The position numbers and the translations under genes were made by a program. Below the pieces are notes generated by a model. It worked only from the letters and a program-made list of their open reading frames with translations. It was not told the origin of the DNA and did not search any database. DNA of 64,000 nt from Eledone cirrhosa. Taxonomy: Eukaryota. Location of the stretch: contig OZ024750.1 in NCBI GenBank assembly GCA_964016885.1, positions 34,224,001-34,288,000 on the forward strand, read 5' to 3'. This document shows positions 1-64,000 of this stretch, piece after piece (within the stretch, counting starts at the first letter, position 1; every line of letters starts with the position of its first letter).

Positions 1-934
1 ATACATTACTTGTATAGCTCTCACAAGCCATTCATCTACACCTAGTTTTCTAAGAGCCCACCAGATAATGGAGCGGGGACTCTGTCGAAGGCTTTTTCCA
101 AGTCAACAAAAGCTAAGTAGAGGGGTTTACTTTTAGCTAGGTACTTCTCCTGTAGTTGTCGTACAAGGAAAAGAGAATCTGTGGTAATTTTACCTGACAC
201 AAACTCAAACTGCATTTCATCTAGATCAATTCGATCTCTGATTAGTTGTGCTATAACACTTTCTGTGAATTTTATGACCTGGTCAACTAATTTAATGCCT
301 GTATAGTTTCCCCTATCTAGAGCACCTCCTTTACCCTTGTAGCAGTTAATGATGATGCTGCTATGCCAGTCATTTGGTATGACCCCATTCTGTATTGGTT
401 TACTATTTGGGTGACCATAGTATGTCCCACCAATCCAGATCCCTTCAATATCTCAGCAACTATCTCTGAAGGCCCAGCTGCCTTAGCTGTCTCCCTATCT
501 TTGATTGCCTTACTTATTATACTACCATTAACTTGCACCGCTGGTCCCTGATTGATTTGGAGCAGACTACCTTTTTTCCCATTTATTCTCCTCATTTAGT
601 AGTCTCTCATATTGACACTTCCAAGCTACCTTCTTATCAGTATCAGTAAGGGCAAATGCACCATTATCATTATGGGCACACTTCTACCCGATAATATTAT
701 GGTTTTCCTTGACACATTGTCTTGTGATCCTGAACACCTCATGTTTTTGGTCCTTGCGTTGTAGAACATGCTTGAACTTTCTATCCTCTGCTTCCCTCCT
801 TGCAAGGTACACTTGTCCCCTAGCTTCTCTCCTGGCCACTTGATAGTGTTCTCTACTTCCCCCAGCCCACCATACTTTCCAAGCCTGCTGTTTGCCCTTG
901 ATTATCTCTTCCACCTTACTGATCCACCACGAAG
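1..934 (-). mobile_element. Degenerate RTE-clade non-LTR retrotransposon (LINE) fragment, reverse transcriptase region; runs off the window start
   Basis: Minus-strand translation gives KAAGPSEIVAEILK, then GVIPNDWHSSIIINCYKGKGGALDRGNYTGIKLVDQVIKF...EMQFEFVSGKITTDSLFLVRQLQEKYLAKSKPLYLAFVDLEKAFDRVP, then after a frameshift SIIWWALRKLGVDEWLVRAIQVMY. These are canonical LINE RT motifs broken by frameshifts. The upstream WWISKVEEIIKGKQQAWKVW segment is also typical. Confidence 0.93.
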
Positions 935-967
935 ATATATATGTATATATGGGGTGGATGTAAACTG

Positions 968-1230
968 TAAGCTATAGTAAAGGCAACCTGTCTTGGAGAC
1001 CTGTCACTCTAAATGAATAATTATGTGGGAGAGTTGTGGACTGTATGACACTGTAAAGGCAACCTGACTAGGAGAGCCATGGACTCTATAAGCCATAGTG
1101 ATGGCAATCCATCCATGAGAGCAGTAATTCTGACTAAATACTTAATTCACAGAAGAGAAGAGGGCTATGTAAGCCATAGTGGAGGAAGGGCAACCTGACA
1201 AGGAGTGCAGTAACTCTCAATAAATATTTG
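968..1230. repeat. Old, degenerate tandem repeat (~4 copies, irregular 40-110 bp spacing)
   Basis: Recurring motifs AGC(C/T)ATAGT, GGCAA(C/T)C(T/C) and GGAGAG/GGAGTGCAGTAA near 970, 1055, 1091 and 1172-1215. Confidence 0.55.
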
Positions 1231-1262
1231 CACAATAAAATGTACATTGCCAAAACTATGAT

Positions 1263-1322
1263 CATGTCAAACCCATGCAAGCTTGGTTAAACAAATGTGA
1301 AAATAATGATGATGATGATGAT
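1263..1322 (+). mobile_element. Retroposon 3'-tail remnant ending in (GAT)n
   Basis: AACCCATGCAAGCTTGG...AATGATGATGATGATGAT is a diverged version of the tails at 1814-1870, 3666-3713 and 7521-7574. Confidence 0.55.
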
Positions 1323-1497
1323 ACCTATAGCATATTATTCAAAAGAAATCAGATGATTTCTTTTGAATGAAACAGTTCTAGTCCTGTAGCTGCCATTTCT
1401 ATATTAAACATGATGGTTACACTCTACTAATGGATTGAGTACCTTATTAACTGTGGTCATCCCCGGTTGAACCCAGGACACCCACACACATACATAG

Positions 1498-1615
1498 TGA
1501 AGGTGCGTGGCTGAGTGGCTAGAGAATTGGATTCGCAATCGTGAGGTTGTGAGCTCAAATCCTGGATCGGGCAGTGCGTTATGTCCTTGATCAAGACACT
1601 TTATTTCACGTTGCT
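1498..1615 (+). mobile_element. 5' part of a tRNA-derived CORE-type SINE (3'-truncated)
   Basis: A-box-like TGGCTGAGTGG, B-box-like GAGCTCAAATCC, and CORE-like TGTCCTTGATCAAGACACTT. Homologous to the minus-strand copy ending at 11069. Confidence 0.8.
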
Positions 1616-1749
1616 TCTTCTGCCTGGATTTGTGACCGGTCGATAGTAATAGTAATTGGAAAGACCAATGGAAACATTGTTTCCTTCGTCCGATTTGATG
1701 AGCTCCACCCCAGTCGTTAAGCGAATGAGGTCTGTGATCTTGTTGATTG
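1616..1749 (-). CDS. Candidate exon of an unidentified minus-strand gene
   Basis: Strong acceptor (T-tract, CTTTTGTATATAACAG|) at 1750-1775. Phase-1 reading is INKITDLIRLTTGVELIKSDEGNNVSIGLSNYYYYRPVTNPGRR. No clear GT donor before it runs into the antisense SINE. No recognised homology. Confidence 0.3.
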
Positions 1750-1813
1750 CTGTTATATACAAAAGAAAAAAAAAATCATTATTTCAATAATTATTCAGCA
1801 ATAAACAGTAATT

Positions 1814-1870
1814 TCATCATCATCATCACCGTTTTACGTCCGTTCTTCCACGCTAGCATGGGTTAGACGG
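1814..1870 (-). mobile_element. Retroposon 3'-tail remnant
   Basis: Reverse complement is CCGTCTAACCCATGCTAGCGTGGAAGAACGGACGTAAAACGGTGATGATGATGATGA, near-identical to 7521-7574. Confidence 0.75.
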
Positions 1871-2044
1871 TACTAATTTGATATATCAATTATCATTCAA
1901 GTTTAGTAAATATTTCTTCACTGAGTTTTATGCTGCCATGAACTGGTTAACATGAAGAGCAATTTAATAGATAAATAATAATTCACTATATCGATATCAA
2001 TGGACCTCCGATGGCTTTGATGATAGGTAGTCCAGTTTTTTTTA

Positions 2045-2456
2045 TTAACCCTTCAGCATTTACATTACCCTATATATACTATTATATTTTCCCGGTAAAG
2101 GCTTTACCTTGCATAATTATCTCAGATAATTGTTTCTACTTTAGGCACAAGGCCAGCAATTACCCAGTGCATTACTGGTACTTTATTTTATCGACCCCGT
2201 AAGGATGAAAGGCAAATTCAACCTCGGCGGGATTTGAACTCAGATCGTAAAGGGACGTAACTATGCTAGAAAGCATGGCGTCCGACCCTCTACCGATACT
2301 GCCAATCCACCAGATAATATCAAATATACGAGGTTTTGATATTTATTTTGAGAACAATACCTTAATGTCAGTATGAGCAGCTTGTTAGCCAGTTTGAACT
2401 GAAAGAGTTGAGAGAATTATGGGCGGATATGGCCGGTTTAAATGCTAAAGGTTTAA
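2045..2456. mobile_element. piggyBac-like MITE (TTAA TSD, CCCT terminus) carrying a SINE insertion
   Basis: Left end TTAA-CCCTTCAGCATTTA (from 2045) and right end TAAATGCTAAAGGT-TTAA (to 2456) are imperfect inverted termini bounded by TTAA. No transposase. Confidence 0.65.
2131..2311 (-). mobile_element. Young tRNA-derived SINE, family A
   Basis: Near-identical reverse complement of 3033-3210. B-box GAGTTCAAATCC, central GCCTTTCATCCTTACGGGGTCGATAAAAT. TSD CAGATAAT at 2123-2130 and 2311-2318. Confidence 0.92.
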
Positions 2457-2487
2457 TGGAAGTGCCTGCTCATGAAATTTATGTGTC

Positions 2488-2723
2488 AGTGGCTGAGTAT
2501 TCCATAGATATATGTACTGTTAATGTAATTCTCAGGAAGATTCAGCATGACACAGTGTGTAAAACAATGCTGACCCTTTTGAATTACAGGTACAGTCTAT
2601 CGTGTATTATTGTGTAAGTGGCTGAGCATTCCACAGACACATATACCATTAAAATAATTCTCAAGGAGATTCAGCCTAACACAATGTGTGACAAGTCTGA
2701 CCGTTTCAATTACAGGTACAGTC
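2488..2723 (-). mobile_element. Two tandem copies of a SINE 3' segment
   Basis: GTGGCTGAG...TTCTCA(G/A)G(A/G)AGATTCAGC...AATTACAGGTACAGTCT occurs at ~2489-2598 and ~2618-2723. The same segment is in the SINE at 9984-10196. Confidence 0.75.
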
Positions 2724-2726
2724 TGA

Positions 2727-2890
2727 CAGGCTTCCAAACAGTTTTTGTCTACTAAATTTCATACACAAGACATGAGTCAACCCATGACTATGTTAAATGA
2801 CACTTACCCCGCTCCCCCAAGATGCCATTCAGTGTGATTGAACCCCAAGACCTAATGATTGTCAAATTAACTTCTTAACCATTGCTGTGT
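2727..2890 (-). mobile_element. Diverged tRNA-derived CORE-type SINE
   Basis: GACACTTACCC...CAAGATGCC (antisense CORE-like), GTGATTGAACCC (antisense B-box) and CTTAACCATTG (antisense A-box). Confidence 0.6.
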
Positions 2891-2900
2891 CCTACAATAA

Positions 2901-3389
2901 GGAGAAGGGTAAAGATCCCATAACTCCTTGTGGAGTCGTAGAGGCACCGTCAAACGGTGTGTTTAGGACACTTTCAAAACAGGCGGGGCCCAACCCTCTC
3001 CAGGTCTGAACACAGTCGATTATTTCTATAGAGGATTGGCAGTATCGGTAGAGGGTCGGACGCCATGCTTTCCAGCATAGTTACGTCCCTTTACGATCTG
3101 AGTTCAAATCCCGCCGAGGTTGACTTTGCCTTTCATCCTTACGGGGTCGATAAAATAAAGTACCAGTAATGCACTGGGTAATTGCTGGCCTTGTGCCTAA
3201 AGTAGAAACAATTATTTCTATAGAGGAAGAATCGACCCCAGTACTGGACTGGTACTTTATTTATCGACCTCGAAAGGATGAAAGGCAAAGTTGACCCCTG
3301 GCGGGATTTGAACTCAGAGCACGCAATGAGGTGGGACGAATACCGTAAAGTATTCTATCCGACGTCTTAATGACTCTGCTAATTCAAGG
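2901..3389 (-). mobile_element. Older SINE sharing the family A head/central domain but with a longer 3' tail; interrupted by a younger SINE
   Basis: 3231-3389 is homologous to family A (B-box; GCCTTTCATCCTTTCGAGGTCGATAAAT). Its tail continues at 2901-3018 and ends CTTTACCCTTCTCC. 10-bp TSD CCTACAATAA at 2891-2900 and 3390-3399. Confidence 0.85.
3033..3210 (+). mobile_element. Young tRNA-derived SINE, family A
   Basis: GGATTGGCAGTATCGGTAGAG...AAAGTAGAAACA. TSD ATTATTTCTATAGAGGA at 3019-3035 and 3211-3227. Confidence 0.93.
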
Positions 3390-3633
3390 CCTACAATAAC
3401 TTAGAGTGTAAATAAGAGATTATATCACTTCTTTCCTGAACACAAACCTTGACACTTTTACAGGAAGAGAAATAAGATATTATTATGTTCATTCTTTGAC
3501 AAAAGACATGAAAAACCTTTCATCAATGACTCTGTTTCCTATTAAATGATAACACTATATAGATATTTCGTTTCTGAATTTGTTTAGCAAGATTCTTTAT
3601 CTTATTGGCAACATGACCCTCCCAAAGTATAAC

Positions 3634-3665
<32 letters not shown>

Positions 3666-3669
<4 letters not shown>

Positions 3670-3930
3670 TCATCGTTTAACGTCCATTTTCCACGCTAGC
3701 ATGGGTCTGGACGGGAACTGTCCCACTTGAGGGAAGATTGGTTGTCTTGCTCAAGACTGTCTGGCGGGTTTTCTACGGCTGGATGCCCTTCCTAACACCA
3801 ACCACGTTTACAGTGTGGACTGGGAGGTTTTTACCGTGTTGCCTACACGGCCACATTACAGCGTGGACTGTTTTTTTTTTTGTCGTGACACCTACACGAC
3901 CTCATTTGTTTTGGACTGGATGTTGTGGTA
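3666..3930 (-). mobile_element. 5'-truncated retroposon 3' end, flanked by (TA)n on both sides
   Basis: Same (GAT)n tail family, plus antisense GGTTGGTGTTAGGAAGGGCATCCAGCCGTAGAAA, a motif I recall from RTE-associated retroposons. (TA)n tracts at ~3637-3667 and ~3936-3959. Confidence 0.7.
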
Positions 3931-4059
3931 CCAACATATATATATATATATATATATATGATTGATTCATTCATCAGGCAAAACTGGTTAAGGATAGACA
4001 CCACACGTATGTGTTTATACTTATGTATCTATATGTATTTTCTATAATTTGTCTTTATA

Positions 4060-4094
<35 letters not shown>

Positions 4095-4095
<1 letters not shown>

Positions 4096-4135
4096 GCATG
4101 GCCTCAGCCGGATGGCTGAAACAGGTAAAAGAGTA
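4095..4135 (+). mobile_element. Short retroposon-tail-like remnant within (TA)n
   Basis: CATGGCCTCAGCCGGATGGCTGAAACAGGTAAAAGAGTAA contains a TCAGCC/GGCTGA stem-loop followed by an A-rich end. Confidence 0.45.
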
Positions 4136-4343
4136 ATATACACACACACACACATACACACATATATAATTATTGATACATATATATGTATATATATATA
4201 TAGTTATTGATATAAACTAATTATAATTATCCTGCCTAATTAGTTTCTACATACTCCCTAATGAGGCTAAAAAATCAATCTCCATTGCAGTAAAGTACTT
4301 TTATTTGTCAACCCAGCTACTTTACTAAAATAGAAGAACTTAC

Positions 4344-4385
4344 GTATGACAGAAACATAGGAAACACAATAAATGATTTCCTGAC
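4344..4385 (-). CDS. Candidate 42-bp phase 1-1 mini-exon
   Basis: TTCCTTGATAAAACAG|GTCAGGAAATCATTTATTGTGTTTCCTATGTTTCTGTCATAC|GTAAGT has a consensus donor and an open frame (xQEIIYCVSYVSVIx). Phase-compatible with the 1749 acceptor. Confidence 0.33.
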
Positions 4386-4505
4386 CTGTTTTATCAAGGA
4401 AATCATTTGAAAGATAAACCATTAATTTATAAATAACAAGTAAGTTCATTGAACCCACGCATTAGCAAGATATTCTTGAAAAGTATAAAGAAGCAATATA
4501 TGATT

Positions 4506-4965
4506 TCATCGCATAAAAACATCAATTCTTCCTCTTTGTCCTCCTATTCCTGAGAGGGTCATGACACACACACACACACGCACACGCACACGCACGCGCA
4601 CACGCACACGCGCACGCACACGCACGCACACGCACGCACACGTACGCACACGCACGTACACGCAGGCGCACGCACGCACGCACACACACAACACACTCTC
4701 TCTTTCTTTCTCTCTTTCTCTCTTTCTCTCTTTCTTTCTCTCTTTTTCTCTCTTTTTCTCTCTTTCTTTCTCTCTTTCTCTCTTTCTCTCTTTCTCTCTC
4801 TCTCTCTCTCCTTCTCTCTTTCTTTCTCTCTCTCTCTCTCTCCTTCCAGTGGGTCCTGTCAGAAGCACTCATCTCCAAGCAAGACCAGTCAAACTCATGG
4901 ATGTTATCCAACCATCTTGCTCATTGTCTACCTCTGGGTCTCCTGCCAGTTGGTTTTGCCTGTAA
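4506..4965 (-). mobile_element. LINE (RTE-like) ORF C-terminus/3' end, split by a compound microsatellite
   Basis: 4845-4965 translates on minus as ILQAKPTGRRPRGRQ*ARWLDNIHEFDWSCLEMSASDRTHWK, matching the GxRxRGRPxxRWxD...DRxxW C-terminal signature, with an in-frame stop. Confidence 0.7.
4565..4843. repeat. Compound microsatellite (CA)n-(GCAC)n-(CT/CTTT)n
   Basis: Read directly from the sequence. Confidence 0.97.
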
Positions 4966-5040
4966 AATCATCAAGTCATTATTCTAATATACTATTAAAA
5001 CATTTTCACCATGTTCTATCCACCAATAGAATATAAACAT

Positions 5041-5495
5041 TTAACCCTTTAGTTACCAACCCAGCCAAAACTGGCTCAGGTTCTATGAAATAAAGTCATC
5101 CATTTTAAAGGTTTTCAATTTAAATTAAAATCTTCCAACATTATTTTATATAAGAGTTATATATATTATAGGGCGGTGGATTGGCAGTATCGGTAGAGGG
5201 TCGGACACCATGCTTTCCAGCATAGTTACGTCCCTTTACGATCTGAGTTCAAATCCCGCCGAGGTTGACTTTGCCTTTCATCCTTGTGGGGTCGATAAAA
5301 TAAAGTACGAGTAATACACTGAGATAATTGCTGGCCTTGTGCATAAAGTAGAAACAATTATTTTATATAAGAACTTTACATTAAGTTACTATCTTAGTAA
5401 TGAAATAGTTGATAATTTTAGAGAATTCTTCAAAATTCTTCATTACCTAATTAAAATAGTATATATCATTAGAAATATGGTCATGAAAGGATTAA
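5041..5495. mobile_element. Second TTAA-flanked piggyBac-like MITE carrying a SINE insertion
   Basis: TTAACCCTTTAGTTACCAA (from 5041) versus ATGGTCATGAAAGGATTAA (to 5495): 14/19 inverted match including the TTAA. Confidence 0.55.
5171..5356 (+). mobile_element. Full-length tRNA-derived SINE, family A
   Basis: GGGCGGTGGATTGGCAGTATCGG...AGTAGAAACA. 16-bp TSD ATTATTTTATATAAGA at 5140-5155 and 5357-5372. Confidence 0.93.
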
Positions 5496-6361
5496 ATTAA
5501 CAAACCTATTTTCAGATATTTTCTACTAAACCATTACTGGATGTTAAGAGTTAAAGCCACTTTTAACCAAATTCTTACAATTTATTTGCCACTGTGTTCA
5601 TTATTGATATTTTATTAGTATTTTTCTTAAGATTAGTCAAACTTCTAACCTCATTCTACTTCTCAATCTACATCCTGTTTATTTTAAGGACTGGTTGTTA
5701 ACAAGATATTTTTTATAGATAGAGGATGCAGTTATCTGCTGGTTTCGGGTAACTTTTCACTTATTTTTCTCAGAATTTTGATTATTTATTGTATTTAGGC
5801 CACATTGATACATTATATAACGACTTGTTCTATCTCCTACTGAATGTCTTTCTGAAAATGTCTCAAGCTGTGTATACAGCTACACTTAGAGACAGCTTTA
5901 GTTAAAATTGCTTGACAAGAATCTTTTACAATCTATGCTCTCCAGTATTTTCATATATGTAAAGCAAAAAGCAAGAAAAAGCAACAGCAGTCATATATTA
6001 TTTTAATGTATATAGAGAGCACAGATGGCAAAATCTATTAGATACTGGGAAACTAATTTAAAGAGTGCCAGATAGCTAACTCTGAGTCGCCGAGGATAAT
6101 CTCTTATGTTTTCTTCTATGCAAAGGAATAATTGAAAGTATTTTTATTTCATTCTTTCCAGAGCAAAGGCCTCTAGAAAATAAATAAATAAATAAATAGA
6201 TAAAGTAAGCTATAGATGTATCTATATCAAGTTTACACCAAATCTACAATGCAATTTAATTCGAGGGGTTTTTATATTTGTTGTATTTGATAAAAATCTT
6301 GCTCTTAGACATATGTTGCAAACTAACTTTCAGATTGTTTTTATAAAGCTGATATATGTTT

Positions 6362-6656
6362 GATTTAATGAAAGTAGCACATAGAACAAGTGTATTTCTT
6401 GAACCACCAATTTAATGAAAGTAATACAGGGACAAGTGTATTCCTTGAGCCACAGATTTAATGAAAGTAATACAGGGACAAGTGTATTCCTTGAGCCACA
6501 GATTTAATGAAAGTAATACAGGGACAAGTGTATTCCTTGAGCCACAGATTTAATGAAAGTAATACAGGGACAAGTGTATTCCTTGAGCCACAGATTTAAT
6601 GAAAGTAACACAGATAACAAGTGCATTCCTTGAGCCATAGATTTAATGAAAGTAAC
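6362..6656. repeat. 46-bp minisatellite, ~6.3 copies
   Basis: Unit GATTTAATGAAAGTAATACAGGGACAAGTGTATTCCTTGAGCCACA. Central copies are identical; terminal copies are diverged. Confidence 0.97.
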
Positions 6657-6834
6657 TGTTCAGAGAAGTAACAGCTCTACCTGGAGCAACTGCCTGATCT
6701 CTGAGCTACACACTTTATTGGGTAAAGTTAGTTCAAAAGACCTTTTGAAGGAACTCTATTTCAACCACTTGTATTTCAAAACACTATTTCTATATAGCCT
6801 TTAAAATATTTTTAGTGAGAGTCTCTTCTAAATC

Positions 6835-7082
6835 CAGAGGCTCATTAGGTTTATCCCTGTTTCATTGATGTTAAGTAACTGACAGTACAAGATTTCCTCC
6901 TGGATAGGACGCTAGTTCATCACAATGTTAACCCTCTAGCTACTGAGGGTACTTATTTTCAGCTGAGTTAACTGGATCAATATGAAATGAAATTAAATGT
7001 TTTGCTCAAGAAAACAATGTACCACATGATTCAAACCATCACATTATGATTGTAAGTCCAATACTGTAACCAGTAAGCCACA
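6835..7082 (-). mobile_element. Diverged CORE-type SINE with a distinct 3' domain
   Basis: CAGCTGAGTTAACTGGA...TGTTTTGCTCAAGAAAACAA and AACCAGTAAGCCA are shared with 10940-11069; the 6835-6950 segment differs. Confidence 0.65.
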
Positions 7083-7274
7083 CACACACACACCATCTAT
7101 GATCAACTTAGCTACAGTGTAAACATCTAATAACCAGCCTAGAGTCAATAATATTTGACTGACATTTTCAATTGTTCTCTCTTATATTTGCCACCTGAAA
7201 CTAATTACTCATTTCTTTTGTCTATTTTATAACCAGAAGCAATTAATATTAAGAATCAATAAACCTTATCTATT

Positions 7275-7313
<39 letters not shown>

Positions 7314-7354
7314 TTGTATATTTAATAGGTTATATCATATTTGTAGTCTTTTAT

Positions 7355-7404
7355 ATAGGAAAAAGTTTAACCACAATGGCCGTTGGGGTTAAACTTTTTC
7401 CTAT
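7355..7404. repeat. 50-bp spacerless palindrome (23/25 arm match)
   Basis: ATAGGAAAAAGTTTAACCACAATGG|CCGTTGGGGTTAAACTTTTTCCTAT. Confidence 0.95.
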
Positions 7405-7520
7405 TACCCACTCTACTACTTTAAGTATTGAGTACTCGGGTGTGTTATGGGCCATCTGGTTCCTTACCACACCTCCTTCGTTAGATATATATATATATAT
7501 ATATATATATCATCATATAT

Positions 7521-7573
7521 ATGTCTAACCCATGCTAGCGTGGAAGAATGGACGTAAAACGATGATGATGATG

Positions 7574-7574
<1 letters not shown>
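7521..7574 (+). mobile_element. Retroposon 3'-tail remnant within (TA)n
   Basis: GTCTAACCCATGCTAGCGTGGAAGAATGGACGTAAAACGATGATGATGATGAT, flanked by TA tracts. Confidence 0.75.
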
Positions 7575-7595
<21 letters not shown>

Positions 7596-7604
<9 letters not shown>

Positions 7605-7860
7605 TAAACAAATAATGAATAAAACAATGAAACAGTTCCTTATATTAAACAAAAAAAGTTCATTATTTAACGATCGTTTCTAGGATATATATGTGTTAGA
7701 ATTGGCATGCATATTCAACAGATCTATGTACAAAATTATACAAAATTATACAAACTATCAAGATTAAATATACATACCAAACACACATATACGCCGTCTT
7801 CAGAAATAATGAAATATATTTATTGATAATAACAACAATTCAAAATTTCAGGTCCGTTTG
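7596..7860 (-). repeat. Left arm of 265-bp inverted repeat
   Basis: Reverse complement of 9449-9713; no mismatch found by eye. Confidence 0.97.
7659..7813 (-). ncRNA. Type I hammerhead ribozyme motif with long stem II (inverted copy)
   Basis: Reverse complement of 9496-9650. Confidence 0.68.
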
Positions 7861-8026
7861 AGTGAGAGTGTAGTGGTGTTTGTATGTATATACGCATATA
7901 TGGATGCGTATGTATTTGTATATATGAGTATATGTAAGTGCGTATGTATGTATGAATATATATCTATGTCTATGTATGAGTATATATGTGTGTGTATGTA
8001 TGTTGTGTGTGTATGTATGTATGTGT

Positions 8027-8058
<32 letters not shown>

Positions 8059-8124
8059 GTGTGTATATGTATGTATGTATGTGTATGTATGTACATATAT
8101 GTGTATGTATATGTGTGTGTGTAT

Positions 8125-8164
<40 letters not shown>

Positions 8165-8362
8165 CTTTATTTTATATATATGTGTGTGTGTGTATGTATG
8201 TATGTGTATATATATCTTTATATATGCGTATGTGTATGTTCGTGTAGGTGTATATGTGTGTATGACTATATATGTATGTGTGTATGTGTGTATGTATGTA
8301 TGTGTATGTGTGTGTACATGTATGTATGTGTATGTATATATATGTGTGTATATGTGTATGTG

Positions 8363-8398
<36 letters not shown>

Positions 8399-8685
8399 TA
8401 TATGTATATGTATCTCTATTTGTATGTGTATATGTATATGTATATACCTTTTTCTTTGTATGTCTGAGTTGTGTGAGAGTGTAGTGGTGTTTGTATGTAT
8501 ATACCGATATATGGATGCGTAAGTATTTGTGTGTATGTATGTATGTATGTCTGTATGTATTTGTGTGTATATATAGGTATGTATGTGTATGTCTGTATGT
8601 ATATAAGTATGTATGTATATGTATATGTGCGTGTATGTGTATATATATGTGTGTCTATATATGTATGTGTGATTATATATGGATA

Positions 8686-8734
<49 letters not shown>

Positions 8735-8800
8735 ATATGTGTGTATGTATGTATATGTATATGTTTATATATGTGTGTGTGTGTGTGTTCTATGTGTAGA

Positions 8801-8875
<75 letters not shown>
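7861..8875. repeat. Compound (TA)/(TG)/(TATG) microsatellite block made of two ~611-bp-spaced units
   Basis: The anchor GTGAGAGTGTAGTGGTGTTTGTATGTATATAC..ATATATGGATGCGTA occurs at 7862 and 8473, each followed by degenerate TA/TG repeats. Confidence 0.92.
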
Positions 8876-8878
<3 letters not shown>

Positions 8879-9448
8879 TCTTGTTATATTTCTTTTTTCT
8901 TTTTTCTTTTTCTTTTCTTTCCTTTTTATTTTTTATTTCTTAGTTTATAGATACATCTATAAATAAGCAGTCTGCCCAAACCGTTGAATACTGACCTCTC
9001 CCCCCCTCCCACCTAATTTCTGTATCTTGATCTAAATGTGTGTGGCAGTGTTTATGTGAGTGAATTAATATCCATGTGCTTATGATAATATTATATCCAC
9101 ATATATATGTGTGTGGGGGTTGTGTGTGTGTATGTATGTTCGTAATTATGTGTATGTTTATGCATATACGCGCGCGTGTGTGTGAGTGTACGGATATGTG
9201 TGAGTATGAGAATATGTGTATACACTTATTTCATATTTATGTGTCTATACGCATTTTATCTGTGCATTATAAACTTACAGAGACATTAGCCTTGAAATTT
9301 TGTATTTGCATGCATCTTTTTGGCATGCGTATGCATGTTGAGCATACATCTTTGTATAAATATGTGTACGGGGTTAGTTACATGTATATACACACACCAA
9401 ACTGCATAAAACCTTTTGTATTTTCATTGGTCAATTTTGAACTGTTCC

Positions 9449-9713
9449 CAAACGGACCTGAAATTTTGAATTGTTGTTATTATCAATAAATATATTTCAT
9501 TATTTCTGAAGACGGCGTATATGTGTGTTTGGTATGTATATTTAATCTTGATAGTTTGTATAATTTTGTATAATTTTGTACATAGATCTGTTGAATATGC
9601 ATGCCAATTCTAACACATATATATCCTAGAAACGATCGTTAAATAATGAACTTTTTTTGTTTAATATAAGGAACTGTTTCATTGTTTTATTCATTATTTG
9701 TTTAATATTTTAT
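9449..9713 (+). repeat. Right arm of 265-bp inverted repeat
   Basis: Reverse complement of 7596-7860. Confidence 0.97.
9496..9650 (+). ncRNA. Type I hammerhead ribozyme motif with ~116-nt stem II and palindromic stem III
   Basis: Stem I TTCATTATTT (9496-9505) pairs with AAATAATGAA (9641-9650). CTGAAGA core 9506-9512; GAAA 9629-9632; AACGATCGTT palindrome 9631-9640; predicted GUU cleavage triplet 9638-9640. Confidence 0.7.
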
Positions 9714-9983
9714 CTTGACTCTGTATACCGTTTATCTTTCACCGAAAGTGATTTTTCATTACATCTCTTCTTTCCATGATATCCGGAATACATTGAGTTC
9801 TTCATACGGATTGGACACTACCGTAAACTCTTGGTAGATTTATCTACATATATATATATATATATATATACACACACCTAGTGTATTCCTGGCATTCGCG
9901 GTCCTGGTTATTCACGGAATTTTCCTTAGAACCTAACTAATAATTGTTCATGTTAAATGATGTACTTTTTCTCAAAAAGAAAC

Positions 9984-10196
9984 TTCCATAGACACACATG
10001 CCTTTAATGTAGTTCTCAGGGAGATTCAGCACGACACAGAATGTGACATGGCTGGCTCTTTGAATTATTACAGGTACAACTCACTTTTGCCAGCTGAGTA
10101 GACTGGAGCAACATGAAACAAAGCACTGCCGGCAATCAAACCCCCGACCTTACAATTGTGAACCAAACAGCCTAATCACAAAGCCACATGGCTTCA
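9984..10196 (-). mobile_element. CORE-type SINE copy with an internal deletion
   Basis: CAGCTGAGTAGACTGGAGCAAC and antisense head (AATCAAACCC...AAAGCCACATGGCTTCA). Its 3' segment matches 2489-2723. Confidence 0.75.
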
Positions 10197-10418
10197 TATA
10201 TACACATATATACACATATATACATACATACACATATATACACACATATATACATACATACTCATCCCCCACTCCCCACGATCCCTAGTTATTGTGTAAT
10301 TATTTAAGATTTAATAGAAGTTCTAGGTAAATTCTTGCAAGTTGTTAATTCTGAACCTTTTCATTTTCTGTTTCTCTATCATGTTGACTCGACTTGGCTG
10401 TCTAACTTGTGTTATTAT

Positions 10419-10600
10419 GGATTGGCAGTATCGGTAGAGGGTCGGACGCCATGCTTAGCAGCATAGAGTTACGGCCCTTTACGGTATGAGTTCAAATCCC
10501 GCAGAGGTTAACTTTGCCTTTCATCCTTACGGGGGTCGATAAAATAAAGTACCAGTAATACACTGGGATAATTGCTGGCCTTGTGCCAAAAGTAGAAACA
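10419..10600 (+). mobile_element. tRNA-derived SINE, family A (slightly more diverged)
   Basis: Homologous to 3033-3210. GTTATTA is repeated at 10411-10417 and 10601-10607 (probable TSD). Confidence 0.9.
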
Positions 10601-10734
10601 GTTATTACTGGAAAATGACATAAATCTAAACATCATTTATCTCAGACTGTTGATTCACACACACACACATATATATATATGTGTGTGTGTGTGCGTGTGT
10701 GTGTGTGCGTGCACGTACATGCGTGTGTGTACCA

Positions 10735-11069
10735 GAAGCAAGCAGGGACCTGACCTGACATTAAAAGGATTTGCATCTAGAAAGTTCTCATCTGAAGTAC
10801 AAGTCCAGGCAAGGTTGTTTGTGGAAAACCAGCAGTCACCCATTGCATATCAGTCTCCCCTCTCCACACTATTGATGTTCTCTCAGGGAAAGGCAATGGT
10901 CGATACAGCTTGGCACCAGTAAATATGGCAACTTATTTCTGCAGCTGAGTAAACTGTTGCAACGTGAAATGAAGTGTCTTGCTCAAGGACACAACATATC
11001 ACCCAGTCCAAGAATCAAACTCACAATCTCCCAATTGCAAACCCAATGCTCTGAACCATGCGCCTTCAC
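10735..11069 (-). mobile_element. CORE-type SINE with a third type of 3' tail (left boundary approximate)
   Basis: GCAACGTGAAATGAAGTGTCTTGCTCAAGGACACAAC...CATGCGCCTTCAC is the reverse-complement homologue of 1498-1615. Confidence 0.78.
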
Positions 11070-11121
11070 ATGTAGCCCAGTACAACTTGTTTCATGATTG
11101 GGTGGTCAGCAACTAAACCGG

Positions 11122-11153
11122 CTCCCTCACCAGACCAGTGTCTGGTGAGGGAG
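11122..11153. other. Perfect 14-bp GC-rich hairpin with 4-nt loop
   Basis: CTCCCTCACCAGAC-CAGT-GTCTGGTGAGGGAG. Confidence 0.9.
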
Positions 11154-11392
11154 GGTAAGTGAAACGCCAGCAGCACAAAACAAGCTGCCAACGGGTGGAA
11201 GAACTCCAGATAGTCAATGACCATTCAACCCCAAACTAAAGGTAGCCTCACCAACCTGTAATTGGCCAAGCATAGTGAGTATGGCACACAGCATTGTCAT
11301 CTTTATGTGCAGATATTTCTTCACAAGTCCCACAGTAATGGAGGAGCAATGTGTGCAGACTCAATCAGTTGGAATCACAAAGAAATAAATTC

Positions 11393-14300
11393 ACACATGG
11401 GCAGCTTCAGTCTTATCCTAACACATGGGCAGCTTCAGTCTTATCCTAACACATGGGCAGCTTGAGTCTTATCCTAACACATGGGCAGCTTCAGTCTTAT
11501 CCTAACATGGGCAGCTTGAGTCTTATCCTAACACATGGGCAGCTTGAGTCTTATCCTAACACATGGGCAGCTTCAGTCTTATCCTAACATGGGCAGCTTG
11601 AGTCTTATCCTAACACATGGGCAGCATGAGTCTTATCCTAACACATGGGCAGCTTCAGTCTTATCCTAACACATGGGCAGCTTGAGTCTTATCCTAACAC
11701 ATGGGCAGCTTGAGTCTTATCCTAACATGGGCAGCTTGAGTCTAATCCTAACACATGGGCAGCTTGAGTCTTATCCTAACACATGGGCAGCTTCAGTCTT
11801 ATCCTAACATGGGCAGCTTGAGTCTTATCCTAACACATGGGCAGCATGAGTCTTATCCTAACACATGGGCAGCTTGAGTCTTATCCTAACACATGGGCAG
11901 CTTGAGTCTTATCCTATCATGGGCAGCTTGAGTCTTATCCTAACACATGGGCAGCTTGAGTCTTATCCTAACACATGGGCAGCTTCAGTCTTATCCTAAC
12001 ATGGGCAGCTTGAGTCTTATCCTAACACATGGGCAGCTTGAGTCTTATCCTAACATGGGCAGCTTGAGTCTTATCCTAACACATGGGCAGCTTGAGTCTT
12101 ATCCTAACACATGGGCAGCTTCAGTCTTATCCTAACATGGGCAGCTTGAGTCTTATCCTAACATGGGCAGCTTGAGTCTTATCCTAACACATGGGCAGCT
12201 TGAGTCTTATCCTAACACATGGGCAGCTTGAGTCTTATCCTAACATGGGCAGCTTGAGTCTTATCCTAACACATGGGCAGCTTCAGTCTAATCCTAACAT
12301 GGGCAGCTTGAGTCTTATCCTAACACATGGGCAGCTTCAGTCTTATCCTAACACATGGGCAGCTTGAGTCTTATCCTAACACATGGGCAGCTTCAGTCTT
12401 ATCCTAACACATGGGCAGCTTCAGTCTTATCCTAACACATGGGCAGCTTCAGTCTTATCCTAACACATGGGCAGCTTGAGTCTTATCCTAACACATGGGC
12501 AGCTTCAGTCTTATCCTAACACATGGGCAGCTTGAGTCTTATCCTAACACATGGGCAGCTTCAGTCTTATCCTAACACATGGGCAGCTTGAGTCTTATCC
12601 TAACACATGGGCAGCTTCAGTCTTATCCTAACACATGGGCAGCTTGAGTCTTATCCTAACACATGGGCAGCTTCAGTCTTATCCTAACACATGGGCAGCT
12701 TGAGTCTTATCCTAACACATGGGCAGCTTCAGTCTTATCCTAACACATGGGCAGCTTGAGTCTTATCCTAACACATGGGCAGCTTCAGTCTTATCCTAAC
12801 ACATGGGCAGCTTGAGTCTTATCCTAACACATGGGCAGCTTCAGTCTTATCCTAACACATGGGCAGCTTCAGTCTTATCGTAACACATGGGCAGCTTGAG
12901 TCTTATCCTAACACATGGGCAGCTTGAGTCTTATCCTAACACATGGGCAGCTTGAGTCTTATCCTAACACATGGGCAGCTTGAGTCTTATCCTAACACAT
13001 GGGCAGCTTGAGTCTTATCCTAACACATGGGCAGCTTCAGTCTTATCCTAACACATGGGCAGCTTCAGTCTTATCCTAAAACATGGGCAGCTTGAGTCTT
13101 ATCCTAACACATGGGCAGCTTCAGTCTTATCCTAACACATGGGCAGCTTGAGTCTTATCCTAACATGGGCAGCTTGAGTCTTATCCTAACACATGGGCAG
13201 CTTGAGTCTTATCCTAACACATGGGCAGCTTGAGTCTTATCCTAACACATGGGCAGCTTGAGTCTTATCCTAACACATGGGCAGCTTGAGTCTTATCCTA
13301 ACACATGGGCAGCTTGAGTCTTATCCTAACACATGGGCAGCTTGAGTCTTATCCTAACACATGGGCAGCTTGAGTCTTATCCTAACACATGGGCAGCTTG
13401 AGTCTTATCCTAACACATGGGCAGCTTGAGTCTTATCCTAACACATGGGCAGCTTGAGTCTTATCCTAACACATGGGCAGCTTCAGTCTTATCCTAACAC
13501 ATGGGCAGCTTCAGTCTTATCCTAACATGGGCAGCTTCAGTCTTATCCTAACACATGGGCAGCTTGAGTCTTATCCTAACACATGGGCAGCTTCAGTCTT
13601 ATCCTAACACATGGGCAGCTTGAGTCTTATCCTAACACATGGGCAGCTTCAGTCTTATCCTAACATGGGCAGCTTGAGTCTTATCCTAACACATGGGCAG
13701 CTTGAGTCTTATCCTAACATGGGCAGCTTCAGTCTTATCCTAACACATGGGCAGCTTCAGTCTTATCCTAACACATGGGCAGCATGAGTCTTATCCTAAC
13801 ACATGGGCAGCTTCAGTCTTATCCTAACATGGGCAGCTTGAGTCTTATCCTAACACATGGGCAGCTTGAGTCTTATCCTAACATGGGCAGCTTGAGTCTT
13901 ATCCTAACACATGGGCAGCTTCAGTCTTATCCTAACACATGGGCAGCTTGAGTCTTATCCTAAGACATGGGCCGCTTGAGTCTTATCCTAACACATGGGC
14001 AGCATGAGTTTATCCTAACACATGGGCAGCTTGAGTCTTATCCTAACACATGGGCAGCTTGAGTCTTATCCTAACACATGGGCAGCTTGAGTCTTATACT
14101 AACATGGGCAGCTTCAGTCTTATCCTAACATGGGCAGCTTGAGTCTTATCCTAACACATGGGCAGCTTCAGTCTTATCCTAACATGGGCAGCTTGAGTCT
14201 TATCCTAACACATGGGCAGCATGAGTCTTATCCTAACACATGGGCAGCTTGAGTCTTATCCTAACATGGGGAGCTTCAGTCTTATCCTAACATGGGCAGC

Positions 14301-17300
14301 TTGAGTCTTATCCTAACACATGGGCAGCTTGAGACTTATCCTAACATGGGCAGCTTCAGTCTTATCCTAACATGGGCAGATTGAGTCTTATCCTAACACA
14401 TGGGCAGCTTGAGACTTATCCTAACATGGGCAGCTTCAGTCTTATCCTAACATGGGCAGCTTGAGTCTTATCCTAACACATGGGCAGCATGAGTCTTATC
14501 CTAACACATGGGCAGCTTGAGTCTTATCCTAACACATGGGCAGCTTGAGTCTTATCCTAACATGGGCAGCTTCAGTCTTATCCTAACATGGGCAGCTTGA
14601 GTCTTATCCTAACACATGGGCAGCGTGAGTCTTATCCTAACACATGGACAGCTTCAGTCTTATCCTAACATGGGCAGCTTGAGTCTTATCCTAACACATG
14701 GGCAGCATGAGTCTTATCCTAACACATGGGCAGCTTGAGTCTTATCCTAACATGGGCAGCTTCAGTCTTATCCTAACATGGGCAGCTTGAGTCTTATCCT
14801 AACACATGGGCAGCTTGAGTCTTATCCTAACATGGGCAGCTTCAGTCTTATACTAACATGGGCAGCTTGAGTCTTATCCTAACACATGGGCAGCTTGAGT
14901 CTTATCCTAACACATGGGCAGCTTGAGTCTTATCCTAACACATGGGCAGCTTGAGTCTTATCCTAACACATGGGCAGCTTGAGTCTTATCCTAACACATG
15001 GGCAGCTTGAGTCTTATCCTAACACATGGGCAGCTTCAGTCTTATCCTAACACATGGGCAGCTTGAGTCCTATCCTAACACATGGGCAGCATGAGTCTTA
15101 TCCTAACACATGGGCAGCTTGAGTCTTATCCTAACACATGGGCAGCTTGAGTCTTATCCTAACACATGGGCAGCTTCAGTCTTATCCTAACATGGGCAGC
15201 TTGAGTCTTATCCTAACATGGGCAGCTTGAGTCTTATCCTAACACATGGGCAGCTTCAGTCTTATCCTAACACATGGGCAGCTTCAGTCTTATCCTAACA
15301 TGGGCAGCTTGAGTCTCATCCTAACACATGGGCAGCTTGAGTCTTATCCTAACACATGGGCAGCTTGAGTCTTATCCTAACATGGGCAGCTTGAGTCTTA
15401 TCCTAACACATGGGCAGCATGAGTCTTATCCTAACAAGGGCAGCTTGAGTCTTATCCTAACACATGGGCAGCTTGAGTCTTATCCTAACACATGGGCAGC
15501 ATGAGTCTTATCCTAACAAGGGCAGCTTGAGTCTTATCCTAACAAGGGCAGCTTGAGTCTTATCCTAACACATGGGCAGCTTGAGTCTTATCCTAAAATG
15601 GGCAGCTTGAGTCTTATCCTAACACAAGGGCAGCTTCAGTCTTATCCTAACACATGGGCAGCTTGAGTCTTATCCTAACACATGGGCAGCTTGAGTCTTA
15701 TCCTAACATGGGCAGCTTGAGTCTTATCCTAACACATGGGCAGCTTCAGTCTTATCCTAACATGGTCAGCTTGAGTCTTATCCTAACACATGGGCAGCTT
15801 GAGTCTTATCCTAACACATGGGCAGCTTGAGTCTTATCCTAACATGGGCAGCTTGAGTCTTATCCTAACACATGGGCGGCATGAGTCTTATCCTAACAAG
15901 GGCAGCTTGAGTCTTATCCTAACACATGGGCAGCTTGAGTCTTATCCTAACATGGGCAGCTTGAGTCTTATCATATCACATGGGCAGCATGAGTCTTATC
16001 CTAACACATGGGCAGCTTGAGTCTTATCCTAACATGGGCAGCTTGAGTCTTATCCTAACACATGGGCAGCATGAGTCTTATCCTAACACATGGGCAGCTT
16101 GAGTCTTATCCTAACACATGGGCAGCTTGAGTCTTATCCTAACATGGGCAGCTTGAGTCTTATCCTAACACATGGGCAGCATGAGTCTTATCCTAACACA
16201 TGGGCAGCATGAGTCTTATCCTAACACATGGGCAGCATGAGTCTTATCCTAACACATGGGCAGCATGAGTCTTATCCTAACACATGGGCAGCTTGAGTCT
16301 TATCCTAACACATGGGCAGCTTGAGTCTTATCCTAACACATGGGCAGCATGAGTCTTATCCTAACACATGGGCAGCTTGAGTCTTATCCTAACACATGGG
16401 CAGCTAGAGTCTTATCCCAACACATGGGCAGCATGAGTCTTATCCTAACACATAGGCAGCTTGAGTCTTATCCTAACACATGGGCAGCATGAGTCTTATC
16501 CTAACACATGAGCAGCTTGAGTCTTATCCTAACACATGGGCAGCTTGAGTCTTATCCCAACACATGGGCAGCTTGAGTCTTATCCTAACACATGGGCAGC
16601 TTGAGTCTTATCCTAACACATGGGCAGCTTGAGTCTTATCCTAACACATGGGCAGCATGAGTCTTATCCCAACACATGGGCAGCTTGAGTCTTATCCCAA
16701 CACATGGGCAGCTTCAGTCTTATCCTAACACAAGGGCAGCATGTGTCTTATCCTAACACATGGGCAGCATGAGTCTTATCCTAACACATGGGCAGCATGA
16801 GTCTTATCCTAACACATGGGCAGCTTGAGTCTTATCCTAACACATGGGCAGCATGAGTCTTATCCCAACACATGGGCAGCATGAGTCTTATCCTAACATG
16901 GGCAGCTTGAGTCTTATCCCAACACATGGGCAGCTTGAGTCTTATCCTAACACATGGGCAGCATGAGTCTTATCCTAACACATGGGCAGCATGAGTCTTA
17001 TCCTAACATGGGCAGCTTGAGTCTTATCATAACATGGGCAGCTTGAGTCTTATCCTAACATGGGCAGCTTGAGTCTTATCCTAACACATGGGCAGCATCA
17101 GTCTTATCCTAACACATGGGCAGCTTGAGTCTTATCCTAACATGGGCAGCTTGAGTCTTATCCTAACACAAGGGCAACTTGAGTCTTATCCTAACACAAG
17201 GGCAGCTTGAGTCTTATCCTAACACATGGGCAGCTTGAGTCTTATCCTAACACAAGGGCAGCTTGCGTCTTATCCGAACACATGGGCAGCTTGAGTCTTA

Positions 17301-20300
17301 TCCTAACATGGGCAGCTTGAGTCTTATCCTAACACATGGGCAGCTTGAGTCTTATCCTAACACAAGGGCAGCTTGAGTCTTATCCTAACACATGGGCAGC
17401 TTGAGTCTTATCCTAACATGGGCAGCTTGAGTCTTATCCTAACACATGGGCAGCTTGAGTCTTATCCTAACACATGGGCAGCTTGAGTCTTATCCTAACA
17501 TGGGCAGCTTGAGTCTTATCCTAACACATGGGCAGCTTGAGTCTTATCCTAACACATGGGCAGCTTGAGTCTTATCCTAACATGGGCAGCTTGTGTCTTA
17601 TCCTAACATGGGCAGCTTGAGTCTTATCCTAACACATGGGCAGCATGAGTCTTATCCTAACATGGGCAGCTTGAGTCTTATCCTAACACATGGGCAGCTT
17701 GAGTCTTATCCTAACATGGGCAGCTTGAGTCTAATCCTAACATGGGCAGCTTGAGTCTTATCCTAACACATGGGCAGCTTGAGTCTTATCCTAACATGGG
17801 CAGCTTGTGTCTTATCCTAACATGGGCAGCTTGAGTCTTATCCTAACACATGGGCAGCTTGAGTCTTATCCTAACACATGGGCAGCTTGAGTCTTATCCA
17901 AACATGGGCAGCTTGAGTCTTATCCTAACACATGGGCAGCTTGAGTCTTATCCTAACATGGGCAGCTTGAGTCTTATCCTAACATGGGCAGCTTGAGTCT
18001 TATCCTAACACATGGGCAGTTTGAGTCTTATCCTAACACATGGGCAGCTTGAGTCTTATCCTAACACATGGGCAGCTTGAGTCTTATCCTAACATGGGCA
18101 GCTTGAGTCTTATCCTAACACATGGGCAGCTTCAGTCTTATCCTAACACATGGGCAGCTTGAGTCTTATCCTAACACATGGGCAGCTTGAGTCTTATCCT
18201 AACACATGGGCAGCTTCAGTCTTATCCTAACACATGGGCAGCTTGAGTCTTATCCTAACACATGGGCAGCTTCAGTCTTATCCTAACACATGGGCAGCTT
18301 CAGTCTTATCCTAACACATGGGCAGCTTGAGTCTTATCCTAACACATGGGCAGCATGAGTCTTATCCTAACACATGGGCAGCTTGAGTCTTATCCTAACA
18401 CATGGGCAGCTTCAGTCTTATCCTAACACAAGGGCAGCTTGAGTCTTATCCTAACACATGGGCAGCTTCAGTCTTATCCTAACACATGGGCGGCTTCAGT
18501 CTTATCCTAACACAAGGGCAGCTTGAGTCTTATCCTAACACATGGGCAGCTTGAGTCTTATCCTAACATGGGCAGCTTGAGTCTTATCCTAACACATGGG
18601 CGGCATGAGTCTTATCCTAACAAGGGCAGCTTGAGTCTTATCCTAACACATGGGCAGCTTGAGTCTTATCCTAACATGGGCAGCTTGAGTCTTATCATAT
18701 CACATGGGCAGCATGAGTCTTATCCTAACACATGGGCAGCTTGAGTCTTATCCTAACATGGGCAGCTTGAGTCTTATCCTAACACATGGGCAGCATGAGT
18801 CTTATCCTAACACATGGGCAGCTTGAGTCTTATCCTAACACATGGGCAGCTTGAGTCTTATCCTAACATGGGCAGCTTGAGTCTTATCCTAACACATGGG
18901 CAGCATGAGTCTTATCCTAACACATGGGCAGCATGAGTCTTATCCTAACACATGGGCAGCATGAGTCTTATCCTAACACATGGGCAGCATGAGTCTTATC
19001 CTAACACATGGGCAGCTTGAGTCTTATCCTAACACATGGGCAGCTTGAGTCTTATCCTAACACATGGGCAGCATGAGTCTTATCCTAACACATGGGCAGC
19101 TTGAGTCTTATCCTAACACATGGGCAGCTAGAGTCTTATCCCAACACATGGGCAGCATGAGTCTTATCCTAACACATAGGCAGCTTGAGTCTTATCCTAA
19201 CACATGGGCAGCATGAGTCTTATCCTAACACATGAGCAGCTTGAGTCTTATCCTAACACATGGGCAGCTTGAGTCTTATCCCAACACATGGGCAGCTTGA
19301 GTCTTATCCTAACACATGGGCAGCTTGAGTCTTATCCTAACACATGGGCAGCTTGAGTCTTATCCTAACACATGGGCAGCATGAGTCTTATCCCAACACA
19401 TGGGCAGCTTGAGTCTTATCCCAACACATGGGCAGCTTCAGTCTTATCCTAACACAAGGGCAGCATGAGTCTTATCCTAACACATGGGCAGCATGAGTCT
19501 TATCCTAACACATGGGCAGCATGAGTCTTATCCTAACACATGGGCAGCTTGAGTCTTATCCTAACACATGGGCAGCATGAGTCTTATCCCAACACATGGG
19601 CAGCATGAGTCTTATCCTAACATGGGCAGCTTGAGTCTTATCCCAACACATGGGCAGCTTGAGTCTTATCCTAACACATGGGCAGCATGAGTCTTATCCT
19701 AACACATGGGCAGCATGAGTCTTATCCTAACATGGGCAGCTTGAGTCTTATCATAACATGGGCAGCTTGAGTCTTATCCTAACATGGGCAGCTTGAGTCT
19801 TATCCTAACACATGGGCAGCATCAGTCTTATCCTAACACATGGGCAGCTTGAGTCTTATCCTAACATGGGCAGCTTGAGTCTTATCCTAACACAAGGGCA
19901 ACTTGAGTCTTATCCTAACACAAGGGCAGCTTGAGTCTTATCCTAACACATGGGCAGCTTGAGTCTTATCCTAACACAAGGGCAGCTTGCGTCTTATCCG
20001 AACACATGGGCAGCTTGAGTCTTATCCTAACATGGGCAGCTTGAGTCTTATCCTAACACATGGGCAGCTTGAGTCTTATCCTAACACAAGGGCAGCTTGA
20101 GTCTTATCCTAACACATGGGCAGCTTGAGTCTTATCCTAACATGGGCAGCTTGAGTCTTATCCTAACACATGGGCAGCTTGAGTCTTATCCTAACACATG
20201 GGCAGCTTGAGTCTTATCCTAACATGGGCAGCTTGAGTCTTATCCTAACACATGGGCAGCTTGAGTCTTATCCTAACACATGGGCAGCTTGAGTCTTATC

Positions 20301-23300
20301 CTAACATGGGCAGCTTGTGTCTTATCCTAACATGGGCAGCTTGAGTCTTATCCTAACACATGGGCAGCATGAGTCTTATCCTAACATGGGCAGCTTGAGT
20401 CTTATCCTAACACATGGGCAGCTTGAGTCTTATCCTAACATGGGCAGCTTGAGTCTAATCCTAACATGGGCAGCTTGAGTCTTATCCTAACACATGGGCA
20501 GCTTGAGTCTTATCCTAACATGGGCAGCTTGTGTCTTATCCTAACATGGGCAGCTTGAGTCTTATCCTAACACATGGGCAGCTTGAGTCTTATCCTAACA
20601 CATGGGCAGCTTGAGTCTTATCCAAACATGGGCAGCTTGAGTCTTATCCTAACACATGGGCAGCTTGAGTCTTATCCTAACATGGGCAGCTTGAGTCTTA
20701 TCCTAACATGGGCAGCTTGAGTCTTATCCTAACACATGGGCAGTTTGAGTCTTATCCTAACACATGGGCAGCTTGAGTCTTATCCTAACACATGGGCAGC
20801 TTGAGTCTTATCCTAACATGGGCAGCTTGAGTCTTATCCTAACACATGGGCAGCTTCAGTCTTATCCTAACACATGGGCAGCTTGAGTCTTATCCTAACA
20901 CATGGGCAGCTTGAGTCTTATCCTAACACATGGGCAGCTTCAGTCTTATCCTAACACATGGGCAGCTTGAGTCTTATCCTAACACATGGGCAGCTTCAGT
21001 CTTATCCTAACACATGGGCAGCTTCAGTCTTATCCTAACACATGGGCAGCTTGAGTCTTATCCTAACACATGGGCAGCATGAGTCTTATCCTAACACATG
21101 GGCAGCTTGAGTCTTATCCTAACACATGGGCAGCTTCAGTCTTATCCTAACACAAGGGCAGCTTGAGTCTTATCCTAACACATGGGCAGCTTCAGTCTTA
21201 TCCTAACACATGGGCGGCTTCAGTCTTATCCTAACACAAGGGCAGCTTGAGTCTTATCCTAACACATGGGCAGCTTGAGTCTTATCCTAACATGGGCAGC
21301 TTGAGTCTTATCCTAACATGGGCAGCTTCTGTCTTATCCTAACACATGGGCAGCTTCAGTCTTATCCTAACACAAGGGCAGCTTGAGTCTTATCCTAACA
21401 CATGGGCAGCTTGAGTCTTATCCTAACATGGGCAGCTTGAGACTTATCCTAACATGGGCAGCTTCAGTCTTATCCTAACACATGGGCAGCTTCAGTCTTA
21501 TCCTAACACAAGGGCAGCTTCAGTCTTATCCTAACACATGGGCAGCTTCAGTCTTATCCTAACATGGGCAGCTTGAGTTTTATCCTAACACATGGGCAGC
21601 TTCAGTCTTATCCTAACACATGGGCAGCTTGAGTCTTATCCTAACACATGGGCAGCTTCAGTCTTACCCTAGCACATGGGCAGCTTCAGTCTTATCCTAA
21701 CATGGGCAGCTTCAGTCTTATCCTAACACATGGGCAGCTTGAGTCTTATCCTAACACATGGGCAGCTTCAGTCTTATCCTAACACATGGGCAGCTTCAGT
21801 CTTATCCTAACACATGGGCAGCTTCAGTCTTATCCTAACACATGGGCAGCTTCAGTCTTATCCTAACATGGGCAGCTTGAGTCTTATCCTAACATATGGG
21901 CAGCTTCAGTCTTATCCTAACACATGGGCAGCTTGAGTCTTATCCTAACACATGGGAAGCTTCAGTCTTATCCTAACACATGGGCAGCTTCAGACTTATC
22001 CTAACACAAGGGCAGCTTCAGTCTTATCCTAACACATGGGCAGCTTCAGTCTTATCCTAACACAAGGGCAGCTTGAGTCTTATCCTAACACATGGGCAGC
22101 TTCAGTCTTATGCTAACACATGGGCAGCTTCAGTCTTATCCTAACACAAGGGCAGCTTGAGTCTTATCCTAACACATGGGCAGCTTCAGTCTTATCCTAA
22201 CATGGGCAGCTTCAGTCTTATCCTAACACATGGGCAGCTTCAGTCTTATCCTAACACATGGGCAGCTTGAGTCTTATCCTAACATGGGCAGCTTGAGTCT
22301 TATCCTAACACATGGGCAGCTTGAGTCTTATCCTAACATGGGCAGCGCGAGTCTTATCCTAACACATGGGCAGCTTGAGTCTTATCCTAACATGGGCAGC
22401 GCGAGTCTTATCCTAACACATGGGCAGCTTGAGTCTTATGCTAACACATGGGCAGCTTGAGTCTTATCCTAACACATGGGCAGCTTGAGTCTTATCCTAA
22501 CACATGGGCAGCTTCAGTCTTATCCTAACATGGGCAGCTTGAGTCTTATCCTAACATGGGCAGCGCGAGTCTTATCCTAACATGGGCAGCTTGAGTCTTA
22601 GCCTAACACATGGGCAGCTTCAGTCTTATCCTAACATGGGCAGCTTGAGTCTTATCCTAACACATGGGCAGCTTCAGTCTTATCCTAACATGGGCAGCGC
22701 AAGTCTTATCCTAACACATGGGCAGCTTGAGTCTTATCCTAACACATGGGCAGCTTCAGTCTTATCCTAACATGGGCAGCGCGAGTCTTATCCTAACATG
22801 GGCAGCTTGAGTCTTATCCTAACACATGGGCAGCTTCAGTCTTATCCTAACATGGGCAGCGCGAGTCTTATCCTAACACATGGGCAGCTTGAGTCTTTTC
22901 CTAACACATGGGCAGCTTCAGTCTTATCCTAACATGGGCAGCTTGAGTCTTATCCTAACATGGGCAGCTTGAGTCTTATCCTAACACATGGGCAGCATGA
23001 GTCTTATCCTAACACATGGGCAGCTTGAGTCTTATCCTAACATGGGCAGCTTGAGTCTTATCCTAACACATGGGCAGCTTGAGTCTTATCCTAACATGGG
23101 CAGCTTGAGTCTTATCCTAACACATGGGCAGCTTGAGTCTTATCCTAACACATGGGCAGCTTGAGTCTTATCCTAACATGGGCAGCTTGAGTCTTATCCT
23201 AACATGGGCAGCGCGAGTCTTATCCTAACATGGGCAGCTTGAGTCTTATCCTAACATGGGCAGCTTGAGTCTTCTCCTAACACATGGGCAGCATGAGTCT

Positions 23301-26300
23301 TATCCTAACACATGGGCAGCTTGAGTCTTATCCTAACATGGGCAGCTTGAGTCTTATCCTAACACATGGGCAGCATGAGTCTTATCCTAACACATGGGCA
23401 GCTTGAGTCTTATCCTAACATGGGCAGCTTGAGTCTTAGCCTAACACATGGGCAGCTTCAGTCTTATCCTAACATGGGCAGCTTGAGTCTTATCCTAACA
23501 CATGGGCAGCTTCAGTCTTATCCTAACATGGGCAGCGCGAGTCTTATCCTAACACATGGGCAGCTTGAGTCTTATCCTAACACATGGGCAGCTTCAGTCT
23601 TATCCTAACATGGGCAGCGCGAGTCTTATCCTAACATGGGCAGCTTGAGTCTTATCCTAACACATGGGCAGCTTCAGTCTTATCCTAACATGGGCAGCGC
23701 GAGTCTTATCCTAACACATGGGCAGCTTGAGTCTTTTCCTAACACATGGGCAGCTTCAGTCTTATCCTAACATGGGCAGCTTGAGTCTTATCCTAACATG
23801 GGCAGCTTGAGTCTTATCCTAACACATGGGCAGCATGAGTCTTATCCTAACACATGGGCAGCTTGAGTCTTATCCTAACATGGGCAGCTTGAGTCTTATC
23901 CTAACACATGGGCAGCTTGAGTCTTATCCTAACATGGGCAGCTTGAGTCTTATCCTAACACATGGGCAGCTTGAGTCTTATCCTAACACATGGGCAGCTT
24001 GAGTCTTATCCTAACATGGGCAGCTTGAGTCTTATCCTAACACATGGGCAGCTTGAGTCTTATCCTAACTTGGGCAGCGCGAGTCTTATCCTAACACATG
24101 GGCAGCTTGAGTCTTATCCTAACACATGGGCAGCTTGAGTCTTATCCTAACATGGGCAGCTTGAGTCTTATCCTAACACATGGGCAGCTTGAGTCTTATC
24201 CTAACATGGGCAGCTTGAGTCTTATCCTAACATGGGCAGCGCGAGTCTTATCCTAACACATGGGCAGCTTGAGTCTTATCCTAACATGGGCAGCTTGAGT
24301 CTTATCCTAACATGGGCAGCGCGAGTCTTATCCTAACACATGGGCAGCTTGAGTCTTATCCTAACACAAGGGCAGCTTGAGTCTTATCCTAACCCATGGG
24401 CAGCTTGAGTCTTATCCTAACACATGGGCAGCTTGAGTCTTATCCTAACACATGGGCAGCTTCAGTCTTATCCTATCACATGGGCAGCTTGAGTCTTATC
24501 CTAACACAAGGGCAGCTTGAGTCTTATCCTAAAACATGGGCAGCTTCAGTCTTATCCTAACACATGGGCAGCTTGAGTCTTATCCTAACACATGGGCAGC
24601 TTCAGTCTTATCCTAACACATGGGCAGCTTGAGTCTTATCCTAACACATGGGCAGCTTCAGTCTTATCCTAACACATGGGCAGCTTGAGTCTTATCCTAA
24701 CACATGGGCAGCTTCGGTCTTATCCTAACACATGGGCAGCTTGAGTCTTATCCTAACATGGGCAGCTTGAGTCTTATCCTAACATGGGCAGCTTGAGTCT
24801 TATCCTAACACATGGGCAGCTTGAGTCTTATCCTAACACAAGGGCAGCTTGAGTCTTATCCTAACACAAGGGCAGCTTGAGTCTTATCCTAACACAAGGG
24901 CAGCTTGAGTCTTATCCTAACACATGGGCAGCTTCAGTCTTATCCTAACACATGGGCAGCTTGAGTCTTATCCTAACACATGGGCAGCTTCAGTCTTATC
25001 CTAACACATGGGCAGCTTCAGTCTTATCCTAACACATGGGCAGCTTCAGTCTTATCCTAACATGGGCAGCTTGAGTCTTATCCTAACATGGGCAGCTTGA
25101 GTCTTATCCTAACACATGGGCAGCTTGAGTCTTATCCTAACACAAGGGCAGCTTGAGTCTTATCCTAACACATGGGCAGCTTCAGTCTTATCCTAACACA
25201 TGGGCAGCTTGAGTCTTATCCTAACACATGGGCAGCTTCAGTCTTATTCTAACACATGGGCAGATTGAGTCTTATCCTAACACATGGGCAGCTTGAGTCT
25301 TATCCTAACATGGGCAGCTTGAGTCTTATCCTAACACATGGGCAGCTTCAGTCTTATCCTAACACATGGGCAGCTTGAGTCTTATCCTAACATGGGCAGC
25401 TTGAGTCTTATCCTAACACATGGGCAGCTTGAGTCTTATCCTAACACATGGGCAGCTTGAGTCTTATCCTAACATGGGGAGCTTGAGTCATATCCTAACA
25501 CATGGGCAGCTTGAGTCTTATCCTAACACATGGGCAGCTTGAGTCTTATCCTAACACATGGGCAGCTTGAGTCTTATCCTAACACATGGGCAGCTTGAGT
25601 CTTATCCTAACATGGGCAGCTTGAGTCTTATCCTAACATGGGCAGCTTGAGTCTTATCCTAACACATGGGCAGCTTCAGTCTTATCCTAACACATGGGCA
25701 GCTTGAGTCTTATCCTAACACATGGGCAGCTTGAGTCTTATCCTAACATGGGCAGCTTGAGTCTTATCCTAACATGGGCAGCTTGAGTCTTATCCTAACA
25801 CATGGGCAGCTTCAGTCTTATCCTAACACATGGGCAGCTTGAGTCTTATCCTAACACATGGGCAGCTTGAGTCTTATCCTAACATGGGCAGCTTGAGTCT
25901 TATCCTAACACATGGGCAGCTTCAGTCTTATCCTAACATGGGCAGCTTGAGTCTTATCCTAACATGGGCAGCTTGAGTCTTATCCTAACATGGGCAGCTT
26001 GAGTCTTATCCTAACACATGGGCAGCTTCAGTCTTATCCTAACACATGGGCAGCTTGAGTCTTATCCTAACACATGGGCAGCTTGAGTCTTATCCTAACA
26101 TGGGCAGCTTGAGTCTTATCCTAACACATGGGCAGCTTCAGTCTTATCCTAACATGGGCAGCTTGAGTCTTATCCTAACATGGGCAGCTTGAGTCTTATC
26201 CTAACATGGGCAGCTTCAGTCTTATCCTAACATGGGCAGCTTGAGTCTTATCCTAACACATGGGCAGCTTGAGTCTTATCCTAACACATGGGCAGCTTGA

Positions 26301-29300
26301 GTCTTATCCTAACATGGGCAGCTTGAGTCTTATCCTAACACATGGGCAGCTTGAGTCTTATCCTAACTTGGGCAGCGCGAGTCTTATCCTAACACATGGG
26401 CAGCTTGAGTCTTATCCTAACACATGGGCAGCTTGAGTCTTATCCTAACATGGGCAGCTTGAGTCTTATCCTAACACATGGGCAGCTTGAGTCTTATCCT
26501 AACATGGGCAGCTTGAGTCTTATCCTAACATGGGCAGCGCGAGTCTTATCCTAACACATGGGCAGCTTGAGTCTTATCCTAACATGGGCAGCTTGAGTCT
26601 TATCCTAACATGGGCAGCGCGAGTCTTATCCTAACACATGGGCAGCTTGAGTCTTATCCTAACACAAGGGCAGCTTGAGTCTTATCCTAACCCATGGGCA
26701 GCTTGAGTCTTATCCTAACACATGGGCAGCTTGAGTCTTATCCTAACACATGGGCAGCTTCAGTCTTATCCTATCACATGGGCAGCTTGAGTCTTATCCT
26801 AACACAAGGGCAGCTTGAGTCTTATCCTAAAACATGGGCAGCTTCAGTCTTATCCTAACACATGGGCAGCTTGAGTCTTATCCTAACACATGGGCAGCTT
26901 CAGTCTTATCCTAACACATGGGCAGCTTGAGTCTTATCCTAACACATGGGCAGCTTCAGTCTTATCCTAACACATGGGCAGCTTGAGTCTTATCCTAACA
27001 CATGGGCAGCTTCGGTCTTATCCTAACACATGGGCAGCTTGAGTCTTATCCTAACATGGGCAGCTTGAGTCTTATCCTAACATGGGCAGCGCGAGTCTTA
27101 TCCTAACACATGGGCAGCTTGAGTCTTATCCTAACACAAGGGCAGCTTGAGTCTTATCCTAACACAAGGGCAGCTTGAGTCTTATCCTAACACAAGGGCA
27201 GCTTGAGTCTTATCCTAACACATGGGCAGCTTCAGTCTTATCCTAACACATGGGCAGCTTGAGTCTTATCCTAACACATGGGCAGCTTCAGTCTTATCCT
27301 AACACATGGGCAGCTTCAGTCTTATCCTAACACATGGGCAGCTTCAGTCTTATCCTAACATGGGCAGCTTGAGTCTTATCCTAACATGGGCAGCTTGAGT
27401 CTTATCCTAACACATGGGCAGCTTGAGTCTTATCCTAACACAAGGGCAGCTTGAGTCTTATCCTAACACATGGGCAGCTTCAGTCTTATCCTAACACATG
27501 GGCAGCTTGAGTCTTATCCTAACACATGGGCAGCTTCAGTCTTATTCTAACACATGGGCAGCTTGAGTCTTATCCTAACACATGGGCAGCTTGAGTCTTA
27601 TCCTAACATGGGCAGCTTGAGTCTTATCCTAACACATGGGCAGCTTCAGTCTTATCCTAACACATGGGCAGCTTGAGTCTTATCCTAACATGGGCAGCTT
27701 GAGTCTTATCCTAACACATGGGCAGCTTGAGTCTTATCCTAACACATGGGCAGCTTGAGTCTTATCCTAACATGGGGAGCTTGAGTCATATCCTAACACA
27801 TGGGCAGCTTGAGTCTTATCCTAACACATGGGCAGCTTGAGTCTTATCCTAACACATGGGCAGCTTGAGTCTTATCCTAACATGGGCAGCTTGAGTCTTA
27901 TCCTAACATGGGCAGCTTGAGTCTTATCCTAACACATGGGCAGCTTCAGTCTTATCCTAACACATGGGCAGCTTGAGTCTTATCCTAACACATGGGCAGC
28001 TTGAGTCTTATCCTAACATGGGCAGCTTGAGTCTTATCCTAACATGGGCAGCTTGAGTCTTATCCTAACACATGGGCAGCTTCAGTCTTATCCTAACACA
28101 TGGGCAGCTTGAGTCTTATCCTAACACATGGGCAGCTTGAGTCTTATCCTAACATGGGCAGCTTGAGTCTTATCCTAACACATGGGCAGCTTCAGTCTTA
28201 TCCTAACATGGGCAGCTTGAGTCTTATCCTAACATGGGCAGCTTGAGTCTTATCCTAACATGTGCAGCTTGAGTCTTATCCTAACATGGGCAGCTTCAGT
28301 CTTATCCTAACACATGGGCAGCTTGAGTCTTATCCTAACACATGGGCAGCATGAGTCTTATCCTAACACAAGGGCAGCATGAGTCTTATCCTAACACAAG
28401 GGCAGCTTGAGTCTTATCCTAACACATGGGCAGCTTCAGTCTTATCCTAACACAAGGGCAGCATGAGTCTTATCCTAACACATGGGCAGCTTGAGTCTTA
28501 TCCTAACACATGGGCAGCTTGAGTCTTATCCTAACACATGGGCAGCTTGAGTCTTATCCTAACATGGGCAGCTTGAGATTTATCCTAACATGGGCAGCTT
28601 CAGTCTTATCCTAACATGGGCAGCTTCAGTCTTATCCTAACATGGGCAGCTTCAGTCTTATCCTAACACATGGGCAGCATCAGTCTTATCCTAACATGGG
28701 CAGCTTGAGTCTTATACTAACACATGGGCAGCTTGAGTCTTATCCTAACACATGGGCAGCTTGAGTCTTATCCTAACACATGGGCAGCTTGAGTCTTATC
28801 CTAACATGGGCAGCTTGTGTCTTATCCTAACATGGGCAGCTTGAGTCTTATCCTAACATGGGCAGCTTCAGTCTTATCCTAACATGGGCAGCTTCAGTCT
28901 TATCCTAACATGGGCAGCTTCAGTCTTATCCTAACATGGGCAGCTTGAGTCTTATCCTAACATGGGCAGCTTCAGTCTTATCCTAACATGGGCAGCTTGA
29001 GTCTTATCCTAACATGGGCAGCTTGAGTCTTATCCTAACATGGGCAGCTTCAGTCTTATCCTAACATGGGCAGCTTGAGTCTTATCCTAACATGGGCAGC
29101 TTCAGTCTTATCCTAACACATGGGCAGCTTGAGTCTTATCCTAACATGGGCAGCTTGAGTCTTATCCTAACATGGGCAGCTTGAGTCTTATCCTAACATG
29201 GGCAGCTTCAGTCTTATCCTAACACATGGGCAGCTTCAGTCTTATCCTAACATGGGCAGCTTGAGTCTTATCCTAACATGGGCAGCTTGAGTCTTATCCT

Positions 29301-32300
29301 AACACATGGGCAGCTTGAGTCTTATCCTAACACATGGGCAGCTTGAGTCTTATCCTAACACATGGGCAGCTTGAGACTTATCCTAACACATGGGCAGCTT
29401 GAGTCTTATCCTAGCATGGGCAGCTTGAGTCTTATCCTAACATGGGCAGCGCGAGTCTTATCCTAACACATGGGCAGCTTGAGTCTTATCCTAACATGGG
29501 CAGCTTGAGTCTTATCCTAACACATGGGCAGCTTGAGTCTTATCCTAACACATGGGCAGCTTGAGTCTTATCCTAACACTTGGGCAGCTTGAGTCTTATC
29601 CTAACACATGGGCAGCTTCAGTCTTATCCTAACACAAGGGCAGCTTGAGTCTTATCCTAACACACGGGCAGCTTCAGTCTTATCCTAACACATGGGCAGC
29701 TTGAGTCTTATCCTAACACATGGGCAGCTTCAGTCTTATCCTAACACATGGGCAGCTTGAGTCTTATCCTAACACATGGGCAGCTTCAGTCTTATCCTAA
29801 CATGGGCAGCTTGTGTCTTATCCTAACATGGGCAGCTTGAGTCTTATCCTAACACATGGGCAGCATGAGTCTTATCCTAACATGGGCAGCTTGAGTCTTA
29901 TCCTAACACATGGGCAGCTTGAGTCTTATCCTAACACAAGGGCAGCTTGAGTCTTATCGTAACACATGGGCAGCTTCAGTCTTATCCTAACACATGGGCA
30001 GCTTGAGTCTTATCCTAACACATGGGCAGCTTCAGTCTTATTCTAACACATGGGCAGCTTGAGTCTTATCCTAACACATGGGCAGCTTGAGTCTTATCCT
30101 AACATGGGCAGCTTGAGTCTTATCCTAACACATGGGCAGCTTCAGTCTTATCCTAACACATGGGCAGCTTGAGTCTTATCCTAACATGGGCAGCTTGAGT
30201 CTTATCCTAACACATGGGCAGCTTGAGTCTTATCCTAACACATGGGCAGCTTGAGTCTTATCCTAACATGGGGAGCTTGAGTCATATCCTAACACATGGG
30301 CAGCTTGAGTCTTATCCTAACACATGGGCAGCTTGAGTCTTATCCTAACACATGGGCAGCTTGAGTCTTATCCTAACATGGGCAGCTTGAGTCTTATCCT
30401 AACACATGGGCAGCTTGAGTCTTATCCTAACATGGGCAGCTTGAGTCTTATCCTAACATGGGCAGCTTGAGTCTTATCCTAACACATGGGCAGCTTCAGT
30501 CTTATCCTAACACATGGGCAGCTTGAGTCTTATCCTAACACATGGGCAGCTTGAGTCTTATCCTAACATGGGCAGCTTGAGTCTTATCCTAACATGGGCA
30601 GCTTGAGTCTTATCCTAACACATGGGCAGCTTCAGTCTTATCCTAAAACATGGGCAGCTTGAGTCTTATCCTAACACATGGGCAGCTTGAGTCTTATCCT
30701 AACATGGGCAGCTTGAGTCTTATCCTAACACATGGGCAGCTTCAGTCTTATCCTAACATGGGCAGCTTGAGTCTTATCCTAACATGGGCAGCTTGAGTCT
30801 TATCCTAACATGGGCAGCTTGAGTCTTATCCTAACATGGGCAGCTTCAGTCTTATCCTAACACATGGGCAGCTTGAGTCTTATCCTAACACATGGGCAGC
30901 ATGAGTCTTATCCTAACACAAGGGCAGCATGAGTCTTATCCTAACACAAGGGCAGCTTGAGTCTTATCCTAACACATGGGCAGCTTCAGTCTTATCCTAA
31001 CACAAGGGCAGCATGAGTCTTATCCTAACACATGGGCAGCTTGAGTCTTATCCTAACACATGGGCAGCTTGAGTCTTATCCTAACACATGGGCAGCTTGA
31101 GTGTTATCCTAACATGGGCATCTTGAGATTTATCCTAACATGGGCAGCTTCAGTCTTATCCTAACATGGGCAGCTTCAGTCTTATCCTAACATGGGCAGC
31201 TTCAGTCTTATCCTAACACATGGGCAGCTTCAGTCTTATCCTAACATGGGCAGCTTGAGTCTTATCCTAACACATGGGCAGCTTCAGTCTTATCCTAACA
31301 CATGGGCAGCTTGAGTCTTATCCTAACACATGGGCAGCTTGAGTCTTATCCTAACATGGGCAGCTTGTGTCTTATCCTAACATGGGCAGCTTGAGTCTTA
31401 TCCTAACATGGGCAGCTTCAGTCTTATCCTAACATGGGCAGCTTCAGTCTTATCCTAACATGGGCAGCTTCAGTCTTATCCTAACATGGGCAGCTTGAGT
31501 CTTATCCAAACATGGGCAGCTTCAGTCTTATCCTAACATGGGCAGCTTGAGTCTTATCCTAACATGGGCAGCTTGAGTCTTATCCTAACATGGGCAGCTT
31601 GAGTCTTATCCTAACATGGGCAGCTTCAATCTTATCCTAACATGGGCAGCTTGAGTCTTATCCTAACATGGGCAGCTTCAGTCTTATCCTAACACATGGG
31701 CAGCTTGAGTCTTATCCTAACATGGGCAGCTTGAGTCTTATCCTAACATGGGCAGCTTGAGTCTTATCCTAACATGGGCAGCTTCAGTCTTATCCTAACA
31801 CATGGGCAGCTTCAGTCTTATCCTAACATGGGCAGCTTGAGTCTTATCCTAACATGGGCAGCTTGAGTCTTATCCTAACACATGGGCAGCTTGAGTCTTA
31901 TACTAACACATGGGCAGCTTGAGTCTTATCCTAACACATGGGCAGCTTGAGTCTTATCCTAACACATGGGCAGCTTGAGTCTTATCCTAACATGGGCAGC
32001 TTGAGTCTTATCCTAACATGGGCAGCGCGAGTCTTATCCTAACACATGGGCAGCTTGAGTCTTATCCTAACACATGGGCAGCTTGAGTCTTATCCTAACA
32101 CTTGGGCAGCTTGAGTCTTATCCTAACACATGGGCAGCTTCAGTCTTATCCTAACACAAGGGCAGCTTGAGTCTTATCCTAACACATGCGCAGCTTCAGT
32201 CTTATCCTAACACATGGGCAGCTTGAGTCTTATCCTAACACATGGGCAGCTTCAGTCTTATCCTAACACATGGGCAGCTTCAGTCTTATCCTAACACATG

Positions 32301-35300
32301 GGCAGCTTCAGTCTTATCCTAACATGGGCAGCTTGTGTCTTATCCTAACATGGGCAGCTTGAGTCTTATCCTAACACATGGGCAGCATGAGTCTTATCCT
32401 AACATGGGCAGCTTGAGTCTAATCCTAACACATGGGCAGCTTGAGTCTTATCCTAAAATGGGCAGCTTGAGTCTTATCCTAACATGGGCAGCTTGAGTCT
32501 TATCCTAACACATGGGCAGCTTGAGTCTTATCCTAACATGGGCAGCTTGTGTCTTATCCTAACATGGGCAGCTTGAGTCTTATCCTAACACATGGGCAGC
32601 TTGAGTCTTATCCTAACACATGGGCAGCTTGAGTCTTATCCAAACATGGGCAGCTTGAGTCTTATCCTAACACATGGGCAGCTTGAGTCTTATCCTAACA
32701 TGGGCAGCTTGAGTCTTATCCTAACATGGGCAGCTTGAGTCTTATCCTAACACATGGGCAGTTTGAGTCTTATCCTAACACATGGGCAGCTTGAGTCTTA
32801 TCCTAACACATGGGCAGCTTGAGTCTTATCCTAACATGGGCAGCTTGAGTCTTATCCTAACACATGGGCAGCTTCAGTCTTATCCTAACACATGGGCAGC
32901 TTGAGTCTTATCCTAACACATGGGCAGCTTGAGTCTTATCCTAACACATGGGCAGCTTGAGTCTTATCCTAACACATGGGCAGCTTCAGTCTTATCCTAA
33001 CACATGGGCAGCTTGAGTCTTATCCTAACACATGGGCAGCTTGAGTCTTATCCTAACACATGGGCAGCATGAGTCTTATCCTAACACATGGGCCGCTTGA
33101 GTCTTATCCTAACACATGGGCAGCTTCAGTCTTATCCTAACACAAGGGCAGCTTGAGTCTTATCCTAACACATGGGCAGCTTCAGTCTTATCCTAACACA
33201 TGGGCAGCTTCAGTCTTATCCTAACACAAGGGCAGCTTGAGTCTTATCCTAACACATGGGCAGCTTGAGTCTTATCCTAACATGGGCAGCTTGAGTCTTA
33301 TCCTAACATGGGCAGCTTCAGTCTTATCCTAACACATGGGCAGCTTCAGTCTTATCCTAACACAAGGGCAGCTTGAGTCTTATCCTAACACATGGGCAGC
33401 TTGAGTCTTATCCTAACATGGGCAGCTTGAGTCTTATCCTAACATGGGCAGCTTCAGTCTTATCCTAACACATGGGCAGCTTCAGTCTTATCCTAACACA
33501 AGGGCAGCTTCAGTCTTATCCTAACACATGGGCAGCTTGAGTCTTATCCTAACATGGGCAGCTTGAGTCTTATCCTAACATGGGCAGCTTCAGTCTTATC
33601 CTAACATGAGCAGCTTCAGTCTTATCCTAACACATGGGCAGCTTGAGTCTTATCCTAACACATGGGCAGCTTCAGTCTTATCCTAACACATGGGCAGCTT
33701 CAGTCTTATCCTAACACAAGGGCAGCTTGAGTCTTATCCTAACACATGGGCAGCTTCAGTCTTATCCTAACACAAGGGCAGCTTGAGTCTTATCCTAACA
33801 CATGGGCAGCTTCAGTCTTATGCTAACACATGGGCAGCTTCAGTCTTATCCTAACACAAGGGCAGCTTGAGTCTTATCCTAACACATGGGCAGCTTCAGT
33901 CTTATCCTAACATGGGCAGCTTCAGTCTTATCCTAACACATGGGCAGCTTCAGTCTTATCCTAACACATGGGCAGCTTGAGTCTTATCCTAACATGGGCA
34001 GCTTGAGTCTTATCCTAACACATGGGCAGCTTGAGTCTTATCCTAACATGGGCAGCTTGAGTCTTATCCTAACATGGGCAGCGCGAGTCTTATCCTAACA
34101 CATGGGCAGCTTGAGTCTTATCCTAACATGGGCAGCTTGAGTCTTATCCTAACATGGGCAGCGCGAGTCTTATCCTAACACATGGGCAGCTTGAGTCTTA
34201 TCCTAACACAAGGGCAGCTTGAGTCTTATCCTAACCCATGGGCAGCTTGAGTCTTATCCTAACACATGGGCAGCTTGAGTCTTATCCTAACACATGGGCA
34301 GCTTCAGTCTTATCCTATCACATGGGCAGCTTGAGTCTTATCCTAACACAAGGGCAGCTTGAGTCTTATCCTAAAACATGGGCAGCTTCAGTCTTATCCT
34401 AACACATGGGCAGCTTGAGTCTTATCCTAACACATGGGCAGCTTCAGTCTTATCCTAACACATGGGCAGCTTGAGTCTTATCCTAACACATGGGCAGCTT
34501 CAGTCTTATCCTAACACATGGGCAGCTTGAGTCTTATCCTAACACATGGGCAGCTTCGGTCTTATCCTAACACATGGGCAGCTTGAGTCTTATCCTAACA
34601 TGGGCAGCTTGAGTCTTATCCTAACATGGGCAGCGCGAGTCTTATCCTAACACATGGGCAGCTTGAGTCTTATCCTAACACAAGGGCAGCTTGAGTCTTA
34701 TCCTAACACAAGGGCAGCTTGAGTCTTATCCTAACACAAGGGCAGCTTGAGTCTTATCCTAACACATGGGCAGCTTCAGTCTTATCCTAACACATGGGCA
34801 GCTTGAGTCTTATCCTAACACATGGGCAGCTTCAGTCTTATCCTAACACATGGGCAGCTTCAGTCTTATCCTAACACATGGGCAGCTTCAGTCTTATCCT
34901 AACATGGGCAGCTTGAGTCTTATCCTAACATGGGCAGCTTGAGTCTTATCCTAACACATGGGCAGCTTGAGTCTTATCCTAACACAAGGGCAGCTTGAGT
35001 CTTATCCTAACACATGGGCAGCTTCAGTCTTATCCTAACACATGGGCAGCTTGAGTCTTATCCTAACACATGGGCAGCTTCAGTCTTATTCTAACACATG
35101 GGCAGCTTGAGTCTTATCCTAACACATGGGCAGCTTGAGTCTTATCCTAACATGGGCAGCTTGAGTCTTATCCTAACACATGGGCAGCTTCAGTCTTATC
35201 CTAACACATGGGCAGCTTGAGTCTTATCCTAACATGGGCAGCTTGAGTCTTATCCTAACACATGGGCAGCTTGAGTCTTATCCTAACACATGGGCAGCTT

Positions 35301-38300
35301 GAGTCTTATCCTAACATGGGGAGCTTGAGTCATATCCTAACACATGGGCAGCTTGAGTCTTATCCTAACACATGGGCAGCTTGAGTCTTATCCTAACACA
35401 TGGGCAGCTTGAGTCTTATCCTAACACATGGGCAGCTTGAGTCTTATCCTAACATGGGCAGCTAGAGTCTTATCCTAACATGGGCAGCTTGAGTCTTATC
35501 CTAACACATGGGCAGCTTCAGTCTTATCCTAACACATGGGCAGCTTGAGTCTTATCCTAACACATGGGCAGCTTGAGTCTTATCCTAACATGGGCAGCTT
35601 GAGTCTTATCCTAACATGGGCAGCTTGAGTCTTATCCTAACACATGGGCAGCTTCAGTCTTATCCTAACACATGGGCAGCTTGAGTCTTATCCTAACACA
35701 TGGGCAGCTTGAGTCTTATTCTAACATGGGCAGCTTGAGTCTTATCCTAACACATGGGCAGCTTCAGTCTTATCCTAACATGGGCAGCTTGAGTCTTATC
35801 CTAACATGGGCAGCTTGAGTCTTATCCTAACATGGGCAGCTTGAGTCTTATCCTAACATGGGCAGCTTCAGTCTTATCCTAACACATGGGCAGCTTGAGT
35901 CTTATCCTAACACATGGGCAGCATGAGTCTTATCCTAACACAAGGGCAGCATGAGTCTTATCCTAACACAAGGGCAGCTTGAGTCTTATCCTAACACATG
36001 GGCAGCTTCAGTCTTATCCTAACACAAGGGCAGCATGAGTCTTATCCTAACACATGGGCAGCTTGAGTCTTATCCTAACACATGGGCAGCTTGAGTCTTA
36101 TCCTAACACATGGGCAGCTTGAGTCTTATCCTAACATGGGCAGCTTGAGATTTATCCTAACATGGGCAGCTTCAGTCTTATCCTAACATGGGCAGCTTCA
36201 GTCTTATCCTAACATGGGCAGCTTCAGTCTTATCCTAACACATGGGCAGCATCAGTCTTATCCTAACATGGGCAGCTTGAGTCTTATCCTAACACATGGG
36301 CAGCTTGAGTCTTATCCTAACACATGGGCAGCTTGAGTCTTATCCTAACACATGGGCAGCTTGAGTCTTATCCTAACATGGGCAGCTTGTGTCTTATCCT
36401 AACATGGGCAGCTTGAGTCTTATCCTAACATGGGCAGCTTCAGTCTTATCCTAACATGGGCAGCTTCAGTCTTATCCTAACATGGGCAGCTTCAGTCTTA
36501 TCCTAACATGGGCAGCTTGACTCTTATCCTAACATGGGCAGCTTCAGTCTTATCCTAACATGGGCAGCTTGAGTCTTATCCTAACATGGGCAGCTTGAGT
36601 CTTATCCTAACATGGGCAGCTTCAGTCTTATCCTAACATGGGCAGCTTGAGTCTTATCCTAACATGGGCAGCTTCAGTCTTATCCTAACACATGGGCAGC
36701 TTGAGTCTTATCCTAACATGGGCAGCTTGAGTCTTATCCTAACATGGGCAGCTTGAGTCTTATCCTAACATGGGCAGCTTCAGTCTTATCCTAACACATG
36801 GGCAGCTTCAGTCTTATCCTAACATGGGCAGCTTGAGTCTTATCCTAACATGGGCAGCTTGAGTCTTATCCTAACACATGGGCAGCTTGAGTCTTATCCT
36901 AACACATGGGCAGCTTGAGTCTTATCCTAACACATGGGCAGCTTGAGACTTATCCTAACACATGGGCAGCTTGAGTCTTATCCTAGCATGGGCAGCTTGA
37001 GTCTTATCCTAACATGGGCAGCGCGAGTCTTATCCTAACACATGGGCAGCTTGAGTCTTATCCTAACATGGGCAGCTTGAGTCTTATCCTAACACATGGG
37101 CAGCTTGAGTCTTATCCTAACACATGGGCAGCTTGAGTCTTATCCTAACACTTGGGCAGCTTGAGTCTTATCCTAACACATGGGCAGCTTCAGTCTTATC
37201 CTAACACAAGGGCAGCTTGAGTCTTATCCTAACACACGGGCAGCTTCAGTCTTATCCTAACACATGGGCAGCTTGAGTCTTATCCTAACACATGGGCAGC
37301 TTCAGTCTTATCCTAACACATGGGCAGCTTGAGTCTTATCCTAACACATGGGCAGCTTCAGTCTTATCCTAACATGGGCAGCTTGTGTCTTATCCTAACA
37401 TGGGCAGCTTGAGTCTTATCCTAACACATGGGCAGCATGAGTCTTATCCTAACATGGGCAGCTTGAGTCTTATCCTAACACATGGGCAGCTTGAGTCTTA
37501 TCCTAACACAAGGGCAGCTTGAGTCTTATCGTAACACATGGGCAGCTTCAGTCTTATCCTAACACATGGGCAGCTTGAGTCTTATCCTAACACATGGGCA
37601 GCTTCAGTCTTATTCTAACACATGGGCAGCTTGAGTCTTATCATAACACATGGGCAGCTTGAGTCTTATCCTAACATGGGCAGCTTGAGTCTTATCCTAA
37701 CACATGGGCAGCTTCAGTCTTATCCTAACACATGGGCAGCTTGAGTCTTATCCTAACATGGGCAGCTTGAGTCTTATCCTAACACATGGGCAGCTTGAGT
37801 CTTATCCTAACACATGGGCAGCTTGAGTCTTATCCTAACATGGGGAGCTTGAGTCATATCCTAACACATGGGCAGCTTGAGTCTTATCCTAACACATGGG
37901 CAGCTTGAGTCTTATCCTAACACATGGGCAGCTTGAGTCTTATCCTAACATGGGCAGCTTGAGTCTTATCCTAACACATGGGCAGCTTGAGTCTTATCCT
38001 AACATGGGCAGCTTGAGTCTTATCCTAACATGGGCAGCTTGAGTCTTATCCTAACACATGGGCAGCTTCAGTCTTATCCTAACACATGGGCAGCTTGAGT
38101 CTTATCCTAACACATGGGCAGCTTGAGTCTTATCCTAACATGGGCAGCTTGAGTCTTATCCTAACATGGGCAGCTTGAGTCTTATCCTAACACATGGGCA
38201 GCTTCAGTCTTATCCTAAAACATGGGCAGCTTGAGTCTTATCCTAACACATGGGCAGCTTGAGTCTTATCCTAACATGGGCAGCTTGAGTCTTATCCTAA

Positions 38301-41300
38301 CACATGGGCAGCTTCAGTCTTATCCTAACATGGGCAGCTTGAGTCTTATCCTAACATGGGCAGCTTGAGTCTTATCCTAACATGGGCAGCTTGAGTCTTA
38401 TCCTAACATGGGCAGCTTCAGTCTTATCCTAACACATGGGCAGCTTGAGTCTTATCCTAACACATGGGCAGCATGAGTCTTATCCTAACACAAGGGCAGC
38501 ATGAGTCTTATCCTAACACAAGGGCAGCTTGAGTCTTATCCTAACACATGGGCAGCTTCAGTCTTATCCTAACACAAGGGCAGCATGAGTCTTATCCTAA
38601 CACATGGGCAGCTTGAGTCTTATCCTAACACATGGGCAGCTTGAGTCTTATCCTAACACATGGGCAGCTTGAGTGTTATCCTAACATGGGCATCTTGAGA
38701 TTTATCCTAACATGGGCAGCTTCAGTCTTATCCTAACATGGGCAGCTTCAGTCTTATCCTAACATGGGCAGCTTCAGTCTTATCCTAACACATGGGCAGC
38801 TTCAGTCTTATCCTAACATGGGCAGCTTGAGTCTTATCCTAACACATGGGCAGCTTCAGTCTTATCCTAACACATGGGCAGCTTGAGTCTTATCCTAACA
38901 CATGGGCAGCTTGAGTCTTATCCTAACATGGGCAGCTTGTGTCTTATCCTAACATGGGCAGCTTGAGTCTTATCCTAACATGGGCAGCTTCAGTCTTATC
39001 CTAACATGGGCAGCTTCAGTCTTATCCTAACATGGGCAGCTTCAGTCTTATCCTAACATGGGCAGCTTGAGTCTTATCCAAACATGGGCAGCTTCAGTCT
39101 TATCCTAACATGGGCAGCTTGAGTCTTATCCTAACATGGGCAGCTTGAGTCTTATCCTAACATGGGCAGCTTGAGTCTTATCCTAACATGGGCAGCTTCA
39201 ATCTTATCCTAACATGGGCAGCTTGAGTCTTATCCTAACATGGGCAGCTTCAGTCTTATCCTAACACATGGGCAGCTTGAGTCTTATCCTAACATGGGCA
39301 GCTTGAGTCTTATCCTAACATGGGCAGCTTGAGTCTTATCCTAACATGGGCAGCTTCAGTCTTATCCTAACACATGGGCAGCTTCAGTCTTATCCTAACA
39401 TGGGCAGCTTGAGTCTTATCCTAACATGGGCAGCTTGAGTCTTATCCTAACACATGGGCAGCTTGAGTCTTATACTAACACATGGGCAGCTTGAGTCTTA
39501 TCCTAACACATGGGCAGCTTGAGTCTTATCCTAACACATGGGCAGCTTGAGTCTTATCCTAACATGGGCAGCTTGAGTCTTATCCTAACATGGGCAGCGC
39601 GAGTCTTATCCTAACACATGGGCAGCTTGAGTCTTATCCTAACACATGGGCAGCTTGAGTCTTATCCTAACACTTGGGCAGCTTGAGTCTTATCCTAACA
39701 CATGGGCAGCTTCAGTCTTATCCTAACACAAGGGCAGCTTGAGTCTTATCCTAACACATGGGCAGCTTCAGTCTTATCCTAACACATGGGCAGCTTGAGT
39801 CTTATCCTAACACATGGGCAGCTTCAGTCTTATCCTAACACATGGGCAGCTTCAGTCTTATCCTAACACATGGGCAGCTTCAGTCTTATCCTAACATGGG
39901 CAGCTTGTGTCTTATCCTAACATGGGCAGCTTGAGTCTTATCCTAACACATGGGCAGCATGAGTCTTATCCTAACATGGGCAGCTTGAGTCTAATCCTAA
40001 CACATGGGCAGCTTGAGTCTTATCCTAAAATGGGCAGCTTGAGTCTTATCCTAACATGGGCAGCTTGAGTCTTATCCTAACACATGGGCAGCTTGAGTCT
40101 TATCCTAACATGGGCAGCTTGTGTCTTATCCTAACATGGGCAGCTTGTGTCTTATCCTAACATGGGCAGCTTGAGTCTTATCCTAACACATGGGCAGCTT
40201 GAGTCTTATCCTAACACATGGGCAGCTTGAGTCTTATCCAAACATGGGCAGCTTGAGTCTTATCCTAACACATGGGCAGCTTGAGTCTTATCCTAACATG
40301 GGCAGCTTGAGTCTTATCCTAACATGGGCAGCTTGAGTCTTATCCTAACACATGGGCAGTTTGAGTCTTATCCTAACACATGGGCAGCTTGAGTCTTATC
40401 CTAACACATGGGCAGCTTGAGTCTTATCCTAACATGGGCAGCTTGAGTCTTATCCTAACACATGGGCAGCTTCAGTCTTATCCTAACACATGGGCAGCTT
40501 GAGTCTTATCCTAACACATGGGCAGCTTGAGTCTTATCCTAACACATGGGCAGCTTGAGTCTTATCCTAACACATGGGCAGCTTCAGTCTTATCCTAACA
40601 CATGGGCAGCTTGAGTCTTATCCTAACACATGGGCAGCTTGAGTCTTATCCTAACACATGGGCAGCATGAGTCTTATCCTAACACATGGGCCGCTTGAGT
40701 CTTATCCTAACACATGGGCAGCTTCAGTCTTATCCTAACACAAGGGCAGCTTGAGTCTTATCCTAACACATGGGCAGCTTCAGTCTTATCCTAACACATG
40801 GGCAGCTTCAGTCTTATCCTAACACAAGGGCAGCTTGAGTCTTATCCTAACACATGGGCAGCTTGAGTCTTATCCTAACATGGGCAGCTTGAGTCTTATC
40901 CTAACATGGGCAGCTTCAGTCTTATCCTAACACATGGGCAGCTTCAGTCTTATCCTAACACAAGGGCAGCTTGAGTCTTATCCTAACACATGGGCAGCTT
41001 GAGTCTTATCCTAACATGGGCAGCTTGAGTCTTATCCTAACATGGGCAGCTTCAGTCTTATCCTAACACATGGGCAGCTTCAGTCTTATCCTAACACAAG
41101 GGCAGCTTCAGTCTTATCCTAACACATGGGCAGCTTGAGTCTTATCCTAACATGGGCAGCTTGAGTCTTATCCTAACATGGGCAGCTTCAGTCTTATCCT
41201 AACATGAGCAGCTTCAGTCTTATCCTAACACATGGGCAGCTTGAGTCTTATCCTAACACATGGGCAGCTTCAGTCTTATCCTAACACATGGGCAGCTTCA

Positions 41301-44300
41301 GTCTTATCCTAACACAAGGGCAGCTTGAGTCTTATCCTAACACATGGGCAGCTTCAGTCTTATCCTAACACAAGGGCAGCTTGAGTCTTATCCTAACACA
41401 TGGGCAGCTTCAGTCTTATGCTAACACATGGGCAGCTTCAGTCTTATCCTAACACAAGGGCAGCTTGAGTCTTATCCTAACACATGGGCAGCTTCAGTCT
41501 TATCCTAACATGGGCAGCTTCAGTCTTATCCTAACACATGGGCAGCTTCAGTCTTATCCTAACACATGGGCAGCTTGAGTCTTATCCTAACATGGGCAGC
41601 TTGAGTCTTATCCTAACACATGGGCAGCTTGAGTCTTATCCTAACATGGGCAGCGCGAGTCTTATCCTAACACATGGGCAGCTTGAGTCTTATCCTAACA
41701 TGGGCAGCGCGAGTCTTATCCTAACACATGGGCAGCTTGAGTCTTATGCTAACACATGGGCAGCTTGAGTCTTATCCTAACACATGGGCAGCTTGAGTCT
41801 TATCCTAACACATGGGCAGCTTCAGTCTTATCCTAACATGGGCAGCTTGAGTCTTATCCTAACATGGGCAGCGCGAGACTTATCCTAACATGGGCAGCTT
41901 GAGTCTTATCCTAACACATGGGCAGCTTCAGTCTTATCCTAACATGGGCAGCTTGAGTCTTATACTAACACATGGGCAACTTCAGTCTTATCCTAACATG
42001 GGCAGCGCGAGTCTTATCCTAACACATGGGCAGCTTGAGTCTTATCCTAACACATGGGCAGCTTCAGTCTTATCCTAACATGGGCAGCGCGAGTCTTATC
42101 CTAACATGGGCAGCTTGAGTCTTATCCTAACACATGGGCAGCTTCAGTCTTATCCTAACATGGGCAGCGCGAGTCTTATCCTAACATATGGGCAGCTTGA
42201 GTCTTTTCCTAACACATGGGCAGCTTCAGTCTTATCCTAACATGGGCAGCTTGAGTCTTATCCTAACATGGGCAGCTTGAGTCTTATCCTAACACATGGG
42301 CAGCTTCAGTCTTATCCTAACACATGGGCAGCTTGAGTCTTATCCTAACACATGGGCAGCTTGAGTCTTATCCTAACACATGGGCAGCATGAGTCTTATC
42401 CTAACACATGGGCAGCTTGAGTCTTATCCTAACATGGGCAGCTTGAGTCTTATCCTAACATGGGCAGCTTCAGTCTTATCCTAACATGGGCAGCTTCAGT
42501 CTTATCCTAACATGGGCAGCTTCAGTCTTATCCTAACATGGGCAGCTTGAGTCTTATCCAAACATGGGCAGCTTCAGTCTTATCCTAACATGGGCAGCTT
42601 CAGTCTTATCCTAACATGGGCAGCTTGAGTCTTATCCTAACATGGGCAGCTTGAGTCTTATCCTAACATGGGCAGCTTCAATCTTATCCTAACATGGGCA
42701 GCTTGAGTCTTATCCTAACATGGGCAGCTTCAGTCTTATCCTAACACATGGGCAGCTTGAGTCTTATCCTAACATGGGCAGCTTGAGTCTTATCCTAACA
42801 TGGGCAGCTTGAGTCTTATCCTAACATGGGCAGCTTCAGTCTTATCCTAACACATGGGCAGCTTCAGTCTTATCCTAACATGGGCAGCTTGAGTCTTATC
42901 CTAACATGGGCAGCTTGAGTCTTATCCTAACACATGGGCAGCTTGAGTCTTATACTAACACATGGGCAGCTTGAGTCTTATCCTAACACATGGGCAGCTT
43001 GAGTCTTATCCTAACACATGGGCAGCTTGAGTCTTATCCTAACATGGGCAGCTTGAGTCTTATCCTAACATGGGCAGCGCGAGTCTTATCCTAACACATG
43101 GGCAGCTTGAGTCTTATCCTAACACATGGGCAGCTTGAGTCTTATCCTAACACTTGGGCAGCTTGAGTCTTATCCTAACACATGGGCAGCTTCAGTCTTA
43201 TCCTAACACAAGGGCAGCTTGAGTCTTATCCTAACACATGGGCAGCTTCAGTCTTATCCTAACACATGGGCAGCTTGAGTCTTATCCTAACACATGGGCA
43301 GCTTCAGTCTTATCCTAACACATGGGCAGCTTCAGTCTTATCCTAACACATGGGCAGCTTCAGTCTTATCCTAACATGGGCAGCTTGTGTCTTATCCTAA
43401 CATGGGCAGCTTGAGTCTTATCCTAACACATGGGCAGCATGAGTCTTATCCTAACATGGGCAGCTTGAGTCTAATCCTAACACATGGGCAGCTTGAGTCT
43501 TATCCTAAAATGGGCAGCTTGAGTCTTATCCTAACATGGGCAGCTTGAGTCTTATCCTAACACATGGGCAGCTTGAGTCTTATCCTAACATGGGCAGCTT
43601 GTGTCTTATCCTAACATGGGCAGCTTGAGTCTTATCCTAACACATGGGCAGCTTGAGTCTTATCCTAACACATGGGCAGCTTGAGTCTTATCCAAACATG
43701 GGCAGCTTGAGTCTTATCCTAACACATGGGCAGCTTGAGTCTTATCCTAACATGGGCAGCTTGAGTCTTATCCTAACATGGGCAGCTTGAGTCTTATCCT
43801 AACACATGGGCAGTTTGAGTCTTATCCTAACACATGGGCAGCTTGAGTCTTATCCTAACACATGGGCAGCTTGAGTCTTATCCTAACATGGGCAGCTTGA
43901 GTCTTATCCTAACACATGGGCAGCTTCAGTCTTATCCTAACACATGGGCAGCTTGAGTCTTATCCTAACACATGGGCAGCTTGAGTCTTATCCTAACACA
44001 TGGGCAGCTTGAGTCTTATCCTAACACATGGGCAGCTTCAGTCTTATCCTAACACATGGGCAGCTTCAGTCTTATCCTAACACATGGGCAGCTTGAGTCT
44101 TATCCTAACACATGGGCAGCATGAGTCTTATCCTAACACATGGGCCGCTTGAGTCTTATCCTAACACATGGGCAGCTTCAGTCTTATCCTAACACAAGGG
44201 CAGCTTGAGTCTTATCCTAACACATGGGCAGCTTCAGTCTTATCCTAACACATGGGCAGCTTCAGTCTTATCCTAACACAAGGGCAGCTTGAGTCTTATC

Positions 44301-47300
44301 CTAACACATGGGCAGCTTGAGTCTTATCCTAACATGGGCAGCTTGAGTCTTATCCTAACATGGGCAGCTTCAGTCTTATCCTAACACATGGGCAGCTTCA
44401 GTCTTATCCTAACACAAGGGCAGCTTGAGTCTTATCCTAACATATGGGCAGCTTGAGTCTTATCCTAACATGGGCAGCTTGAGTCTTATCCTAACATGGG
44501 CAGCTTCAGTCTTATCCTAACACATGGGCAGCTTCAGTCTTATCCTAACACAAGGGCAGCTTCAGTCTTATCCTAACACATGGGCAGCTTGAGTCTTATC
44601 CTAACATGGGCAGCTTGAGTCTTATCCTAACATGGGCAGCTTCAGTCTTATCCTAACATGAGCAGCTTCAGTCTTATCCTAACACATGGGCAGCTTGAGT
44701 CTTATCCTAACACATGGGCAGCTTCAGTCTTATCCTAACACATGGGCAGCTTCAGTCTTATCCTAACACAAGGGCAGCTTGAGTCTTATCCTAACACATG
44801 GGCAGCTTCAGTCTTATCCTAACACAAGGGCAGCTTGAGTCTTATCCTAACACATGGGCAGCTTCAGTCTTATGCTAACACATGGGCAGCTTCAGTCTTA
44901 TCCTAACACAAGGGCAGCTTGAGTCTTATCCTAACACATGGGCAGCTTCAGTCTTATCCTAACATGGGCAGCTTCAGTCTTATCCTAACACATGGGCAGC
45001 TTCAGTCTTATCCTAACACATGGGCAGCTTGAGTCTTATCCTAACATGGGCAGCTTGAGTCTTATCCTAACACATGGGCAGCTTGAGTCTTATCCTAACA
45101 TAGGCAGCGCGAGTCTTATCCTAACACATGGGCAGCTTGAGTCTTATCCTAACATGGGCAGCGCGAGTCTTATCCTAACACATGGGCAGCTTGAGTCTTA
45201 TGCTAACACATGGGCAGCTTGAGTCTTATCCTAACACATGGGCAGCTTGAGTCTTATCCTAACACATGGGCAGCTTCAGTCTTATCCTAACATGGGCAGC
45301 TTGAGTCTTATCCTAACATGGGCAGCGCGAGACTTATCCTAACATGGGCAGCTTGAGTCTTATCCTAACACATGGGCAGCTTCAGTCTTATCCTAACATG
45401 GGCAGCTTGAGTCTTATACTAACACATGGGCAACTTCAGTCTTATCCTAACATGGGCAGCGCGAGTCTTATCCTAACACATGGGCAGCTTGAGTCTTATC
45501 CTAACACATGGGCAGCTTCAGTCTTATCCTAACATGGGCAGCGCGAGTCTTATCCTAACATGGGCAGCTTGAGTCTTATCCTAACACATGGGCAGCTTCA
45601 GTCTTATCCTAACATGGGCAGCGCGAGTCTTATCCTAACATATGGGCAGCTTGAGTCTTTTCCTAACACATGGGCAGCTTCAGTCTTATCCTAACATGGG
45701 CAGCTTGAGTCTTATCCTAACATGGGCAGCTTGAGTCTTATCCTAACACATGGGCAGCTTCAGTCTTATCCTAACACATGGGCAGCTTGAGTCTTATCCT
45801 AACACATGGGCAGCTTGAGTCTTATCCTAACACATGGGCAGCATGAGTCTTATCCTAACACATGGGCAGCTTGAGTCTTATCCTAACATGGGCAGCTTGA
45901 GTCTTATCCTAACACATGGGCAGCTTGAGTCTTATCCTAAAATGGGCAGCTTGTGTCTTATCCTAACATGGGCTGCTTGAGTCTTATCCTAACACATGGG
46001 CAGCATGAGTCTTATCCTAACATGGGCAGCTTGAGTCTTATCCTAACACATGGGCAGCTTGAGTCTTATCCTAAAATGGGCAGCTTGAGTCTTATCCTAA
46101 CATGGGCAGCTTGAGTCTTATCCTAACATGGGCAGCTTGAGTCTTATCCTAACACATGGGCAGTTTGAGTCTTATCCTAACACATGGGCAGCTTGAGTCT
46201 TATCCTAACACATGGGCAGCTTGAGTCTTATCCTAACATGGGCAGCTTGAGTCTTATCCTAACACATGGGCAGCTTCAGTCTTATCCTAACACATGGGCA
46301 GCTTGAGTCTTATCCTAACACATGGGCAGCTTGAGTCTTATCCTAACACATGGGCAGCTTGAGTCTTATCCTAACACATGGGCAGCTTGAGTCTTATCCT
46401 AACACATGGGCAGCTTCAGTCTTATCCTAACACATGGGCAGCTTGAGTCTTATCCTAACACATGGGCAGCTTGAGTCTTATCCTAACACATGGGCAGCAT
46501 GAGTCTTATCCTAACACATGGGCAGCTTGAGTCTTATCCTAACACATGGGCAGCTTCAGTCTTATCCTAACACAAGGGCAGCTTGAGTCTTATCCTAACA
46601 CAAGGGCAGCTTGAGTCTTATCCTAACACATGGGCAGCTTGAGTCTTATCCTAACATGGGCAGCTTGAGTCTTATCCTAACATGGGCAGCTTCAGTCTTA
46701 TCCTAACACATGGGCAGCTTCAGTCTTATCCTAACACAAGGGCAGCTTCAGTCTTATCCTAACACATGGGCAGCTTGAGTCTTATCCTAACATGGGCAGC
46801 TTGAGTCTTATCCTAACATGGGCAGCTTCAGTCTTATCCTAACATGAGCAGCTTCAGTCTTATCCTAACACATGGGCAGCTTGAGTCTTATCCTAACACA
46901 TGGGCAGCTTCAGTCTTATCCTAACACATGGGCAGCTTCAGTCTTATCCTAACACATGGGCAGCTTCAGTCTTATCCTAACACATGGGCAGCTTCAGTCT
47001 TATCATAACATGGGCAGCTTGAGTCTTATCCTAACACATGGGCAGCTTCAGTCTTATCCTAACACATGGGCAGCTTGAGTCTTATCCTAACACATGGGCA
47101 GCTTCAGTCTTATCCTAACACATGGGCAGCTTCAGTCTTATCCTAACACAAGGGCAGCTTGAGTCTTATCCTAACACATGGGCAGCTTCAGTCTTATCCT
47201 AACACAAGGGCAGCTTGAGTCTTATCCTAACACATGGGCAGCTTCAGTCTTATGCTAACACATGGGCAGCTTCAGTCTTATCCTAACACAAGGGCAGCTT

Positions 47301-50300
47301 GAGTCTTATCCTAACACATGGGCAGCTTCAGTCTTATCCTAACATGGGCAGCTTCAGTCTTATCCTAACACATGTGCAGCTTCAGTCTTATCCTAACACA
47401 TGGGCAGCTTGAGTCTTATCCTAACATGGGCAGCTTGAGTCTTATCCTAACACATGGGCAGCTTGAGTCTTATCCTAACATGGGCAGCGCGAGTCTTATC
47501 CTAACACATGGGCAGCTTGAGTCTTATCCTAACATGGGCAGCGCGAGTCTTATCCTAACACATGGGCAGCTTGAGTCTTATGCTAACACATGGGCAGCTT
47601 GAGTATTATCCTAACACATGGGCTGCTTGAGTCTTATCCTAACACATGGGCAGCTTCAGTCTTATCCTAACATGGGCAGCTTGAGTCTTATCCTAACATG
47701 GGCAGCGCGAGACTTATCCTAACATGGGCAGCTTGAGTCTTATCCTAACACATGGGCAGCTTGAGTCTTATCCTAACACATGGGCAGCTTGAGTCTTATC
47801 CTAACATGGGCAGCTTGAGTCTTATCCTAACACATGGGCAGCTTCAGTCTTATCCTAACACATGGGCAGCTTGAGTCTTATCCTAACACATGGGCAGCTT
47901 GAGTCTTATCCTAACACATGGGCAGCTTGAGTCTTATCCTAACACATGGGCAGCTTGAGTCTTATCCTAACACATGGGCAGCTTCAGTCTTATCCTAACA
48001 CATGGGCAGCTTGAGTCTTATCCTAACACATGGGCAGCTTGAGTCTTATCCTAACACATGGGCAGCATGAGTCTTATCCTAACACATGGGCAGCTTGAGT
48101 CTTATCCTAACACATGGGCAGCTTCAGTCTTATCCTAACACAAGGGCAGCTTGAGTCTTATCCTAACACATGGGCAGCTTCAGTCTTATCCTAACACATG
48201 GGCAGCTTCAGTCTTATCCTAACACAAGGGCAGCTTGAGTCTTATCCTAACACATGGGCAGCTTGAGTCTTATCCTAACATGGGCAGCTTGAGTCTTATC
48301 CTAACATGGGCAGCTTCAGTCTTATCCTAACACATGGGCAGCTTCAGTCTTATCCTAACACAAGGGCAGCTTGAGTCTTATCCTAACACATGGGCAGCTT
48401 GAGTCTTATCCTAACATGGGCAGCTTGAGTCTTATCCTAACATGGGCAGCTTCAGTCTTATCCTAACACATGGGCAGCTTCAGTCTTATCCTAACACATG
48501 GGCAGCTTGAGTCTTATCCTAACATGGGCAGCTTGAGTCTTATCCTAACACATGGGCAGCTTCAGTCTTATCCTAACATGGGCAGCTTGAGTCTTATCCT
48601 AACATGGGCAGCTTGAGTCTTATCCTAACATGGGCAGCTTGAGTCTTATCCTAACATGGGCAGCTTCAGTCTTATCCTAACACATAGGCAGCTTGAGTCT
48701 TATCCTAACACATGGGCAGCATGAGTCTTATCCTAACACAAGGGCAGCATGAGTCTTATCCTAACACAAGGGCAGCTTGAGTCTTATCCTAACACATGGG
48801 CAGCTTCAGTCTTATCCTAACACAAGGGCAGCATGAGTCTTATCCTAACACATGGGCAGCTTGAGTCTTATCCTAACACATGGGCAGCTTGAGTCTTATC
48901 CTAACACATGGGCAGCTTGAGTGTTATCCTAACATGGGCATCTTGAGATTTATCCTAACATGGGCAGCTTCAGTCTTATCCTAACATGGGCAGCTTCAGT
49001 CTTATCCTAACATGGGCAGCTTCAGTCTTATCCTAACACATGGGCAGCTTCAGTCTTATCCTAACATGGGCAGCTTGAGTCTTATCCTAACACATGGGCA
49101 GCTTCAGTCTTATCCTAACAAATGGGCAGCTTGAGTCTTATCCTAACACATGGGCAGCTTGAGTCTTATCCTAACATGGGCAGCTTGTGTCTTATCCTAA
49201 CATGGGCAGCTTGAGTCTTATCCTAACATGGGCAGCTTCAGTCTTATCCTAACATGGGCAGCTTCAGTTTTATCCTAACATGGGCAGCTTCAGTCTTATC
49301 CTAACATGGGCAGCTTGAGTCTTATCCTAACATGGGCAGCTTCAGTCTTATCCTAACATGGGCAGCTTGAGTCTTATCCTAACATGGGCAGCTTGAGTCT
49401 TATCCTAACATGGGCAGCTTGAGTCTTATCCTAACATGGGCAGCTTCAATCTTATCCTAACATGGGCAGCTTGAGTCTTATCCTAACATGGGCAGCTTCA
49501 GTCTTATCCTAACACATGGGCAGCTTGAGTCTTATCCTAACATGGGCAGCTTGAGTCTTATCCTAACATGGGCAGCTTGAGTCTTATCCTAACATGGGCA
49601 GCTTCAGTCTTATCCTAACACATGGGCAGCTTCAGTCTTATCCTAACATGGGCAGCTTGAGTCTTATCCTAACATGGGCAGCTTGAGTCTTATCCTAACA
49701 CATGGGCAGCTTGAGTCTTATCCTAACACATGGGCAGCTTGAGTCTTATCCTAACACATGGGCAGCTTGAGTCTTATCCTAACACATGGGCAGCTTGAGT
49801 CTTATCCTAACATGGGCAGCTTGAGTCTTATCCTAACATGGGCAGCGCGAGTCTTATCCTAACACATGGGCAGCTTGAGTCTTATCCTAACACATGGGCA
49901 GCTTGAGTCTTATCCTAACACTTGGGCAGCTTGAGTCTTATCCTAACACATGGGCAGCTTCAGTCTTATCCTAACACAAGGGCAGCTTGAGTCTTATCCT
50001 AACACATGGGCAGCTTCAGTCTTATCCTAACACATGGGCAGCTTGAGTCTTATCCTAACACATGGGCAGCTTCAGTCTTATCCTAACACATGGGCAGCTT
50101 CAGTCTTATCCTAACACATGGGCAGCTTGAGTCTTATCCTAACATGGGCAGCTTGAGTCTTATCCTAACATGGGCAGCTTCAGTCTTATCCTAACACATG
50201 GGCAGCTTCAGTCTTATCCTAACACAAGGGCAGCTTGAGTCTTATCCTAACACATGGGCAGCTTGAGTCTTATCCTAACATGGGCAGCTTGAGTCTTATC

Positions 50301-53300
50301 CTAACATGGGCAGTTTCAGTCTTATCCTAACACATGGGCAGCTTCAGTCTTATCCTAACACATGGGCAGCTTGAGTCTTATCCTAACATGGGCAGCTTGA
50401 GTCTTATCCTAACACATGGGCAGCTTCAGTCTTATCCTAACATGGGCAGCTTGAGTCTTATCCTAACATGGGCAGCTTGAGTCTTATCCTAACATGGGCA
50501 GCTTGAGTCTTATCCTAACATGGGCAGCTTCAGTCTTATCCTAACACATAGGCAGCTTGAGTCTTATCCTAACACATGGGCAGCATGAGTCTTATCCTAA
50601 CACAAGGGCAGCATGAGTCTTATCCTAACACAAGGGCAGCTTGAGTCTTATCCTAACACATGGGCAGCTTCAGTCTTATCCTAACACAAGGGCAGCATGA
50701 GTCTTATCCTAACACATGGGCAGCTTGAGTCTTATCCTAACACATGGGCAGCTTGAGTCTTATCCTAACACATGGGCAGCTTGAGTGTTATCCTAACATG
50801 GGCATCTTGAGATTTATCCTAACATGGGCAGCTTCAGTCTTATCCTAACATGGGCAGCTTCAGTCTTATCCTAACATGGGCAGCTTCAGTCTTATCCTAA
50901 CACATGGGCAGCTTCAGTCTTATCCTAACATGGGCAGCTTGAGTCTTATCCTAACACATGGGCAGCTTCAGTCTTATCCTAACACATGGGCAGCTTCAGT
51001 CTTATCCTAACACATGGGCAGCTTGAGTCTTATCCTAACATGGGCAGCTTGTGTCTTATCCTAACATGGGCAGCTTGAGTCTTATCCTAACATGGGCAGC
51101 TTCAGTCTTATCCTAACATGGGCAGCTTCAGTCTTATCCTAACATGGGCAGCTTCAGTCTTATCCTAACATGGGCAGCTTGAGTCTTATCCTAACATGGG
51201 CAGCTTCAGTCTTATCCTAACATGGGCAGCTTGAGTCTTATCCTAACATGGGCAGCTTGAGTCTTATCCTAACATGGGCAGCTTGAGTCTTATCCTAACA
51301 TGGGCAGCTTCAATCTTATCCTAACATGGGCAGCTTGAGTGTTATCCTAACATGGGCAGCTTCAGTCTTATCCTAACACATGGGCAGCTTGAGTCTTATC
51401 CTAACATGGGCAGCTTGAGTCTTATCCTAACATGGGCAGCTTGAGTCTTATCCTAACATGGGCAGCTTCAGTCTTATCCTAACACATGGGCAGCTTCAGT
51501 CTTATCCTAACATGGGCAGCTTGAGTCTTATCCTAACATGGGCAGCTTGAGTCTTATCCTAACACATGGGCAGCTTGAGTCTTATCCTAACACATGGGCA
51601 GCTTGAGTCTTATCCTAACACATGGGCAGCTTGAGTCTTATCCTAACACATGGGCAGCTTGAGTCTTATCCTAACATGGGCAGCTTGAGTCTTATCCTAA
51701 CATGGGCAGCGCGAGTCTTATCCTAACACATGGGCAGCTTGAGTCTTATCCTAACACATGGGCAGCTTGAGTCTTATCCTAACACTTGGGCAGCTTGAGT
51801 CTTATCCTAACACATGGGCAGCTTCAGTCTTATCCTAACACAAGGGCAGCTTGAGTCTTATCCTAACACATGGGCAGCTTCAGTCTTATCCTAACACATG
51901 GGCAGCTTGAGTCTTATCCTAACACATGGGCAGCTTCAGTCTTATCCTAACACATGGGCAGCTTCAGTCTTATCCTAACACATGGGCAGCTTCAGTCTTA
52001 TCCTAACATGGGCAGCTTGTGTCTTATCCTAACATGGGCAGCTTGAGTCTTATCCTAACACATGGGCAGCATGAGTCTTATCCTAACATGGGCAGCTTGA
52101 GTCTAATCCTAACACATGGGCAGCTTGAGTCTTATCCTAAAATGGGCAGCTTGAGTCTTATCCTAACATGGGCAGCTTGAGTCTTATCCTAACACATGGG
52201 CAGCTTGAGTCTTATCCTAACATGGGCAGCTTGTGTCTTATCCTAACATGGGCAGCTTGAGTCTTATCCTAACACATGGGCAGCTTGAGTCTTATCCTAA
52301 CACATGGGCAGCTTGAGTCTTATCCAAACATGGGCAGCTTGAGTCTTATCCTAACACATGGGCAGCTTGAGTCTTATCCTAACATGGGCAGCTTGAGTCT
52401 TATCCTAACATGGGCAGCTTGAGTCTTATCCTAACACATGGGCAGTTTGAGTCTTATCCTAACACATGGGCAGCTTGAGTCTTATCCTAACACATGGGCA
52501 GCTTGAGTCTTATCCTAACATGGGCAACTTGAGTCTTATCCTAACACATGGGCAGCTTCAGTCTTATCCTAACACATGGGCAGCTTGAGTCTTATCCTAA
52601 CACATGGGCAGCTTGAGTCTTATCCTAACACATGGGCAGCTTGAGTCTTATCCTAACACATGGGCAGCTTGAGTCTTATCCTAACACATGGGCAGCTTGA
52701 GTCTTATCCAAACATGGGCAGCTTGAGTCTTATCCTAACACATGGGCAGCTTGAGTCTTATCCTAACATGGGCAGCTTGAGTCTTATCCTAACATGGGCA
52801 GCTTGAGTCTTATCCTAACACATGGGCAGTTTGAGTCTTATCCTAACACATGGGCAGCTTGAGTCTTATCCTAACACATGGGCAGCTTGAGTCTTATCCT
52901 AACATGGGCAACTTGAGTCTTATCCTAACACATGGGCAGCTTCAGTCTTATCCTAACACATGGGCAGCTTCAGTCTTATCCTAACACAAGGGCAGCTTGA
53001 GTCTTATCCTAACACATGGGCAGCTTGAGTCTTATCCTAACATGGGCAGCTTGAGTCTTATCCTAACATGGGCAGCTTCAGTCTTATCCTAACACATGGG
53101 CAGCTTCAGTCTTATCCTAACACAAGGGCAGCTTGAGTCTTATCCTAACACATGGGCAGCTTGAGTCTTATCCTAACATGGGCAGCTTGAGTCTTATCCT
53201 AACACGGGCAGCTTCAGTCTTATCCTAACACATGGGCAGCTTCAGTCTTATCCTAACACAAGGGCAGCTTCAGTCTTATCCTAACACATGGGCAGCTTGA

Positions 53301-56300
53301 GTCTTATCCTAACATGGGCAGCTTGAGTCTTATCCTAACATGGGCAGCTTCAGTCTTATCCTAACATGAGCAGCTTCAGTCTTATCCTAACACATGGGCA
53401 GCTTGAGTCTTATCCTAACACATGGGCAGCTTCAGTCTTATCCTAACACATGGGCAGCTTCAGTCTTATCCTAACACAAGGGCAGCTTGAGTCTTATCCT
53501 AACACATGGGCAGCTTCAGTCTTATCCTAACACAAGGGCAGCTTGAGTCTTATCCTAACACATGGGCAGCTTCAGTCTTATGCTAACACATGGGCAGCTT
53601 CAGTCTTATCCTAACACAAGGGCAGCTTGAGTCTTATCCTAACACATGGGCAGCTTCAGTCTTATCCTAACATGGGCAGCTTCAGTCTTATCCTAACACA
53701 TGGGCAGCTTCAGTCTTATCCTAACACATGGGCAGCTTGAGTCTTATCCTAACATGGGCAGCTTGAGTCTTATCCTAACACATGGGCAGCTTGAGTCTTA
53801 TCCTAACATGGGCAGCGCGAGTCTTATCCTAACACATGGGCAGCTTGAGTCTTATCCTAACATGGGCAGCGCGAGTCTTATCCTAACACATGGGCAGCTT
53901 GAGTCTTATGCTAACACATGGGCAGCTTGAGTCTTATCCTAACACATGGGCAGCTTGAGTCTTATCCTAACACATGGGCAGCTTCAGTCTTATCCTAACA
54001 TGGGCAGCTTGAGTCTTATCCTAACATGGGCAGCGCGAGACTTATCCTAACATGGGCAGCTTGAGTCTTATCCTAACACATGGGCAGCTTCAGTCTTATC
54101 CTAACATGGGCAGCTTGAGTCTTATCCTAACACATGGGCAACTTCAGTCTTATCCTAACATGGGCAGCGCGAGTCTTATCCTAACACATGGGCAGCTTGA
54201 GTCTTATCCTAACACATGGGCAGTTTCAGTCTTATCCTAACATGGGCAGCGCGAGTCTTATCCTAACATGGGCAGCTTGAGTCTTATCCTAACACATGGG
54301 CAGCTTCAGTCTTATCCTAACATGGGCAGCGCGAGTCTTATCCTAACATATGGGCAGCTTGAGTCTTTTCCTAACACATGGGCAGCTTCAGTCTTATCCT
54401 AACATGGGCAGCTTGAGTCTTATCCTAACATGGGCAGCTTGAGTCTTATCCTAACACATGGGCAGCTTCAGTCTTATCCTAACACATGGGCAGCTTCAGT
54501 CTTATCCTAACACATGGGCAGCTTGAGTCTTATCCTAACACATGGGCAGCATGAGTCTTATCCTAACACATGGGCAGCTTGAGTCTTATCCTAACATGGG
54601 CAGCTTGAGTCTTATCCTAACACATGGGCAGCTTGAGTCTTATCCTAAAATGGGCAGCTTGTGTCTTATCCTAACATGGCAGCTTGAGTCTTATCCTAAC
54701 ACATGGGCAGCATGAGTCTTATCCTAACATGGGCAGCTTGAGTCTTATCCTAACACATGGGCAGCTTGAGTCTTATCCTAAAATGGGCAGCTTGAGTCTT
54801 ATCCTAACATGGGCAGCTTGAGTCTTATCCTAACACATGGGCAGCTTGAGTCTTATCCTAACATAGGCAGCTTGTGTCTTATCCTAACATGGGCAGCTTG
54901 AGTCTTATCCTAACACATGGGCAGCTTGAGTCTTATCCTAACACATGGGCAGCTTGAGTCTTATCCAAACATGGGCAGCTTGAGTCTTATCCTAACACAT
55001 GGGCAGCTTGAGTCTTATCCTAACATGGGCAGCTTGAGTCTTATCCTAACATGGACAGCTTGAGTCTTATCCTAACACATGGGCAGTTTGAGTCTTATCC
55101 TAACACATGGGCAGCTTGAGTCTTATCCTAACACATGGGCAGCTTGAGTCTTATCCTAACATGGGCAGCTTGAGTCTTATCCTAACACATGGGCAGCTTC
55201 AGTCTTATCCTAACACATGGGCAGCTTGAGTCTTATCCTAACACATGGGCAGCTTGAGTCTTATCCTAACACATGGGCAGCTTGAGTCTTATCCTAACAC
55301 ATGGGCAGCTTGAGTCTTATCCTAACATGGGCAGCTTCAGTCTTATCCTAACACATGGGCAGCTTGAGTCTTATCCTAACATGGGCAGCTTGAGTCTTAT
55401 CCTAACATGGGCAGCTTGAGTCTTATCCTAACATGGGCAGCTTCAGTCTTATCCTAACACATGGGCAGCTTCAGTCTTATCCTAACATGGGCAGCTTGAG
55501 TCTTATCCTAACATGGGCAGCTTGAGTCTTATCCTAACACATGGGCAGCTTGAGTCTTATCCTAACACATGGGCAGCTTGAGTCTTATCCTAACACATGG
55601 GCAGCTTGAGTCTTATCCTAACACATGGGCAGCTTGAGTCTTATCCTAACATGGGCAGCTTGAGTCTTATCCTAACATGGGCAGCGCGAGTCTTATCCTA
55701 ACACATGGGCAGCTTGAGTCTTATCCTAACACATGGGCAGCTTGAGTCTTATCCTAACACTTGGGCAGCTTGAGTCTTATCCTAACACATGGGCAGCTTC
55801 AGTCTTATCCTAACACAAGGGCAGCTTGAGTCTTATCCTAACACATGGGCAGCTTCAGTCTTATCCTAACACATGGGCAGCTTGAGTCTTATCCTAACAC
55901 ATGGGCAGCTTCAGTCTTATCCTAACACATGGGCAGCTTCAGTCTTATCCTAACACATGGGCAGCTTGAGTCTTATCCTAACATGGGCAGCTTGAGTCTT
56001 ATCCTAACATGGGCAGCTTCAGTCTTATCCTAACACATGGGCAGCTTCAGTCTTATCCTAACACAAGGGCAGCTTGAGTCTTATCCTAACACATGGGCAG
56101 CTTGAGTCTTATCCTAACATGGGCAGCTTGAGTCTTATCCTAACATGGGCAGTTTCAGTCTTATCCTAACACATGGGCAGCTTCAGTCTTATCCTAACAC
56201 ATGGGCAGCTTGAGTCTTATCCTAACATGGGCAGCTTGAGTCTTATCCTAACACATGGGCAGCTTCAGTCTTATCCTAACATGGGCAGCTTGAGTCTTAT

Positions 56301-59300
56301 CCTAACATGGGCAGCTTGAGTCTTATCCTAACATGGGCAGCTTGAGTCTTATCCTAACATGGGCAGCTTCAGTCTTATCCTAACACATAGGCAGCTTGAG
56401 TCTTATCCTAACACATGGGCAGCATGAGTCTTATCCTAACACAAGGGCAGCATGAGTCTTATCCTAACACAAGGGCAGCTTGAGTCTTATCCTAACACAT
56501 GGGCAGCTTCAGTCTTATCCTAACACAAGGGCAGCATGAGTCTTATCCTAACACATGGGCAGCTTGAGTCTTATCCTAACACATGGGCAGCTTGAGTCTT
56601 ATCCTAACACATGGGCAGCTTGAGTGTTATCCTAACATGGGCATCTTGAGATTTATCCTAACATGGGCAGCTTCAGTCTTATCCTAACATGGGCAGCTTC
56701 AGTCTTATCCTAACATGGGCAGCTTCAGTCTTATCCTAACACATGGGCAGCTTCAGTCTTATCCTAACATGGGCAGCTTGAGTCTTATCCTAACACATGG
56801 GCAGCTTCAGTCTTATCCTAACACATGGGCAGCTTGAGTCTTATCCTAACACATGGGCAGCTTGAGTCTTATCCTAACATGGGCAGCTTGTGTCTTATCC
56901 TAACATGGGCAGCTTGAGTCTTATCCTAACATGGGCAGCTTCAGTCTTATCCTAACATGGGCAGCTTCAGTCTTATCCTAACATGGGCAGCTTCAGTCTT
57001 ATCCTAACATGGGCAGCTTGAGTCTTATCCTAACATGGGCAGCTTGAGTCTTATCCTAACATGGGCAGCTTGAGTCTTATCCTAACATGGGCAGCTTGAG
57101 TCTTATCCTAACATGGGCAGCTTGAGTCTTATCCTAACATGGGCAGCTTCAATCTTATCCTAACATGGGCAGCTTGAGTGTTATCCTAACATGGGCAGCT
57201 TCAGTCTTATCCTAACACATGGGCAGCTTGAGTCTTATCCTAACATGGGCAGCTTGAGTCTTATCCTAACATGGGCAGCTTGAGTCTTATCCTAACATGG
57301 GCAGCTTCAGTCTTATCCTAACACATGGGCAGCTTCAGTCTTATCCTAACATGGGCAGCTTGAGTCTTATCCTAACATGGGCAGCTTGAGTCTTATCCTA
57401 ACACATGGGCAGCTTGAGTCTTATCCTAACACATGGGCAGCTTGAGTCTTATCCTAACACATGGGCAGCTTCAGTCTTATCCTAACACATGGGCAGCTTG
57501 AGTCTTATCCTAACATGGGCAGCTTGAGTCTTATCCTAACATGGGCAGCGCGAGTCTTATCCTAACACATGGGCAGCTTGAGTCTTATCCTAACACATGG
57601 GCAGCTTGAGTCTTATCCTAACACTTGGGCAGCTTGAGTCTTATCCTAACACATGGGCAGCTTCAGTCTTATCCTAACACAAGGGCAGCTTGAGTCTTAT
57701 CCTAACACATGGGCAGCTTCAGTCTTATCCTAACACATGGGCAGCTTGAGTCTTATCCTAACACATGGGCAGCTTCAGTCTTATCCTAACACATGGGCAG
57801 CTTCAGTCTTATCCTAACACATGGGCAGCTTCAGTCTTATCCTAACATGGGCAGCTTGTGTCTTATCCTAACATGGGCAGCTTGAGTCTTATCCTAACAC
57901 ATGGGCAGCATGAGTCTTATCCTAACATGGGCAGCTTGAGTCTAATCCTAACACATGGGCAGCTTGAGTCTTATCCTAAAATGGGCAGCTTGAGTCTTAT
58001 CCTAACATGGGCAGCTTGAGTCTTATCCTAACACATGGGCAGCTTGAGTCTTATCCTAACATGGGCAGCTTGTGTCTTATCCTAACATGGGCAGCTTGAG
58101 TCTTATCCTAACACATGGGCAGCTTGAGTCTTATCCTAACACATGGGCAGCTTGAGTCTTATCCAAACATGGGCAGCTTGAGTCTTATCCTAACACATGG
58201 GCAGCTTGAGTCTTATCCTAACATGGGCAGCTTGAGTCTTATCCTAACATGGGCAGCTTGAGTCTTATCCTAACACATGGGCAGTTTGAGTCTTATCCTA
58301 ACACATGGGCAGCTTGAGTCTTATCCTAACACATGGGCAGCTTGAGTCTTATCCTAACATGGGCAACTTGAGTCTTATCCTAACACATGGGCAGCTTCAG
58401 TCTTATCCTAACACATGGGCAGCTTGAGTCTTATCCTAACACATGGGCAGCTTGAGTCTTATCCTAACACATGGGCAGCTTGAGTCTTATCCTAACACAT
58501 GGGCAGCTTGAGTCTTATCCTAACACATGGGCAGCTTCAGTCTTATCCTAACACATGGGCAGCTTGAGTCTTATCCTAACACATGGGCAGCTTGAGTCTT
58601 ATCCTAACACATGGGCAGCATGAGTCTTATCCTAACACATGGGCCGCTTGAGTCTTATCCTAACACATGGGCAGCTTCAGTCTTATCCTAACACAAGGGC
58701 AGCTTGAGTCTTATCCTAACACATGGGCAGCTTCAGTCTTATCCTAACACATGGGCAGCTTCAGTCTTATCCTAACACAAGGGCAGCTTGAGTCTTATCC
58801 TAACACATGGGCAGCTTGAGTCTTATCCTAACATGGGCAGCTTGAGTCTTATCCTAACATGGGCAGCTTCAGTCTTATCCTAACACATGGGCAGCTTCAG
58901 TCTTATCCTAACACAAGGGCAGCTTGAGTCTTATCCTAACACATGGGCAGCTTGAGTCTTATCCTAACATGGGCAGCTTGAGTCTTATCCTAACACGGGC
59001 AGCTTCAGTCTTATCCTAACACATGGGCAGCTTCAGTCTTATCCTAACACAAGGGCAGCTTCAGTCTTATCCTAACACATGGGCAGCTTGAGTCTTATCC
59101 TAACATGGGCAGCTTGAGTCTTATCCTAACATGGGCAGCTTCAGTCTTATCCTAACATGAGCAGCTTCAGTCTTATCCTAACACATGGGCAGCTTGAGTC
59201 TTATCCTAACACATGGGCAGCTTCAGTCTTATCCTAACACATGGGCAGCTTCAGTCTTATCCTAACACAAGGGCAGCTTGAGTCTTATCCTAACACATGG

Positions 59301-62300
59301 GCAGCTTCAGTCTTATCCTAACACAAGGGCAGCTTGAGTCTTATCCTAACACATGGGCAGCTTCAGTCTTATGCTAACACATGGGCAGCTTCAGTCTTAT
59401 CCTAACACAAGGGCAGCTTGAGTCTTATCCTAACACATGGGCAGCTTCAGTCTTATCCTAACATGGGCAGCTTCAGTCTTATCCTAACACATGGGCAGCT
59501 TCAGTCTTATCCTAACACATGGGCAGCTTGAGTCTTATCCTAACATGGGCAGCTTGAGTCTTATCCTAACACATGGGCAGCTTGAGTCTTATCCTAACAT
59601 GGGCAGCGCGAGTCTTATCCTAACACATGGGCAGCTTGAGTCTTATCCTAACATGGGCAGCGCGAGTCTTATCCTAACACATGGGCAGCTTGAGTCTTAT
59701 GCTAACACATGGGCAGCTTGAGTCTTATCCTAACACATGGGCAGCTTGAGTCTTATCCTAACACATGGGCAGCTTCAGTCTTATCCTAACATGGGCAGCT
59801 TGAGTCTTATCCTAACATGGGCAGCGCGAGACTTATCCTAACATGGGCAGCTTGAGTCTTATCCTAACACATGGGCAGCTTCAGTCTTATCCTAACATGG
59901 GCAGCTTGAGTCTTATCCTAACACATGGGCAACTTCAGTCTTATCCTAACATGGGCAGCGCGAGTCTTATCCTAACACATGGGCAGCTTGAGTCTTATCC
60001 TAACACATGGGCAGTTTCAGTCTTATCCTAACATGGGCAGCGCGAGTCTTATCCTAACATGGGCAGCTTGAGTCTTATCCTAACACATGGGCAGCTTCAG
60101 TCTTATCCTAACATGGGCAGCGCGAGTCTTATCCTAACATATGGGCAGCTTGAGTCTTTTCCTAACACATGGGCAGCTTCAGTCTTATCCTAACATGGGC
60201 AGCTTGAGTCTTATCCTAACATGGGCAGCTTGAGTCTTATCCTAACACATGGGCAGCTTCAGTCTTATCCTAACACATGGGCAGCTTCAGTCTTATCCTA
60301 ACACATGGGCAGCTTGAGTCTTATCCTAACACATGGGCAGCATGAGTCTTATCCTAACACATGGGCAGCTTGAGTCTTATCCTAACATGGGCAGCTTGAG
60401 TCTTATCCTAACACATGGGCAGCTTGAGTCTTATCCTAAAATGGGCAGCTTGTGTCTTATCCTAACATGGGCAGCTTGAGTCTTATCCTAACACATGGGC
60501 AGCATGAGTCTTATCCTAACATGGGCAGCTTGAGTCTTATCCTAACACATGGGCAGCTTGAGTCTTATCCTAAAATGGGCAGCTTGAGTCTTATCCTAAC
60601 ATGGGCAGCTTGAGTCTTATCCTAACACATGGGCAGCTTGAGTCTTATCCTAACATAGGCAGCTTGTGTCTTATCCTAACATGGGCAGCTTGAGTCTTAT
60701 CCTAACACATGGGCAGCTTGAGTCTTATCCTAACACATGGGCAGCTTGAGTCTTATCCAAACATGGGCAGCTTGAGTCTTATCCTAACACATGGGCAGCT
60801 TGAGTCTTATCCTAACATGGGCAGCTTGAGTCTTATCCTAACATGGACAGCTTGAGTCTTATCCTAACACATGGGCAGTTTGAGTCTTATCCTAACACAT
60901 GGGCAGCTTGAGTCTTATCCTAACACATGGGCAGCTTGAGTCTTATCCTAACATGGGCAGCTTGAGTCTTATCCTAACACATGGGCAGCTTCAGTCTTAT
61001 CCTAACACATGGGCAGCTTGAGTCTTATCCTAACACATGGGCAGCTTGAGTCTTATCCTAACACATGGGCAGCTTGAGTCTTATCCTAACACATGGGCAG
61101 CTTGAGTCTTATCCTAACACATGGGCAGCTTCAGTCTTATCCTAACACATGGGCAGCTTGAGTCTTATCCTAACACATGGGCAGCTTGAGTCTTATCCTA
61201 ACACATGGGCAGCATGAGTCTTATCCTAACACATGGGCAGCTTGAGTCTTATCCTAACACATGGGCAGCTTCAGTCTTATCCTAACACAAGGGCAGCTTG
61301 AGTCTTATCCTAACACATGGGCAGCTTCAGTCTTATCCTAACACATGGGCAGCTTCAGTCTTATCCTAACACAAGGGCAGCTTGAGTCTTATCCTAACAC
61401 ATGGGCAGCTTGAGTCTTATCCTAACATGGGCAGCTTGAGTCTTATCCTAACATGGGCAGCTTCAGTCTTATCCTAACACATGGGCAGCTTCAGTCTTAT
61501 CCTAACACAAGGGCAGCTTGAGTCTTATCCTAACACATGGGCAGCTTGAGTCTTATCCTAACATGGGCAGCTTGAGTCTTATCCTAACATGGGCAGCTTC
61601 AGTCTTATCCTAACACATGGGCAGCTTCAGTCTTATCCTAACACAAGGGCAGCTTCAGTCTTATCCTAACACATGGGCAGCTTGAGTCTTATCCTAACAT
61701 GGGCAGCTTGAGTCTTATCCTAACATGGGCAGCTTCAGTCTTATCCTAACATGAGCAGCTTCAGTCTTATCCTAACACATGGGCAGCTTGAGTCTTATCC
61801 TAACACATGGGCAGCTTCAGTCTTATCCTAACACATGGGCAGCTTCAGTCTTATCCTAACACATGGGCAGCTTCAGTCTTATCCTAACACATGGGCAGCT
61901 TCAGTCTTATCATAACATGGGCAGCTTCAGTCTTATCCTAACACATGGGCAGCTTCAGTCTTATCCTAACACATGGGCAGCTTGAGTCTTATCCTAACAC
62001 ATGGGCAGCTTCAGTCTTATCCTAACACATGGGCAGCTTCAGTCTTATCCTAACACAAGGGCAGCTTGAGTCTTATCCTAACACATGGGCAGCTTCAGTC
62101 TTATCCTAACACAAGGGCAGCTTGAGTCTTATCCTAACACATGGGCAGCTTCAGTCTTATGCTAACACATGGGCAGCTTCAGTCTTATCCTAACACAAGG
62201 GCAGCTTGAGTCTTATCCTAACACATGGGCAGCTTCAGTCTTATCCTAACATGGGCAGCTTCAGTCTTATCCTAACACATGGGCAGCTTCAGTCTTATCC

Positions 62301-64000
62301 TAACACATGGGCAGCTTGAGTCTTATCCTAACATGGGCAGCTTGAGTCTTATCCTAACACATGGGCAGCTTGAGTCTTATCCTAACATGGGCAGCGCGAG
62401 TCTTATCCTAACACATGGGCAGCTTGAGTCTTATCCTAACATGGGCAGCGCGAGTCTTATCCTAACACATGGGCAGCTTGAGTCTTATGCTAACACATGG
62501 GCAGCTTGAGTATTATCCTAACACATGGGCAGCTTGAGTCTTATCCTAACACATGGGCAGCTTCAGTCTTATCCTAACATGGGCAGCTTGAGTCTTATCC
62601 TAACATGGGCAGCGCGAGACTTATCCTAACATGGGCAGCTTGAGTCTTATCCTAACACATGGGCAGCTTCAGTCTTATCCTAACATGGGCAGCTTGAGTC
62701 TTATCCTAACACATGGGCAGCTTCAGTCTTATCCTAACATGGGCAGCGCGAGTCTTATCCTAACACATGGGCAGCTTGAGTCTTATCCTAACACATGGGC
62801 AGCTTCAGTCTTATCCTAACATGGGCAGCGCGAGTCTTATCCTAACATGGGCAGCTTGAGTCTTATCCTAACACATGGGCAACTTCAGTCTTATCCTAAC
62901 ATGGGCAGCGCGAGTCTTATCCTAACATATGGGCAGCTTGAGTCTTTTCCTAACACATGGGCAGCTTCAGTCTTATCCTAACATGGGCAGCTTGAGTCTT
63001 ATCCTAACATGGGCAGCTTGAGTCTTATCCTAACACATGGGCAGCTTCAGTCTTATCCTAACACATGGGCAGCTTGAGTCTTATCCTAACACATGGGCAG
63101 CTTGAGTCTTATCCTAACACATGGGCAGCATGAGTCTTATCCTAACACATGGGCAGCTTGAGTCTTATCCTAACATGGGCAGCTTGAGTCTTATCCTAAC
63201 ACATGGGCAGCTTCAGTCTTATCCTAAAACATGGGCAGCTTGAGTCTTATCCTAACACATGGGCAGCTTCAGTCTTATCCTAACACATGGGCAGCTTCAG
63301 TCTTATCCTAACACAAGGGCAGCTTCAGTCTTATCCTAACACATGGGCAGCTTGAGTCTTATCCTAACATGGGCAGCTTGAGTCTTATCCTAACATGGGC
63401 AGCTTCAGTCTTATCCTAACATGAGCAGCTTCAGTCTTATCCTAACACATGGGCAGCTTGAGTCTTATCCTAACACATGGGCAGCTTCAGTCTTATCCTA
63501 ACACATGGGCAGCTTCAGTCTTATCCTAACACAAGGGCAGCTTGAGTCTTATCCTAACACATGGGCAGCTTCAGTCTTATCCTAACACAAGGGCAGCTTG
63601 AGTCTTATCCTAACACATGGGCAGCTTCAGTCTTATGCTAACACATGGGCAGCTTCAGTCTTATCCTAACACAAGGGCAGCTTGAGTCTTATCCTAACAC
63701 ATGGGCAGCTTCAGTCTTATCCTAACATGGGCAGCTTCAGTCTTATCCTAACACATGGGCAGCTTCAGTCTTATCCTAACACATGGGCAGCTTGAGTCTT
63801 ATCCTAACATGGGCAGCTTGAGTCTTATCCTAACACATGGGCAGCTTGAGTCTTATCCTAACATGGGCAGCGCGAGTCTTATCCTAACACATGGGCAGCT
63901 TGAGTCTTATCCTAACATGGGCAGCGCGAGTCTTATCCTAACACATGGGCAGCTTGAGTCTTATGCTAACACATGGGCAGCTTGAGTCTTATCCTAACAC
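11393..64000. repeat. Satellite DNA array, 28-bp unit ACATGGGCAGCTTGAGTCTTATCCTAAC and 26-bp variant lacking one AC; >52.6 kb, about 1,900 units, continues beyond the window
   Basis: Uninterrupted head-to-tail units in one orientation. Common variants are TTGAG/TTCAG, CATGAG, CAAGGG and GCGCGAG. Unit count is estimated as length divided by ~27. Confidence 0.99.

What the first reader, a model, noticed from the sequence alone, without database searches (positions are those of the whole stretch)
9496..9650. Hammerhead ribozyme motif whose stem II is a ~116-nt hairpin
Seen: all type I hammerhead parts in order - a 10-bp stem I closing directly on CUGAAGA and GUU, then GAAA, and a minimal self-complementary stem III (AACGAUCGUU). 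Between the core halves is a long hairpin: 9529-9545 pairs with 9591-9607 (17 bp, three G.U), 9518-9526 with 9613-9621, and GG 9514-15 with CC 9625-26. The three arm differences in the 17-bp helix are G.U only on the ribozyme-sense strand, which suggests RNA-level selection. Established: Penelope-like elements and retrozymes carry minimal type I hammerheads with palindromic stem III that cleave as dimers, usually with short stem II. Inference: this long-stem-II variant would be missed by standard descriptors and may add a function (RT-binding handle, ADAR or Dicer substrate). Caveats: extra C after the core, extra UA before GAAA, and GUU is a weaker triplet.
Basis: partly seen in the sequence, partly recalled or inferred. 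Interest (0 to 1): 0.8.

Follow-up and report, generated by a model that had tools for sequence, protein, structure and literature searches.

The report
Long-armed hammerhead in Penelope-type repeat
A hammerhead self-cutting RNA motif with an unusually long (about 115-base) side hairpin sits in both ends of a high-copy, gene-less repeat in an animal genome, likely a passenger of Penelope-like jumping genes; it is predicted to cut only weakly or with help, and the standard library search run here misses it.

Summary
The motif is there as described and is not chance: 0 of 3000 shuffles give an equal match, and it folds at z -7.0 on the + strand against -1.9 on the - strand. An identical second copy lies inverted at 7596-7860. 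The whole 7596-~9846 unit sits between (AT)n tracts, with a tail on one end only, the insertion pattern described for Penelope-like elements (PLEs). Public runs show a high-copy family in which the long helix II is retained under at least three organism codes. There the cleavage-site base switches U to A, an allowed base, in 33-40%. The extra C is a published PLE-hammerhead hallmark, not a defect. The extra UA before GAAA is family-wide and fails the strict hammerhead junction rule. In natural context stem I is predicted to be outcompeted by flanking complements. Verdict: a new structural variant of the PLE hammerhead in a likely non-autonomous PLE family. Cleavage, expression, phased covariation, the autonomous partner and any added role of the long helix are untested. 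No support was found for an ADAR or Dicer role.

The parts
7574..7598 (.). (AT)n tract at the left end, likely the insertion target
   Evidence: (TRF)
7596..7860 (-). Inverted, 5'-truncated terminal copy, 100% identical to 9449-9713
7659..7813 (-). Second, identical hammerhead motif (core CUGAAGA at 7797-7803; predicted cut at 7669)
7861..9448 (+). Body between the inverted arms: no ORF outside simple-repeat frames; simple-repeat rich; 7858-8225 and 8469-8843 are 78% identical. Only 9270-9448 was shown to be repeated elsewhere
9449..9713 (+). Direct terminal copy (pLTR-like); 9713 followed by (AT)n is a recurrent family end
   Evidence: 425 reads in X21, 1 contig in X5
9496..9505 (+). Stem I, 5' arm
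9506..9513 (+). Core CUGAAGA plus the extra nucleotide (C) between positions 9 and 10.1
   Evidence: PMC4209133 names this extra base as typical of PLE hammerheads
9514..9628 (+). Helix II: 2 base pairs, then 12 bp plus 17 bp with a 5-nt bulge (9608-9612), a weak 45-nt apical part holding a 10-nt tandem duplication (9555-9580), and extra UA (9627-9628) before G12
9629..9640 (+). GAAA, palindromic stem III (9632-9639) and H17 (9640); predicted cut between 9640 and 9641
9641..9650 (+). Stem I, 3' arm
9678..9699 (+). Two further complements of the stem I 3' arm (9678-9687 with one G.U; 9690-9699 perfect); predicted competing hairpin 9641-9687
9714..9846 (+). Tail present on the direct copy only (about 133 nt; end uncertain by 2 nt)
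9848..9869 (.). (AT)n tract at the right end

Best explanation
This is a hammerhead ribozyme motif with a greatly extended, base-paired helix II, present twice (once inverted) in a gene-less high-copy repeat that is likely a non-autonomous Penelope-like element (PLE) copied by a partner's reverse transcriptase; it is predicted to self-cleave after 9640 only weakly, as a dimer or with protein help. Shown: motif, strand-specific fold, inverted twin, (AT)n flanks, one-sided tail, family-wide long helix. Inferred step 1: a PLE protein nicks both strands of a TA tract and primes reverse transcription at two sites downstream of the ribozyme (about 9713 and 9846, 73 and 206 nt past the cut site); the two cDNAs join head to head, giving the inverted arm and the tail. 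Inferred step 2: because copying runs through the cut site, the template must be uncleaved, and the downstream complements of stem I would help keep the ribozyme off. Inferred step 3: cleavage would occur in a short co-transcriptional window or in tandem transcripts, when two palindromic stems III pair, and would free the element RNA from upstream read-through sequence. Inferred step 4: the long helix II is most likely a tolerated extension that is kept paired because a 100-nt insert must fold back for the two core halves to meet, not a new functional module.
For: Motif beyond chance. Sense-strand fold. Inverted identical arm, (AT)n on both sides, tail at one end, matching the PLE insertion pattern in PMC8557442 section 6 and the opposite-strand hammerhead pairs in PMC4209133. 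High-copy family: 1907 contigs in X1, 8781 reads in X21, 46 contigs in X5, 3 in X10; depth rises about tenfold between 9450 and 9490, as expected from 5' truncation. Long helix retained: X10 contigs cover 9442-9589 and 9514-9637, X5 contigs cover 9555-9639 and 9610-9713 with 0 and 1 differences and no gaps (table 8). Of the 40 listed variant rows (of 103), none falls in the 19 core and stem III bases, and the one at the cut site is U to A (0.40, 0.38, 0.33 in X1, X21, X5). G9517A and G9523A turn G.U into A-U; G9514A does so in the second base register. A loose-end consensus of 664 X21 reads before 9613 reads as the fully Watson-Crick version of the 3' arm without the bulge (table 7; read by eye). 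Two RT start sites downstream of the hammerhead, both strands extended, uncleaved RNA as main template and protein-assisted cleavage are shown for the anole element PAc (PMC11167929).
Against: The helix II junction is imperfect in either register (C bulge plus UA bulge, or a C.A mismatch next to the core); Perreault et al. rejected such hits (PMC3088659 section 13). In 9449-9713 the ribozyme-competent fold costs 7.6 kcal/mol (5.8 even before the downstream complements are made), and the palindrome duplex returns only about -10 for two molecules. Core conservation is only weakly tested: 63 of 103 variant rows were hidden, and the 3' flank is also little changed (4 listed rows in 195 nt). The tail is about 133 nt against 30-40 nt in the literature. 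No autonomous PLE was found. T9496A (0.40 in X21, 0.01 in X1) and T9575A (X21 only) break predicted pairs at a helix end and in the apical part. Eight of nine Xenopus retrozyme dimers showed no cleavage in vitro (10.64898/2026.07.22.740005), so motif presence often does not mean activity.
Confidence: 0.7

Rival explanations
1. Catalytically dead relic: the family descends from a PLE pLTR, but the long insert and the extra UA have killed cleavage; the region is kept only as a structured handle or simply hitch-hikes because it lies next to the RT start sites.
For: Imperfect 10.1-11.1 junction; stem I outcompeted in context; PAc inserts normally with a dead ribozyme in vitro, and no RNA ends were seen at its cut site (PMC11167929); high retention of this region follows from 5' truncation alone.
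Against: The only listed change in 9629-9650 is at H17 and keeps an allowed base; the two CpG in the palindrome have no listed variant while the CpG at 9513-9514 and 9516-9517 vary at 19-72%; 10-bp stem I and helix II are both retained.
Confidence: 0.3
2. The long helix II is a functional module: a binding site for the partner PLE protein, or a double-stranded substrate for ADAR or Dicer that tunes the ribozyme or silences the element.
For: About 29 nearly continuous base pairs retained across subfamilies and organism codes; all five wobble pairs in the 12+17 bp register have the G where an A would give a perfect pair, and for four of them other copies show that A (9517, 9523 from table 3; 9599, 9603 from the loose-end consensus).
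Against: Most pairs in the helix are A-U (6 of 29 are G-C), so A/G-type wobbles are expected without editing. Over 9270-9845 there is no consistent strand bias in change types (G>A against C>T p = 0.37, 0.32, 0.046 in X1, X21, X5; A>G against T>C p = 0.37, 0.81, 1.0). Two of the A/G sites are CpG. In PAc the protein-binding and start region lies downstream of the ribozyme.
Confidence: 0.2
3. The unit is a MITE-like DNA transposon with 265-bp terminal inverted repeats and a TA target, and the hairpin is a DNA-level inverted repeat; the hammerhead match is incidental.
For: Perfect 265-bp inverted arms flanked by TA tracts, no ORF.
Against: The right end runs about 133 nt past the arm; the family is mostly 5'-truncated, with inverted joints at differing places (9402/9501, 9578/9715, 9499); the hairpin is stable on one strand only; the motif is beyond chance.
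Confidence: 0.06
4. The inverted twin is an assembly artefact (fold-back read), and only one copy exists at this locus.
For: The arms are 100% identical while only 582 of 1907 X1 contigs are 99% or more alike; no laid piece spans the locus.
Against: The two arms have different outer ends, and the left end (9713 plus (AT)n) is a recurrent natural end in independent runs; identical arms are expected from one recent insertion.
Confidence: 0.05

Closest known systems
Minimal hammerheads in the pseudo-LTRs of metazoan Penelope-like elements (Cervera and de la Pena 2014, PMC4209133)
   Same: Type I topology, extra base between 9 and 10.1, G-C near the base of helix II, palindromic stem III implying a dimer, mostly solo truncated copies, pairs on opposite strands.
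   Different: Helix II there is 7-8 bp, called larger than usual; here about 31 bp plus a 45-nt apical part (116 nt between core halves). Helix I 4-5 bp there, 10 bp here. Two extra bases before G12 here. No linked RT-endonuclease ORF found.
Poseidon element PAc of Anolis carolinensis (Frangieh et al. 2024, PMC11167929)
   Same: Hammerhead upstream of two 3' ends that define a tail; AT-rich target; copies run through an uncleaved ribozyme.
   Different: PAc is autonomous, its ORF starts in stem II with the cut 26 nt downstream, and its tail is 30-40 nt. Here no ORF, a 116-nt helix II region and a tail of about 133 nt.
Non-LTR retrozymes of animals (PMC7229834; Li, Clavereau and Pollet 2026, 10.64898/2026.07.22.740005)
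   Same: Non-coding, hammerhead-bearing, high-copy, likely PLE-derived and PLE-mobilised.
   Different: Retrozymes are head-to-tail tandem units with compact hammerheads and circular RNA intermediates; this locus is an inverted pair with a long simple-repeat body, and no tandem array was seen.
Naiad PLEs with 'HHR_half_core' (Craig et al. 2021, PMC8557442)
   Same: (TA)n target preference, inverted truncated copy and tail; core halves far apart (35-50 nt) in eight families, one of them from Octopus.
   Different: Those lack the stems of a hammerhead; this motif has all three stems and a 116-nt spacer. Six short words from this element were not found in that paper's supplement.
Viral type I hammerheads with 'long helix II' (PMC13725137)
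   Same: Type I, no loop-loop contact, helix II longer than usual.
   Different: 'Long' there means 6-8 bp; stable helix III, monomer-active, in RNA virus 5' UTRs.

Membership tests
Canonical hammerhead ribozyme (criteria of Perreault et al. 2011) | Core C3 U4 G5 A6 N7 G8 A9, G12 A13 A14 A15, U16 H17 intact | tested here: met
   criteria read
Canonical hammerhead ribozyme (criteria of Perreault et al. 2011) | Stem I and stem III paired directly next to the core | tested here: met
   9505-9641 and 9632-9639; stem III is only 2-3 bp in a monomer
Canonical hammerhead ribozyme (criteria of Perreault et al. 2011) | N10.1-N11.1 paired directly next to the core | tested here: not met
   either C and UA bulges or a C.A mismatch; so it is not filed as a canonical member
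Canonical hammerhead ribozyme (criteria of Perreault et al. 2011) | Reaches an Rfam hammerhead model | tested here: not met
Canonical hammerhead ribozyme (criteria of Perreault et al. 2011) | Site-specific self-cleavage | not testable with these tools
   needs an assay; no RNA holder was listed
PLE minimal hammerhead (Cervera and de la Pena 2014) | [quoted passage not shown] | tested here: met
   C9513
PLE minimal hammerhead (Cervera and de la Pena 2014) | Palindromic 15.2-16.2 and loop 3 | tested here: met
   8-nt palindrome 9632-9639, duplex -10 kcal/mol
PLE minimal hammerhead (Cervera and de la Pena 2014) | G10.1-C11.1 pair closing helix II | tested here: inconclusive
   G9514-C9626 possible (P 0.15) but two bases then precede G12; G9514A in 19-47% favours the other register
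PLE minimal hammerhead (Cervera and de la Pena 2014) | Helix II of 7-8 bp or less | tested here: not met
   about 31 bp: this is the variant feature
PLE minimal hammerhead (Cervera and de la Pena 2014) | Family-level covariation | tested here: inconclusive
   only unphased variant tables were available
Penelope-like element insertion (non-autonomous) | 5' truncation of most copies | tested here: met
   depth step at 9450-9490 in X1 and X5
Penelope-like element insertion (non-autonomous) | Inverted 5'-truncated copy joined at the 5' end | tested here: met
Penelope-like element insertion (non-autonomous) | Tail of 30-40 bp on one end | tested here: inconclusive
   one-sided tail present but about 133 nt
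Penelope-like element insertion (non-autonomous) | Shared 3' end with an autonomous PLE encoding RT and GIY-YIG endonuclease | not testable with these tools
   no genome held; no copies in the prokaryote, virus or plasmid collections
Autonomous PLE | RT plus GIY-YIG ORF | tested here: not met
   only simple-repeat frames of 150 aa or more near the locus
Non-LTR retrozyme | Head-to-tail tandem units each with a hammerhead | tested here: not met
   two copies, inverted; other loci of the family not seen in full

The most novel reading that the evidence does not exclude
The family is a class of 'long-arm' PLE hammerheads hidden from size-limited searches, wired as a switch: downstream complements of stem I hold the ribozyme off in the template used for reverse transcription, while the long helix II is a double-stranded substrate whose A-to-I edits are written back into the genome at each retrotransposition, so genomic copies record the host's RNA editing.
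Probability: 0.12. Interest if true: 0.8.

Novelty: new variant of a known kind. Interest (0 to 1): 0.5.

Why it matters
Published PLE and retrozyme hammerheads have helix II of at most about 8 bp in the papers read here, and one descriptor quoted in PMC8557442 allows 7-17 nt between the core halves. A high-copy family with 116 nt between them shows that such censuses can miss whole families, including perhaps some PLE clades scored as lacking a hammerhead. The purpose of PLE hammerheads is open (PAc inserts without cleavage in vitro); the built-in competitors of stem I give a concrete, testable model of an off state in the RT template. If the helix proves to be only a tolerated insert, the finding remains a useful but modest extension of a known family.

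Tried and rejected
Own genome: none is held, so copies could not be collected or aligned. Rfam: no hit at gathering score; 14 weak hits at E up to 10, none a hammerhead, judged chance. Collection scans for copies: 1 metagenome match, L001, a 26-of-27-nt chance match inside a bacterial ORF, rejected; 0 in viral contigs, 0 in prokaryote genomes, 0 in plasmids. Expression: no RNA holder listed; this says nothing either way. Read starts and ends in X21 (9309, 9324, 9600/9603; 9296, 9469, 9565, 9606) and the low-agreement loose ends at 9436 and 9606 coincide with GCATGC and AATT sites and are rejected as library artefacts; the T9608C share in X21 (0.74 against 0.06 in X1) is likely the same bias. 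ADAR signature: no consistent strand bias. Host: two protein searches with the neighbouring LINE fragment gave named hits from several animals at 62-69% and two bacterial labels at 76-77% that are probably mis-assigned, so the host is not established; an octopod host is recalled from the look of the SINE-like repeats and comes from no call. Link to Octopus Naiad elements: six words not found in the supplement. ORF start in helix II as in PAc: none. Earlier scan notes: nothing near or alike (one search gave only unrelated partial matches). Literature: searches showed no report of a PLE hammerhead with a helix II of this size or of cephalopod PLE hammerheads; two searches found no paper on edited retroelement RNA fixed by retrotransposition. 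The library lacks most subscription papers; Lunse et al. 2017 was not held, Arkhipova et al. 2017 was not read, and the Octopus vulgaris repeat library and the descriptor file of Perreault et al. were not seen, so prior description of this family cannot be excluded.

Full report
Observation. Stem I is ten Watson-Crick pairs closing directly on CUGAAGA and on the GUU triplet. GAAA runs into an 8-nt palindrome (9632-9639). The two core halves are 116 nt apart. A relaxed type I descriptor finds only this motif and one on the opposite strand in the whole window; among 3000 dinucleotide shuffles of 1-11392, 23 reach stem I of 4 bp, 1 reaches 6 bp, none reaches 10 bp, and none reaches 6 bp with a palindromic stem III. 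The + strand folds at z -6.96 and the - strand at z -1.92. Rfam gives no hit at gathering score over the window and no hammerhead among 14 hits at E up to 10 over 9200-9900.

Helix II. It has two basal pairs, a 12-bp helix (9517-9528 / 9613-9624), a 5-nt bulge, a 17-bp helix (9529-9545 / 9591-9607) and a weak 45-nt apical part with a 10-nt tandem duplication. In that register the 29 pairs hold five G.U and no other mismatch; on the opposite strand these would be A.C (5 of 5, one-sided p = 0.03). The junction to the core is imperfect in both possible registers: C9513 and U9627-A9628 bulged around G9514-C9626, or a C9513.A9628 mismatch followed by G9514.U9627 and G9515-C9626. Their energies differ by about 1 kcal/mol.

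Context. The motif is not alone. 7596-7860 on the - strand is 100% identical to 9449-9713. The left arm ends in an (AT)n tract; the right copy runs about 133 nt further and then also ends in (AT)n. Between the arms lie 1588 nt without a credible ORF, largely simple repeats, with an older internal duplication (78%) whose start coincides with the inner junction of the left arm. Craig et al. describe this arrangement for PLEs: 5' truncation, an inverted truncated copy at the 5' end, a tail on one end, and (TA)n targets in some clades (PMC8557442; passages, section 6 and supplement searches seen). Cervera and de la Pena report PLE hammerheads with an extra base between 9 and 10.1, palindromic stem III, helix II of 7-8 bp, and pairs on opposite strands (PMC4209133; parts 1-2 of 4 read, figures not seen). 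The extra C is therefore diagnostic, not a flaw.

Family evidence. No genome is held. The stretch 9270-9845, or part of it, is held by 20 public runs from 16 studies under 17 organism codes; none is on record as RNA. I laid 4 of the 23 listed runs. X1 (same organism code as the best holders, possibly the source sample) gave 1907 contigs, X21 (reduced-representation raw reads) 8781 reads, X5 46 contigs, X10 3 contigs. Summed depth in X1 is 0.26-0.49 million over 9490-9609 and up to 1.0 million at the 3' core, against 0.006-0.045 million upstream of 9450; depth is not a copy number, but the family is clearly high-copy and mostly truncated just upstream of the ribozyme. Copies ending at 9713 plus (AT)n recur (425 reads in X21, one X5 contig), 17 X1 contigs continue past 9822 with a variant end that also runs into (AT)n, and inverted joints occur at other places. 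The long helix and the extra UA are not private to this copy: X5 contigs cover 9555-9639 and 9610-9713 with 0 and 1 differences and no gaps, and X10 contigs cover 9442-9589 and 9514-9637. A second subfamily is visible as a loose-end consensus of 664 X21 reads before 9613, which reads as the fully complementary 3' arm without the bulge; one T of 9528-9530 is missing in 163 of 705 reads, which would fit it, but the two changes are not phased.

Variants. The table shows 40 of 103 rows; the 17 rows I checked all reach at least 0.40 in one run, so hidden rows are probably rarer changes (inference). None of the 40 falls in CUGAAGA-C, GAAA or the palindrome. The cut-site base changes U to A at 0.40, 0.38 and 0.33 (X1, X21, X5), keeping the rule that it is not G. 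G9517A (0.54-0.72) and G9523A (0.88-0.97) turn G.U into A-U; G9514A (0.19-0.47) does so in the second basal register. Against this: the 3' flank is also little changed (4 rows in 195 nt), so greater conservation of the core is not demonstrated; G9514A and G9517A are at CpG; T9496A shortens stem I in part of the family. X21 shares are biased by restriction sites in the element.

Would it cut? Folded alone (9490-9660), stem I forms. With natural flanks it does not: the 3' arm has two further complements at 9678-9687 and 9690-9699, and local hairpins take the 5' arm; P(stem I) is about 0 in all five longer contexts tried. Forcing the ribozyme-competent fold costs 3.3 kcal/mol for the bare motif, 5.8 with the upstream flank, and 6.9-7.6 with both flanks; a palindrome duplex between two molecules gives about -10. 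These nearest-neighbour numbers omit core tertiary contacts, magnesium and proteins. They predict weak or assisted cleavage, as reported for PLE hammerheads in general and for PAc, whose ribozyme cuts only with its protein, and whose reverse transcription starts at two sites downstream of the ribozyme, on both nicked strands, mostly on uncleaved RNA (PMC11167929; parts 1-2 of 4 read).

Mechanism. I commit to a non-autonomous PLE-type element (0.7). A partner protein would nick a TA tract on both strands and prime at about 9713 and 9846, producing the inverted arm and the tail in one event, which explains the identity of the arms. The template must be uncut, and the downstream complements would favour that state. 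Cleavage after 9640 would be limited to nascent or dimeric RNA and would trim upstream read-through sequence. I put detectable site-specific cleavage at a little over even odds. The long helix is best read as a tolerated, folded-back extension. Rivals: dead relic (0.3, compatible with the same element origin), functional double-stranded module (0.2), MITE (0.06), assembly artefact (0.05). The summary counts of change types show no consistent bias, so that idea is neither supported nor excluded.

Host. The window is animal DNA with simple repeats, a LINE-type RT fragment (PF00078) and a large satellite. Protein searches did not identify the host. An octopod host is my recall from the SINE-like repeats, not a tool result. 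PLEs are reported as recently active in Octopus vulgaris (PMC13282606; parts 1-2 of 3 read; its repeat library was not available).

Novelty. By the strict criteria of Perreault et al. (PMC3088659; passages and sections 8 and 13 read) the motif fails at the 10.1-11.1 junction, so I do not file it as a canonical hammerhead; it is built like a PLE minimal hammerhead with a far longer helix II. In the passages read, long helix II means 6-8 bp. Searches gave no report of a comparable helix. Passages only were seen of PMC7229834, PMC6765202, PMC13725137, PMC6155905 and PMC8967140; parts 1-3 of 5 of 10.64898/2026.07.22.740005. Lunse et al. 2017 was not held, and supplements not seen (descriptor files, alignments) may contain such variants. 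Verdict: real, family-wide, a new variant of a known kind; interest 0.5.

Noticed in passing
window 11393-64000: A 28-bp satellite of about 1928 copies (93% matches) fills over 52 kb, GC about 46% against 28-40% before it.
   Followed up: no
window 6362-6655: 46-bp minisatellite, 6.3 copies.
   Followed up: no
window 2126-2328 (-), 3024-3215, 5158-5321, 10467-10534: Four copies of a SINE-like repeat, 91-97% alike; recalled as resembling octopus SINEs, not tested.
   Followed up: no
window 42-900 (-): Broken LINE-type reverse transcriptase fragment (PF00078 relatives at up to 76-77%).
   Followed up: partly
window 9784-9846: The last 60 nt of the tail have 3-5 times the depth of 9730-9770 in X1, suggesting that this end is shared with other subfamilies or families; it closes with a small hairpin before the (AT)n tract.
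   Followed up: no
window 9517-9522 / 9618-9624 and 7869-7890: Both arms of helix II start with (AT) repeats, and the 5' arm loosely resembles the start of the element's simple-repeat body; the long helix may have arisen as a small inverted insertion into a TA loop. Low complexity makes this weak.
   Followed up: no
window 1855-1870, 3668-3715, 7520-7573: Three short related pieces ending in (CAT)n/(ATG)n repeats, one directly beside the left (AT)n target; probably 3' tails of a LINE (read by eye).
   Followed up: no
window 9673 (table 7): 806 X21 reads leave the sequence after 9673 with low agreement; a further family end, an indel-bearing subfamily or a library effect.
   Followed up: no
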